A stretch of 63,936 nucleotides of DNA, the filler included, from Octopus bimaculoides (Eukaryota), in NCBI RefSeq assembly GCF_001194135.2. It is 9 parts of 8 records of this genome, joined end to end, with 100 filler letters (N's around TTAATTAATTAA, not from the genome) between each part and the next. Parts side by side here need not be neighbours in the genome. Positions count along the whole stretch, not along the records: positions 61,517 to 63,936 come from NC_068984.1; 8 more parts are not named here. One strand, written 5' to 3'. This document shows positions 1 to 63,936 of this stretch, one piece after another. Numbering within the stretch: position 1 is the first letter of the stretch; each line of letters opens with the position of its first letter. Under the pieces are notes generated by a model. That model searched no databases, was not told where the DNA came from, and saw only the letters and a list, made by a program, of their open reading frames with translations. Both the position numbers and the translations under genes were made by a program.

Positions 1-13147: not shown

Positions 13148-14553
13148 CATTGTCATAACTAATGTTAAGATAATAGTAATAATTGATATGGAAAAAAAAT
13201 TATTCTTTAAGTGGAGAATTTGCATCACGAAATATCCTAATTATACTTGTTGGGTCATAAATTAAGTAAATAAGGCTCCTATTTCTCGCACACTCATACA
13301 CACCCTTGCACACACAGACATACTCCCCCTTTCTCTCTTTCTCTCTTTCACTCTTACTTACTCTCACTTACATGTACACGCACACACACAAACACACGTA
13401 TGTTGTGTCAGTTCAGTTTCATTTTACACTGTCTTTATGGCACTCATGATGAAATGGGAATTGAATGAAAGCCTAATCTAGACATTGCCACATGAACTTT
13501 TCCTCTATTTATCAACCAGGAACTGTGTCTGGCATCAGCCTATAGAAACTGACTCATTATATTTGATTACATAGTAACTAATCTGGACTTAACTTCATTT
13601 CATAATGAATTTCACTGCCATTGCTATAAACCTTCAACAACAGCCAACATATCAAGTCGATGAGAAATGTGCTAAATGCCACTGAAAATTCCAACTGTTT
13701 TTTTCCATATACAACAATTAATTATCCAAGTAATTTGAGTTGTGAGGATGACTAGTGGTTAGTGAGAACAGTTTAGAATTAAGAATATTGTGTAAATGGC
13801 TGTTTTAGTACCATAATTATTACATCTTTTAAAACAACGGAAAGGTATCGTTGGGAGGGAAAAGTAATACTCATAACCCTTAGCATGATTTCCAAAACCA
13901 GTGAGAGGAAGGAAGGGAGGTATTCATAAACCAGAGATATAACCTAAATATTTGCAACAAAGTGAATTCCACTGAAGGCACCCAGAGATCACCTTGGTTG
14001 TAATGTTAAATGAAGGGTAAATTAAATTGACCACTCAAGTAGACTACAGTGGGATTTGAACTCAGAATGTAAAGTGCTGTTTACAAGTATTGTAAGGCAT
14101 CCAATCCAACTGTCTAGAGATTCTGCCAAACCACTGCTCAAGATTACTATTTTATTTATTGGTCCCAGAAGGATGAAAGACCTCTGCAGGATTTGAACTC
14201 AGAAGGTGCAAGTCTGGAATAAATATCACAAATGATTTCATTCAATGTTTTACCAATTCTGCCAATTCACTAAAACATAAAGTACAAATATTTTTTTAAT
14301 ATTACCTCTTTTTCAATATAGATTTTATATCGTTGCTCTTTAGCACATGGGAATCCACAATAAAGCAGATCTATGATGAAAGACATTTCCACCTTCAGTC
14401 ACTCTGTGAAGGAACATGCTATCAAATGTATTCTTCTAGTAGAATGTAATTTGAGTCGAATTTGGCTATTGTTTATAGCAAGTCAAGACACCGGAGAGAA
14501 GCTTCTTGCTGTTGTTATTATTATTACTGTTCAGCCTTGGACAATACATTAAC

Positions 14554-14692
14554 CTGAATACAGTGGTGAAGTTCCAACTTCGTATTTCAGGAGTTTGGGG
14601 GATTGTGGAGCTACCCCTTCATCACCAGGGCAGGTCTGCTCTGGTTTGGTGCCTGTCAAGGGCCCAAGTTTTGGTTCAGATAGCAGATGTTC
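14554..14692 (-). CDS. Candidate internal coding exon, product unknown
   Basis: GC-enriched island; acceptor ccttaatcacAG|, donor |GTtaat; open frame EHLLSEPKLGPLTGTKPEQTCPGDEGVAPQSPKLLKYEVGTSPLYS; no recognisable domain. Confidence 0.25.
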
Positions 14693-15756
14693 CTGTGATT
14701 AAGGTATACAGGATTCAGAGAAGGTTTGGTGCTTGATTATGTGTCACACAGACCCGCCAGTATATAGACATGACTTGATGCCACATGAACCACTGTGTAA
14801 TTGTTAAGAGGGTCTTTGCCTCAAGGATAAGTTTGAGAGAGCAGAACACTAGCAGAGCATCCTGTAAAGAAACCAGTATCTGGTGACAGGAAACGATTAC
14901 TGTATCTTTCCCTAGAAAAGTCTTGAATCTTCAGGTTGCTGATACCTGTAGGTGTGGCACATAAAGGGAGAGAGAAAGAGGGAGAAAGACCGAGACCTAA
15001 GTTAATGCTGATCCACCAAGCCTATAATAAAAGATATTCCAACTTTACTAATTTTTTTCCTTCATGCATGGTGTATCTAGGACTACATTATCAAATGTGC
15101 CTGTCCTTTTTTGAAAGAAATTACTGGTTTTTCTTGAGGTTTTGAGATTTTATTATTTGACCCAATGTCATTCCTGGTCCAACAGACCTTTAAACAAAGA
15201 TATTCCAGCCATCACATTCTTTTCTCACATATTATCCAATGTTTTTCATTTTTTCAAAAACAGTAAAATCTTATTGGAAAACATTTCATTTCTATTCCTA
15301 GCACTCACATAGAGAGTCTAACCCTTGGATAACTGGTTACCATAGTTGTTATTTACCCCTAGGTCAATTTTGATCCAGTAGACCTATGGACCAGATAAGA
15401 TGATGCAATCTCTTTTGTTTTTGCTTTTTTTGGTTTTTGTCAAACCATTGTATATCTAAGACTGCATTACCTAATTAAGCCAGCAGAGGGTCTTTCTCAT
15501 TGCCTGGAGATTAAACAGTTTGAATGTTAGGTCCCTTGATCAAGTAACATACATATCAGTATATGAACTTGTGACATATTAGCTGGTTGCCTTGGTAACT
15601 CTAACAACTGACATCTCAAACCATCTACATCTCTCTGGATCTTATCATCATTGTCATTATCATTACCTAATCATAAAATTCAGCAATTCCAATATTCTCA
15701 TCTCACTACCATTTATTGGTTCCTCTAGCATATCATTCTCTGATGAAATATATCAA

Positions 15757-15796
<40 letters not shown>

Positions 15797-15797
15797 C

Positions 15798-15829
<32 letters not shown>

Positions 15830-15863
15830 CGTGTGTGCGTGCGTGCGTGCGTGCGTGCGTGTG

Positions 15864-15942
<79 letters not shown>

Positions 15943-16074
15943 TCATCATCATCATTGTCATCAGTTTTCCAAGCTGGCAATGGGTTGGATGGTTTAACTT
16001 CCATATAATCTTGAGCTTGTCCAGGATATTCTATGATTTTGTAATTCTCACTGGACAGCCTTTTCTCTTAAAGT

Positions 16075-16555
16075 AATGTTACTTCTTAAGTAGGTAGAGT
16101 CATCAACCATCTTCAGATTTTTGCCATTCAGAGTACAGATATCGCCAGTTACAATACAGCCCATGTATTCAGTCTTACTAACATTGGCAAAGAGTCCTAT
16201 ATATGTGCAACAGCAGTCTTGAGTATGTATGATAAGTTCATCCGCATCAATTCACTGTTTTTTTTAAATAAAATAGTTTTGAACTGTTAATGGTGCGATA
16301 CTATGGCTATATTTTCTTGGTAAACTTTCCCCATGGTGAACTTTCTTTGAGGTGAACTTTCTTCATGATGAATTGATCATGATTCATCAATTGATGGCAG
16401 TGAACTTACCTATAATCATCTTGAGTGCGTGTTACATTTTCTCTGCTACTTCTATACTGTCTGCAAAGGTGGCAAGATCATCTTCTTTGACTGCATCCAG
16501 TTTCTTTATTGTAGGATGTCTTATACATCTAGCTCTCTCAAGTGTAAATCCATAA
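16075..16555 (-). mobile_element. RTEX/RTE-like LINE reverse transcriptase fragment, interrupted at about 16255-16410
   Basis: GFTLERARCIRHPTIKKLDAVKEDDLATFADSIEVAEK (decayed YADD region), then IGLFANVSKTEYM...TLNGKNLKMVDDSTYL. Confidence 0.7.
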
Positions 16556-16909
16556 TCTTTGCTGATGTCACTGTATGACCCATAAGACTGAATGACCCAA
16601 GCAAATTATAAAAAGGTGTGGAGCCAGTGAGTCTCTTTGAAGAATATTAAAAACTTCGGATGTCTTGTACATCTGGGCAGTGCATTGCATTCTTGAGCAA
16701 AACACTTCATGCTCTGCATCACTTCTCTATCTAGCTGTTATACACAGGCAATGGTGATTTGATGGACTGAGTAAGCTATTGTACAGCTGATACATTGGAT
16801 TGCTATAAAGAAATCATCTGTGCAGGTTGTGCAGCAAGACATTTTCGGACCCTTATGTGTCATCTACAATAAGGGTCCATGATACATACATATATACATG
16901 CATATATAT

Positions 16910-17025
<116 letters not shown>

Positions 17026-17965
17026 GATGGACCCAACAATCTGCACTTACTTTGTTGAGTCTAGCCTACAATTTGCAAAGAAGCCCACAGATGTTGCAAG
17101 TATGAGGATTTCAGGTCAGTGCAAGCAGTATATTTGCAGCCATTTTTCACCTTTGTCTTGCACTCCTAAGCCTGTTAATTCTGGTTGAAACAAAGTCTTT
17201 TATACCATTTTGACATAACTGTCTCCATTTTATTTGCACTGAGGCTGTTTATTCAAAGGTGCTGTGAGTTATATTGACTGTTGAGAGGTTACTCTTCAGC
17301 TTGTCCTTATATCTGAGCCATGATCAACCAACATTCGTGTGCCCACTATCAAACTGTACTTAAAGATTTTAGATATTTGTTTATTACTCACTTTGATGAC
17401 ATGGCCAGCACAGTTGTGACTGCATAAAGATGCTCTTGATTCCACCTATCTTACATTTGTCAAACAGTTTGACATTGTATGTATGTATAAAGTCATTTTT
17501 GTCCATTGCCAGTTCTTTATTTGTCCTGAAATGCCCTAGGTGTTCAATTGTTTGAGTATCTTAGTTAATTCCAAGTTTTTGTTGATGGTGTTATATTGTA
17601 ATCAATAGACCCACCTGTTATCTCTTTCACTCCCTCCCCCCACACTTTTACATGAAGCAGTTTATTGGAGACATTGCTTCATTTGTTTTCTAATAATAAC
17701 AATCGTCAGTATTGTATACACAGTCTTTTTACTTTTCAACTCATTTTCTCTGACACTTTCTCACTCTTATATGAGTGTACACATATCAATATACACAAAC
17801 ATGCTTACGTATAGAGATATAAATACTTACATTGATACATTTATTTGTCTCATCAGTTGCTCTTAAATCTAATATTATGAGTTTCAAAGATATGCAGTCT
17901 CTGTGAAGAAACTGCTGATAAAACATACACAGAAAATGATTAAAATATTATTAATAATAATAATG

Positions 17966-18003
<38 letters not shown>

Positions 18004-18004
<1 letters not shown>

Positions 18005-18027
18005 TGGCATGCACTGCTCTCTCACTC
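18004..18027 (+). mobile_element. 24-nt 3'-terminal remnant of the (TAA)n-associated non-coding element
   Basis: atggcatgcactgctctctcactc between two (AAT)n runs; nearly identical to the reverse complement of 61943-61966. Confidence 0.8.
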
Positions 18028-18302
18028 AATAATAATAATAATAATAATAATGCTGTCTCAAACGCTGCACAAAGTTCAACTTATTGCACTTGACAAACCA
18101 CATTAATTTGTTACTTCATCATTCTCGTCTTGTTACTGTTCTCAAAAGTAGTAGCTTTGTTCACTGTTAACAAGATAGAATGACTGTGGTGGTAATGGTG
18201 GGTTTGATGATCATCGTGTTTTTAGTGGTGGTGGTGATGGTGGAACATATCTAACTGGATGAGAACAAACCTAACTGGGGCATACATACATGGTAGCTTT
18301 TG

Positions 18303-18340
<38 letters not shown>

Positions 18341-18342
<2 letters not shown>

Positions 18343-18751
18343 TCTTTTACTCTTTTACTTGTTTCAGCCATTTGACTGCGGCCATGCTGGAGCACCACCT
18401 TTAGTCGAGCAAATCGACCCCAGGACTTATTCTTTTGTAAGCCTAGTACTTATTCTATCAGTTTCTTTTGCCGGACCGCTAATTTACAAGGACGTAAACA
18501 CACCAGCATCGGTTGTCAAGCGATGTTGGGGGGACAAACACAGACACACAAACATACACACACACATATATATATATATACATATATACGATGGGCTTCT
18601 TTCAGTTTCCGTCTACCAAATCCACTCACAAGGCTTTGGTCGGCCCGAGGCTATAGTAGAAGACACTTGCCCAAGGTGCCATGCAGTGGGACTGAACCCG
18701 GAACCATGTGGTTGGTAAGCAAGCTACTTACCACACAGCCACTCCTGCGCC
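18341..18751 (-). mobile_element. SINE family A, full length, CpG-intact
   Basis: Minus strand: ggcgcaggagTGGCTGTGTGG...GGTTCAGTCCC (A/B boxes), cttgggcaagtg CORE-like motif, internal (TA)n(TG)n, tail ending in repeated agtaaaag. Confidence 0.92.
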
Positions 18752-18883
18752 TATATATATCNNNNNNNNNNNNNNNNNNNNNNNNNNNNNNNNNNNNNNN
18801 NNNNNTTAATTAATTAANNNNNNNNNNNNNNNNNNNNNNNNNNNNNNNNNNNNNNNNNNNNAAAAAAAAAAAAAAAAAAAAAA

Positions 18884-20287
18884 ATGAGACACACTTGGAA
18901 TCTCTGATCCAAACTGACAATATTCAGTAAAGACATTGGAAAGCCGTTTAGAGTAGATAAATGCACACTACTAACTATGAAGAGAGGCCGCAAGATAAAG
19001 TTTGATGGCATAAAATTACGACGATATCATTCGATTGCTATGGAATAAAGAATACAAATACCTCGGAGTTCTGCAAGGTGACAAGATAATGGAAAAAAGA
19101 TATGAGAAAGTCACTAAAGAGTACAAAAGGAAGATTAGGAAGGTGGTCGAAAGAAAATTAAATGGAGGGAACATCACTGAAGCCATAAATGGGCAATGCC
19201 AGTATTGAGATACTCGTCCCCCTTTCTGAAATGGACAAAGATCGAGCCGCAGAACTTAGAGAGAAGAACCAGAAAGCAGCCCATCCTAAAAGTAATGCAG
19301 ACCGACTCTATCTGCTAAGAAAGGAAGGTGGTAGATGATTACTAAACGCGGAAGACACTGTTGGTACTGCTATACAGAGTAAAGAAAGAATACTTTCGGC
19401 AGCCAGAGATACCCCAAAAGTGACTGAAATAGTAGGAAAATTCAAAGGGAAAAGGAAGAACAACCGAATGAACAAATGGAAAGAAATGGAATTGCATAGT
19501 CAAGTTATGCAACAAACGGAAAATATTGGAGGTGAAATTCACTGGCTTTGGTTGACAGGCGGGAACTTGAGACAAGAAACAGAAACGTTAATTAAAACCG
19601 ATCAGGAACAAGCCCTTAGAACAAATCTACTCAAAGCAAAGTTCAACAAAACTCAGTCAGGCAGTAAATGTAGAATCTGTAGGAGAGAAGACGAGAGTAT
19701 CAATCACATTTTGAGTGAGTGCAGTATACTAGCACAAAAGGAGTACAAGCGAAGAGATAACCGCGTAGGCTAAAGAGTGCATTTGGATGTTAGTAGAGTA
19801 TGTGGCTTTAGAACAACAGAAAAGTGATATGAGCATGAAACAGACGCTGTGCTAGAAAATGAGAATTACATATGATGTTAAAGACTGACCATACTATTGA
19901 GGCAAGAAGACCAGACATTATTACAGGCGACAAAATAAACAAACAGTGCAAGGTCATAGATATTGCAATTCCCTATGATAGCAGAGTTGATACCTAAGAA
20001 ATGGAAAAAATTGAGAAATACCAAGGTCTAGCTAGAGAACTGAGGAGACTGCGAAAGACTAAGACAACAATTTTCCCTGTAATAATAAGTGCACTTGATA
20101 CAACATCCAAAATGCTACCTAAAAGACTGAAAGAAATTGTACTTGAAACTCGCATTGTTGACTTTCGGAAAAGTATCATCCTATATTCTGCTAGAATCTG
20201 AAGAAAAATTCTCGAGATTTGAAGAAACATGTCGTTACCAAACTTCAAGATAAAATACCTGCTAATTAACTTAGCATGCACCTAGCG
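18884..20287 (+). mobile_element. R4/Dong-clade non-LTR retrotransposon, 3' part (RT end, CCHC knuckle, restriction-like endonuclease), degenerate
   Basis: LESLIQT..FSKDIG, KYLG, HPKSNADRLYL.RKEGGR, CRICRREDESINHILSEC (CX2CX8HX4C), RRPDI..IDIAIP, EKIEKYQGLAREL; multiple stops and frameshifts; followed by taataattataat. Confidence 0.9.
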
Positions 20288-20299
20288 TAATAATTATAA

Positions 20300-20518
20300 T
20301 TAAGATTTCAAATTTTGGCACTGGGCTAGCAGTTTCTTCGGGAAAGGGCAGGTCGAATACACTGACATCAGTACTTAACTAGTACTTATTTTATCGACCT
20401 CGCAAGGATGAAAGGGAAAGTCGATCTGGGTCGAATTTTAGCTCAGAAGGTGAAGACGGACGAAATGCCGCTAAGCATTTTACCCGGCATGCTAACGATT
20501 CTGCCAGCTCGCAGCTTT
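20300..20518 (-). mobile_element. SINE family B
   Basis: Reverse complement of the gagctggcagaatcgttagcatgccggg...gtcgac...ggtcgataaa...aagtactag family also seen at 32474. Confidence 0.8.
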
Positions 20519-20563
20519 AACAGCAACAACAACAAAAACAACAACAACAACAACAACAACAAC

Positions 20564-20604
<41 letters not shown>

Positions 20605-20712
20605 TACAAAGACCTGGAANNNNNNNNNNTACCCGGCATGCTAACGATTCTGCCAGCTCGCAGCTTTAACAGCAACAACAACAAAAACAACAACAACAAC
20701 AACAACAACAAC

Positions 20713-20755
<43 letters not shown>

Positions 20756-20759
<4 letters not shown>

Positions 20760-21063
20760 TACAAAGACCTGGAAATAGAGATAACTCGAATGTGGAATCT
20801 AAAAACAGAAACAATTCCTATCATAGTAGGTGCCTTAGGTATAATAAAAAAATATTCAGACAAATACATAACAAAAATACCAGGACTTACAAATATATAT
20901 AACATACAGAAAATTGCACTACTGGGTACTGCACACATTCTACACAAAACACTTTCAATACAGTAAACATAAGAGCACCACAGCAAACCACAGCACATAC
21001 CCAAGGCGCACAGAGCTGCGCTCGGTAGTGAAGTGAAAGCACGTTATAAAAATAAAACTACTG
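20756..21063 (+). mobile_element. R4/Dong-like 5'-truncated 3' end inserted in (TAA)n
   Basis: KYKDLEIEITRMWNLKTETIPIIVGALG...QKIALLGTAHILHKTLSIQ* plus about 100 nt of UTR; (AAT)n on both sides. Confidence 0.85.
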
Positions 21064-21084
21064 AATAATAATAATAATAATTCT

Positions 21085-21297
21085 TTCTACTGAAAGCAAA
21101 AGGCCTCAGATTCGGGGGAAGGGATTAAGTCGATTACATCGATCCCAATGTGCAACCGGTACTTAATTTATCGACCCCGAAAGGATGAAAGGCAAAGTCG
21201 ACCTCGGTGGAATTTGAGCTCAGAATGTAGAGGCAGATGAAATACCACTAAGCATTTTACCCGGCGTGCTAACGATTCTACCAGCTCGCTGCTTTAA
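21085..21297 (-). mobile_element. SINE family B
   Basis: gggattaagtcgattacatcgatccc...ggatgaaaggcaaagtcgacctcggtggaatttgagctcag...gctaacgattctaccagctcgc. Confidence 0.88.
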
Positions 21298-21322
21298 CAA
21301 CAACAACAACGATGATGATGAA

Positions 21323-21362
<40 letters not shown>

Positions 21363-21859
21363 TACCACACAGAGATAACGAAAGAACCTCATAAGAGTTC
21401 CTTGCAGATGTTCGCTGGTGATTTTTCGTGTAGTAAGAGCGACTAGTATCATGGCGACCTTTTCCGTTTAGTGTTTCTGCATCGTTATGTAGGTGATCTT
21501 TAAGTGTGGCCAGTGTACAAACTGTATTGATGTATACTGAACTGAGTTCTTTTCAATTCTTTGTGGTTTAATAAATAAATATCAATAGTAGATTTAAATG
21601 GATATGTGATATTTAGCAGGCGTTACAAAGCATAAATAAATAGTGAATGCAAATAATCTAATTAAAAGCAATTGTGGCTCAGCTGAGGCTAAACAACAAG
21701 ACCAACTACAAGATGGCTAGCAAGAAAGTAATGTAGACGAATAGGCGTCAAACATAGAATTAATTTCTGCTTGGGCTTTTGAAAGGGAATGGAGGTTCTT
21801 GTCGCACAATAATGTAAAACTATATACTGTCAGGAAGGCACAATCTGTTTACAAGCGAG

Positions 21860-22141
21860 TTGTTGTTGGCACTCCGTCGCTTACGACGTCGAGGGTTCCA
21901 GTTGATCCGATCAACGGAACAGCCTGCTCGTGAAATTAACGTGCAAGTGGCTGAGCACTCCACAGACACGTGTACCCTTAACGTAGTTCTCGGGGATATT
22001 CAGCGTGACACAGAGTATGACAAGGCTGGCCCTTTGAATTACAGGCACAACAGAAACAGGAAGTAAGAGTGAGAGAAAGTTGTGGTGAAAGAGTACAGCA
22101 GGGTTCGCCACCATCCCCTGCCGGAGCCTCGTGGAACTTTA
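21860..22141 (-). mobile_element. SINE family D, 3' part (head lost in gap)
   Basis: Near-identical to 23349-23620. Confidence 0.85.
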
Positions 22142-22782
22142 NNNNNNNNNNNNNNNNNNNNNNNNNNNNNNNNNNNNNNNNNNNNNNNNNNNNNNNNNNN
22201 NNNNNNNNNNNNNNNNNNNNNNNNNNNNNNNNNNNNNNNNNNNNNNNNNNNNNNNNNNNNNNNNNNNNNNNNNNNNNNNNNNNNNNNNNNNNNNNNNNNN
22301 NNNNNNNNNNNNNNNNNNNNNNNNNNNNNNNNNNNNNNNNNNNNNNNNNNNNNNNNNNNNNNNNNNNNNNNNNNNNNNNNNNNNNNNNNNNNNNNNNNNN
22401 NNNNNNNNNNNNNNNNNNNNNNNNNNNNNNNNNNNNNNNNNNNNNNNNNNNNNNNNNNNNNNNNNNNNNNNNNNNNNNNNNNNNNNNNNNNNNNNNNNNN
22501 NNNNNNNNNNNNNNNNNNNNNNNNNNNNNNNNNNNNNNNNNNNNNNNNNNNNNNNNNNNNNNNNNNNNNNNNNNNNNNNNNNNNNNNNNNNNNNNNNNNN
22601 NNNNNNNNNNNNNNNNNNNNNNNNNNNNNNNNNNNNNNNNNNNNNNNNNNNNNNNNNNNNNNNNNNNNNNNNNNNNNNNNNNNNNNNNNNNNNNNNNNNN
22701 NNNNNNNNNNNNNNNNNNNNNNNNNNNNNNNNNNNNNNNNNNNNNNNNNNNNNNNNNNNNNNNNNNNNNNNNNNNNNNNNNN

Positions 22783-22998
22783 GGGATGGGCTACTCGAAC
22801 TGAAAAAAATTCTAACTGGGCCCCCAACTGCGAGGTCATGCACTGTTTATCTTGATATGAGATCACCATATCGCGCACATATGGTTGTGATGCATGTGCC
22901 TGGTGTACCCTTATCAGACGGGTAGTCATGATGGGTATATTGGGCTTCGTATATTTTACCCCGGTGTCACTTTGATGGCATGCTTTCTAAGAAGAGAG
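22783..22998 (+). mobile_element. (TAA)n-associated non-coding element, 3' part (remainder in gap)
   Basis: Reverse complement of about 63213-63430; followed by (AAT)n to about 23070. Confidence 0.85.
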
Positions 22999-23070
<72 letters not shown>

Positions 23071-23348
23071 GTTACAAGTATTTAAAATTATGTAATTTTC
23101 GCCAGCTGGAAGCCACCATTACCGATGTGTCAAAAGTTCATCTATATACGCCCCTTTTTGCCAAGTAAAAATAACAAAAAGATAAATAAATAAAATATCA
23201 CCAAACAATTTCATTGTCTCCCTTCTTACCAGCTACTACAAGGACATCAATTATAACCAACTATCACACTTAGCAACATAGACATACCACACACACGCAG
23301 AAGATAAAAATATCATACGAACTACAATGGCAAAAAATTCTCACAGAC

Positions 23349-23722
23349 TTGTTGTTGGCACTCCGTCGCTTACGACGTCGAGGATTCCAGTTGATCCGAT
23401 CAACGGAACAGCCTGCTCGTGAAATTAACGTGCAAGTGGCTGAGTACTCCACAGACACGTGTACCTTTAACATAGTTCTCGGGGTATATTCAGCGTGGCA
23501 TAGTGTGACAAGGCTGACCCTTTGAATTACAGGCACAACAGAAACAGGAAGTAAGAGTGAGAGAAAGTTGTGGTGAAAGAGTACAGCAGTGTTCGCCACC
23601 ATCCCCTGCTGGAGTCTCGTGGAGCTTTAGGTGTTTTCGCTCAATAAACACTCACAACGCCCGGGCTGGGAATCGAAACCACGATCCTATGACCGCTACA
23701 CTAACCACTGGGCCATTGCGCC
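23349..23722 (-). mobile_element. SINE family D, full length
   Basis: Minus-strand head ggcgcaaTGGCCCAGTGGttag...GGTTTCGATTCC (A/B boxes); body shared with the 21860 copy. Confidence 0.88.
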
Positions 23723-25394
23723 CCCCCCCCCCACTTTCACAGACTAACATATTGTATTTACTCCAACTCGGTCACATTTGTGCNNNNNNNNNNNNNNNNN
23801 NNNNNNNNNNNNNNNNNNNNNNNNNNNNNNNNNNNNNNNNNCCCCCCCCCCCCACTTTCACAGACTAACATATTGTATTTACTCCAACTCGGTCACATTT
23901 GTGCTGAACTTCGTAAATATTGAATAAAAGTTATGATAAATATGAACTATTTCTTCTGTCCATTTATTTTCTGAAATTATGAACAATGTAACTCTCAGCT
24001 TCTTGCAGCCTTCTCAACTTGCCATACGTAGCCTTTACCAAACTTATTACAAATACATAATTGCACTGTTATATCTTGCGACTTCTTCACATTAGCACAA
24101 ATTACATCATAACGTTACAATTGATGACACTGATGTATAACATACATCATACCCATATCAGACACACACGCACGCACACATATACATATGTGTATACGAC
24201 GGGCTTCTTTCAGTTTCCGTCTGCCAAATTCACTCAGAAGAGTTTGGTCAGCCCTGCTCCATAATTCAGAAAATGATTTAGAGTTAAGCTTCACAAAAAT
24301 GCACAAATATAGGAACAAATAAACTTATCACATAAAAAAAATTACACTTAATTCTTTTTTACTGTCTACTTACTTTTTACTTGTTTAAGTCATTGGATTA
24401 CGGCCATGCTGGGACATTGTCTTGAAGTTTTTAGCCGCACAAATCAAACCCAATTATGTATTTTTCGTTTTACATCTGGTACTTATTGTATCGTTCTGTT
24501 TTGCCGAATCGTTAAGATAGAAGGAAATAAACAAACCAGCACTGGTTGTCAAGCTGTAGTGGGAAACAAACGATGAAGTTCCCTTGTATGTATGTATGTA
24601 TGTATGTATGTATGTATGTATGTATGTATATATGTATGTATGTATGTATATGTATGTATGTATGTATGTATGTATGCATGCATGTATGTATGTATGTATG
24701 TATGCGTGTATGTATCTTTGTAGGTAGGTAGGTAGGTAGGTAGGTAGGTGCATTCGTTATTAGCGGCAGAAGCAGAATTCGATCAACATAGCATTCTCTC
24801 TTACCTAATTAAATCAGATATACCATTGAAAGCCTTAAAACTGTGGTATTCTTCTCCAGAAAGCATCTTGTATAGACGTATAACGTTAGAAAAACAGAAA
24901 TTTATTAGAAGCAGACGAAAGGTCTCAAGCAGCACAGCTGAGTGAACTGGAGCAACATGAAATGAGGTGTTTTGCTCAAGAACACAGCACTCTACCCTAT
25001 CCAGAAATCGAAACCACGATCTTGTGTTTGTCACTGCAAGACCTTGCCTATTAGGCCCTCAAGTACCTTCCGCTCTAGCTAAGCTACTGTTGAAATTGCT
25101 GCAAACAGGCTGGGAACGCACTTTTCTTAAGCCGCGGTTGATCATCTGCAGAATTCCGAAACAGATTGGATAATTCAGAGATATTGCCGCGAACAGAAAA
25201 CGTATTGAAAACCAGAATCGTGAAGACATCAGCCTTTGTTTTGAAATAAGACAACTACTTTAAAACAAGATGCCATCTTTCGTGGTTCATTTTTTCATTT
25301 ACTTATTTATTGTAATATTACAATAACATTAATAAGTGAATTTCGATTCATTATATAAAAACTTATATAATAATGATATAAAATTTTTTTTACA

Positions 25395-25697
25395 AGGGCA
25401 GCTTGTGGGAGGGGATTAAGTCGATTACATCGACCCCAGTGCGTAACTGGTACTTATTTAATCGACCCCCCACCCCAAAGGATCAAAGGCAAAGTCGACC
25501 TCAGCGGAATTTGAACTCAGGACGTAAAGACAGATGAAATACCTATTTCTTTACTGCCCACAAGGGGCTACACACAGAGGGGACAAACAAGGACAGACAA
25601 ACGGATTACGTCGATTATATCGACCCAGTACGTAACTGGTACTTAATTTATCGACCCCGAAAGGATGAAAGGCAAAGTCGACCTCGGCGGAATTTGA
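25395..25697 (-). mobile_element. Two tandem SINE family B segments
   Basis: The motif gattacatcgacccc...gaaaggatgaaaggcaaagtcgacctc.gcggaatttga occurs twice (about 25420 and 25615). Confidence 0.85.
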
Positions 25698-26183
25698 NNN
25701 NNNNNNNNNNNNNNNNNNNNNNNNNNNNNNNNNNNNNNNNNNNNNNNNNNNNNNNNNNNNNNNNNNNNNNNNNNNNNNNNNNNNNNNNNNNNNNNNNNNN
25801 NNNNNNNNNNNNNNNNNNNNNNNNNNNNNNNNNNNNNNNNNNNNNNNNNNNNNNNNNNNNNNNNNNNNNNNNNNNNNNNNNNNNNNNNNNNNNNNNNNNN
25901 NNNNNNNNNNNNNNNNNNNNNNNNNNNNNNNNNNNNNNNNNNNNNNNNNNNNNNNNNNNNNNNNNNNNNNNNNNNNNNNNNNNNNNNNNNNNNNNNNNNN
26001 NNNNNNNNNNNNNNNNNNNNNNNNNNNNNNNNNNNNNNNNNNNNNNNNNNNNNNNNNNNNNNNNNNNNNNNNNNNNNNNNNNNNNNNNNNNNNNNNNNNN
26101 NNNNNNNNNNNNNNNNNNNNNNNNNNNNNNNNNNNNNNNNNNNNNNNNNNNNNNNNNNNNNNNNNNNNNNNNNNNNNNNNNNN

Positions 26184-26220
<37 letters not shown>

Positions 26221-26406
26221 TACATTCATAAATACATACACATGTATAAATATATACATACATATACACACACATACACATGCATATGTACATCAAGCGT
26301 ACACCACACAGAGACACTCATACATACACACATACATACATACAGACATACATACACAAACACATACATACATACAGACAGACAGACAGACAGACAGACA
26401 TACATA

Positions 26407-27407
26407 TCAGGCCATTCCATAAGTTCTGTCCGGATTTTGAATAAAAAAAACAAGTGATTAAATGTTATATTTAATTGAAATTTATCATCAATGTACTTTC
26501 CCTGATTATCTATGACTTGTTTCCATCTATTTACAAGCTTTTTAATCCCATCAATATAAAACTCTTTTGGNNNNNNNNNNTCTAATTGCTGACAGTAGAC
26601 TTGAGCATTGATCGTTGCATTAGGTGGTAAACAATGCAAAGTGAATTACTGAGGCACCCATTTTCCAAGTTTAAGAACCTTTCTAAGTTGTTGAAGATGA
26701 CGATGAACAGTTGTGTGGTTTGAACTAAGCTTTATTGCCAATTCTTCAACTGATAATGCAGGATTTTCTTCAAGTAATGCCTCAAGGAGCTTATCATCAA
26801 ATTCAACTGGACGTCCTGTTCGATCTTCATCNNNNNNNNNNNNNNNNNNNNNNNNNNNNNNNNNNNNNNNNNNNNNNNNNNNNNNNNNNNNNNNNNNNNN
26901 NNNNNNNNNNNNNNNNNNNNNNNNNNNNNNNNNNNNNNNNNNNNNNNNNNNNNNNNNNNNNNNNNNNNNNNNNNNNNNNNNNNNNNNNNNNNNNNNNNNN
27001 NNNNNNNNNNNNNNNNNNNNNNNNNNNNNNNNNNNNNNNNNNNNNNNNNNNNAGGCTGAAATCTCCACTTCTGAATTTTGCAAACCATCTTCTGCAAGTT
27101 CTTTCATTCAAGCATTCTTTCCCATAAACTGAGTGTATGTTTCGAGTCGCTTCAGCTTCAGAGTTTCCATTTTTGTACTCATAAAGCATTATGTGCCTTA
27201 AATCCTCTTTGGATACTTCCATGTTAGAAAAGGTTTCAATCAAAGAAATTTTAATTATATTATTCTGTAAAGTAATACTTAATTAGTTTAAATGTTCACA
27301 AATGCATAAAAATAATTTTTAATTCCATTAGACATTCTAAAATACTATTAAATTTCATTCAATTTTAAAAAATGGTAAAATCGGACAGAATTTATGGGAT
27401 GACCTGA
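26407..27407 (-). mobile_element. Mariner transposon, internally deleted, TIRs and TA TSD intact
   Basis: TA|tcaggccattccataagttctgtccg ... cggacagaatttatgggatgacctga|TA; MEVSKEDLRHIMLYEYKNG...RRWFAKFRSGDFS, EDRTGRP, LGKWVP, TINAQVYCQQL, DGIKKLVNRWKQVIDNQGKY. Confidence 0.92.
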
Positions 27408-27428
27408 TACAAATGTACTGTACACGTG

Positions 27429-27648
27429 CGAGAGGTGCTGAAAAGTACCTAGCTTTGAGTAAAAGAAAATACAGGAAGATCAGCTAATTATGATTTTATT
27501 CATCATATTCCCCTCTCAGATTCACATACTTATTGCAGCGGTCCTTCAGTTTTTCTATGCCTTGTAAAAGAACTCGGAAGGTTGGGTCTCCAACCAGGCT
27601 CTTGGCGACTTCCTTAAAGCCAGGAACTTTTCAGCGCGCGCCCCCTCG
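27429..27648. mobile_element. Mariner-derived MITE (about 220 bp)
   Basis: cgagaggtgctgaaaagtacctagcttt pairs with aaagccaggaacttttcagcgcgcgccccctcg|TA. Confidence 0.8.
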
Positions 27649-28074
27649 TACATATATACACACGTACAGACAGGCATACAAATTGATATAGACTATGTCA
27701 ATAATATAAGTATATCAATAACGCTGAGATAAAATATTTAGATATATATTTACATAAGGAGATATTTATGAAGTAGGGCAAGGACATGAGAAAACAAAAG
27801 ACGAAATTAAAGCAGATCTTTGTAGGAGTGAATATTTTCCTTTACCCTTTGCCTTCTACTTGTTTCAGTCATTAGACTGGAAAGACGTATCGTACAAAAA
27901 AATGCCCTCAACCGTTCGCCCTCGTTTTTGTCGTTTTCTGACCAACGGAATCTAATTTTCCCATAAGAATGGGAATAGCAAGCTCCCTAGTCTGGTCAGC
28001 TGTTTGGGGTGGGGGACAAGGTACGACGGTCAGCCAGCTGTACACCACCGAGGCTTTGTAAGGTCAGCAATTTT

Positions 28075-28262
28075 AGGGTAACGGGTTTAGTCGACTACAT
28101 CGACCCCAATTCTCGACTGTTTTAGCGACCCTGAGAGGATGAAAAACAAAATTAACTTCGGAGTTATTTTAACTCAGGATATAATGAGCCGGAAGAAATA
28201 CACTGAAGCATTTTTTCCGACGCTCAACGTTTCTTTCAATTCACCCAAAATTCGCCCAGCAA
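28075..28262 (-). mobile_element. SINE family B, diverged
   Basis: agtcgactacatcgacccc...gaggatgaaaaacaaaattaacttcggag...aactcagg. Confidence 0.7.
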
Positions 28263-30062
28263 TTTTAAAGGGGAGAATGTCATTTAATAGCCTCGACTTG
28301 GTTGGTACTTTAGTTTATTCACCCCAAAAACATGAAAATACAAGGTTGTTGTTGTTGTATTTAATGATGATGATGATGATGATAATGGTGGTGGCGGCGG
28401 CGACGATGATGACGATGATGACGATGATGATGATAATGATAATGATGATTTGTATTGTTGGCAGGAAGACACGTTTTGAAGATGGATGTAGTTATGCATA
28501 CGTCAGCATAATGTTTAGTCACAGTTAAGCTCTAACGTAGAAGAAGAACTATGACCAAAGGATTTTCCTACTTTCACCATTCTATCTTTTTATTATTTGA
28601 TTTTTGGATTGATGACATAGTGTATTCATGACCATAATATCTAAAGTATCATTCCCATTTTAAAAAGCAGATAAAGTGTGATTTGAGGATAAGCGGCTAT
28701 TTATACAATAGAGACTTCCATGTAGAGAGCTCTATCATGTATATTATAAATGAGCAGGATTCTCCACTCACACACATGCACGCACACACGCCCATACACA
28801 CACACTCACGTACACACACACACACATGCACATACGTACATGCACACACACACATACATACTCGCACGCATGCACACGCACACACGCATGCATATACATG
28901 TACACTGCACACACACACACACACGTACGCAGATAACACGTACACATACGCAGATAACCTCGGCTTTGGAAATTATTGGCCTAAGCTATGTCTAACTTAA
29001 AACACAAAAAACCACCTGGTGTTATTCATTTAATAACACCACCTGTTATTAAGTCTTTTAAGTCACGTTGTTGAACAACAGAGCTCACAAAAATATGCAT
29101 ATGTTTGTGTACATACATATATCATATATATATNNNNNNNNNNNNNNNNNNNNNNNNNNNNNNNNNNNNNNNNNNNNTTAATTAATTAANNNNNNNNNNN
29201 NNNNNNNNNNNNNNNNNNNNNNNNNNNNNNNNNATATATATATATATATATATACACACATGTATGTAAATATAGATATAAATATGTGTGTGTGTGTAGA
29301 TAGATAGATAGATTGATTCATTGATAGATAAACAGAGGGATTGTTAAATAGCTAGATAAATCGCTACGGATATACGTCTGAATTTTCATCCGTCATATTT
29401 TGCTTCTTTGATCAACGGAACCATGACTCCTTTTGAATTAATGTACGTGGCAGAACACTTCACAGTGATGTTCACTTGTTGCATAATTCCCCTGCAGCAT
29501 CAGCAAGATACAGTATGACAAGTGCAGAGCTTTGAATTATAGATTCAATTCATCGTACGGCTTTACATACTCTGTCAGTCTCTTTTATATGAATCACATT
29601 ACATGGCACTTGTCTATAGTAAATCCTATAAAGCTAGCTGTATAGCATCTTCAACACCGAAGCATCGGAGCAAAGCACGCAATGGCCTCATATTTTAAAT
29701 GCCTACATTAGGCATTTACACATGTCTTCTTTTATGCACTACAGATAGGAATATAAACAATTTAATGATTGCGCATTTCATCTACAGTTAAACAAAATAT
29801 GACTTGATTCTTCAACAAAGATTTCCTTCATGAAAATTACTTATTCGAGCTTATTCGACTTGCTAGATAAAACAGCCAATTATCCGTGATAAAAATTAAA
29901 GCATTTTGACAAAAAATGGCGAAATATATATGGGAGTGATATATGGACCTTTTTTTTTTTTTGAATAATGAGAAACCTGTCAAACTATCATAAACTTCAA
30001 TGTGTAGTATGTGAAACAATGCACTTAAACAATAGCGTGTGTATGCCTCTCGCACACTAGAC

Positions 30063-30105
<43 letters not shown>

Positions 30106-30829
30106 GTATGTACATGATCACATGTATCTGTGGGAGTGGGGGTGTAGGAACGCGCAATCGCATGTTCCCACCTATATTTGTGTGCACGCACGATTCTAAC
30201 ACATGAACACGCTAGTAAGTTTGTCGATGTCCAGTTTCCATTTTGTGTTGTAACTGTTGAATATGTTCTTTATACCAGCATTATTAAATATATATTTTAT
30301 CCTTAATTGTATTCTTAGATGAACTTTTCTGTTCTTTTTTTTTTCGTTAATTGTTTATCTAGAAACTGAATCTGTGGAGCTAGATGAGGATGAGAAAAAC
30401 CCATCTCCTTAAAAGCGCGTTCAATTTTTTATTTATTCATCATACTTCATAATATATGTCTGTGTATTTTTCTGTATACTATTGTGATCTGCAAGTAAAG
30501 GGATTCAATGAGATATATGCTGGTGTTGAAAGCTTTTGCAAAATTTTATAGAATTTTCTGAGATATTTTTCAGCAACAATAATTAAGTATAACTTTCATA
30601 GAATCTTTCTTTCTCAATTATATTCCAACCACAAGAAAGTTATCAGATTTTCACTAATTTACTCTTCAAATATTCTATCGAAATCAAATGTTATATTCCT
30701 TCTATAAATTATAAATAAAACGTTGCAAACATTTCAATTGATGCAGATGCTTTCATTGCTAAAGACCCGGAAGTAGCAATTGTCAGGTGTCATGGGACAA
30801 CCGCACACACAATGATGAGGCAATGATGA

Positions 30830-31075
30830 CCAAGTGGAGGTGCATAGCTTAGTAGTAAGGGTGTTAGACTATGAACGTAAGACTGTGGTTTTGATTCCGG
30901 AAACTGGTGATGCGTTCTGTTTTGAGATAAAACACTTCCGTTCACGTTACTCCAGAGAGTAATCCTAGGACAGACAGGAGTCCCGTCCAGATGAGGAACT
31001 TATAGGCCATAGAATCCGCGAAACGGGCCTTTATGAATCGACATGACTCGAGAAAACCAAACCTTAATCTGATCT
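30830..31075 (+). mobile_element. SINE family C-like, diverged
   Basis: ggtgcatagcttagtagtaagggtgttagac...gtggttttgattccgg...aacacttccgttcacgttactccag, a decayed tRNA head plus CORE-like segment. Confidence 0.6.
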
Positions 31076-31675
31076 CGCAACCCATTAGAAACAGCAATTG
31101 AATTTCATTTAAAGATATGCATAAAAGTTGAATTTAAAAAAAGTACTTTTTAATATTGACGCACTGTCTTCTTCTTTCTCTCTCTCTCACGCTTAACATA
31201 ACTACCTTCTTTCTCCATCACTCTATCTACCTTTCCCACGTAATAAATATTCCTTCCCCCATCCCACTACACATCGTTAACACTTCTCTCTCCCTCTTTT
31301 TCTCTCGTCGATTTTTTTCTCTCATTCGTTGCCTCTGCCTTGAGCTGACCACATGACCGTTTGGCTTAACTGTGCTAATATTAATCACCTGTCTCTACTT
31401 CTTCCTCTCTTCTATCTGCACTACTCCCCCTCTCTCATTCTCAATCCACCTCTCACTCACACTACCTCCCCCTTTCTAACTAATTATAACGGGCAAACGA
31501 ACAGGTTATTATATAGATGAGAATCACTCAAGGCACTAATCTCTATTTTTTTATATTTATTCTGTATACTTTATGATGAGGATGATGAGGATGATGATGA
31601 TAACAACAACAATAAAAATAATAATGCTTTCACAACTGGCACTAATAAATAGTAATAGAAAGTAGAAGAAATAGC

Positions 31676-31730
31676 TGAGGAAGAAGAAGAAGAGAAGAAG
31701 AATAAGAGAAGAAGAAGAAGATGAAGAAAA

Positions 31731-31761
<31 letters not shown>

Positions 31762-31905
31762 AAGAAGAAGAAGAAGAAGAAGAAGAAGAAGAAGAAGAAG
31801 AAGAAGAAGAAGAAAAAGAAGAAGAAGAAGAAGAAGAAGAGGAGGAGGAGGAGGAGGAAAAAGAATGAGAACAAGAAGAAAAGTAAGAAAACAAAGAACA
31901 TGAAT
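31676..31905 (+). repeat. (GAA)n/(GAG)n polypurine microsatellite
   Basis: Long gaa run from about 31730 to 31840 inside an almost purely purine tract. Confidence 0.95.
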
Positions 31906-32473
31906 TTGAAGAAACAATGCCTCTTAACACTGTATTCTAAGATCAATATCTCCATAGCTATTGATGTTTAAATATGTAGAAGTGTTAATAATATCTGAGC
32001 TTCAATTGTTTTTGGAATTGGAAAATATTTTGATACTGATTTCTTCCTGCAGGTCTGCTAGGAAATCTCTCGTAGGTGGTAAAAATATAGAAGACCGCCA
32101 AAAAAAAAAAAAGCATATATATGTTAAGGAGAATCTAGCGGAAATGGTAATCGAAATAGGAATCAGTGCCCGATATCAAGAGCCTATTATATTTTGTTTC
32201 TTCATTATTCACTTACGATCATTGAGTGTGTGTCGCATCATTTTAGGATTTCGATAAACTGTAGTATATGGAAAAGAATACAAGAAATAATGGGAAGAAT
32301 CGGATGCCATTTTATTGTGCGCTGAATTCAATGCAATGGCTTATTGCAGGTCTTGGTATCATCGTGGTTTTATGTATTTGTTTGAAGCCACTGAACATCA
32401 GATATGTCACATTGGTTTACTAACGAACAATGAAGAATATATATAAATGTATATGCAAATAAATGAGTGAGAA

Positions 32474-32940
32474 AAGGCGGCGAGCTGGTAGAAACGTTAG
32501 CACTCTGGGGGAAATGCTTCGCGGTATTTCGTCTGCCGCTACGTGCTGAGTTCAAATTTTGCCGAGGTCGACTATGCCTTTCATCCATTCGGGGGTCGAT
32601 TAAAAAAAATACCAGTTACGCACTAGGGTCAATATAATTGACTTAATCCCTTTGTCTGTTCTTGTTTGTCCCCTCTGTGTGTAGCCCTCATGTGAGCAGT
32701 AAAGACGTAAGAAATGTTAGCATGCCGGGCGTAATGCATAGCGGTATTTCGTCTGTTTTTACATTCTGATTTCAAATTCCTCCGAGGCCGACCTTGCCTT
32801 TCATCCTCCCGAGTTCAATAGATGAAGTACCAGTTGTGCACTAGTGTTGACCTAATCGACTAGCCCCTCTCCAAAATTTCAGGCCTTGTGCCTTGAGTAG
32901 AAAAGAATATTTTGTCATCAAGGTGGTGAGCTGGCAGAAT
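32474..32940 (+). mobile_element. Tandem SINE family B copies
   Basis: aaggcggcgagctggtagaaacgttagc...GAGTTCAAATT (B box)...gtcgac; a second copy starts at about 32713 and a third head at about 32922. Confidence 0.88.
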
Positions 32941-35900
32941 AAATAATATATGTGTGAGAGTGTCTGCATGCGAGCGTGCATCTGTCTATCATGTCTGCAT
33001 CTTCTATTTGCCTGTATATATAAGGTAATATCAAATGATTGTCTTGAAATCATAAACTAGTTCTGATTTAATATTCCAATGAAATGTGTTAGTATCTTCG
33101 TTTAAAATGCTCAAAAATTTGATTAGAGCAATACATTTCCTAAATTCATATTTAATTATATTTCAAAAGTATCACAGTTTTACCACAAACTGGGAACGGT
33201 GTTCATTTTTTCACAGAAGTTATTCTTTATTAGGTGACTTTTCCTCAGAATTTATCCATTAGAATTCCATTTCATAAAGTATGAATTATAGTGGTCACAC
33301 GCTTTTCTTCATACAAAATTTTCTTCCAGGGTGCATGTCTATCGTATCTTAATGTCAGTTGCGTGTTGCGAAATAATCATTCGACTCTTTGAAGAGTAAT
33401 GTAGCATGGATGCATTTTCTGCCGTTATGTCCTACATTGTTTTGTGCTCCCTGTTCTTGGTACAAAGGGAACTCACGAGTGAATGTTACATTCTGCTTGC
33501 CTTACTACGCCTGAAATGAGCAGTGGATACTTCTATTTTCAAAGCCCATGTTCATTGTATTTTATTATAATAGAATGCAGGATGCAGGCGTATTAGAAAG
33601 TAACATCCCTAATTAAACTATATATACTAATCTGTAACAAACGGTTATTGTTCTCCAAAGTATAATACTTTGAATGATGTTGATATCGAAATATTTCGAT
33701 GTTGCACCAAATCTTTGCCATTACAATATTTCTGAGGTCAACCATCTTCGTATTATGTCGTGAACACAATTCGATTCTGTTGATTAAACATGTCTATTAT
33801 ATTTTGTGCATCTATGCTAATCAATAAAATGAAAAGAGATAATATGTACATTTCCCCTCTTATTGTATGTTAGATTTATGTTACTAGTGTAGTGCTGGCT
33901 ATTCAAAGACGCGCGGTGCAAATCCATTTGATCCATCTTTTTAGCCGGTAAATTGATTTATATTCGGTTATATGAAAAATTTGCTGAATACAAAATATAT
34001 TGAGTTCACAAGAGACAGAAATAAATTATACTAAGGTGAGTTCACGTATCCTGGTTATGTTAAAATGAAAATTTGATGTGCGTACATTTCAATTCATTAC
34101 TATGATTGAGATTCCACAACGTGAACGTGATTGCACTGAGTCTCTGAATACGAATTCCTTTTACAGATTGAAAAAGAGAATAAAAGTATATTTCTATTTC
34201 ATTACGAACATTTTAAGTGCAAAGTACTTTTCCAAAAGCAAGGGCAATACAAGAAATGAATGTGCTGAATATTTAATGTGTTCAGGATTGAAATCTGTGT
34301 AATGACAAATTATTGTCCATGCTATAGTTTACCGGATTGACAGAAAAGCACGTGGCACTCAGATTGATTCCTACGGTTACAAGTAGAGAAAACCGGTATA
34401 AATGCATCTTAGAAAATCCCTTGCTTTTGGCATGTTTCTTGCTTTATTTCAACTGATTAGAAGTAATAACAAGGTTAGTTTAACGCTCATTACCAATGCC
34501 TAGCCCTTACTGCGTGTGATGTCAGTTATAGTGCATTGAAGACATGGCTCTCAAAATGTAAATGTCTATATGACCATATCGTTTTCATTATCTTTATATT
34601 CATTAAGACATAGAAAGAAGCAATTCATGTAATAACAGGTTATCATAAGAATGCAAACGGCAATAACATAATATGTGCAATGTTTTCAGACGTGATCAAT
34701 ATATATTTTGGTGTAGAAAATTCCTGTAAAGGAGATGCGTACCTCCTCTAATCGAAATAGTAAACTCCAAAATGTGTCATTAATACTGACCTTCCTCCTG
34801 AGTAAAAAAACAAATGATCAGAACAACTTGTCCAAAAGTAATTTCCCTTTTGACTCGAGCATTAATTACATATCAAGTACAGCGAACGGACATACGTCTA
34901 TTGTTTCTGCACTCTATATGTAATAAAAAAAATATTTATCTGATCGTCGTTCTATTGGACTATGATATTCAACTTCATGACCAGTATATTGATATATCTT
35001 CTTCCCCTTAAAATGTTATTATTATGATACACTAACGACATGCATCGAATCCTGTTACAAATACTCCACATATTTTCTTATTTCAAATGACTTTTAAGTC
35101 CACCTCTAGTGATTAATTATTGTACTTCAATTCTATTAGATGTCTTTATTAACAATATCTTTTAAAGTAAGATGCAATATTACCCACTCCCAATAAAATA
35201 AAACGCATTTCATTGTTCCAACACAGATATATTTTCCTTTCACAACTAATGCTTTACTTTTATTATATCGACAGAAATTAATTTAGCTTCCGTGGCTATT
35301 CACTGTGTCAGTAATGCGTTGATGGTAGAACTGAGGCCGTGGGGGACCAATATATTCCTATATCGCAGACGTGAATTGAATGCTTGTCTGCGTCAACTTC
35401 CTAAGACGCGTTTGATGTGCAAGATGATAGATATAAACTGATTGGGGAATTGAGCCTACCAATTTAGTAGGCCATATTGGAGTTTGGTTTCTGAATGGAA
35501 AGGGCCAAAACAAACATTGCACATCTATTGGTTCCGTAATATTACATGCTTTCCAATCCAAAAGACTGAATCCACATTCTAACAATCAACGCGAGAATGA
35601 AATGTAAATTTTTCATCATCACTTAGTGCTCAATGTATTATGACCATAACGATCTCATTTAGTAGCTGCTGCTTTTAGAATTTACGATTAATGACGCATT
35701 GCGATCATATTTGCATTGATCAAACATTGCAGGAAACAGGTATAATTAATTGAATACACCCTTGTATATACAAGTGTGTGAAAGAGTGAATCGCCCTCGG
35801 TGGAGTTATTTCCTTGGCCTACAATTTTTCAAACAATTATTATAATTTATTTTTAGATTTTATTCCAGCTTAATCACAGGAAATTGACGATTCTGTAAAC

Positions 35901-37737
35901 AGGCTCATTTTAATCAATAAACAACTCTGATTTCAAACTAAAATACAATATCAAAAATAGAATAAAAGCAATGGAGAAATATACGTATTTGTCACCGACC
36001 TGTGATTCAAGATGTCTGATAGTATCGTTTTCTTTGATGTAACCGATGCCCTTCATAACCAAGTCAAGCGCTGAACAAATATATTTCCTTAATTAGATAT
36101 TCAGAATTTAACATACCCCTTCTTTTCGTTGTGTTAATGAATTAGTAGGGAGATACGTTGCTGCATATCAGCCTGGGTGATTGAGAGATATTATATGATG
36201 TCCCTTGGTGGCTCATACGTATGATTCATACCATAAATATTCTGGGAGATATTCATATGCAAATGTTGGTGAATCTGTGCGTAGATCGTGTGTATACGAA
36301 TCAGCAGCGTGCGTTTGAGTGTGTGTGTGTGTCCATGTGCATGTACACATAACACACATGCGCGTTCGCGCACACAATCACTCTCACATATACACATACA
36401 CACACACGTGTGTATGAATGTATGTATGTATGTATGTATTTATGAATGTATCCATTTCTCTATATCTATGTGGGTGTTGTGTGTCTTATTGTAGGATCGA
36501 GTCTCATAAAATATTAATGTATAAATATAAAAGTTATGGCTGACAGATTTAATTCTTTATATTGAAATTCTAAACCAAAAACATCTCCAAAAATCATTCA
36601 GATTCAATTTAGATTTAAATATTTACCAAATCGAATGAAAAGCAAAAATCATTTGAAAACAAAAACCAAACACTTTGAAACATTATGAACCAAAAATAAC
36701 AATACAACCTCTATTACAATTGAGTGAATAGTGATTTGTTATACGTAATATGAAATAAATGTGAATACGTGTTTCTGCTTGGGTGCATACGTAAAGGTTA
36801 TGACACATCTGGTTATCATACTTATTCAGAACAAGCGACAGATCACCCAAGCATCTATCTTAGTAAACAATAAATAAATATTAGAGAAAATAGATTTTTT
36901 TCTTTTATTAATTACTTTTAAAACTGTATTATATTAAATATTGTTTTTCCTATCAAACAGATCAACGAAAGTTGTTAAAGGTAAATTAGAAAGTTTAAGT
37001 TTAATAGGCGAATATTCAGATTGATGCTGTTTCGCTCCGTTAAAAACCCACATGATTAAAAGATGTGAGCACCACAGAGTCATGTTTTCTGTTAGGTGTG
37101 TTCTAGTATGTAGAATATATATTTAGTTGCTGCTTGATTGACAAAACGTTGCATAATACGTTTACACAATAGATCGTGAGAATAAACCCTATTCCAGTTT
37201 CATCACAAATATATACATATCGAGATACATATAGATACATATGAAGGAGGTTCGGCAAATACTGGTCATTCCGTCATTTTATCGGTACATTCCACGCACG
37301 GAACTACATCCGAGGATAAAAATCGTGCACGGGAGTGCAGAAGTTTGGAGAGTTTGAATTAGGGCTTAGTCACCATAAATTCTTAGACCATTTTATGCCG
37401 TTTTAGTTAATGTATCATGGTCACCAGTTATAAGTCAACAGAAGAATACTCCACCGATAAAGCATAAAGGATTTGGCGGAAGACTGACTTATATATGTTT
37501 CATATTAATTCCACCAGTGCCAACGTATACACGTAATATACTATCAAATCCTCATGTCTTCGATCCTCATGTTATATTAATTTTCTATTAATCGCATGCA
37601 AAGTGTAGTTGCGAAAGCGTACACAATTCTGCATTATAACATAGTGTAGGATATGTGGTAGCAAAAGAACGACATGAGAGCACTTATACATTCGTTACAA
37701 TGTTTCTACTAAAACTATACTAAAAGAAACATCGTAC

Positions 37738-37882
37738 CAGGACGAGAGACGCGAGTAGTATTTTGGCAATAAACTTGGATTGGAAACTGGACGATAGCCA
37801 ACGAAAGTGTAAATAATCGTGCAAAAGGCAATAGAAAAAAGATGCCGTAACTTCCCTAAGAAATTGACGTTGTCACCTGGTA
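37738..37882 (-). CDS. Candidate internal coding exon with hydrophobic segment, product unresolved
   Basis: Acceptor ctatttttcAG|, donor |GTacga; only one frame open: PGDNVNFLGKLRHLFSIAFCTIIYTFVGYRPVSNPSLLPKYYSRLSS. Confidence 0.35.
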
Positions 37883-37969
37883 CTGAAAAATAGTAATGCA
37901 AGATTATGTGAAGTAGATAAATGATTGAAGGTAGCGAAATTATATTCCGTTATACTCTATGCGCAAGGA

Positions 37970-38165
37970 TGGAAAAAGTTTTTTTGAGGGAGGCAGTTGA
38001 TTAGATCGACCCCCCCCCCCCAACGCAAATGGTACCTAATTTATCGTACATGAAATGATGAAATCAAAGTCGACCTCGGTGGAAAGTGAACTCAGAACGT
38101 AAAAACAGACGAAATACCGCTAGCCATGTCGCCCAGCGTGCTAACGTTTCTGCCTGCTCGCCTCC
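37970..38165 (-). mobile_element. SINE family B
   Basis: gattagatcgacccc...aagtcgacctcggtgg...gaactcagaacgt...gctaacgtttctgcc.gctcgcc. Confidence 0.82.
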
Positions 38166-40248
38166 TCGATGACAAAATATTCTTTTATGCCCTGGAATGT
38201 TGGGGAGGGGGACAGTCGATTAGATTGATGCCCTAAAAATATGTTGTTTTTGAATTTGCTTTATTTTTCTCTTCAAGATCGATAAATTAATTACCAGTTG
38301 AACACTAGGGTGGCTGGAACCAACTTATCCCCTTCCACGAAACTGCTGCTATTCTACCAAAATATGAAATCATTTAGTAGCTTTGACTAGTCTATCACAC
38401 ATTCGATTATTTACATCCATTTTAGGAATTGAAAAATGATAATCTGAAAATCTTTTTACTGGTTACAAATTCCATTGATCTGCACATCCTTTTGATGCGA
38501 ACACACTTTTCTTGAGGTACCGAAACATAAATTCGTAAACATCAATATTATATCTGTTAGCTTTACAAGTACCGACATCTGAAAAGTACAACAGTATAAA
38601 TGTGTACTTATGTGTTGCGAAATATATTATTCTAACATATATGTTGCTATTCCCGACAGTTAATATTGAATAAAATACACTAAATTGTGTACGCTGAAAC
38701 ACGTACACAATAGAGCACACACATTTTCAGAAACGCACATAGCCAATTTAGATGGGCAAAGAGATAATGAATCCGTTTACTGATAAATGTATTTGAAAAA
38801 TAATATGTTTTTCTGTTATTCTTTTTTCTTTAGCATTCAGTTTATGTTCCGAAGTATGTGGACATTAATTTCCATCAAATTATGAAAACAAACAATTGCA
38901 GAATAATGAAAAATAAACAGAGATACAATACAAATAACTATTTTATATTCAATATCTTAATTGTTTTTAATTATTTGGCAGCAAGACCCAAATAACGAAG
39001 ATATACGAAAATGTAAAAAATAATAATAATAATAATAAATAAATAAATAAATGTATAAACATTTTAATCAAAATGGTGCAAACTTCCAAATTAAATTTAC
39101 GATTAACGTTTATTTGTTTTAGAAATCTCTGTATTAGAAAATGACCGAGGTTAATCAATATGTAAAATAAACTATAACAAAGAAATATGTAAGCTTGCAC
39201 TTCTAAATAAATATGTAAACATCAGTTTTTATCATGTTGAAAAGAAAGAGCATAAATTCCCTGAAAATAATAGCAAAGAAGAGACGAATTACTTGTTTTT
39301 TTTTCTATATTCTGCAGTTAAGAAGTTTACTTCGCTACCGCATGGTTATGTATTCAATCCCACTGCACATCATTTGGTGCAAGTTAATTGTACGGTATAT
39401 CTGATTAAAATATTGCGTGAGTTTCTTGAATTGAAATTGTAACTTAGAATCCTACAAATACTACAACGGATAGTATTGCCTGTATGATTTTGTCAACGGT
39501 AAGATCTGGATTTTCTTATAAATAAATGGCATCAAACTGTAACGTTGGGTTTACAATTATCAGCATGTCTCAATTGCAACATATTTCAGTTCTTTTTCTA
39601 ATCAACTAATTAGCGTGACATTGAAACGATAAGGATAATTTTATTTGATCACATATCAAAAGGAAAGCTTTCAATTATACTTTCATGTTCACCGACGCCT
39701 TTCATGCAGTTTTGGGACAACGGCATTGAACGGAAGTTCGTGCTGAGAATTCTCCCGGTTCGTTGACGAAGAAGTTAATATGAAAACAAAAAACATTTCA
39801 AACGATAAGATCATATCAGAACGCGTATACTATAGAAAAGAATCTACTAATCAGAGAGAGGTGGTTCTTTTAAATAAGGTGAAACTCAATATGGAAACCT
39901 GAGACTTCTACGATGTTTCTTTCACTTTAGCTGTTGTATTTCCAAAAGAGAGATTTCATAATAAATGTCTATGGTATATGTTGCACCTGATTGTAATGTG
40001 TGCATAGTCTTATATATGAAGCGAATATTCAAATACACAAACGAAGAAGTAATTAATACTTTAACAAAATATAGAATTGCTTTACGATAACAACCTCGTT
40101 TTCTTCCTGTAAACGTATGATGCATTACTTGTAGCTCGGAGACAACTTTGTGGCCAAACAATATATTCATGCTTTCGAATTACAATCAGAGTTTTATTTC
40201 AAACTTAATGAAACAAAAACAAAAAAAGAGTATTAGTATATATATATA

Positions 40249-40331
<83 letters not shown>

Positions 40332-40815
40332 GTTTAGACGGGTTTGTTATCTGGACGAATACTGTAGGAGCTCTCAGTTATATTCCAGTTCACGCTTATC
40401 CGGACCCAGTAGTATAGGGGTTTATGACTATTGCGGGTTGTCGCGAAAGCTCTGAAATCCTCCGATGGTTACTTCCGTGTTCACTTCCCTGGACGGTAAT
40501 ATTATCTGTATTGTATATTGACAATAATAATGGCAGTACATCCTGAAGCGCATAGCTGGTTGAAAAACCGTGGATGAAGTTGCACAAAAACTTCTGCCCG
40601 GATCTATGTGCAACAGCCCAGAATTCCAGCGATGGAAACACGTGTAGATCGTCATAAACATAAAAATATGCTCTATTGAATTGTGAAATAAAGGGAAATA
40701 CATTTTGAGGATGTACCTGTCTTCATATGCTCAACTGTCACAATTATTGCTTATATATGCATATATGTGTATAAGCATGCATGCACGCATATCTACATGC
40801 ACGTAAATATATGTA

Positions 40816-40857
<42 letters not shown>

Positions 40858-43854
40858 CATGTATATATGAATGTGTGTATGCATAAATCAAAGTATCTGT
40901 ATGTGTATGTAAATACCGAGGGAGGGTGATAGTGATATTACACATATGTATATGCCGCCGTTTGTGATCATGTGTGCCGCAAAAGTAATTTTAAGTTTCA
41001 AACTTGCATTATAGTTATTGCCTTATACTAAATGAAAGGTGTGTTCTAATGATTTCCAAATATTGCTGTTAGGTTAACAATATTCTGCAGACAATAAAGT
41101 AGAGACTTGTCACCACATTTTAGGCTTCATAAAATCATTAAAGCCTAGCTGTTGTTTATATGAGATGCATAATAATTATATACGCAGACTATAAAGAAAT
41201 AAATATTAGCTATCTTCTTTCCATGCTGAACTGCCTTTGTCATCTGATTTTATCTTTGTTTTATGTCCGCTTTTTATATTTCAACATTTGCATATTGTTG
41301 AATATTGATGCTTTTCCTTCAGTGTACGAAATATAGAATCTGCATTCAACTCGGTTGATGGCGGAAACCATAATTATATGCCTGGAGATATAATAATCAT
41401 ACGGCATTATTTCTCATCCGACATTTGTATAATATTTGAGCACATACATATATATGCATACATGCATACACACAAACACTCATACATGCATACACACACA
41501 CACAAACACACACACACACACATATACATGACAGCAGAACGCATCATTATGTAAGGATTCTTATACAAGTATCTACTTTCTTAGTTATAATCTCACTAAA
41601 ACCAATATTACTCGCTCATACAAACATTTCATTTTACGTAGGTAACAATAAATGCACTACTACGAATTTTTTACTTTACAGCGCATACATTTTAAATATA
41701 GAAAATTTACAAGAGATAAATCGTGTTCCATGCATATACATACGTTTAACAATTAATTTGTCATTCGTGTCTATTTGGAACTTCTGTGCATTCTTTTTGT
41801 TGTAATGTGTGTAATATTGTTGTTTTTGCTGTAACTCCTCCGAATATCGCGGACAATAGCGGAGCTAGTATATAGTCACATGTACATTGATAAACCTACG
41901 AGTTTTGAAGGAAAATGTTTGATGCAATTTTCCAGAAACCTTTTAGATTCTAAAGCTGATAGTTATCTAATTCCGAATTTTATAGTCACTTGGTGGATAT
42001 TTGGTTATCTGTCGCGAACTTCAATTTGTTGCAAAATTTCGTAACCGTATTCAAGCAATTTCATTGCTTTCTCAATTGAGGTCAGGAAGTTATTCATATA
42101 TCTCATGATTGTTGCTATGCTCAGCATTTTATTAATTTATACTCAGTATATGTTTATTTGAACCCATCATTAATCAGTAAAATCTTCTTTAACTACCTCT
42201 CTATGTTTTAGCTTCTTTCAAGTTCTTTGTGTCTAAGCAGGACACATGGTAAACAGAATCAATGAGGGAACATGTATTATTCACGGACTCCAAAGCGGAT
42301 TTTGTGAATACTTCTGTGGAACAGCATACTGCCTTTGTTTATCAATATCAATCCGGTCTTATTCAGTCTGCCTAACATCACCTCATGATTCGCAGACTGT
42401 GGTTACATCAATTAGTATGGATATTTTGCAGTTGAGCTCATACAATTTTCCCCTTTGTTTTATTTATGTAAAATTCAGTCTGACCAGGTAATTATGGCAT
42501 TCATTCTCTTGAAAACAAAGTTTTGATTTGGGACTTGCAGCCATTTGATGGGCACTCCACTGAGTTGACCAGCGCCTAAATATGACCTTCTGGGAGATAC
42601 AAGAGAACAATTAAAGAAATGAAAAATATATGTAACAAAATTTTAGACTCTACGAATGGAAATTTAATATATAGAAAATAAATCTTTGTTTTATCATTTA
42701 GGAAGTTGATTAATATTGGTAATGTTAATGAGAAAAAGGGGAAAAAATGAATTAATATACATTACATTGGAGCTGTTGAATAAAATATCAACATAATTTC
42801 ATTAAAGTTTCCTAACATTTGCAATTGAATGTTGTTTTTTCGTCTGAGAATAAACAAAAGTTGGAAAACTAATTTGGAAATTAATATGGAAATAAAATAT
42901 CCAGTGGAATTATAGTATAAATTTATTCTCCGCTTGATAAGAGCAATTTCAATTTAACTAAATTTCATGTGCTTTTGCGAAACTCTTCTATATGATTCTC
43001 CGCGGCAGAAATTAAATTACGAAGTCTCTCACCCCTCATTGTTCTTCACTTGTCAGCAGAAAAGAAGGATTCTAGATTACGATGTATTACGTAAAGCACA
43101 ACCATGAACAGTTGCGTTACTCTATAAGGTGATTCAAAATAGGAGACGTAGTTCTAAAGAGAACGTCTGATGCAAGTAACTGCAAATTGTGCAGAGTGTG
43201 TGTTGGCTAATATTTAAATAAAATCAAGGAGCCAGGCCCGGCTTCGGGCAGACTGGAAATGGTTTAAATATACTGGTCAAAGTAATTATAAGAAGACGTT
43301 CCCTTCGGTATGCTTTTATTTTCGTCAATCAAATGTCTTGGTTTGGGACGATTTTATCGACCACAAAATGATGAAAATGTCAAGGGGATTTCAACTTATA
43401 GCATAATCATTCAAAAGAAATACAATGGAATATGTTTTAGCTGCTCTCTGTTAACTCAGCTGTTTACTGCGTCAGTATTCGTATTCTATTCTTAGGTGAC
43501 ATATGTTCGTTAGTTCTACGTTTCATCGTTCGCTGTATAATACACATTTCATTCTCCTCGTGAACAATTTTATTCGTATTAACATCATGTTTTGTATATT
43601 CAACGCTTTTTCACAAGATAAGCTCTAATGTACCAGTGGTAGATAACCCTTTTTTCTCCAAAATCTAAACAGAATAAAATTTGAGGGCACGTAGGTCTAG
43701 TTCCTTGATCTCAGAAAGAAAAGCAAGATGCAGTTGAAACATTTTATTTACAGTTTACAGCAAGGTTACAATTATACTCTCATTTTTATTCCTTCTACAA
43801 AATGAGAAAGGCTCAATTTTCATTCCAAGCCATGAAGGACAACGGGAATGACTG

Positions 43855-44500
43855 CGCTAAGAAACATTTGAACAGACTAAAATTTCACCTCTAATAGAAC
43901 ATGGTTTGATTTTTCTAAGACGAGAAAAAGAGTCTCCCAGGATCAGATGGCAAACATACAGAACAACCGTTGGCTTGCCGTGTCCTTCCAAAAATCAAAG
44001 ATCGAATTAACATCGTGGTGTTTAGTGTGATCACTATTGATGGCAGCATTGTTTCTGCATTCATCTTCAGAAAGGGCCTCAGACTCAACATGGTGGCCTA
44101 CATGTAATGCCTGGAGGTGGTAGTGCTGTCCTGGGTCAACAAGGTGACTGCCAGAAGACCGTATGTCTGGTCACAGGGTTCTACAGGAGAACAGAGACAT
44201 GGCTGTCAAACAATTTCTGTGACCTCATCATCCCTGACAGTTGGTCACCTAAATACCCAGACTGCAAATCCCTTGATTCTTATTCGTGAGGCGTAGTTGA
44301 GCAAGAGACAAAGGAAATCATTGTAAAACCAAGGAAGGCAAAGAATGTGGAAGCATGACTGTAAAACCAACTTAAGGCAAAGATTATGGTAGCATTCAGC
44401 AACTTAAACAAGGGGACCGTCCAGGAAAGTTGCAGGAGATTCCGAAATCGTCTGGAGGCCATGGTTGAAGTCAATAGCGATTTTATTCAAAGCCATTTAC
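43855..44500 (+). mobile_element. Tc1/mariner DD37D(maT)-like transposase remnant (catalytic domain)
   Basis: Frameshifted pieces DEK..QDQMANIQNNRWLA, IVVFSVITIDG, GLRLNMVAYM*CLEVVVLSWV, RPYVWSQGS, TWLSNNFCD..WSPKYPDCKSLD, RFRNRLEAMVEVNSDFI. Confidence 0.82.
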
Positions 44501-44574
44501 TCTTTAGTATTTCAAGATGTTTTAATGTAATTTTGGTAAATATATCTGCTAAAATGTGACGTCTCTGTTATGGA

Positions 44575-44981
44575 AAATGGAAATAAGGAAGTTAATAGTT
44601 GTTTATTATTAACAAATTGGTCATCTTCGATTCTTACAGTCATTTCAGTTGATATTCAATAATTTGATTACACACTCGTACAAAAATAAATTTACATTTA
44701 TCTGAAATGACTATAATTTCATGAGAGGGAAAAAATGTACCTTTGGGTGTGGCCTTATCAACCCATTATAGCAGACTCTACTGAAATAAATTGATAAGCC
44801 CAAATATAACTTCTTAATGTACATTTTTTCTCCTCTGATGAAATTATACTCATGTCACTTAAACGTAAATTTAATGTACACATTTGTAATTAAATTATTG
44901 AGCATTAATTGAAACGGCTGTAAGGAGCGAAAATGACCAATTTTTAATAATAATTGATTATTAACTGCCTTATCACCATTT
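44575..44981. mobile_element. About 400-bp fold-back palindrome (hairpin MITE)
   Basis: Arms pair along their length, e.g. acaaattggtcatcttcg / cgaaaatgaccaatt and tataatttcatgagagggaaaaaatgtac / gtacattttttctcctctgatgaaattata. Confidence 0.8.
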
Positions 44982-46204
44982 AGTTTTCTTCTTTTAAATG
45001 GATGTAAGCTATATGCTTTGAACATAACTATTGTTTTAAGAGAATTTCATTCCCCCAATATACGAGGTATTGAACCAGTGTTTCCTTTGACGCAATCATT
45101 CCTTTACGAGGTTAATATATCCTCTAAATAATTAAATAAATAAACAAATAAATAAATGAGTGTGTGTTTGTGTTTGTGTGGTTTAAGGTATATTAAAATA
45201 AGATACGAATAATATATAAAATGCTATGGTAAACATATTGAATTAAATTTATCATAATCCATACATCAGAATCCTGACATGAATATTATTATCATATAAC
45301 ATCAATATTTTAAAATTGTAGAACCTGATTTTACTTCTCCTGAATGTCATTCTGCCGGCATATTTGGAAGAAGTACCATGTAGGGAATAATGTGTAGCTG
45401 ACATGTCGTCAATTATACTTTCAACAATGACATAACCCGACATCCTACCAGAATTGAAAGATCATATCATTATTACTTTCGTTTTTAAACAGTTTTATTC
45501 TTCTACTCCAGAATAATATTCTTTTTATATTTTAAGCGCATAAATCACCTGTGAGGCAGAACTAACACCCTTAGAACATCATTATAAATATATTGAAATT
45601 CCTATGGCTTCTGATTCACGTGAGTTCCTCACATTTATTTCATATGTTATATGTTATTCCTCGGATTCTAATAACACTCAAAACAAAATCAATATATATT
45701 TTATATACGGTAATCTCAAACATTGAGGGTTTGTTAGCTAAACAAATTCTAAAACATATGTACACTGCAGGAAATTCATGAGGAACAAAAACTTAAAAAA
45801 GATAAATTACTAAGTAAAATACATAGATTGAAGATACATCACGTGTCCATGGTCCCTGTATTGACTTAGTTCACCTTGCGTCTTCATTGGTTTGATATTA
45901 GATCTTATTGAAGTGAAATTGTCCTCGTGTTTCATAATATAATTAGTAAATATAGTAAATGGGTTGAGCATAGAAATGTTGTTCTGGGATATCTTCAAGG
46001 CATCATATTCATCGTTGACAAAATGATATCTTCTGAAAGTAACACCGAGTTATTCGCCCATTTTATGCACGAATAATTTTAAGTAAATCTTCTTACAAAT
46101 TTCCTTAAAAGTATAGTGGACTGAGAAATGACGAAAGGCATCGATCTTTATAGATCTGACAGTCACCTAGTTCTACAGATACCAAAAACTTCGAAGTCTT
46201 TATT

Positions 46205-46252
46205 ATAACAATAACAATATTGATGATGACGATGATGATGATGATGATGACA

Positions 46253-46300
<48 letters not shown>

Positions 46301-46349
46301 ATGATGATTATGATGATGATGATGATAAATGACGATGACGACGATGCCG

Positions 46350-46382
<33 letters not shown>
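46205..46382. repeat. (GAT)n then (AAT)n microsatellites
   Basis: Direct reading of trinucleotide runs. Confidence 0.95.
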
Positions 46383-46384
<2 letters not shown>

Positions 46385-46386
46385 TA

Positions 46387-46494
46387 GCAATGGCTGAGAA
46401 GCTCAGGACTCAAAGCAGAGAAGCAATGGCAGAGAAGCTCAGGACTCAAAGCAGAGAAGCAATGGCTGAGAAGCTCAGGACTCAAAGCAGAGAA
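46387..46494 (+). repeat. 36-bp minisatellite, three copies
   Basis: gcaatggc(t/a)gagaagctcaggactcaaagcagagaa x3, ending 10 bp before a gap. Confidence 0.95.
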
Positions 46495-46895
46495 ATAAAT
46501 AGACNNNNNNNNNNNNNNNNNNNNNNNNNNNNNNNNNNNNNNNNNNNNTTAATTAATTAANNNNNNNNNNNNNNNNNNNNNNNNNNNNNNNNNNNNNNNN
46601 NNNNTTACACAAAATTGTTTGATTAAATATACTTCTTTTTCCGTTACTGTTTTCTTTTCTTTCTTTTTCTTCTCCTTTCTTCTTTTTTTCCTTTTGTAGA
46701 CTTGAAAATTGTTGGTTGCCTCGTTCAAATTTTGAATTTGAATTTTTATAATTTTGAATTTCTAATTTGAACTTTTATAATTTTGAATTTCTCTGTCTCA
46801 CTTTTCATTTTGAACTCTACAAAAACAGGCTTGCTGTCGAAATATTGTTCAACCAATAAAATATCTATTGCAATCGCATCACGCTCTTCGTATTG

Positions 46896-46949
<54 letters not shown>

Positions 46950-47589
46950 GTAATATTTTATTCAGCAGTATGAACATATACAATATATATTTGTTGTTTC
47001 TTTCTTCATGTTAACACTCAAGAGGCCTAGGACAGACAGTAAGAATATGAGTTACTCAAAGACGGAAAGATTATGGGGCCACTCGCATGTCTATTAATTT
47101 TCAACTTTCCCATTTGGTATGATAGTTTTGGAGTTTATTCAATGAGAGTGCATTAGATGTGTTAACACTAACTTAACTATTAATAAATGGCAGTTCGGTA
47201 CATTTCTAGATTCTTTCCTTTCAAGCATGCTCAAAAGTCACAACATTGACATGCATTAGTTTTGGGGGAATGGGTTTAAGCAGCTTATGGTAAACGAATA
47301 GCCCTCTAGTTTTCTGCCACTTCGACATGTTTCGTTCCTTGGTTACAAGATCTTTTTCTGTATTTCGGCAAACCAATTCAGTATATCACTTTAATCTTTT
47401 ATATTTCTTTTAAACTTACTCGTGAGCGTACTTCTACAGAAATCCAATATACTACACGAATATTCAACTAGTGTATCCTTTCTGTACAGTCTTCCTACAG
47501 TTTCAGTATAGAAGTTTCGGAGGTCGGAAACTTTGTACAATTCCCTAAAAATGTTGCTACTTTTTCGAAGCTTTCGTTAAGCAACACAC

Positions 47590-47885
47590 TATTCCCAACA
47601 CGTGTGAGAAAAAATCCGACCGATCTAATATTTAAAGTTATCAACGATGTTGCTGGAGAGCACATGGACTACTGAAATATTAATACTCTTATATACACAG
47701 CTGCTATTACTCTTAAAGAACACCTAAGAGGAATCTAGAGTGAACAAAGTAAAGAAATTACTAAACGGAAACAACCTATATGGAAAACAAAATTTGAAGA
47801 AAACATCAACAACGTGCACCACCATATTGGACGGTTAGCTACAACAACAAAATGTAAAGAGAAAAATGAGTTAACACCTCACCAA
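47590..47885 (+). mobile_element. R4/Dong-like N-terminal (pre-RT) coding fragment
   Basis: NINTLIYTAAITLKEHL...KQPIWKTKFEENINNVHHHIGRL...LTPHQ resembles the pre-RT region of R4-clade ORFs; cut by SINE A at 47894. Confidence 0.55.
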
Positions 47886-47893
47886 TTCTACCT

Positions 47894-48271
47894 TACTCTT
47901 TCTCTTTTACTCTTGTACTTGTTTCAGTCATTTGACTGCGGCCATGCTGGAGCACCGCCTTTTAGTCGAGCAAATCGACCCCAGAACTTATTCTTTGGAA
48001 GCCTAGTACTTATTCTATCGGTCTCTTTTGCCGAACCGCTAAGTTACGGGGACCTAAAACACACCACCATCGGTTATCAAACGATGCTGGGGGGGACAAA
48101 CACAGACACAAACATATACACACATACATATATACGACGGGCTTCTTTCAGTTTCCGTCTACCAAATCCACTCACAAGGCTTTGGTCGGCCCGAGGCTAT
48201 AGTAGAAGACACTTGCCCAAGGTGCCACGCAGTGGGAATGAACCCGAACCATGTGGTTGGTAAGCAAGCTA
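47894..48271 (-). mobile_element. SINE family A, near full length
   Basis: High identity to 18341-18751; the extreme 5' end falls in a gap. Confidence 0.92.
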
Positions 48272-48597
48272 NNNNNNNNNNNNNNNNNNNNNNNNNNNNN
48301 NNNNNNNNNNNNNNNNNNNNNNNNNNNNNNNNNNNNNNNNNNNNNNNNNNNNNNNTAATGAAAACGTCTACCAAATTATTCATTAACTTTTTTATACCTT
48401 TGTTTTAAAGAAGTCGGCATATTTCTAGAGGAAGGCGTTCAAAACGGACTTTTTAAATGGCGTTCTACACTTGCACGTCCGATGTTGACGGCGCCATTAT
48501 GCATGTATGTATGTATGTATGCATAATGGTAGATGAAATTAAAAGCCCATTGTATGTACATATGTGTGTGTGCGCATGTGTTAGGTACGGATAACTT

Positions 48598-48628
<31 letters not shown>

Positions 48629-48803
48629 GTGTGCGTGTGTGTGTGTGTGTTTAACTATGTATTTGTCCCCGACTATCGCTTGACAACCGGTGTTCGTTTG
48701 TATACGCCCTCGTAACTCAGCGGTTCGGCAAAAGATAATGATAGAATAAGTACCAGGCATTAAAAAATAAAGTAAGTACTAGGGTCGATTTGTTCTATTA
48801 AAC

Positions 48804-49034
48804 TAGTGTTTCTAAAAGCATTTTTTTTTTACCTATATACCCGCTTTGGTTCCTATTTTCCTCGGGTGGACGCTGCTAGCCATCTGATGTTTTAAAAAAT
48901 CATATTTTTATAATGAGATATCATTAGGATTTGCATAAAGAAAACTCAATATTTTCTGCAATGTAAAAGTATAACTTTAATGCAGATAAATTCTAACAAC
49001 AAACTTTTATATGGAACCCGGTTGAGTACCATTG
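48804..49034. mobile_element. hAT (Charlie-like) MITE inserted into a SINE A tail
   Basis: 8-bp TSD tattaaac/aattaaac; ends tagtgtttct and gttgagtaccattg (decayed CAGTGTTTCTCAAC-type TIR); SINE A tail continues on both sides (48660-48795, 49043-49098). Confidence 0.65.
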
Positions 49035-49413
49035 AATTAAACCAGTCAAAGTGGTGCCCCAGCATGGCCGCAGTCCATTGATTGAAACAAGCAAGAGATA
49101 ATTAACTTTAAACACCTCATTTGTATTCCAGTAGAGATAAAACAAGAAAGCAAAGCGTTTGAGCGAAACTTCAACTCAACAAACTCCATTCCCTTGTGAA
49201 CCTTTCGCTATTTCATTCTTGTCTTTCCCCACCTCCCTAATAATTGTTCAACGCCCACAGTAAATTCACGCCTCAATGAGCTTTCCGGTTAGTCACAAAC
49301 AAGAAAAGAAAAAAAAAAGCTGCTTTAAAGGGATACTTTCCTTGTTGGCAAAAATTTACAATCCATCTTTTCTCATACGAAAGATCACCCACATCGTCAT
49401 CACCGCCACTGAA

Positions 49414-49466
<53 letters not shown>

Positions 49467-50004
49467 ACAACTACTACTACTGCTGCTGCTGCTGCTGATG
49501 CTGGATTCCAGAACCCCTCCAATCTCAACGTTACGCTCGCTTTCGTCTCGCACCGCTGGCATGGAACATTCAATCCTCTCTCCCCTCTCAGTTCTCTTGC
49601 CCTCTAAACTCGGTTGGGATGTGAAAATTTCTGTTGTAGCCTTACAAATGCCGTTTATTCAGATTTATAACAAAAGCGATAGTAAATTATCAGTTGAACA
49701 TTGACCGCATGGTTTTTCAAACCCGGTCAGAAACGTGTTGTGTTTGTAGAACCGTCAAATCACGCCCAACCTCTTGTTTTAAGCTTTGCTACGGGGCCTC
49801 CATCTGTAAATATTTTTGATCTTCTATTTGTTTAAGTCATGGGATTGCAGCCATATCGGAACACTGCCTTGAAGGGATTAGTCAAACGAATCGTCCCCCC
49901 CCCCNNNNNNNNNNNNNNNNNNNNNNNNNNNNNNNNNNNNNNNNNNNNTTAATTAATTAANNNNNNNNNNNNNNNNNNNNNNNNNNNNNNNNNNNNNNNN
50001 NNNN

Positions 50005-50447
50005 GAGAAGACCCGGCAAGCCAAGTGAGACCTAAATCCAAGGTCTCTGCCAGGATGTGTACCTTCCTACATTGGACATGAAACTCGGCTGTTGAGGCAA
50101 GCGAAAGCGAAATCGTGATGGTACCTGTGCCCTGGCACGTGTGAAGACATTCGAGCGAGATCGTTGCCAGTGCCGCTGGACTGGCTCCTGTGCAGGTGGC
50201 ATGTAAAAGACACCATCTCGAGCGTGGCCGTTGCCAGTACGGCCAGACTGGCTTTCGTGCCGGTGGCACGTAAAAGCATCCACTACATTCTCGGAGTCGT
50301 TGGCGTTAGGAAGGGCATCCAGCTGTAGAAACTCTACCAAATCAGATTGGAGCCTTGTGTAGCCACCTGGTTCACCTGTCCTCAGTCAAATCGTCCAACC
50401 CATGCTAGCATGGAAAGCGGACGTTAAACGATGATGATGATGATGAT
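50005..50447 (+). mobile_element. RTE-clade LINE 3' end
   Basis: EKTRQAK* then repetitive UTR and ...catgctagcatggaaagcggacgttaaac(gat)n. Confidence 0.82.
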
Positions 50448-50592
50448 ATACGACGGGCTTCTTTCAGTTTCCATCTACCAAATCCACTCACAAGGCTTTG
50501 GTCGGCCTGAGGCTATAGTAGAAGACACTTGCCCAAGGTCCCACACAGTAAGAATGAACCCGGAACCATGTGGTTGGTAAGCAAGCGACTTA
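50447..50592 (-). mobile_element. SINE family A, 5' half
   Basis: tatacgacgggcttctttcagtttcc...gaacccggaaccatgtggttggtaagcaag. Confidence 0.9.
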
Positions 50593-51878
50593 CTGATGGT
50601 AAAACGGTAGATTGAATTAAAATCTGTCCTGGAAGATATTGATAACCCTGCAATATCATTGAGTGAAATGCAGTGGAACCAGGCTACTGAATTAGAAGAA
50701 CTTCTTGTTCTTCCATATGCAATTACCAAGAAAATACAAGCTGAAGATTTGATTGCAGGACAGTTTCTGTGGGAATGGAAAAATTTGATATTCAAGCTTA
50801 GTAGAAGAGGAGGTTTAATTACTAATGGGATAATAACTTCTATGAAAAGATGGGAAGCTCAGTTAACAGAAAATGAGATATTGCTGTCTTCAGTGTTTGT
50901 TGATCCAAAGAATCAAATTCCGTTAGATGACAATCAAATTACTAAAGCAAAGGAAACTCTCTGTCATCTTGCTATAGAAATGAAGGGACTATTGCCCATC
51001 TCATCAGAAATGGAAAATCCAGACAATCACAATATTTCAATGAAGTCCAAGTTTCAGTCATCATCTTCCAATGATGGTGACAATTTTGATAAATATCTGG
51101 ACTGACTGGCAAAGGAAAAAGTGAAAACCGAAAAAATACGTTTGGATAGAAATGAACCTGTCAAAATTCAAAGAAGAATTCAATACAGCACTGAAAGAGA
51201 TAGAGAAATATGATTGTTCATGTGCAATACCATTGGAAGAACTTGTTCATATTTGCCCTGGAATCATTAGAGAAGCAGCTAGCATGGTGACAGCTATTCC
51301 TCCTACTCAAGTTAGTGTGGAGAGGCTTTTCTCTGCTCGAAAACTTATCAAGTTAGTTCTCAGAGTTTCAATGAAGGAAGATATTGCTGATGCTATTTTA
51401 TTTCTTAGGACTTTCAGTTAAATTTATGATTTCTCTGAATTGTTCAGTTTTATGCCAAAGGATTTAATGATTTTTTTAATGTTTAATATAAACTTACTTT
51501 TATTTCTATTTCATTTACATTTATGATATAGGAATTATAAAAGATTTATAATAGCTTTTGTTAAAAATAAGCATTGGCTTTTTCTTTGAATAAAATAACA
51601 TTAAAAAATTCAATCTTTAAAACTATCCTGATTATTCACTTGGTAGTGATGAAATGCCATTTTGATACATGACTGAATTGAATGATGATATAAGAATATT
51701 TCCTAATCACCTCCATGCAGACAGTACAGTAATACTATTTTGCTGTATTTTCTATGTGATTTAATGTTCACAGGGGCTCCAGAGTTTAAGAATATGTATA
51801 TTTTCTACTATAATTAATTGATAGAAGTCAGAGTTGGAGTTGGAGTTGAAGGTTTCAGTTACTGACCTCACAGCCCTG
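50590..51878 (+). mobile_element. hAT transposon, 3' portion with dimerisation domain and right terminus
   Basis: LLMVKR*IELK...QWNQATELEELL...LSSVFVDPK; AIPPTQVSVERLFS..KLIK..LRVSMKEDIADAILFLR (hAT dimerisation motif with catalytic Glu); ends with (ggagtt)x3-like repeats and cacagccctg. Confidence 0.85.
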
Positions 51879-51880
51879 GT

Positions 51881-51919
<39 letters not shown>

Positions 51920-52019
51920 NNNNNNNNNNNNNNNNNNNNNNNNNNNNNNNNNNNNNNNNNNNNTTAATTAATTAANNNNNNNNNNNNNNNNNNNNNNNNN
52001 NNNNNNNNNNNNNNNNNNN

Positions 52020-52506
52020 GGGTCTCGACAACGGTGTTAAAACGGCGACCTTTGAGTTGCATATTCGTATTGGGGAAGTGATGGAAATCTGGCGGATAGG
52101 GCGGGAGCGGAAGTGATAGCCTGTTGGTTTGGCAAGAAACTCACGCGTGAAGAGAGCTTGGTGACAGGGTGCATTGCTGTTGTGAAGAATCCAATTCTTC
52201 GCGCTCCACAGATCCAGTCTCTTTCACCGAATGTCCTCCCTCAAACGCTTCAAAACGTCGCAGTAGAACTCTCGATTGACGGTCTGGCCCTGGGGGACGA
52301 AATCTCGATGCACAATACCGCATTTCCGGGGGTGACGCTCGTGGCAGGTCTTCCAGATCGCTCACGTTCTTCCGTTTTTGAAACGCCTGTGTCACTCGAA
52401 ACATTGCGTACGACCTGTTGCCTCGTCGCTGTAAGCTTGCCGAAGAACGCTCAATGTCTGTTGGTGCGCTTCAGAACTAATCCAGGAACTTTTTGATACC
52501 TCCTCG
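52020..52506 (-). mobile_element. Mariner element, heavily internally deleted
   Basis: TIR TA|cgaggaggtatcaaaaagttcc; LRQAYSDEATGRTQCFE*HKRFKNGR joined to HRDFVPQGQTVNREFYCDVLKRLREDIRRKRLDLW..NWILHNSNAPCH. Confidence 0.82.
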
Positions 52507-52630
52507 TATGTATGTATGTATGTATGTATGTATGTATGTATGTATGTATGTATAAATGTGTGCGTGCGCGCGCGCGTGTGTATATATATGTAAATCCTGG
52601 GATCGATTTCTTGGCCGCAGTCAAATGACT

Positions 52631-54240
52631 NNNNNNNNNNGAATCTTGCTCTATACCATTGCTTTGTTGATTTGAGTAAAGTATTCGATACTGTTAATCG
52701 AAATGCTCTGTGGCTAATTCTAAAGAAAATAGGCTGTCCAGAAAAATTTGTAAACATGATCAGGGCTTTGTATCAAGATATGGACGCTAGAGTTAACTTT
52801 GGTGGTAGGCTCTCTGAATCTTTTACTGTGGAAAATGGAGTAAAGCAAGGAGACCTTGATGCACCGACCCTCTTTGCAATATACTTTGCTGTTGTGTTGT
52901 CACATGCTTTTCAAAACTCTGAGGAGGGTATTTACATAAAATATCGAACAACAGGGAATGTATTTAATCTGACCACACTGAAATTCAAAACGAAGGTTTT
53001 TTACTTCACTCATTAAGGAACTTTTATACGCTGACGATTGCGATCTTGTCAGTCATTCTGAGACAGGTCTGCAATCTCTTGTATCTGCATTTGACTCAGC
53101 TTGTGATGATTTTGGCTTGACCATCAACTTGAAAAAAAAGAAAAAAAACAGTTGTGATGCATCAACCTGCGCGTGGTGCTGGTAGTAATCCCGCTAAAAT
53201 TTTTGTTAGGGGTAAGTTACTTGAAGTTGTTGATTCGTTCATCTACTTTGGAAGCTCTGTACAAAATGATGGAAATCTTGATACCGAAATACATCTGTAA
53301 ATTCAAAGGGCAGCAAAAGCATTTGGTGGCTTGGAGTCATGCGTTTGGAGTCATGCAACATATAGATAAGAATGCAAAGCTGGCTCTTTACAAATCATTT
53401 GTCTTACCATCCCTGTTGTATTCTTCTGAAACATGGACTTGTTATGAAAGGTATTTGAAATTGTTAGAACAATTCCACCAAAAATGCCTTCATCGCATTT
53501 TAAACATTAAATGGAATTCTTTTACTCCAAACACACATGTCCTTGCACCTGCAGGCATCACCTCAATTAAAGCTATGATTTTGAGGAACCAAATGAGGTG
53601 GTGTGGCCATATTGTTCGAATGGCGGATGAACGCATGCCGAAACAGCTGTTTTATGGTGAGCTTGCAGAGGGGAAACGCTATCGGCGTAAACCTGAAAAA
53701 AGGACTATTATGAAGTCATTTGGAATGGATCCAGAAGACACAGAAACCCTTGCTTCGGATCGAGCTAGATGGCAAACAAAACTGTGGAGTGAAGTGAAAG
53801 CGTTTGAAGAGGCCAGGGTAACGCATGTAAGACTCAAAAGAGATCTAAAGAAGAATGCTACGATCGAGAAGGTGAATGACAATGACCTTTTTGTGTGCAG
53901 TTTGTGACAGACCAAGCCTTTCTTTCGCTGGGCTCAAATCTCATTTGCGAACCCATGGAAAACAAACTTCCACCAGCTATTCTGCCTATATGTCTGTGCA
54001 CACTTTTGAATATAGTGTATGCCAGAAGATTTGCAAATCTAACAGAGACCTCAAAAAACATTTTAAGATCCACAAAGATCAGAACTTATCTGCAGTTCTT
54101 GGTGGTTCAAATCGGATGTGCAATCTATGTGGGTGTCTTTTCAGAACATTGGTTAAAAAAGCGACATCAGATACCATGATGGTTCTAAGGTGTAGGTACA
54201 GGAGGTGATCAAACTCTGCATAAGGAGTAGACAACCACCA
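52631..54240 (+). mobile_element. RTE-clade (BovB/RTE-1-like) LINE, RT to 3' end, degenerate, with C-terminal C2H2 fingers
   Basis: FVDLSKVFDTVNR, GVKQGD..APTLF, ELLYADDC, FGLTINLKK, LLYSSETWT, RWCGHIVRMADERMPKQLFYGEL; fingers at about 53890-54180. Confidence 0.9.
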
Positions 54241-54512
54241 TATATATNNNNNNNNNNNNNNNNNNNNNNNNNNNNNNNNNNNNNNNNNNNNNNNNNNNNN
54301 NNNNNNNNNNNNNNNNNTATATATATATATATATATTATTCATGAATTTCGTTTGCTTTCTTAAAAAACTGAAATTCCGATATAATTATAGTTTACACCA
54401 TTACACCATCTGAAAGATAGTTGTAAAAAATTTCATAAAATAATTCTCATTTTGCTGGAAATTACAAGGAAAGAAAGTCGAAGGGAGGCACAATTGTGTA
54501 GGTATGCGAATA

Positions 54513-54770
54513 TTGGTTTTAAATGTTGGCACAAGGCCAGCAATATCGGGGAAGGGTGTAAGTCAAATACATTGATTCCAGTACTTAGCGTTTTAACGTT
54601 TCTTATTTCTTTATTGCCTACAAGGGGCTAAACATAGAGGGGACAAACAAGGACAGACAAAGGGATTAAGTTGATTACATGTACCCCAGTGCGTAACTGG
54701 TACTTAATTTATCGACCCCGAAAAGATGAAAGTCGACTTGTTCTAACGTTTCTGCCAGCTCGCCGCGTAA
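54513..54770 (-). mobile_element. SINE family B
   Basis: ggggacaaacaaggacagacaaagggattaag...atcgaccccgaaaag...gtttctgccagctcgccgc. Confidence 0.85.
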
Positions 54771-54794
54771 GGTATGCCAAAATTAGCCACTGAT

Positions 54795-55000
54795 CTGGCA
54801 GAATCGTTAACACGCCGGGCAAATTGCTTAACAGCGTTTCGTCTGTTTTTACATTCTGAGTTCAAATTCCGCCGAGGTCAACTTTACCTTTCATTATTTC
54901 GGGGTCGATGAAATAAATACTAGCTGAGCACTGGGGTCAATGTAATTGACTTACTCTCTCCCTCCCCGAAGTTCTGGCCTTCTGCCAAAATTTGAAACCA
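54795..55000 (+). mobile_element. SINE family B, inverted relative to the neighbouring copy
   Basis: tggcagaatcgttaacacgccgggc...GAGTTCAAATTCC...ggccttctgccaaaatttgaaacca. Confidence 0.85.
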
Positions 55001-55417
55001 ATATTAGCCACTATAGGGGAGGGGAAAGCATTGATTTTTAAAAACTGGATAGTATTGTACCCGTTTAGTAATAATGGTTTGTGTTAGAGGAAATCATTCG
55101 TTGACGGTAGCTTATCTTCATTGAAGAAAGCACTCACACACACGCACACACACATGCACGCACATACACTAATATCCCCTCATGGCAGTTGTAAGAATCA
55201 TACAAAGAGGAGAGGAGATAGACATAGAAATTAAGAATTAAATTCCTAAGAAACTTTATTGTTTATTGCATAGAGATGAAACTTGTTTGTTTGCAGGCAT
55301 GGTTTAAAAATTATCTGCAGTTTCAGTAACGTCTCCCTCTGTCTGTCTGTCTCTGTCTGTTTGTCTGTCTCTGTCTGTCTGTCTCTGTCTGTCTGTCTGT
55401 ATGTCTGTCTGTCTGTA

Positions 55418-55450
<33 letters not shown>

Positions 55451-55906
55451 TCCTCTCCCTATCTCTCTCTACATTCATACATATAAGTATACGTGTGTAT
55501 GCCTTGTTAGCGTGTGTATGTAATACACACACACACACACAGACACACATATATGTATGCCTGTATGTAACTTTTATTTCTAGATTTCTTGCTAATGGAG
55601 ATAAAGCCAGTTTCTAACCTAGATTCAAGGCTCCGTCATTGGAATTTCAGCATCATCAACAAGGTGTTGTGCATGTATGTGTTAATATGTGCAAGTATTT
55701 CGAGTATGTATGTATGTATGTATGTATGTATGTATGTATGTATGTATGTATGTATGTATGTATACTCATACATATTGTTGCACGTCTGGACATGTGTATA
55801 TGTACTNNNNNNNNNNNNNNNNNNNNNNNNNNNNNNNNNNNNNNNNNNNNTTAATTAATTAANNNNNNNNNNNNNNNNNNNNNNNNNNNNNNNNNNNNNN
55901 NNNNNN

Positions 55907-56508
<602 letters not shown>

Positions 56509-56647
56509 TTTCTTGTTAGCCAGTTATTTAATATTCCTGTGTTTTATGCAATGGAAATTGTGACTTAAATATTTCCAAAAATTCTAGACTTTTTTCTTCT
56601 ATTTTTGCAATATTCACCTCCCGCTCCTTTTTTGACCACTCGTGCAG

Positions 56648-56704
56648 TTTCCTTTCCATGATGTAAGGGGCTCGTATAGAGCTCCTTACATCATGGAAAA
56701 GAAA
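56648..56704. other. 26-bp stem, 5-nt loop hairpin downstream of the ZNF stop
   Basis: tttcctttccatgatgtaaggggctc-gtata-gagctccttacatcatggaaaagaaa, two non-Watson-Crick positions. Confidence 0.9.
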
Positions 56705-57089
56705 GAAATCTCCTCCTTCTGATAACCCAGCACATTCTTTCTTGAATATCACATCCTGTAATTTCAATACATGCATTGTTTAATGTGTTTTAAATGCTTC
56801 TCTCATTAAATATGTTATACAATAGTATGAGTTATGGCTTTTTCACACAGGAATATTGTAAAGTTGTCAAATATGTATATAAACAATGGCCCCAAATACA
56901 AAACAGAAGAGATCACAATGGAAAAAACATGAGGCATAAGTATAGTTTAGTGCCCCACACCAGACTGATTCCTCATTTTTTTTTTTTTTTAAATAATTGT
57001 TTCTTCAAATGAAACTTTTCAGAGATAAGTTTTCATAGGTTCAGATTAAGATTAGTTTCATAAAACTGAGAATAAACATTTTGGAGGAC

Positions 57090-57690
57090 ATTCTTATTCT
57101 CAATGCCACCCTGTTTTTGTCAACTCTAACTTCAGAACTCTGGGAAACCTACCAGCCATTTGATAAACTATGAATCTGGTGACCCACAAGCCAGATTGGC
57201 TACATTCTCACTACAAAACAGATACTTGTGAATGCAGTTCTTCCCTGGTAAAGAATGGACTTAACAACATAGGTTGGCAGTTAATGATTTGAGAGNNNNN
57301 NNNNNNNNNNNNNNNNNNNNNNNNNNNNNNNNNNNNNNNNNNNNNNNNNNNNTGTGATGTACTAATTAGATGCTTCAATAAAAACCTTTGATGAAAAGAA
57401 GAGATAGAGGACAATTGGAAGTTCCTATGAGGCATCTCATGTAGAGCTGCAGAACAAATTTGTAGCTGGTACAAAATGATCGCCAGATATAGGATGACGT
57501 GATGGTTGAACAAGGAAGTATACAGAACGATGAAAGCAGAGACATTTTGAAGGGTTTGAAAGAATGGAGACAGCTTTTAGCCTGAAGAAAAGGTAGGAGA
57601 CAGGTCTATTTAGCAAAGGGAAAAGACAAAAAAAAAGGGTATGCCGATATTCTAGAGCTTCACGACCAAAGGGAGCATATTGTTGCTCTC
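57090..57690 (+). mobile_element. Old RTE-clade LINE fragment (endonuclease end and linker)
   Basis: KPTSHLINYESGD...FPGKE...QHRLAVNDLR; RAAEQICSW...WLNKEV...RRQVYLAKG. Confidence 0.65.
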
Positions 57691-59789
57691 AAGCCAACAA
57701 TCCCAAGGAGAGGAAATGTTGCTGCTATAAGGTAGGTGGGGATAAGACTGTGAGGGAAGGGCTTTGAGTAGAGCAGGTTGTTGTGGAGGAATTACATGGC
57801 TATTTACATTTAGGAGAAAAAGTCAGACTGAACAAGGAGTATGTCTGAGGAGATGCATGGAAATGGCACTTCAGACTGCAGAAGCTGTAGCTATAACGGG
57901 TAGTCATGGTCTGCTAGTATGGGTGAAAGGGAGGAGAGCAACATGTGTAAAAATTGAGAGAGAGGGGTACAAATGTTGAGGACGCTACAGGAATCCTAGA
58001 AACGTGGTGGGGACGATAATTTTGACAGCGGGAGCAAACACACGCACAAGCAAATATATATATANNNNNNNNNNTATATATATATGTGTGTATATATATA
58101 CGGGGTTACGTATAGTGAGGTGTACCTGTGTGCGTAGATCTCAAAGGAATTCCATAATAACCCTTTGTATTTAGGGAATAGAATTTGGATTACTTCAAAA
58201 GATGTGCATTTAACTGCAATTTATTTAACCTTGCAGTGTTGATATTAAAACTGTTATAAAGAATCTCAAATGAGCAAACATCTACATANNNNNNNNNNNN
58301 NNNNNNNNNNNNNNNNNNNNNNNNNNNNNNNNNNNNNNNNNNNNNGTATTATAATTATCACAGAAGTAAGTTATCTCAAGGTTTACTCCAGCATGCCTAC
58401 AGTCAAATGACTGAAACAAATAAAGGAATAAAGATGGGGCGATGTAAAATATAGTGCTGGAAAGTATCATCAACAACTCTTATATTTATTTTCATGTATG
58501 AATAAATCTTGACTCACTGAATGGTGATTGTTCTATTTCATATAGAAGGAATTTCCACAGTAAACTATGTTACACTATGCTTTAAGAGGTGGGGAAGAGG
58601 TTGGCGCCAAGAAAAGTTAACAAACATTAAACAATACTTTAAAAAACGAAGCCACAATGAATGGATTAATTGTTTCTGTGGTTAAATCTTACAAATCAAC
58701 AGCATTATACTGTTATGTAAAAAGAGATAATTAGACTTTGCTGCTTAAAATATTTCAGGAGGAGATACACATGCGCATTGGACGTGCTTCCCACTAGATG
58801 TTGATATCCGGTTAAATGTCCTTTTCATTATTTAATACTTTTACTTGATCTGTCATAAAAACTGTAGTTCCTGTGATTCTCCATGTGATCACATGACTTA
58901 CTACAAATATTAGCACATTTTGCTTACATGTCTCCTACGGGTCTTGAAGACCTTATTGGATGAAATAAATATGCAATGTTACAGAAATAGACAAGATGTT
59001 CATGGATGGAATGTCTATAATCGCATGTCTGCTCAGTCAAAACTGACCTGGATCTAAACAATGTCAAGTTATATTTCTGGAGAGAAACTAATGTTAGTGT
59101 CCGCCATTCTGTAGTTTTATGTGAAAACTGTTACACAAAGTTTATTGTCATCTTTTAATGTCTATTGTCCGTGCTGGACCTGTTAGACGATTTGAACCAA
59201 GCTGACAACTTGGGGAGCTGCAGCACACTCCAGTCTGATTTGTGATAGTTTCTACATCTTGATACCTTTCCTAGTGCCAACCACTTCACACTGCACAGGC
59301 ACTTATATATTCCACCATACATTTCCTTTAATGTGGTGGCACTTTAATGTGGTGGCACTGCACATCTGCTTTTATGAAGAACGGTCACATTTCCTTTTCA
59401 CTATCAGAGGGATGAGTTTGAATACTTCTGCTGTCGAGTATGAGTCTTCTAGAGTACAGTGTGGTGTTAGGCCTCGCAGTCATTATCACATCACCTGAAA
59501 GGTNNNNNNNNNNTACAGTGTGGTGTTAGGCCTCGCAGTCATTATCACATCACCTGAAAGGTTCAGCATTCTGAGTTCCTTCATCAACACTTCCTCCTGT
59601 GTCTTCTTCAGTGCCCCACTTCCACTTGTTCCATCTACTTTGAGAGATCAACACTTCTTCATGGAACTGTTGGCATCCAGCACAGTTGTTAAAATAAATG
59701 TTTGTTTCTACAGTTTATCTCAATAGAAATGAATCTGTGTTTTTTAAGTAGCCTCTACATTTTACACTGTTCTTTCTCTATAATTTCAG

Positions 59790-60681
59790 AACATCAGATG
59801 NNNNNNNNNNNNNNNNNNNNNNNNNNNNNNNNNNNNNNNNNNNNNNNNNNNNNNNNNNNNNNNNNNNNNNNNNNNNNNNNNNNNGGAAGAATTCCTGTGA
59901 AACATTTGCTCTGAAATATTGATATTAACCAAATTTTTGAACATCAATGACTGGAGTGTCAAGAGGAGGAGCCTATGCGCTGATTAAAGTTGAATAAATT
60001 TATAGAAGTGTTGCTAAACAAAGGTAACACTGGACAGAAATACAGTAATACAAGTGTATGTAAGGAATAAAATATAAAAACAAAAGTAAGAGAAATATAT
60101 TAACTGGGATTTGAGAGNNNNNNNNNNNNNNNNNNGTGAGAAAATTATAGAACTGATTTCCCCTGAACACATGATTAAAGAGATGAGATCATATGACTGA
60201 TATCTGTAAAAAGTTTCTTGAAAAAGTAACCTACTAATGGATAAATACATTCATACAGGAGAGAAACCATATCACTGTGATATCTGTGGCAAATCATNNN
60301 NNNNNNNAACCATATCACTGTGATATCTGTGGCAAATCATTCTATCAAAGTTGAGACTTTAATGTGCACAAAGGTACTCATACAGGAGAGAAGCCATATC
60401 ACTGTGATATCTGTGGTAAATCANNNNNNNNNNGAGAGAAGCCATATCACTGTGATATCTGTGGTAAATCATTCTCTCAAAGTTGTCAGGTTGATGTGCA
60501 CAAACATACAGGAGAAAGATCTGTGGTAAATCCTTCTCTCTGTGGTCCCTTATCTAGATACAAATATATTCATACTGGAGAGAATACCTATTAGTGTGAT
60601 ATTTGTGGTAAATCATTCTCTCAAAATAGTGACTTCACAAGACACAAGCATATTCATACAGGGGAGAAAGGAAAAGGGTAG
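59790..60681 (+). pseudogene. Second C2H2 zinc-finger pseudogene (paralog of 55907-56508)
   Basis: Acceptor tttctctataatttcAG at 59788-59789, decayed N-terminal region, then about 5 degenerate fingers from about 60187 with in-frame stops (YQS*DF, TY*CD); ends QNSDFTRHKHIHTGEKGKG*. Confidence 0.82.
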
Positions 60682-60961
60682 TTTCTTGTTTGTTATATTT
60701 GTTTAATATTGCTGTGTTTTATGCAGTGGAAATTATGAGTAAAGTATTTCCAAAACTTTTAGAAGTTTTGTTTTGTTTTTGCAATTTTCACCTCCTGTTC
60801 CTTCCTTGATCACTCTTGCATTTACTTTCCATGGTAAGAGAGCCTTTATACCAAGACATCTCATGCACNNNNNNNNNNGATATTTTGAATAAATGGTGCC
60901 ATAATAAGTCGTGATGCGAAGCTGTCCCGTTTCTTTGCTTACACCAACAATGTGGTCACTA

Positions 60962-61365
60962 CTGGAGCAAATGGAGCATGACCTTAATGGGTTTAGTCAA
61001 ACTGATCAACCCCAGTATTATTTTTTAAGCCTAGTACTTATTCTGTTGGTCTCTTTTGCCAAACTACTAAGTTACAGGGATGTAAACACACTAACGCAGG
61101 TTGTCAAAGAGTGATAAGGAGCAATCACACTCACACACCCATGATGAGGGCACCTGGCCTAATGGTTAAGATATTGCACTTATGAGATGGTGGGTTTTGA
61201 TTCATCAGACTCTGGCCATACCGGAGCACCACCTTAAGAAGTTTGTTCAAACTAATCAGCTCCACTATTTATTTTAACTTTGGTACTTATTCTATCGACC
61301 TCTTTTGTCAAATGCTAAGTTATGGGGTAAGTAAACAAACCAACACAGGTTGTCAAAGAGTGATT
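60962..61365 (-). mobile_element. Two decayed SINE family A 3' halves
   Basis: ctggagca...agcctagtacttattct...ctaagttacagggatgtaaacacac and a second copy from about 61210. Confidence 0.7.
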
Positions 61366-61516
61366 AGGGGCTATCATACACACACAATGAGGGTATGAAA
61401 GACACATCGACATACANNNNNNNNNNNNNNNNNNNNNNNNNNNNNNNNNNNNNNNNNNNNTTAATTAATTAANNNNNNNNNNNNNNNNNNNNNNNNNNNN
61501 NNNNNNNNNNNNNNNN

Positions 61517-61569
<53 letters not shown>

Positions 61570-61587
61570 TAATATTATTATTATTAT

Positions 61588-61932
61588 CATATTTACTTCT
61601 AATCTGCATGTTTGTTACAGTCACTTGCCGAGACACACCCGGCGTCCTAGGGCGAGTGAAGGATAAGCGATGTTACAGGATGAATGATAGCTCGAGGAGG
61701 GGAAGTGGCAGGGACAGTAGCGAAATATCTTCATGTAATACAACACAGACATTTAAATTGATAGGGTTTTTCTAAGGATGTGGGCAGTATTTGTTAGCAC
61801 AATCTTTTGAATTTGTCTGAGACATGGTTCTCCTGGGATGTTGTTTAGATGTTTCTGACATCCCTTTTTCTTTTATCATACCTAGAACACCTAAAATAAC
61901 AGGAACAGTTCTTACTTTAAGATGCCACATTT
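61588..61932 (-). mobile_element. R4/Dong-like 3' end (third family) in (TAA)n
   Basis: EMWHLKVRTVPVILGVLGMIK...IQKIVLTSTAHILRKTLSI* (after a frameshift) plus UTR; TAA repeats on both sides. Confidence 0.75.
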
Positions 61933-61942
61933 CATTATTATT

Positions 61943-62437
61943 CAGTGAGAGAGCAGCGCATGCCATCAAAGTGATACGAGGGTACAAATATACGAAGCCC
62001 AATATACCCATCATGACTACTCGTCTGATAAGTGTATACCAGGCACATGCATCACGACCATATGTGCGTAACATGGTGATCCCATATCAAGATAAACAGC
62101 ACCTTTCAGGCTGAGTAGCCCATATCACACAAAAGGTCCCCGAATAAGATTTGTTTTCAGGATGATGAACACCCACGTCTCCAGAGGTGAATTATTCAGA
62201 CCTCAAAGAACGCCTCTCAACACATGGCTATCATTCTCCCCACTACTTCTGAGATGCACATTTCGTCAGCCACTAAGAGACATGCTCGACTGGTTAAGAT
62301 CAAACAACTAACAAACAAATCTGTGGCATTGAGCACAATATTTGCTGCAGCCCATCTTTTATACTAAGACAAAAGAATGTACATGATAGCACTTCCAATC
62401 GGTTAAGATCAAAAGTCATGAGAACCACTGCCTGGTA
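61943..62437 (-). mobile_element. (TAA)n-associated non-coding element, near full length
   Basis: Colinear with 63213-63766; TAA repeats on both sides; no ORF or Pol III boxes recognised. Confidence 0.85.
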
Positions 62438-62442
62438 ATTAC

Positions 62443-62521
<79 letters not shown>

Positions 62522-62524
<3 letters not shown>

Positions 62525-62883
62525 TAGTTTTATTTTTATAAGGTGCTTTCACTTCACTACCGAGCGCAGCTCTGTGTGCCTTGGGTATGTACTGTGGTTT
62601 GCTGTGATGCTCTTATGGTTACTGTATTGAAAGTGTTTTGCGTAGGATGTGTGCAGTGCCCAGTAGTGCAATTTTCTGTATGTTATATATATTTGTAAGT
62701 CCTGGTGTTTTTGTTATGTATTTGTCTAAATATTTTTTTATTATACCTAAGGCACCTACTATGATAGGAATTGTTTCTGTTTTAAGATTCCACATTCGAG
62801 TTACCTCTATTTCCAGGTCTTTGTATTTTAGGTCATCCATATATAAAAGGTGGCTGACTGTTTTGCCGTAACATTTGTATCCC
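62522..62883 (-). mobile_element. R4/Dong-like deletion derivative: RT YMDD fragment fused to the 3' end
   Basis: GYKCYGKTVSHLLYMDDLK|YKDLEIEVTRMWNLKTETIPIIVGALG...ILRKTLSIQ*; same family as 20756-21063. Confidence 0.85.
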
Positions 62884-63194
62884 TTTTATAGCAGTTCTAC
62901 TGTGCACTCTATTCCAATTTCCTTTATATTCCCCTTGATGCTTTATGCTACTGTTCCCAAGTACCCAACAATAGCTGGTACTATCTTCACCTTCTTCAGT
63001 TTTCATAGCCGGGCTATTTCGTACTAATGATGGTTGTATTTATCCATATTTTCGCCTTCAATCTTAACTATTCGTGGGTCAAAAAGCATGCAACATCAAT
63101 TATATAGCATATGTGGTACACCTTGTCCACCACCACCAGGTCCGATCTATTATGCTCTAGCACCTGATCTGTTTGGATTGGGAAATCCCAGAGG
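62884..63194 (-). mobile_element. R4/Dong-like endonuclease fragment (fourth family)
   Basis: ILWDFPIQTDQVLEHNRSDLVVVDK...CYIIDVAC..FDPRI...KIVPAIVGYLG; its 5' end abuts (TAA)n. Confidence 0.8.
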
Positions 63195-63212
63195 ATTATT
63201 ATTATTATTATT

Positions 63213-63765
63213 GAGTAAGAGAGCAGCATGCCATCAAAGTGACACTGGGGTGCAATTATACGAAGCCCAATATACCTATCATGACTACCCGTCTGATATG
63301 GGTACACCAGGCACATACATCACAACCATATGTGCGCGACATGGTGATCTTATATAGAGATAAACAGCGCATGATCTTGCAGGTGGAGACCCAGTTAGAA
63401 TTTTCTTCAGGTTGAGTGGCCCATCCCGTTCAAAAGGTCCCTGAATAAGGTTTGTTTCAGGATGATGAACGGAACACCCGTGTTTCCAAAGGTGAATTAT
63501 TCAAACTCCAAGGAATTCTTCTCAACACTTGGCTATGATGCTCCTCCACTACCTCTTCTCGTGATCAGAGATGCGCATATCGTCAGCCACTAAGGGACAT
63601 GCTCAACTGGTTAAGGCCAAACAACTGACAAGAAAATTTGTGGTATTGAGTAGAATATTTGCTGTAGTCCATCTTTTATACCAAGACAAAACAATGTACA
63701 TGGTAACACTTCCAATAAGTTAAGATGAGAAGCCATGAGAGCCACGGCCTGGTATTGCATCAGGG

Positions 63766-63766
<1 letters not shown>
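63213..63766 (-). mobile_element. (TAA)n-associated non-coding element, full length (about 550 bp)
   Basis: Minus strand gccctgatgcaataccaggc...ctttgatggcatgctgctctcttactc, with (AAT)n on both sides. Confidence 0.88.
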
Positions 63767-63824
<58 letters not shown>

Positions 63825-63936
63825 GTAGTAGTAAAGGCAACGACATGCAGCAGACGACTGAAACTCTTTTATTCACTCTGCTGCCAGAAGTATTGGCGTG
63901 TCGGCTAAAATGCCTTGCAGTATTTATTCCTGTTCT

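What the first reader, a model, noticed from the sequence alone, without database searches (positions are those of the whole stretch)
61517..63823. Five co-oriented elements stacked in one (TAA)n array: a microsatellite landing pad
Seen, in order: (TAT)n, Dong-like 3' end 61588-61932, TAT, non-coding element 61943-62437, (TAT)n, Dong-like 62522-62883, Dong-like endonuclease fragment 62884-63194, (TAT)n, non-coding element 63213-63766, (TAT)n. All lie on the minus strand, separated by target repeat except at 62883/62884. At least four families are involved. Inference: each insertion leaves TAA target on both sides, so the array repeatedly re-attracts TAA-specific retrotransposons, as with tandem site-specific elements in rDNA or telomeres. 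A smaller plus-strand cluster occurs at 18.9-23.1 kb.
Basis: partly seen in the sequence, partly recalled or inferred. Interest (0 to 1): 0.72.

Follow-up and report, generated by a model that had tools for sequence, protein, structure and literature searches.

The report
Retrotransposons stacked in a TAA microsatellite
An octopus-type (TAA)n microsatellite has been hit at least five times, always in the same direction, by TAA-specific Dong/R4-type retrotransposons and by a short non-coding element that shares the same target; this is a clean example of known biology, and the short element may not have been described before.

Summary
Read on the minus strand, the piece is (TAA)19 – NC2 – (TAA)6 – EN|D2 – (TAA)28 – NC1 – (TAA)3 – D1 – (TAA)≥24.

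D1, D2 and EN are 5'-truncated 3' ends of three different lineages of one retrotransposon group:
- They keep the C-terminal restriction-like endonuclease and tail region.
- Relatives elsewhere carry a reverse transcriptase upstream and no AP-endonuclease.
- Their closest solved relatives are R2 proteins.
- In 7 of 7 cases with downstream sequence they end in a short UTR followed by sense-strand (TAA)n.

This is the Dong/R4 pattern. TAA specificity has been known for Dong since 1993/2004, and Dong-R4 is already annotated as abundant in octopus genomes. D2 is 90% identical to an Octopus bimaculoides protein.

NC1 and NC2 are two copies (85% identical) of one roughly 555-bp non-coding family. Four further copies found elsewhere show a fixed 3' end followed by (TAA)n, 5' truncations, and TAA on the 5' side in two of the four. 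It behaves as a non-autonomous retroposon that uses TAA arrays. Its partner enzyme is not identified.

A contig from another species shows the same co-oriented stack. Co-orientation follows from the polarity of the target, so it is not an extra signal. Verdict: real, interpretation supported, largely known; modest interest.

The parts
61517..61587 (-). (TAA)n tract, at least 23 units, cut by the edge of the piece; 3' tail or target downstream of D1
   Evidence: TRF; 21/23 perfect units
61588..61933 (-). D1: 5'-truncated Dong/R4-like 3' end. Tail ORF remnant 61933->61756 with one frameshift, then about 165 nt of 3' UTR
   Evidence: tblastn to P0047/P0045/P0048 tails (E 2e-6); translation; junctions
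61934..61942 (-). (TAA)3 spacer between NC1 and D1
61943..62437 (-). NC1: copy of the ~555-bp non-coding retroposon family; lacks about 12 nt at the 5' end and has internal deletions of 11, 5 and 33 nt relative to NC2
   Evidence: alignments A1/A4; no tRNA or Rfam match
62438..62521 (-). (TAA)28 tract between D2 and NC1
   Evidence: TRF
62522..62834 (-). D2: 5'-truncated Dong/R4-like 3' end. Intact tail ORF (within the 73-aa ORF 62619-62840) plus 97 nt of 3' UTR. 90% identical to Octopus bimaculoides A0A0L8I0U5
   Evidence: 83% nucleotide identity to L004
62835..62879 (-). 45 nt with no assignable homology at the EN|D2 junction; the same length as the 15 codons EN lacks
   Evidence: EN = P0048 residues 43-148 of 163
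62880..63194 (-). EN: truncated at both ends, decayed Dong/R4-like fragment covering the restriction-like endonuclease core (…RSD…IIDVA…DKY…) and most of the tail. One frameshift, three in-frame stops, no 3' UTR
   Evidence: tblastn to P0048/P0045 (E 2e-29); the family profile hits the R2 endonuclease domain in PDB
63195..63212 (-). (TAA)6 tract between NC2 and EN
   Evidence: TRF
63213..63766 (-). NC2: full-length copy (554 bp) of the non-coding family. Its 5' end GCCCTGATGCAATACCAGG matches the 5' end of the L009 copy
63767..63824 (-). (TAA)19 tract upstream of NC2; the outer end of the array
   Evidence: TRF; 19/19 perfect units
63825..63936 (.). non-repeat flank, unclassified
   Evidence: no similarity to any element

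Best explanation
A (TAA)n microsatellite in an octopod genome has received at least five separate insertions by target-primed reverse transcription. Three come from different lineages of Dong/R4-type non-LTR retrotransposons: D1, D2 and EN, all 5'-truncated as is usual for such insertions. Two come from one ~555-bp non-coding family, NC1 and NC2.

Inferred mechanism, taken from what is known of R2 and Dong:
1. The element's restriction-like endonuclease nicks the TAA repeat.
2. The RNA, which ends in (UAA)n, pairs with the nicked repeat.
3. Reverse transcription starts there.

The insert therefore always lies in one direction relative to the repeat and keeps TAA repeat on both sides. Each insertion splits the array into two usable targets and may lengthen it. 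The same array can thus be hit again over a long time; the fragments differ in decay, EN being the most decayed and D2 still open.

The NC family has no coding capacity. It most likely borrows the enzyme of a TAA-specific element, with Dong-type as the obvious candidate.

The repeat-free EN|D2 junction is best read as follows. D2 inserted into EN's TAA tail, and 5' joining deleted the upstream repeat and EN's 3' UTR.

What is shown: the anatomy, the homologies, TAA on the 5' flank of most copies and after every Dong-like 3' UTR examined, and the same stack in another genome. What is inferred: the enzymology, the partner of NC, the order of events and the origin of the EN|D2 junction.
For: - The repeat tracts and element limits coincide.
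- The tail-region family is very large (more than 3350 proteins). It lies downstream of a reverse transcriptase domain in L001, L002 and L006.
- The near-full-length relative in L006 has RVT_1 (1e-21) and no AP-endonuclease domain. Its closest solved relatives are R2 proteins (6e-26, against 7e-8 for LINE-1 ORF2p).
- The tail profile aligns to the endonuclease domain of R2 (E 6e-4). A C-x2-C…H-x4-C motif precedes it in P0045, P0047 and P0112.
- All 7 Dong-like tails with downstream sequence have sense (TAA)n 72-169 nt after the aligned tail; none has (TTA)n.
- The 5' flanks are TAA repeat in 11 of 13 evaluable copies.
- L006 shows three co-oriented copies separated by TAA tracts.
- D2 is 90% identical to an O. 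bimaculoides protein.
- NC is dispersed: 19 clusters match it, including seven O. bimaculoides proteins.
- Four further NC copies (L007, L008, L009, L012) share the 3' end next to (AAT)n. Three are 5'-truncated at different points. L009 shares NC2's 5' end with TAA repeat upstream.
- Literature: TAA specificity of Dong (PMC3812793, PMC7998251); Dong-R4 abundant and recently active in Octopus vulgaris (PMC13282606).
Against: - Placement in the R4/Dong clade rests on architecture, target and published octopus annotation. No RT phylogeny with reference Dong or R4 sequences was possible.
- No part of NC resembles the 3' UTRs of D1 or D2 or any Dong-like coding region, so its partner is unproven.
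- Two older NC copies (L008, L012) lack TAA on the 5' side.
- The structure comes from one assembly and was not checked against reads.
- Evidence for a conserved RNA structure in NC is weak: one compensatory pair and a positive covariation term.
Confidence: 0.78

Rival explanations
1. The TAA tracts are only the elements' own 3' tails, as with the (TAA)n tail of the Drosophila I factor. On this reading the elements insert without target preference, and the stack reflects chance clustering or nesting.
For: Every copy carries (TAA)n after its 3' end. Tails templated by RNA are expected. Two old NC copies have no TAA on their 5' side (L008, L012).
Against: Copies truncated at different internal points still have pure TAA repeat directly at the 5' junction: D1, EN, NC1, NC2, L001, L004, L006 a-c, L007 and L009. 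Random insertion would not give this. The protein family carries a restriction-like endonuclease, not an AP-type one. Published work reports TAA as the target (PMC7998251).
Confidence: 0.07
2. The pattern [NC – short TAA – Dong-like – long TAA] occurs twice because a composite unit was duplicated in tandem by unequal crossing-over between TAA tracts, not because of independent insertions.
For: The order NC2–EN/D2 and NC1–D1 repeats. Microsatellite tracts are good substrates for unequal exchange.
Against: NC1 and NC2 are 85% identical. The Dong-like partners are different lineages with unalignable UTRs: D1 against D2 is about 50% in the tail, and EN is 26-28% to both. The 5' ends of NC1 and NC2 differ by 12 nt. 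One duplication cannot give such unequal divergence.
Confidence: 0.07
3. The stack is an assembly artefact: repeat-ended contigs or reads were joined through their TAA overlaps.
For: All joints but one run through low-complexity repeat. No read data were available.
Against: The tracts are short (9-84 bp) and are easily spanned. The EN|D2 joint has no repeat. An equivalent stack exists in a contig of 1.18 Mb labelled 88x from another organism.
Confidence: 0.05
4. NC does not depend on Dong-type elements. It is moved by another LINE with a microsatellite tail (octopus RTE elements have such tails), or it is the long 3' UTR of an unrecognised LINE. It lands in TAA arrays only because its (UAA)n tail pairs there.
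For: NC shows no sequence similarity to the neighbouring Dong-like 3' UTRs. The octopus RTE element is reported to end in a microsatellite (PMC9115989). L008 and L012 lack 5' TAA.
Against: NC2 and the 26%-diverged L009 copy share the same 5' terminus with TAA directly upstream, and NC1 is only 12 nt shorter. This argues for a discrete short element and not for random truncations of a long one. TAA lies on both sides in 4 of 6 loci. Co-residence and co-orientation with Dong-like copies are consistent with shared machinery but do not prove it.
Confidence: 0.3

Closest known systems
Dong (Bombyx mori) and DongAg / DongBg, R4 clade non-LTR retrotransposons specific for (TAA)n
   Same: Reverse transcriptase followed by a CCHC motif and a restriction-like endonuclease, with no AP endonuclease. 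Insertion in (TAA)n in a fixed direction, frequent 5' truncation, and TAA repeat on both sides (PMC3812793, PMC7998251, PMC3774820).
   Different: The window holds only decayed or truncated 3' ends of three lineages. No RT, N-terminal region or 5' ribozyme is present here. Clade placement by RT phylogeny was not done.
Dong-R4 LINE families annotated in octopus genomes (O. bimaculoides consensus; five recently active families and 1129 insertions in O. vulgaris)
   Same: Same host group. D2 is 90% identical to an O. bimaculoides predicted protein. The family type is reported as abundant and recently active (PMC13282606, PMC9115989, PMC8967140).
   Different: Keyword checks of those papers found no mention of TAA-array stacking or of a non-coding TAA-associated partner.
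R2 in 28S rDNA and its non-autonomous SIDE derivatives
   Same: Site-specific element with a restriction-like endonuclease and a multicopy target that is hit repeatedly. Short non-coding parasites use the same target (PMC3414825). The window's tail profile aligns to the R2 endonuclease domain.
   Different: The target here is a microsatellite, not a gene. SIDEs share the 5' ribozyme and 3' UTR with their R2 parent, whereas no such sharing could be shown for NC.
TRAS and SART in Bombyx telomeric (TTAGG)n, and the microsatellite-specific Kibi, Koshi, Waldo and Mino
   Same: Non-LTR elements specific for a simple repeat, fixed in orientation relative to it, and accumulating in arrays (own knowledge; microsatellite-specific families are listed in PMC3812793).
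   Different: TRAS, SART, Waldo and Mino use AP-type endonucleases, and all of these have other repeat targets.

Membership tests
R4/Dong clade (non-LTR retrotransposon with restriction-like endonuclease) | C-terminal CCHC motif plus PD-(D/E)xK restriction-like endonuclease downstream of the RT | tested here: met
   EN keeps …RSD…IIDVA…DKY…, aligned to relatives with RPD…D…K. The family profile hits the R2 endonuclease domain (9nl3, 9dou; E about 6e-4). The CCHC motif is seen in P0045, P0047 and P0112. The window copy itself is broken: one frameshift and three stops.
R4/Dong clade (non-LTR retrotransposon with restriction-like endonuclease) | Reverse transcriptase present and no AP-endonuclease domain | tested here: met
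   Not in the window, where all copies are 5'-truncated. In relatives, RVT_1 lies upstream of the tail in L001 and L006. The near-full-length L006 element has no Exo_endo_phos hit. Its RT is closest to R2 among solved structures.
R4/Dong clade (non-LTR retrotransposon with restriction-like endonuclease) | Insertion into (TAA)n in a fixed orientation (Dong subgroup) | tested here: met
   7 of 7 tails are followed by sense (TAA)n and none by (TTA)n. The 5' flanks are TAA. This matches PMC7998251 and the TAA/Dong junction primer in PMC3774820.
R4/Dong clade (non-LTR retrotransposon with restriction-like endonuclease) | RT phylogeny groups with Dong and R4 and not with R2, NeSL, CRE or HERO | not tested
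   No reference Dong or R4 sequences could be fetched with the tools. The assignment rests on architecture, target and published octopus annotation.
R4/Dong clade (non-LTR retrotransposon with restriction-like endonuclease) | HDV-like ribozyme at the 5' end; divergent N-terminal Myb/SANT-like domain | tested here: inconclusive
   Absent from the window because of truncation. On the 5' end of the L006 element, Rfam gave no ribozyme match and a simple home-made descriptor found nothing. Pfam found nothing in the N-terminal ORFs. These tests are not sensitive enough to exclude either feature.
SINE in the strict sense (for NC) | Head derived from tRNA, 5S or 7SL with an internal Pol III promoter | tested here: not met
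   ARAGORN found no tRNA. Rfam at E<=1 gave only spurious repeat-driven hits far below threshold.
SINE in the strict sense (for NC) | 3' end shared with the partner LINE | tested here: inconclusive
   No similarity to the 3' UTRs of D1 or D2. These are only two of several octopus Dong-R4 families, and the others were not available.
Non-autonomous non-LTR retroposon in the broad sense (for NC) | Non-coding and dispersed in many copies, with a fixed 3' end plus simple-repeat tail and variable 5' truncation | tested here: met
   There is no conserved ORF: the antisense ORF is less conserved at the protein level (about 75%) than the DNA is (85-88%). Nineteen matching clusters include seven O. bimaculoides proteins. 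Six loci share the same 3' end next to (AAT)n, and there are three different 5' truncation points.
SIDE-like internally deleted derivative of a site-specific LINE (for NC) | 5' and 3' ends identical to those of the parent LINE | not testable with these tools
   No full-length octopus Dong-R4 sequence could be obtained. There is no coding similarity to Dong-like N-terminal or tail regions.

The most novel reading that the evidence does not exclude
NC is an undescribed, octopod-specific, non-coding parasite of Dong-R4 elements. It shares their TAA-microsatellite target without sharing their 3' UTR. The enzyme would then need little more than a (UAA)n tail, perhaps with NC's conserved 3' hairpin, to prime on the nicked repeat. 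If so, any RNA ending in (UAA)n could be moved. TAA arrays would act as self-renewing and self-extending landing pads, which could help explain repeat growth in cephalopod genomes.
Probability: 0.3. Interest if true: 0.5.

Novelty: new member of a known kind. Interest (0 to 1): 0.3.

Why it matters
The locus shows compactly how a site-specific retrotransposon and its target evolve together. Every insertion keeps the target intact on both sides, so a harmless microsatellite becomes a long-lived sink that absorbs insertions from several families.

For genome annotators, chains of fragments joined by TAA repeats in cephalopod assemblies need not be mis-joins. They are difficult to assemble and to genotype.

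The non-coding family is the one possibly new item. If it is moved by Dong-type enzymes, it would be a microsatellite-specific counterpart of the R2 SIDE elements. It would also give a simple substrate for testing what a restriction-like-endonuclease retrotransposon needs in its RNA template. That question matters to people who try to use R2-type enzymes for targeted insertion.

Tried and rejected
- Pfam on the three conceptual tail peptides: no hit. The tail region has no Pfam model.
- Rfam on the piece: only spurious repeat-driven CrcZ hits far below threshold. ARAGORN: no tRNA.
- Exact look-up of two window ORFs in public assemblies: not on record, so the source contig could not be recovered.
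- Two scans of JGI metagenome contigs with conserved NC 20-24-mers: no match.
- Full-text search for NC k-mers, for example as microsatellite primers: nothing.
- Similarity between NC and the Dong-like fragments, their UTRs or the loci from other species: none.
- Coding similarity of NC to Dong-like N-terminal or tail regions: none.
- Single-sequence folding of the NC ends and of the D1/D2 UTRs: z-scores from -1.8 to +0.3, not significant. The alignment fold of five NC 3' domains keeps a long hairpin, but with one compensatory pair in that hairpin and a positive covariation term.
- HDV-like ribozyme, by Rfam on the 5' end of the L006 element and by a home-made descriptor on the NC and L006 5' ends: nothing found. 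The descriptor also failed on the element expected to carry one, so the test is uninformative.
- The original Dong paper (PMC309301) is not held.
- Tandem duplication of an [NC–Dong] unit was considered and rejected because the two halves have diverged very unequally.
Full report
**What is in the sequence**

The piece 61517-63936 contains four clean (ATT)n tracts. They lie at 61517-61587, 62438-62521, 63195-63212 and 63767-63824, with 95-100% matches. In register, 21/23, 27/28, 6/6 and 19/19 units are perfect, and there is an (ATT)3 at 61934-61942. On the minus strand these read (AAT)n, that is (TAA)n. Between the tracts lie five blocks whose limits coincide with the tract limits.

**The three coding remnants**

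Minus-strand translation and tblastn with relatives show three remnants:
- D1, 61933->61756: the last ~59 codons of a conserved C-terminal tail (…MWxLK…VPVILGxLG…LxxTAHILRKTLSI*), with one frameshift, followed by about 165 nt of UTR.
- D2, 62834->62625: the same region, intact, within the 73-aa ORF 62619-62840, followed by 97 nt of UTR.
- EN, 63196->62880: the region upstream of that, ILWDFPIQTD…HNRSDLVVVDK…IIDVA…DKY…IVPAIVGYLG…ELL, with one frameshift and three stops. It corresponds to residues 43-148 of the 163-residue relative P0048.

EN and D2 both contain the KY…E…W…P.IVG.LG segment. They are therefore two elements and not one. EN stops 15 codons short of its stop codon and has no UTR. 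D2 homology begins 45 nt further on, and those 45 nt (62835-62879) match nothing.

The three remnants are different lineages. D1 and D2 share about half of their tail residues and have unalignable UTRs. EN is only 26-28% identical to either.

**What family they belong to**

- Pfam has no model for the tail.
- The tail family is huge in public eukaryote-derived assemblies: more than 3350 proteins at E<=1e-5.
- In three contigs from other organisms the tail lies downstream of a reverse transcriptase domain (L001, L002, L006).
- L006 holds a near-full-length element (5849-~9780). Its large ORF has RVT_1 (1e-21) and a weak zf-RVT hit, and its N-terminal ORFs show no AP-endonuclease domain.
- Among solved structures, its RT is closest to R2 proteins (6e-26, against 7e-8 for LINE-1 ORF2p).
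- A profile of the tail region aligns to the restriction-like endonuclease domain of R2 (KPD…D…K…Y; E about 6e-4).
- Longer relatives carry the C-x2-C…H-x4-C motif just upstream.

This is the architecture of non-LTR elements with a restriction-like endonuclease.

**The target**

In all seven cases where sequence downstream of a tail is available, sense-strand (TAA)n starts 72-169 nt after the aligned tail, and (TTA)n never does. Where the 5' junction can be read, the upstream flank is TAA repeat in 11 of 13 copies, truncated at many different points.

RT, restriction-like endonuclease and a (TAA)n target together are the published description of Dong within the R4 clade. It is reported from silkworm, mosquito, snail, cnidarians and an ostracod (PMC3812793, PMC7998251). 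The Dong 5' junction primer in PMC3774820 shows the same polarity.

I could not run an RT phylogeny with reference Dong or R4 sequences. Clade membership is therefore inferred from architecture, target and host annotation.

**The host**

- The D2 ORF is 90% identical to Octopus bimaculoides A0A0L8I0U5, and ten other O. bimaculoides proteins are among the hits. The window is very probably from an octopod.
- Dong-R4 LINEs are already annotated as abundant in cephalopods (PMC8967140).
- A full-length consensus exists for O. bimaculoides (PMC9115989).
- Five recently active families with 1129 insertions are reported for O. vulgaris (PMC13282606).

**The two non-coding blocks**

NC1 (61943-62437) and NC2 (63213-63766) are copies of one family: 85.2% identity over 508 aligned positions, K2P 0.17, with indels of 11, 5 and 33 nt. 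They have no tRNA or Rfam match and no coding similarity to Dong-like proteins. They show no similarity to the neighbouring UTRs.

A short antisense ORF that happens to be open in both copies served as a handle. phmmer against 1.84 billion representatives found 19 clusters. Seven are O. bimaculoides predicted proteins; the rest come from ENA and Logan contigs. So the family is dispersed.

Four further genomic copies could be read:
- L007 (TARA scaffold): a 165-bp 5'-truncated copy with (AAT)4 after its 3' end and (AAT)9 before its 5' end.
- L009-L011 (one contig in three runs): a full-length copy, 74% identical to NC2. It has the same 5' terminus (GCCCTCATGCAGTACCA against GCCCTGATGCAATACCA) directly after (AAT)n, and a degenerate AAT tail.
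- L008 and L012: older 5'-truncated copies with degenerate AAT tails and no TAA on the 5' side.

In all six loci the same terminus …GCTGCTCTCTCAC(T)(G/C) abuts (AAT)n. A fixed 3' end, a simple-repeat tail, variable 5' truncation and a defined full length of about 555 bp are the marks of a non-autonomous non-LTR retroposon. They also fix its orientation as minus in the window.

The best conserved part is the last ~190 nt. It contains a long imperfect hairpin kept in all five aligned copies, but with only one compensatory pair in that hairpin. This is suggestive and no more.

NC is not a SINE in the strict sense, because no Pol III-type head was found. Whether it is an internally deleted Dong derivative like the R2 SIDEs (PMC3414825) cannot be tested without full-length octopus Dong sequences.

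**Is the stacking special?**

The contig L006 (1.18 Mb, labelled 88x, another organism) shows the same arrangement, all on one strand:
- (AAT)38
- a 5'-truncated copy with a 485-aa open ORF
- (ATA)44 and (ATA)7
- a 438-bp non-coding block
- (TAA)17
- a near-full-length element
- (ATA)24
- a short 5'-truncated copy
- (AAT)10

So several co-oriented insertions from different lineages in one TAA array are a recurrent outcome and not a peculiarity of this window. This also makes an assembly artefact less likely.

Because TAA/TTA is a polar target, co-orientation is forced by target specificity and adds no independent information.

**Mechanism (inferred)**

By analogy with R2 and Dong:
1. The endonuclease nicks the repeat.
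2. The (UAA)n-tailed RNA pairs with it.
3. Reverse transcription starts there, and the upstream repeat is rejoined to the often truncated 5' end.

The junctions are compatible with a fixed phase. Upstream flanks mostly end …AAT|, and tails mostly start |AAT or |ATA. Each event leaves two arrays, and the 3' one can be extended from the RNA tail. The target is therefore renewed.

The differing decay indicates hits spread over a long time: EN has three stops and a frameshift, D1 has one frameshift, D2 is intact, and the two NC copies differ by 15%.

For the repeat-free EN|D2 joint, the simplest reading is that D2 inserted into EN's tail and 5' joining deleted the upstream repeat and EN's UTR. Template switching between two RNAs is the alternative. 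A search for the same joint elsewhere in the genome would decide between them.

**Comparison and verdict**

However, it restates the known biology of Dong-type elements in a host where they are already annotated as abundant.

The possibly new item is the NC family, a short non-coding element associated with TAA arrays. The library searches I ran returned no paper describing such a Dong partner, and no NC sequence string occurs in the library. Its partner enzyme remains open.

I rate the finding a new member of a known kind, of modest interest. No step had to be referred.

Noticed in passing
P0047 (protein from an ENA contig, another organism): A 334-aa open ORF joins the Dong-like N-terminal region (…RRKWTSQENKIVMECY…) directly to the CCHC and endonuclease tail, with the whole RT missing. 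It looks like an internally deleted, SIDE-like derivative that has kept an open frame.
   Followed up: no
L004 1-310 (ENA ERZ15185604): A GC-rich ~250-bp block in inverse orientation abuts (TAA)5 directly upstream of a 5'-truncated D2-family copy. From memory it resembles the tRNA-derived octopus SINE, but Rfam gave no match.
   Followed up: partly
L006 5359-5796: A 438-bp non-coding block is enclosed by (ATA)7 and (TAA)17 inside the Dong-like stack of another species. It may be that genome's own non-autonomous TAA-array element. It has no similarity to NC.
   Followed up: partly
window 62835-62879 and the EN|D2 junction: EN and D2 are in the same reading frame across their junction. The 45 unassigned nucleotides equal exactly the 15 codons EN lacks relative to P0048. 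This may be EN's decayed ORF end, so that only its UTR and tail were lost.
   Followed up: partly
window 61943-62437 and 63213-63766, plus strand (antisense of NC): An antisense ORF of NC forms the N-terminus of several O. bimaculoides gene models (A0A0L8FVA6, A0A0L8H821, A0A0L8FX38). These are TE-derived first exons or annotation artefacts.
   Followed up: partly
window 63213-63352 and 61943-62082, minus strand: The 3' domain of NC has a ~48-nt imperfect hairpin (GCCTGGTGTACC…GGTATATTGGGC) kept in five copies from different loci. Covariation support is weak.
   Followed up: partly
window: NC1-(TAA)3-D1 and NC2-(TAA)6-EN: Both NC copies sit directly upstream of a 5'-truncated Dong-like copy with only 3-6 repeat units between. 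The tracts after Dong-like 3' ends are 24-28 units. No explanation was found.
   Followed up: no
L005 661-918 (ENA ERZ23287674): A D2-family copy whose tail ORF ends prematurely (…GALGMIK*) and is followed by unrelated sequence. It is a 3'-truncated or interrupted copy.
   Followed up: no
L006 12786-13422: A 160-bp satellite in four tandem copies lies downstream of the Dong-like stack.
   Followed up: no

What the first reader, a model, noticed from the sequence alone, without database searches (positions are those of the whole stretch)
63213..63766. A ~550-bp non-coding, non-tRNA retroelement that inserts only into (TAA)n: candidate non-autonomous parasite of R4/Dong
Seen: four occurrences (63213-63766, 61943-62437, 22783-22998, 18004-18027). 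Every end not lost in a gap abuts (AAT)n, with the same strand polarity as the Dong-like 3' ends. The two long copies start within about 12 nt of each other. I found no ORF, TIR or Pol III A/B box. Known: Dong elements (R4 clade, restriction-like endonuclease) target TAA repeats, and R2 has short internally deleted non-autonomous partners. Inference: this is a defined-length non-autonomous element mobilised in trans by a TAA-specific R4/Dong enzyme, or the long 3' UTR of another Dong family. Its 3' end does not match any Dong 3' end in this window.
Basis: partly seen in the sequence, partly recalled or inferred. Interest (0 to 1): 0.8.

Follow-up and report, generated by a model that had tools for sequence, protein, structure and literature searches.

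The report
Octopus short retroposon inserting into TAA repeats
Two old copies of a roughly 550-base non-coding mobile element sit head-to-tail with fragments of Dong-like jumping genes inside one long TAA repeat of an octopus genome; the element most likely borrows those genes' enzyme to copy itself, which is a tidy but not surprising addition to known parasite-of-a-parasite elements.

Summary
In 61517-63936 two copies (63213-63766, 554 nt; 61943-62437, 495 nt) are about 85% identical at aligned bases. Both are flanked by (ATT)n on the + strand, i.e. (AAT)n on the minus strand. They have no conserved ORF, tRNA, Rfam match, B box or terminal inverted repeat.

The element reads on the minus strand. 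Its low-coordinate end is fixed to the base (...CTCTCACTN|AAT). A copy from a Tara metagenome scaffold keeps only the last 165 nt. A full-length copy of about 510 nt from another sequencing run begins within about 12 nt of copy B. All four copies have (AAT)n on both sides, in one repeat phase, and four unrelated sequences lie beyond the upstream repeat. So this is a unit of defined length, not the 3' UTR of a longer LINE.

The interleaved fragments are C-termini of RT/zinc-knuckle LINEs with the restriction-like endonuclease (RLE). Their full-length relatives match R2 protein structures and end in (AAT)n, which makes them Dong/R4-like.

Best reading (about 0.6): a non-autonomous retroposon without a small-RNA head, specific for (TAA)n and mobilised in trans by a Dong/R4-type enzyme. 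Not shown: the partner LINE, any 5' ribozyme, and transcription. I found no HDV-like core, and the 3' end matches no Dong 3' end available. It is a new member of a known kind, of modest interest.

The parts
63767..63824 (-). (AAT)19 target microsatellite upstream (5') of copy B. It degenerates into ACT/AGT units at 63825-63833.
   Evidence: TRF; sequence.
63213..63766 (-). Copy B, full length, 554 nt. The 5' end is AAT|GCCCTGATGCAATACCAGG and the 3' end is ...GCTGCTCTCTTACTC|AAT.
   Evidence: Alignments; junction table.
63213..63380 (-). Conserved 3' module of copy B (about 170 nt). It is the only part well conserved in the external copies and is the candidate cis element for reverse-transcriptase recognition. 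It contains a predicted 23-bp G.U-rich hairpin and a terminal 6-bp hairpin.
   Evidence: BLAST 80-85% identity to L001 and L002; RNAalifold; pair counts.
63195..63212 (-). (AAT)6 between the 3' end of copy B and the 5'-truncated Dong-like remnant X1.
   Evidence: TRF.
62522..63194 (-). X1, a degenerate composite Dong-like LINE remnant. It consists of an RLE plus C-terminal module carrying frameshifts and stops, then a 19-codon RT fragment (GYKCYGKTVSHLLYMDDL), then an open C-terminal module (ORF 62619-62840) with its 3' UTR ending ...AAAACTACTG|AAT.
   Evidence: Translations; blastx to P0006, P0156 and P0066; relatives and their domains.
62438..62521 (-). (AAT)28, with one ACT variant, upstream of copy A and downstream of X1.
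   Evidence: TRF.
61943..62437 (-). Copy A, 495 nt. It begins 12 nt inside copy B's 5' end (AAT|TACCAGGCAGTGG) and carries internal deletions of 33, 5 and 11 nt. Its 3' end is ...GCTGCTCTCTCACTG|AAT.
   Evidence: P0003 carries the 33-nt segment, so A's gap is a deletion.
61934..61942 (-). (AAT)3 between the 3' end of copy A and the 5'-truncated Dong-like remnant X2.
   Evidence: Sequence; junction table.
61588..61933 (-). X2, the 5'-truncated C-terminal module plus 3' UTR of a second, different Dong-like family (one frameshift).
   Evidence: Translations; blastx; shares only 64 nt at 75% with X1.
61517..61587 (-). (AAT)n downstream of X2. It runs to the edge of the piece.
   Evidence: TRF.

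Best explanation
The element is a non-coding, non-autonomous non-LTR retroposon family of octopods, about 555 nt long, read on the minus strand of this window. New copies are made by target-primed reverse transcription into (TAA)n/(AAT)n microsatellites, in one orientation and one repeat phase (...AAT|element|AAT...). Dong/R4-like LINEs bearing the restriction-like endonuclease show the same orientation and phase and pile up in the same array.

The enzyme is most likely supplied in trans by such a Dong/R4-type LINE. The conserved 3' module of about 170 nt, perhaps together with a (UAA)n tail that can anneal to the nicked target, is the probable cis signal for priming. Transcription is probably by read-through or RNA polymerase II rather than polymerase III.

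Shown: the repeat family, its strand, its defined length, 5' truncation, the target and its phase, the absence of coding capacity, and the Dong-like nature of the neighbours. Inferred: trans-mobilisation by Dong/R4, the role of the 3' module, and the mode of transcription. Unknown: how the 5' end is formed and which LINE family is the partner.
For: 1. Two copies about 85% identical at aligned bases, each bounded by (AAT)n.
2. Independent copies found through spurious ORFs. L001 (Tara metagenome scaffold) holds a 165-nt copy that keeps the low-coordinate end and sits between the only two (ATT)>=4 tracts in 15 kb. L002 (Logan run ERR12921341) holds a copy of about 510 nt with (ATT)n on both sides, 80% identical in the last 130 nt, 71% in the first 150 nt, and barely alignable in the middle.
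3. O. bimaculoides ORFs read further 3' junctions: P0001 reads (TTA)9 straight into the element end, and P0005 ends ...CSLSQ followed by a TAA stop.
4. Junction table: every 5' junction is ...AAT| and every 3' junction is |AAT..., for copies A, B, L001 and L002 and equally for the Dong-like X1, X2, L003 and L004.
5. The 5' ends of A, B and L002 fall within about 12 nt of each other. The sequence beyond the upstream repeat differs in all four cases.
6. The neighbours are Dong-like. The 73-aa C-terminal ORF has 2493 representative relatives. The long ones carry RVT_1 and zf-RVT and match R2 retrotransposon protein structures 9nl3, 9dou, 9nl2 and 8gh6 at E down to 5e-28. Their contigs end in (AAT)n.
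7. Literature: Dong elements target TAA microsatellites, including one in a snail (PMC3812793), and Dong-R4 LINEs are abundant and possibly active in Octopus (PMC13282606, PMC9115989).
8. Not polymerase III: no tRNA, 5S, 7SL or snRNA head, no B box, and T4 runs inside the sense strand from position 24-76 onward.
9. Not coding: variable columns by codon position are 11, 8 and 15 of about 40 each.
10. The minus-strand RNA of the 3' module folds better than the plus strand (-30.9 against -23.6 kcal/mol), with five invariant G.U pairs in the long hairpin.
Against: - No partner was identified. The element's 3' end and 5' end match none of the Dong-like sequences available: X1, X2, L003, L004 and L005.
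- No HDV-like ribozyme, although B. mori Dong and Ascaris R4 have one at the exact 5' end (PMC3774820). Rfam finds none. My own descriptor recovers the CPEB3 control but finds no canonical P3-L3-P1'-P1.1 core tied to the 5' end on either strand. The 5' 150 nt are no more stable than shuffles, with z from +0.07 to +2.0.
- The structure of the 3' module is not supported by covariation above shuffled controls or by single-sequence z-scores of -1.6 to +1.0.
- The sample is small: four copies with both flanks, and two more 3' junctions read from ORFs.
- The window copies are old (K2P 0.17) and say nothing about present activity.
Confidence: 0.6

Rival explanations
1. The copies are 5'-truncated 3' ends (a long 3' UTR) of an autonomous Dong-like LINE family, not an element in their own right.
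For: - 5' truncation does occur in this family: L001 is 165 nt.
- Dong-like 3' UTRs differ widely between families (X1, X2, L003 and L004), so an unseen family could carry this sequence.
- No full-length octopus Dong sequence could be retrieved for comparison.
Against: - Three of four copies with a readable 5' end begin within about 12 nt of each other at 495-554 nt. With scattered truncation points in a LINE of 4 kb or more, my rough estimate of the probability is at most 1e-2 to 1e-3.
- All four are preceded by (AAT)n and then by unrelated sequence.
- No frame of the 5' region resembles the Dong C-terminal module.
Confidence: 0.12
2. The element is non-autonomous but is mobilised by a different LINE, for example an APE-type RTE-like element whose RNA ends in (UAA)n. 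The (TAA)n 'specificity' then comes from annealing of the repeat tail to AT-rich nicked DNA rather than from a Dong/R4 restriction-like endonuclease.
For: - RTE LINEs are the most expanded and possibly active LINEs in octopus (PMC9115989, PMC8967140, PMC13282606).
- From my own knowledge, not checked here: RTE 3' ends are short AT-rich repeats.
- The element's 3' end matches no Dong 3' end available here.
Against: - All 5' junctions, as well as the 3' junctions, lie in (AAT)n and in the same phase as the ORF-bearing Dong-like elements.
- The element is interleaved head-to-tail and in the same orientation with two different Dong-like families in one array.
- Tail annealing alone does not explain the in-phase 5' junctions.
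Confidence: 0.15
3. A sub-variant of the best explanation: the element is a SIDE in the strict sense, made by internal deletion that joined the 5' UTR (with ribozyme) and the 3' UTR of one particular Dong family.
For: - Conservation has the expected shape: the 5' 150 nt and the 3' 170 nt are conserved and the middle is not.
- R2 shows that this route exists (PMC3414825).
- X1 in this same array shows internal deletion or template switching in Dong-like copies.
Against: - No HDV-like core at the 5' end.
- No similarity to any available Dong-like 5' or 3' UTR; the parent family is unknown.
Confidence: 0.2
4. The two copies arose by segmental or tandem duplication of a block within the array, not by two insertions.
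For: Both copies lie 1.3 kb apart, in the same orientation, and each is followed by a Dong-like fragment.
Against: - The fragments that follow them belong to different families and share only 64 nt at 75%.
- The spacer repeats differ in length.
- Independent copies exist on other contigs.
Confidence: 0.02
5. The plus-strand frame that gene callers pick (HAIKVTLGYKYTKPNIPIMTT...) is a real coding exon.
For: That frame was called as a gene in all four database hits. Two of them are O. bimaculoides annotation entries.
Against: - It matched no Pfam family in the database's precomputed annotation of the hits.
- Codon-position variation is flat: 11, 8 and 15.
- The frame runs out of a (TTA)n tract read as poly-Leu (P0001).
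- It is broken by indels between copies.
Confidence: 0.01

Closest known systems
R2 SIDEs (short internally deleted elements) of Drosophila, PMC3414825
   Same: Short, non-coding and without a polymerase III head. They insert at the same specific target and in the same orientation as a site-specific RLE-bearing LINE. They are propagated by TPRT and show 5' junction variation.
   Different: A SIDE is visibly the 5' ribozyme plus the 3' UTR of a known parent R2. Here the parent is unknown, neither end matches any available Dong-like element, and no HDV-like ribozyme core was found. The target is a microsatellite, not rDNA.
Dong (Bombyx mori), DongAg and DongBg, R4 clade; PMC3812793, PMC3774820
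   Same: (TAA)n target in a fixed orientation. The Dong-like fragments in the same array have identical junction phase.
   Different: Dong elements are autonomous LINEs of about 4-5 kb with RT, a zinc knuckle and an RLE, and with a 5' HDV-like ribozyme. The element has no ORF and no detectable ribozyme.
SINEU with Tx1-Mar LINEs of crocodilians, PMC4494074
   Same: A non-autonomous element that shares the target preference of a target-specific LINE. That paper discusses dependence on flanking transcription.
   Different: SINEU has a U1/U2 snRNA-derived head, and its partner is an APE-type Tx1 element. Here there is no small-RNA head, and the presumed partner carries an RLE.
Classical tRNA-derived octopus SINEs (tRNA-Core, tRNA-Deu; PMC8967140)
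   Same: Short, abundant-type non-autonomous retroposons of octopus genomes.
   Different: Those have tRNA heads with A and B boxes and are dispersed. This element has neither and sits in (TAA)n.

Membership tests
SINE in the strict sense (polymerase III-transcribed, small-RNA-derived head) | 5' head derived from tRNA, 5S, 7SL or snRNA | tested here: not met
   ARAGORN finds 0 genes. Rfam finds no such family at E<=10 in the piece or at E<=1 in L002.
SINE in the strict sense (polymerase III-transcribed, small-RNA-derived head) | Internal A and B box promoter | tested here: not met
   No B box at up to 2 mismatches. A-box-like matches are no more frequent than chance: 14 observed against 9 +/- 3 expected.
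SINE in the strict sense (polymerase III-transcribed, small-RNA-derived head) | No polymerase III terminator (T4 or longer) inside the unit | tested here: not met
   There are 3-4 T>=4 runs in the sense strand of A, B and L002, the first at position 24-76.
SINE in the strict sense (polymerase III-transcribed, small-RNA-derived head) | 3' tail shared with a partner LINE | tested here: inconclusive
   No match to X1, X2, L003, L004 or L005. No octopus Dong library was available.
SIDE (internally deleted derivative of a site-specific LINE) | Same target site and orientation as the parent LINE | tested here: met
   (AAT)n on both sides, with the same phase and polarity as the Dong-like elements.
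SIDE (internally deleted derivative of a site-specific LINE) | 5' end is the parent's self-cleaving (HDV-like) ribozyme | tested here: not met
   Rfam finds none. The descriptor scan, with the CPEB3 control recovered, finds no core tied to the 5' end. The 5' 150 nt are not unusually stable. A non-canonical ribozyme cannot be excluded without an assay.
SIDE (internally deleted derivative of a site-specific LINE) | 3' end identical to the parent's 3' UTR | not testable with these tools
   The parent family is unknown, and only five Dong-like 3' or 5' ends were available.
Autonomous Dong/R4-clade LINE (asked of the element itself) | ORF with RT, CCHC zinc knuckle and restriction-like endonuclease | tested here: not met
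   No conserved ORF. blastx against Dong-like proteins gives only chance-level hits, E 0.009-0.2 against a database of 4.7k letters.
Dong/R4-like RLE LINE (asked of the neighbours X1 and X2) | C-terminal module homologous to RT + zinc-knuckle + RLE proteins of the R2 superfamily | tested here: met
   Relatives found. RVT_1 and zf-RVT in P0066, P0017 and P0073. R2 structures 9nl3, 9dou, 9nl2 and 8gh6 match at E 5e-28 to 8e-16. blastx places X1 and X2 on those proteins.
Dong/R4-like RLE LINE (asked of the neighbours X1 and X2) | 3' end joined to (TAA)n in sense orientation | tested here: met
   X1, X2, L003 and L004.
Dong/R4-like RLE LINE (asked of the neighbours X1 and X2) | Phylogenetic placement inside the R4 clade together with B. 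mori Dong and Ascaris R4 | not tested
The assignment rests on the target and on published RepeatMasker-type annotation of Dong-R4 in Octopus (PMC13282606, PMC9115989).

The most novel reading that the evidence does not exclude
This is the first described non-autonomous parasite of the R4/Dong clade. It has no small-RNA head and apparently no ribozyme, it is confined to (TAA)n, and its 3' module of about 170 nt is conserved across octopod lineages while matching no Dong 3' UTR. If so, Dong-type enzymes would accept foreign RNAs through a (UAA)n tail plus a portable structured module, a relaxed mode of template choice that has not been shown for RLE-bearing LINEs. The element would then offer a minimal substrate for defining what a microsatellite-targeting reverse transcriptase recognises.
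Probability: 0.25. Interest if true: 0.55.

Novelty: new member of a known kind. Interest (0 to 1): 0.33.

Why it matters
- Octopus genomes are unusually rich in SINEs and unclassified short repeats; one recent annotation lists 893 'unclassified SINE' families (PMC13282606). Dong-R4 LINEs are among the few LINE groups thought to be still active there.
- A short element of defined length that shares Dong's microsatellite target would give part of that unclassified fraction a mechanism.
- It would explain why long (TAA)n tracts in octopus become nested arrays of retroelements.
- It would provide a compact RNA for testing what a (TAA)n-specific RLE-bearing reverse transcriptase needs in cis.
- On the practical side, at least three O. 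bimaculoides UniProt entries (A0A0L8FFV7, A0A0L8GW01, A0A0L8HA28) are spurious ORFs read from this repeat.
- None of this changes the general picture of LINE/SINE biology.

Tried and rejected
1. Exact and degenerate DNA scans of the metagenome, bacterial/archaeal genome and viral collections with conserved element motifs found nothing. Those collections hold essentially no cephalopod DNA.
2. A 1919-aa chimeric query made of all stop-free frames returned nothing. Local phmmer showed that the known hits would have scored 49-100 bits, so the word-index candidate step failed and that search was wasted.
I used its single job on the Dong-like 73-aa ORF instead.
4. A third protein search with the minus-strand frame of the 3' module found one O. 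bimaculoides entry without a contig.
5. Exact look-ups of P0001, P0003 and three window ORFs found no contigs, so the source contig and further flanks could not be obtained.
6. Pfam and PDB searches with the degenerate X1 and X2 translations gave nothing directly. Classification had to go through intact relatives.
7. The first, loose HDV descriptor gave dozens of spurious hits. The stricter core descriptor gave none at the 5' end. On the Dong-like 5' regions of L003-L005 the stricter descriptor gave nothing convincing and Rfam found no ribozyme, so there is no within-clade positive control.
8. There is a weak resemblance between one frame of the 3' module (DHHVAHIW.*CMCLVY..T.SHDR) and the CCHC zinc-knuckle region of Dong-like proteins. 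I rejected it as chance: E 0.1-0.2 against a database of 4.7k letters, and it makes no mechanistic sense for a 3' end.
9. The top relatives of the Dong-like ORF turned out to be mostly cnidarian, so they could not lead to the octopus partner.
10. One literature search returned only irrelevant papers.

Full report
**What is in the piece.** The 2420-nt piece (61517-63936) is one long trinucleotide array, (ATT)n on the + strand and (AAT)n on the minus strand, broken by four inserts.

Read on the minus strand, from high to low coordinates, the order is:
- (AAT)19, 63824-63767
- copy B of the element, 63766-63213, 554 nt
- (AAT)6
- a Dong-like remnant X1, 63194-62522
- (AAT)28
- copy A, 62437-61943, 495 nt
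- (AAT)3
- a second Dong-like remnant X2, 61933-61588
- (AAT)n running to the edge of the piece

**Check of the observation.**
- Copies A and B align end to end with 87% mean column identity. At aligned bases p = 0.148 and K2P = 0.17. There are three internal indels.
- Their low-coordinate ends coincide to the base (...CTCTCACTG|AAT and ...CTCTTACTC|AAT). Their high-coordinate ends differ by 12 nt.
- Inside the element no stop-free stretch is shared by both copies beyond about 57 codons.
- ARAGORN finds no tRNA. Rfam finds nothing at E<=10 apart from low-complexity hits on the repeat. There is no B box at up to two mismatches and no terminal inverted repeat.
- The two 'element plus Dong fragment' units are not a segmental duplication. 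X1 and X2 share only 64 nt at 75% and 32 nt at 81%.

**Independent copies.** The DNA collections on hand hold no cephalopod DNA, so I looked for copies through spurious ORFs. A profile of the plus-strand frame of the low-coordinate region found four proteins:
- Two are Octopus bimaculoides UniProt entries, which places the window in or near that genus.
- One lies on a Tara metagenome scaffold (L001).
- One lies on a Logan contig from run ERR12921341 (L002).

L001 carries a 165-nt copy that keeps exactly the low-coordinate end. It sits between the only two (ATT)>=4 tracts in 15 kb.

L002 carries a copy of about 510 nt with (ATT)n on both sides. It is 80% identical in the last 130 nt, 71% in the first 150 nt, and hardly alignable in between.

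Two O. bimaculoides ORFs give further 3' junctions. P0001 reads nine TTA codons straight into the element end. P0005 stops at a TAA directly after ...CSLSQ.

**Strand, mechanism, target.** One end is fixed and the other varies, and the shortened copy lacks the variable side. That is the signature of target-primed reverse transcription with 5' truncation, so the RNA sense is the minus strand.

In that sense every 5' junction reads ...AAT| and every 3' junction |AAT..., for A, B, L001 and L002. The ORF-bearing Dong-like elements (X1, X2, and the external L003 and L004) show the same polarity and phase.

**Defined length, or a 3' UTR?** A, B and L002 begin within about 12 nt of each other. Depending on how L002 is aligned, either all three share the start TACC and B has 12 extra bases, or B and L002 share the start and A is 12 nt short.

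The sequence beyond the upstream repeat is different in each of the four cases: unique sequence for B, the 3' end of X1 for A, and unrelated flanks in L001 and L002. No frame of the 5' region resembles a Dong C-terminus.

With scattered truncation points in a multi-kilobase LINE this coincidence would be unlikely; my own rough estimate is 1e-2 to 1e-3. I therefore regard the element as a discrete unit. P0003 contains the 33-nt segment missing from A, so about 554 nt is closer to full length.

**What the neighbours are.** Pfam and PDB see nothing in the degenerate translations themselves. The intact 73-codon ORF at 62619-62840 has 2493 representative relatives. The long relatives carry RVT_1 and the RT zinc-binding domain. 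Their closest solved structures are R2 retrotransposon proteins, with E down to 5e-28 and alignments that run through the endonuclease region. Their contigs end in (AAT)n.

Together with published work this makes X1 and X2 Dong/R4-like:
- Dong elements target TAA microsatellites, including one in a snail (PMC3812793).
- Dong-R4 LINEs are abundant and possibly active in Octopus (PMC13282606, PMC9115989, PMC8967140).

I did not test formal placement in the R4 clade.

**How it most likely works.** The shared target, phase and orientation, and the co-residence with two different Dong-like families, make trans-mobilisation by a Dong/R4-type enzyme the best explanation. It remains an inference.

The 3' module of about 170 nt is the only well-conserved part and is the obvious candidate for the cis signal. 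As minus-strand RNA it folds into a long G.U-rich hairpin plus a small terminal hairpin that shows one compensatory change. The consensus energy is -30.9 kcal/mol, against -23.6 for the plus strand. However, covariation does not exceed shuffled controls and single-sequence z-scores are unremarkable. The structure is therefore unproven.

Polymerase III transcription is unlikely. There is no small-RNA head and no B box, and T4 runs lie early in the sense strand. Read-through or polymerase II transcription is inferred by exclusion.

**The ribozyme question.** B. mori Dong and Ascaris R4 carry HDV-like ribozymes that cut at the exact 5' end (PMC3774820). R2 SIDEs keep theirs (PMC3414825). I found none here:
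- Rfam is silent.
- A descriptor that recovers the CPEB3 ribozyme finds no canonical P3-L3-P1'-P1.1 core tied to the 5' end on either strand.
- The first 150 nt are no more stable than shuffles.

RNAalifold does pair the 5'-terminal TACCAGG with a segment about 70 nt downstream, with some compensatory changes. The neighbouring loop lacks the conserved C and G of HDV-like cores. There was no within-clade positive control, so only a cleavage assay can exclude a non-canonical ribozyme.

**Partner.** Neither end of the element resembles X1, X2 or the three external Dong-like loci. The closest relatives of the Dong-like ORF in the database are mostly cnidarian, so the octopus partner could not be reached with these tools.

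**Comparison and verdict.** Functionally the element resembles an R2 SIDE or a target-sharing SINE such as SINEU (PMC4494074).
- It fails the defining tests of a strict SINE: head, promoter and internal terminators.
- It meets only the target criterion of a SIDE.

I found no paper describing a Dong-dependent non-autonomous element. Those searches cover open-access text only, not Repbase or Dfam.

I file it as a new member of a known kind: a target-specific, LINE-dependent non-autonomous retroposon. Confidence is about 0.6 in the full statement and higher (about 0.85) in the narrower claim that it is a (TAA)n-inserting retroposon of defined length. Interest is modest, 0.33.

Noticed in passing
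window 62522-63194 (minus strand): X1 is a composite with no repeat at its internal joints. An RLE plus C-terminal module with frameshifts and stops ends at ...IECTVELL*K. It runs straight into a 19-codon RT fragment (GYKCYGKTVSHLLYMDDL), which runs straight into a second, open C-terminal module (KYKDLEIEVTRMW...ILRKTLSIQ*). The intact relative P0006 has DDNVSLKEMEKLS before KYKDLEIEV. This looks like template switching or internal deletion during reverse transcription. P0008 from the database shows a similar doubled C-terminal module.
   Followed up: partly
P0001, P0003, P0005 (UniProt A0A0L8FFV7, A0A0L8GW01, A0A0L8HA28, Octopus bimaculoides): These annotated 'uncharacterized proteins' are spurious ORFs read from copies of this repeat. 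P0001 includes a poly-Leu stretch that is the (TTA)n microsatellite.
   Followed up: partly
window 62619-62840 (minus strand) and its relatives: The C-terminal module downstream of the endonuclease (KYxDLEIEixRmW...IPvvvGALG...iQKiaLLGTAhILRK) is very widespread: 2493 representative clusters, many of them cnidarian. Pfam reported no match to it, either in X1/X2 or over that region of the full-length relatives.
   Followed up: partly
window 63213-63350 and 61943-62080 (minus strand): One frame of the element's 3' module (DHHVAHIW.*CMCLVY.YQT.SHDR) lines up without gaps with the H-x4-C part of the CCHC zinc knuckle of Dong-like proteins ([25 protein letters not shown]), about 28% identity, E 0.1-0.2 against a tiny database. 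I judged it to be chance.
   Followed up: partly
window 63825-63936: The array ends in three AGT units (ACT on the minus strand), followed by 103 nt of sequence with no similarity to anything else in the piece. This is probably the genomic flank of the original microsatellite, or another repeat cut by the edge of the piece.
   Followed up: no
L004 1-550 and L005 1-645: Two metagenome contigs carry near-identical full-length Dong-like LINEs (1084-aa ORF) with GC-rich 5' UTRs of 550-645 nt. Rfam finds no ribozyme in them and neither contig reaches an upstream (TAA)n, so the true 5' end is probably missing.
   Followed up: partly
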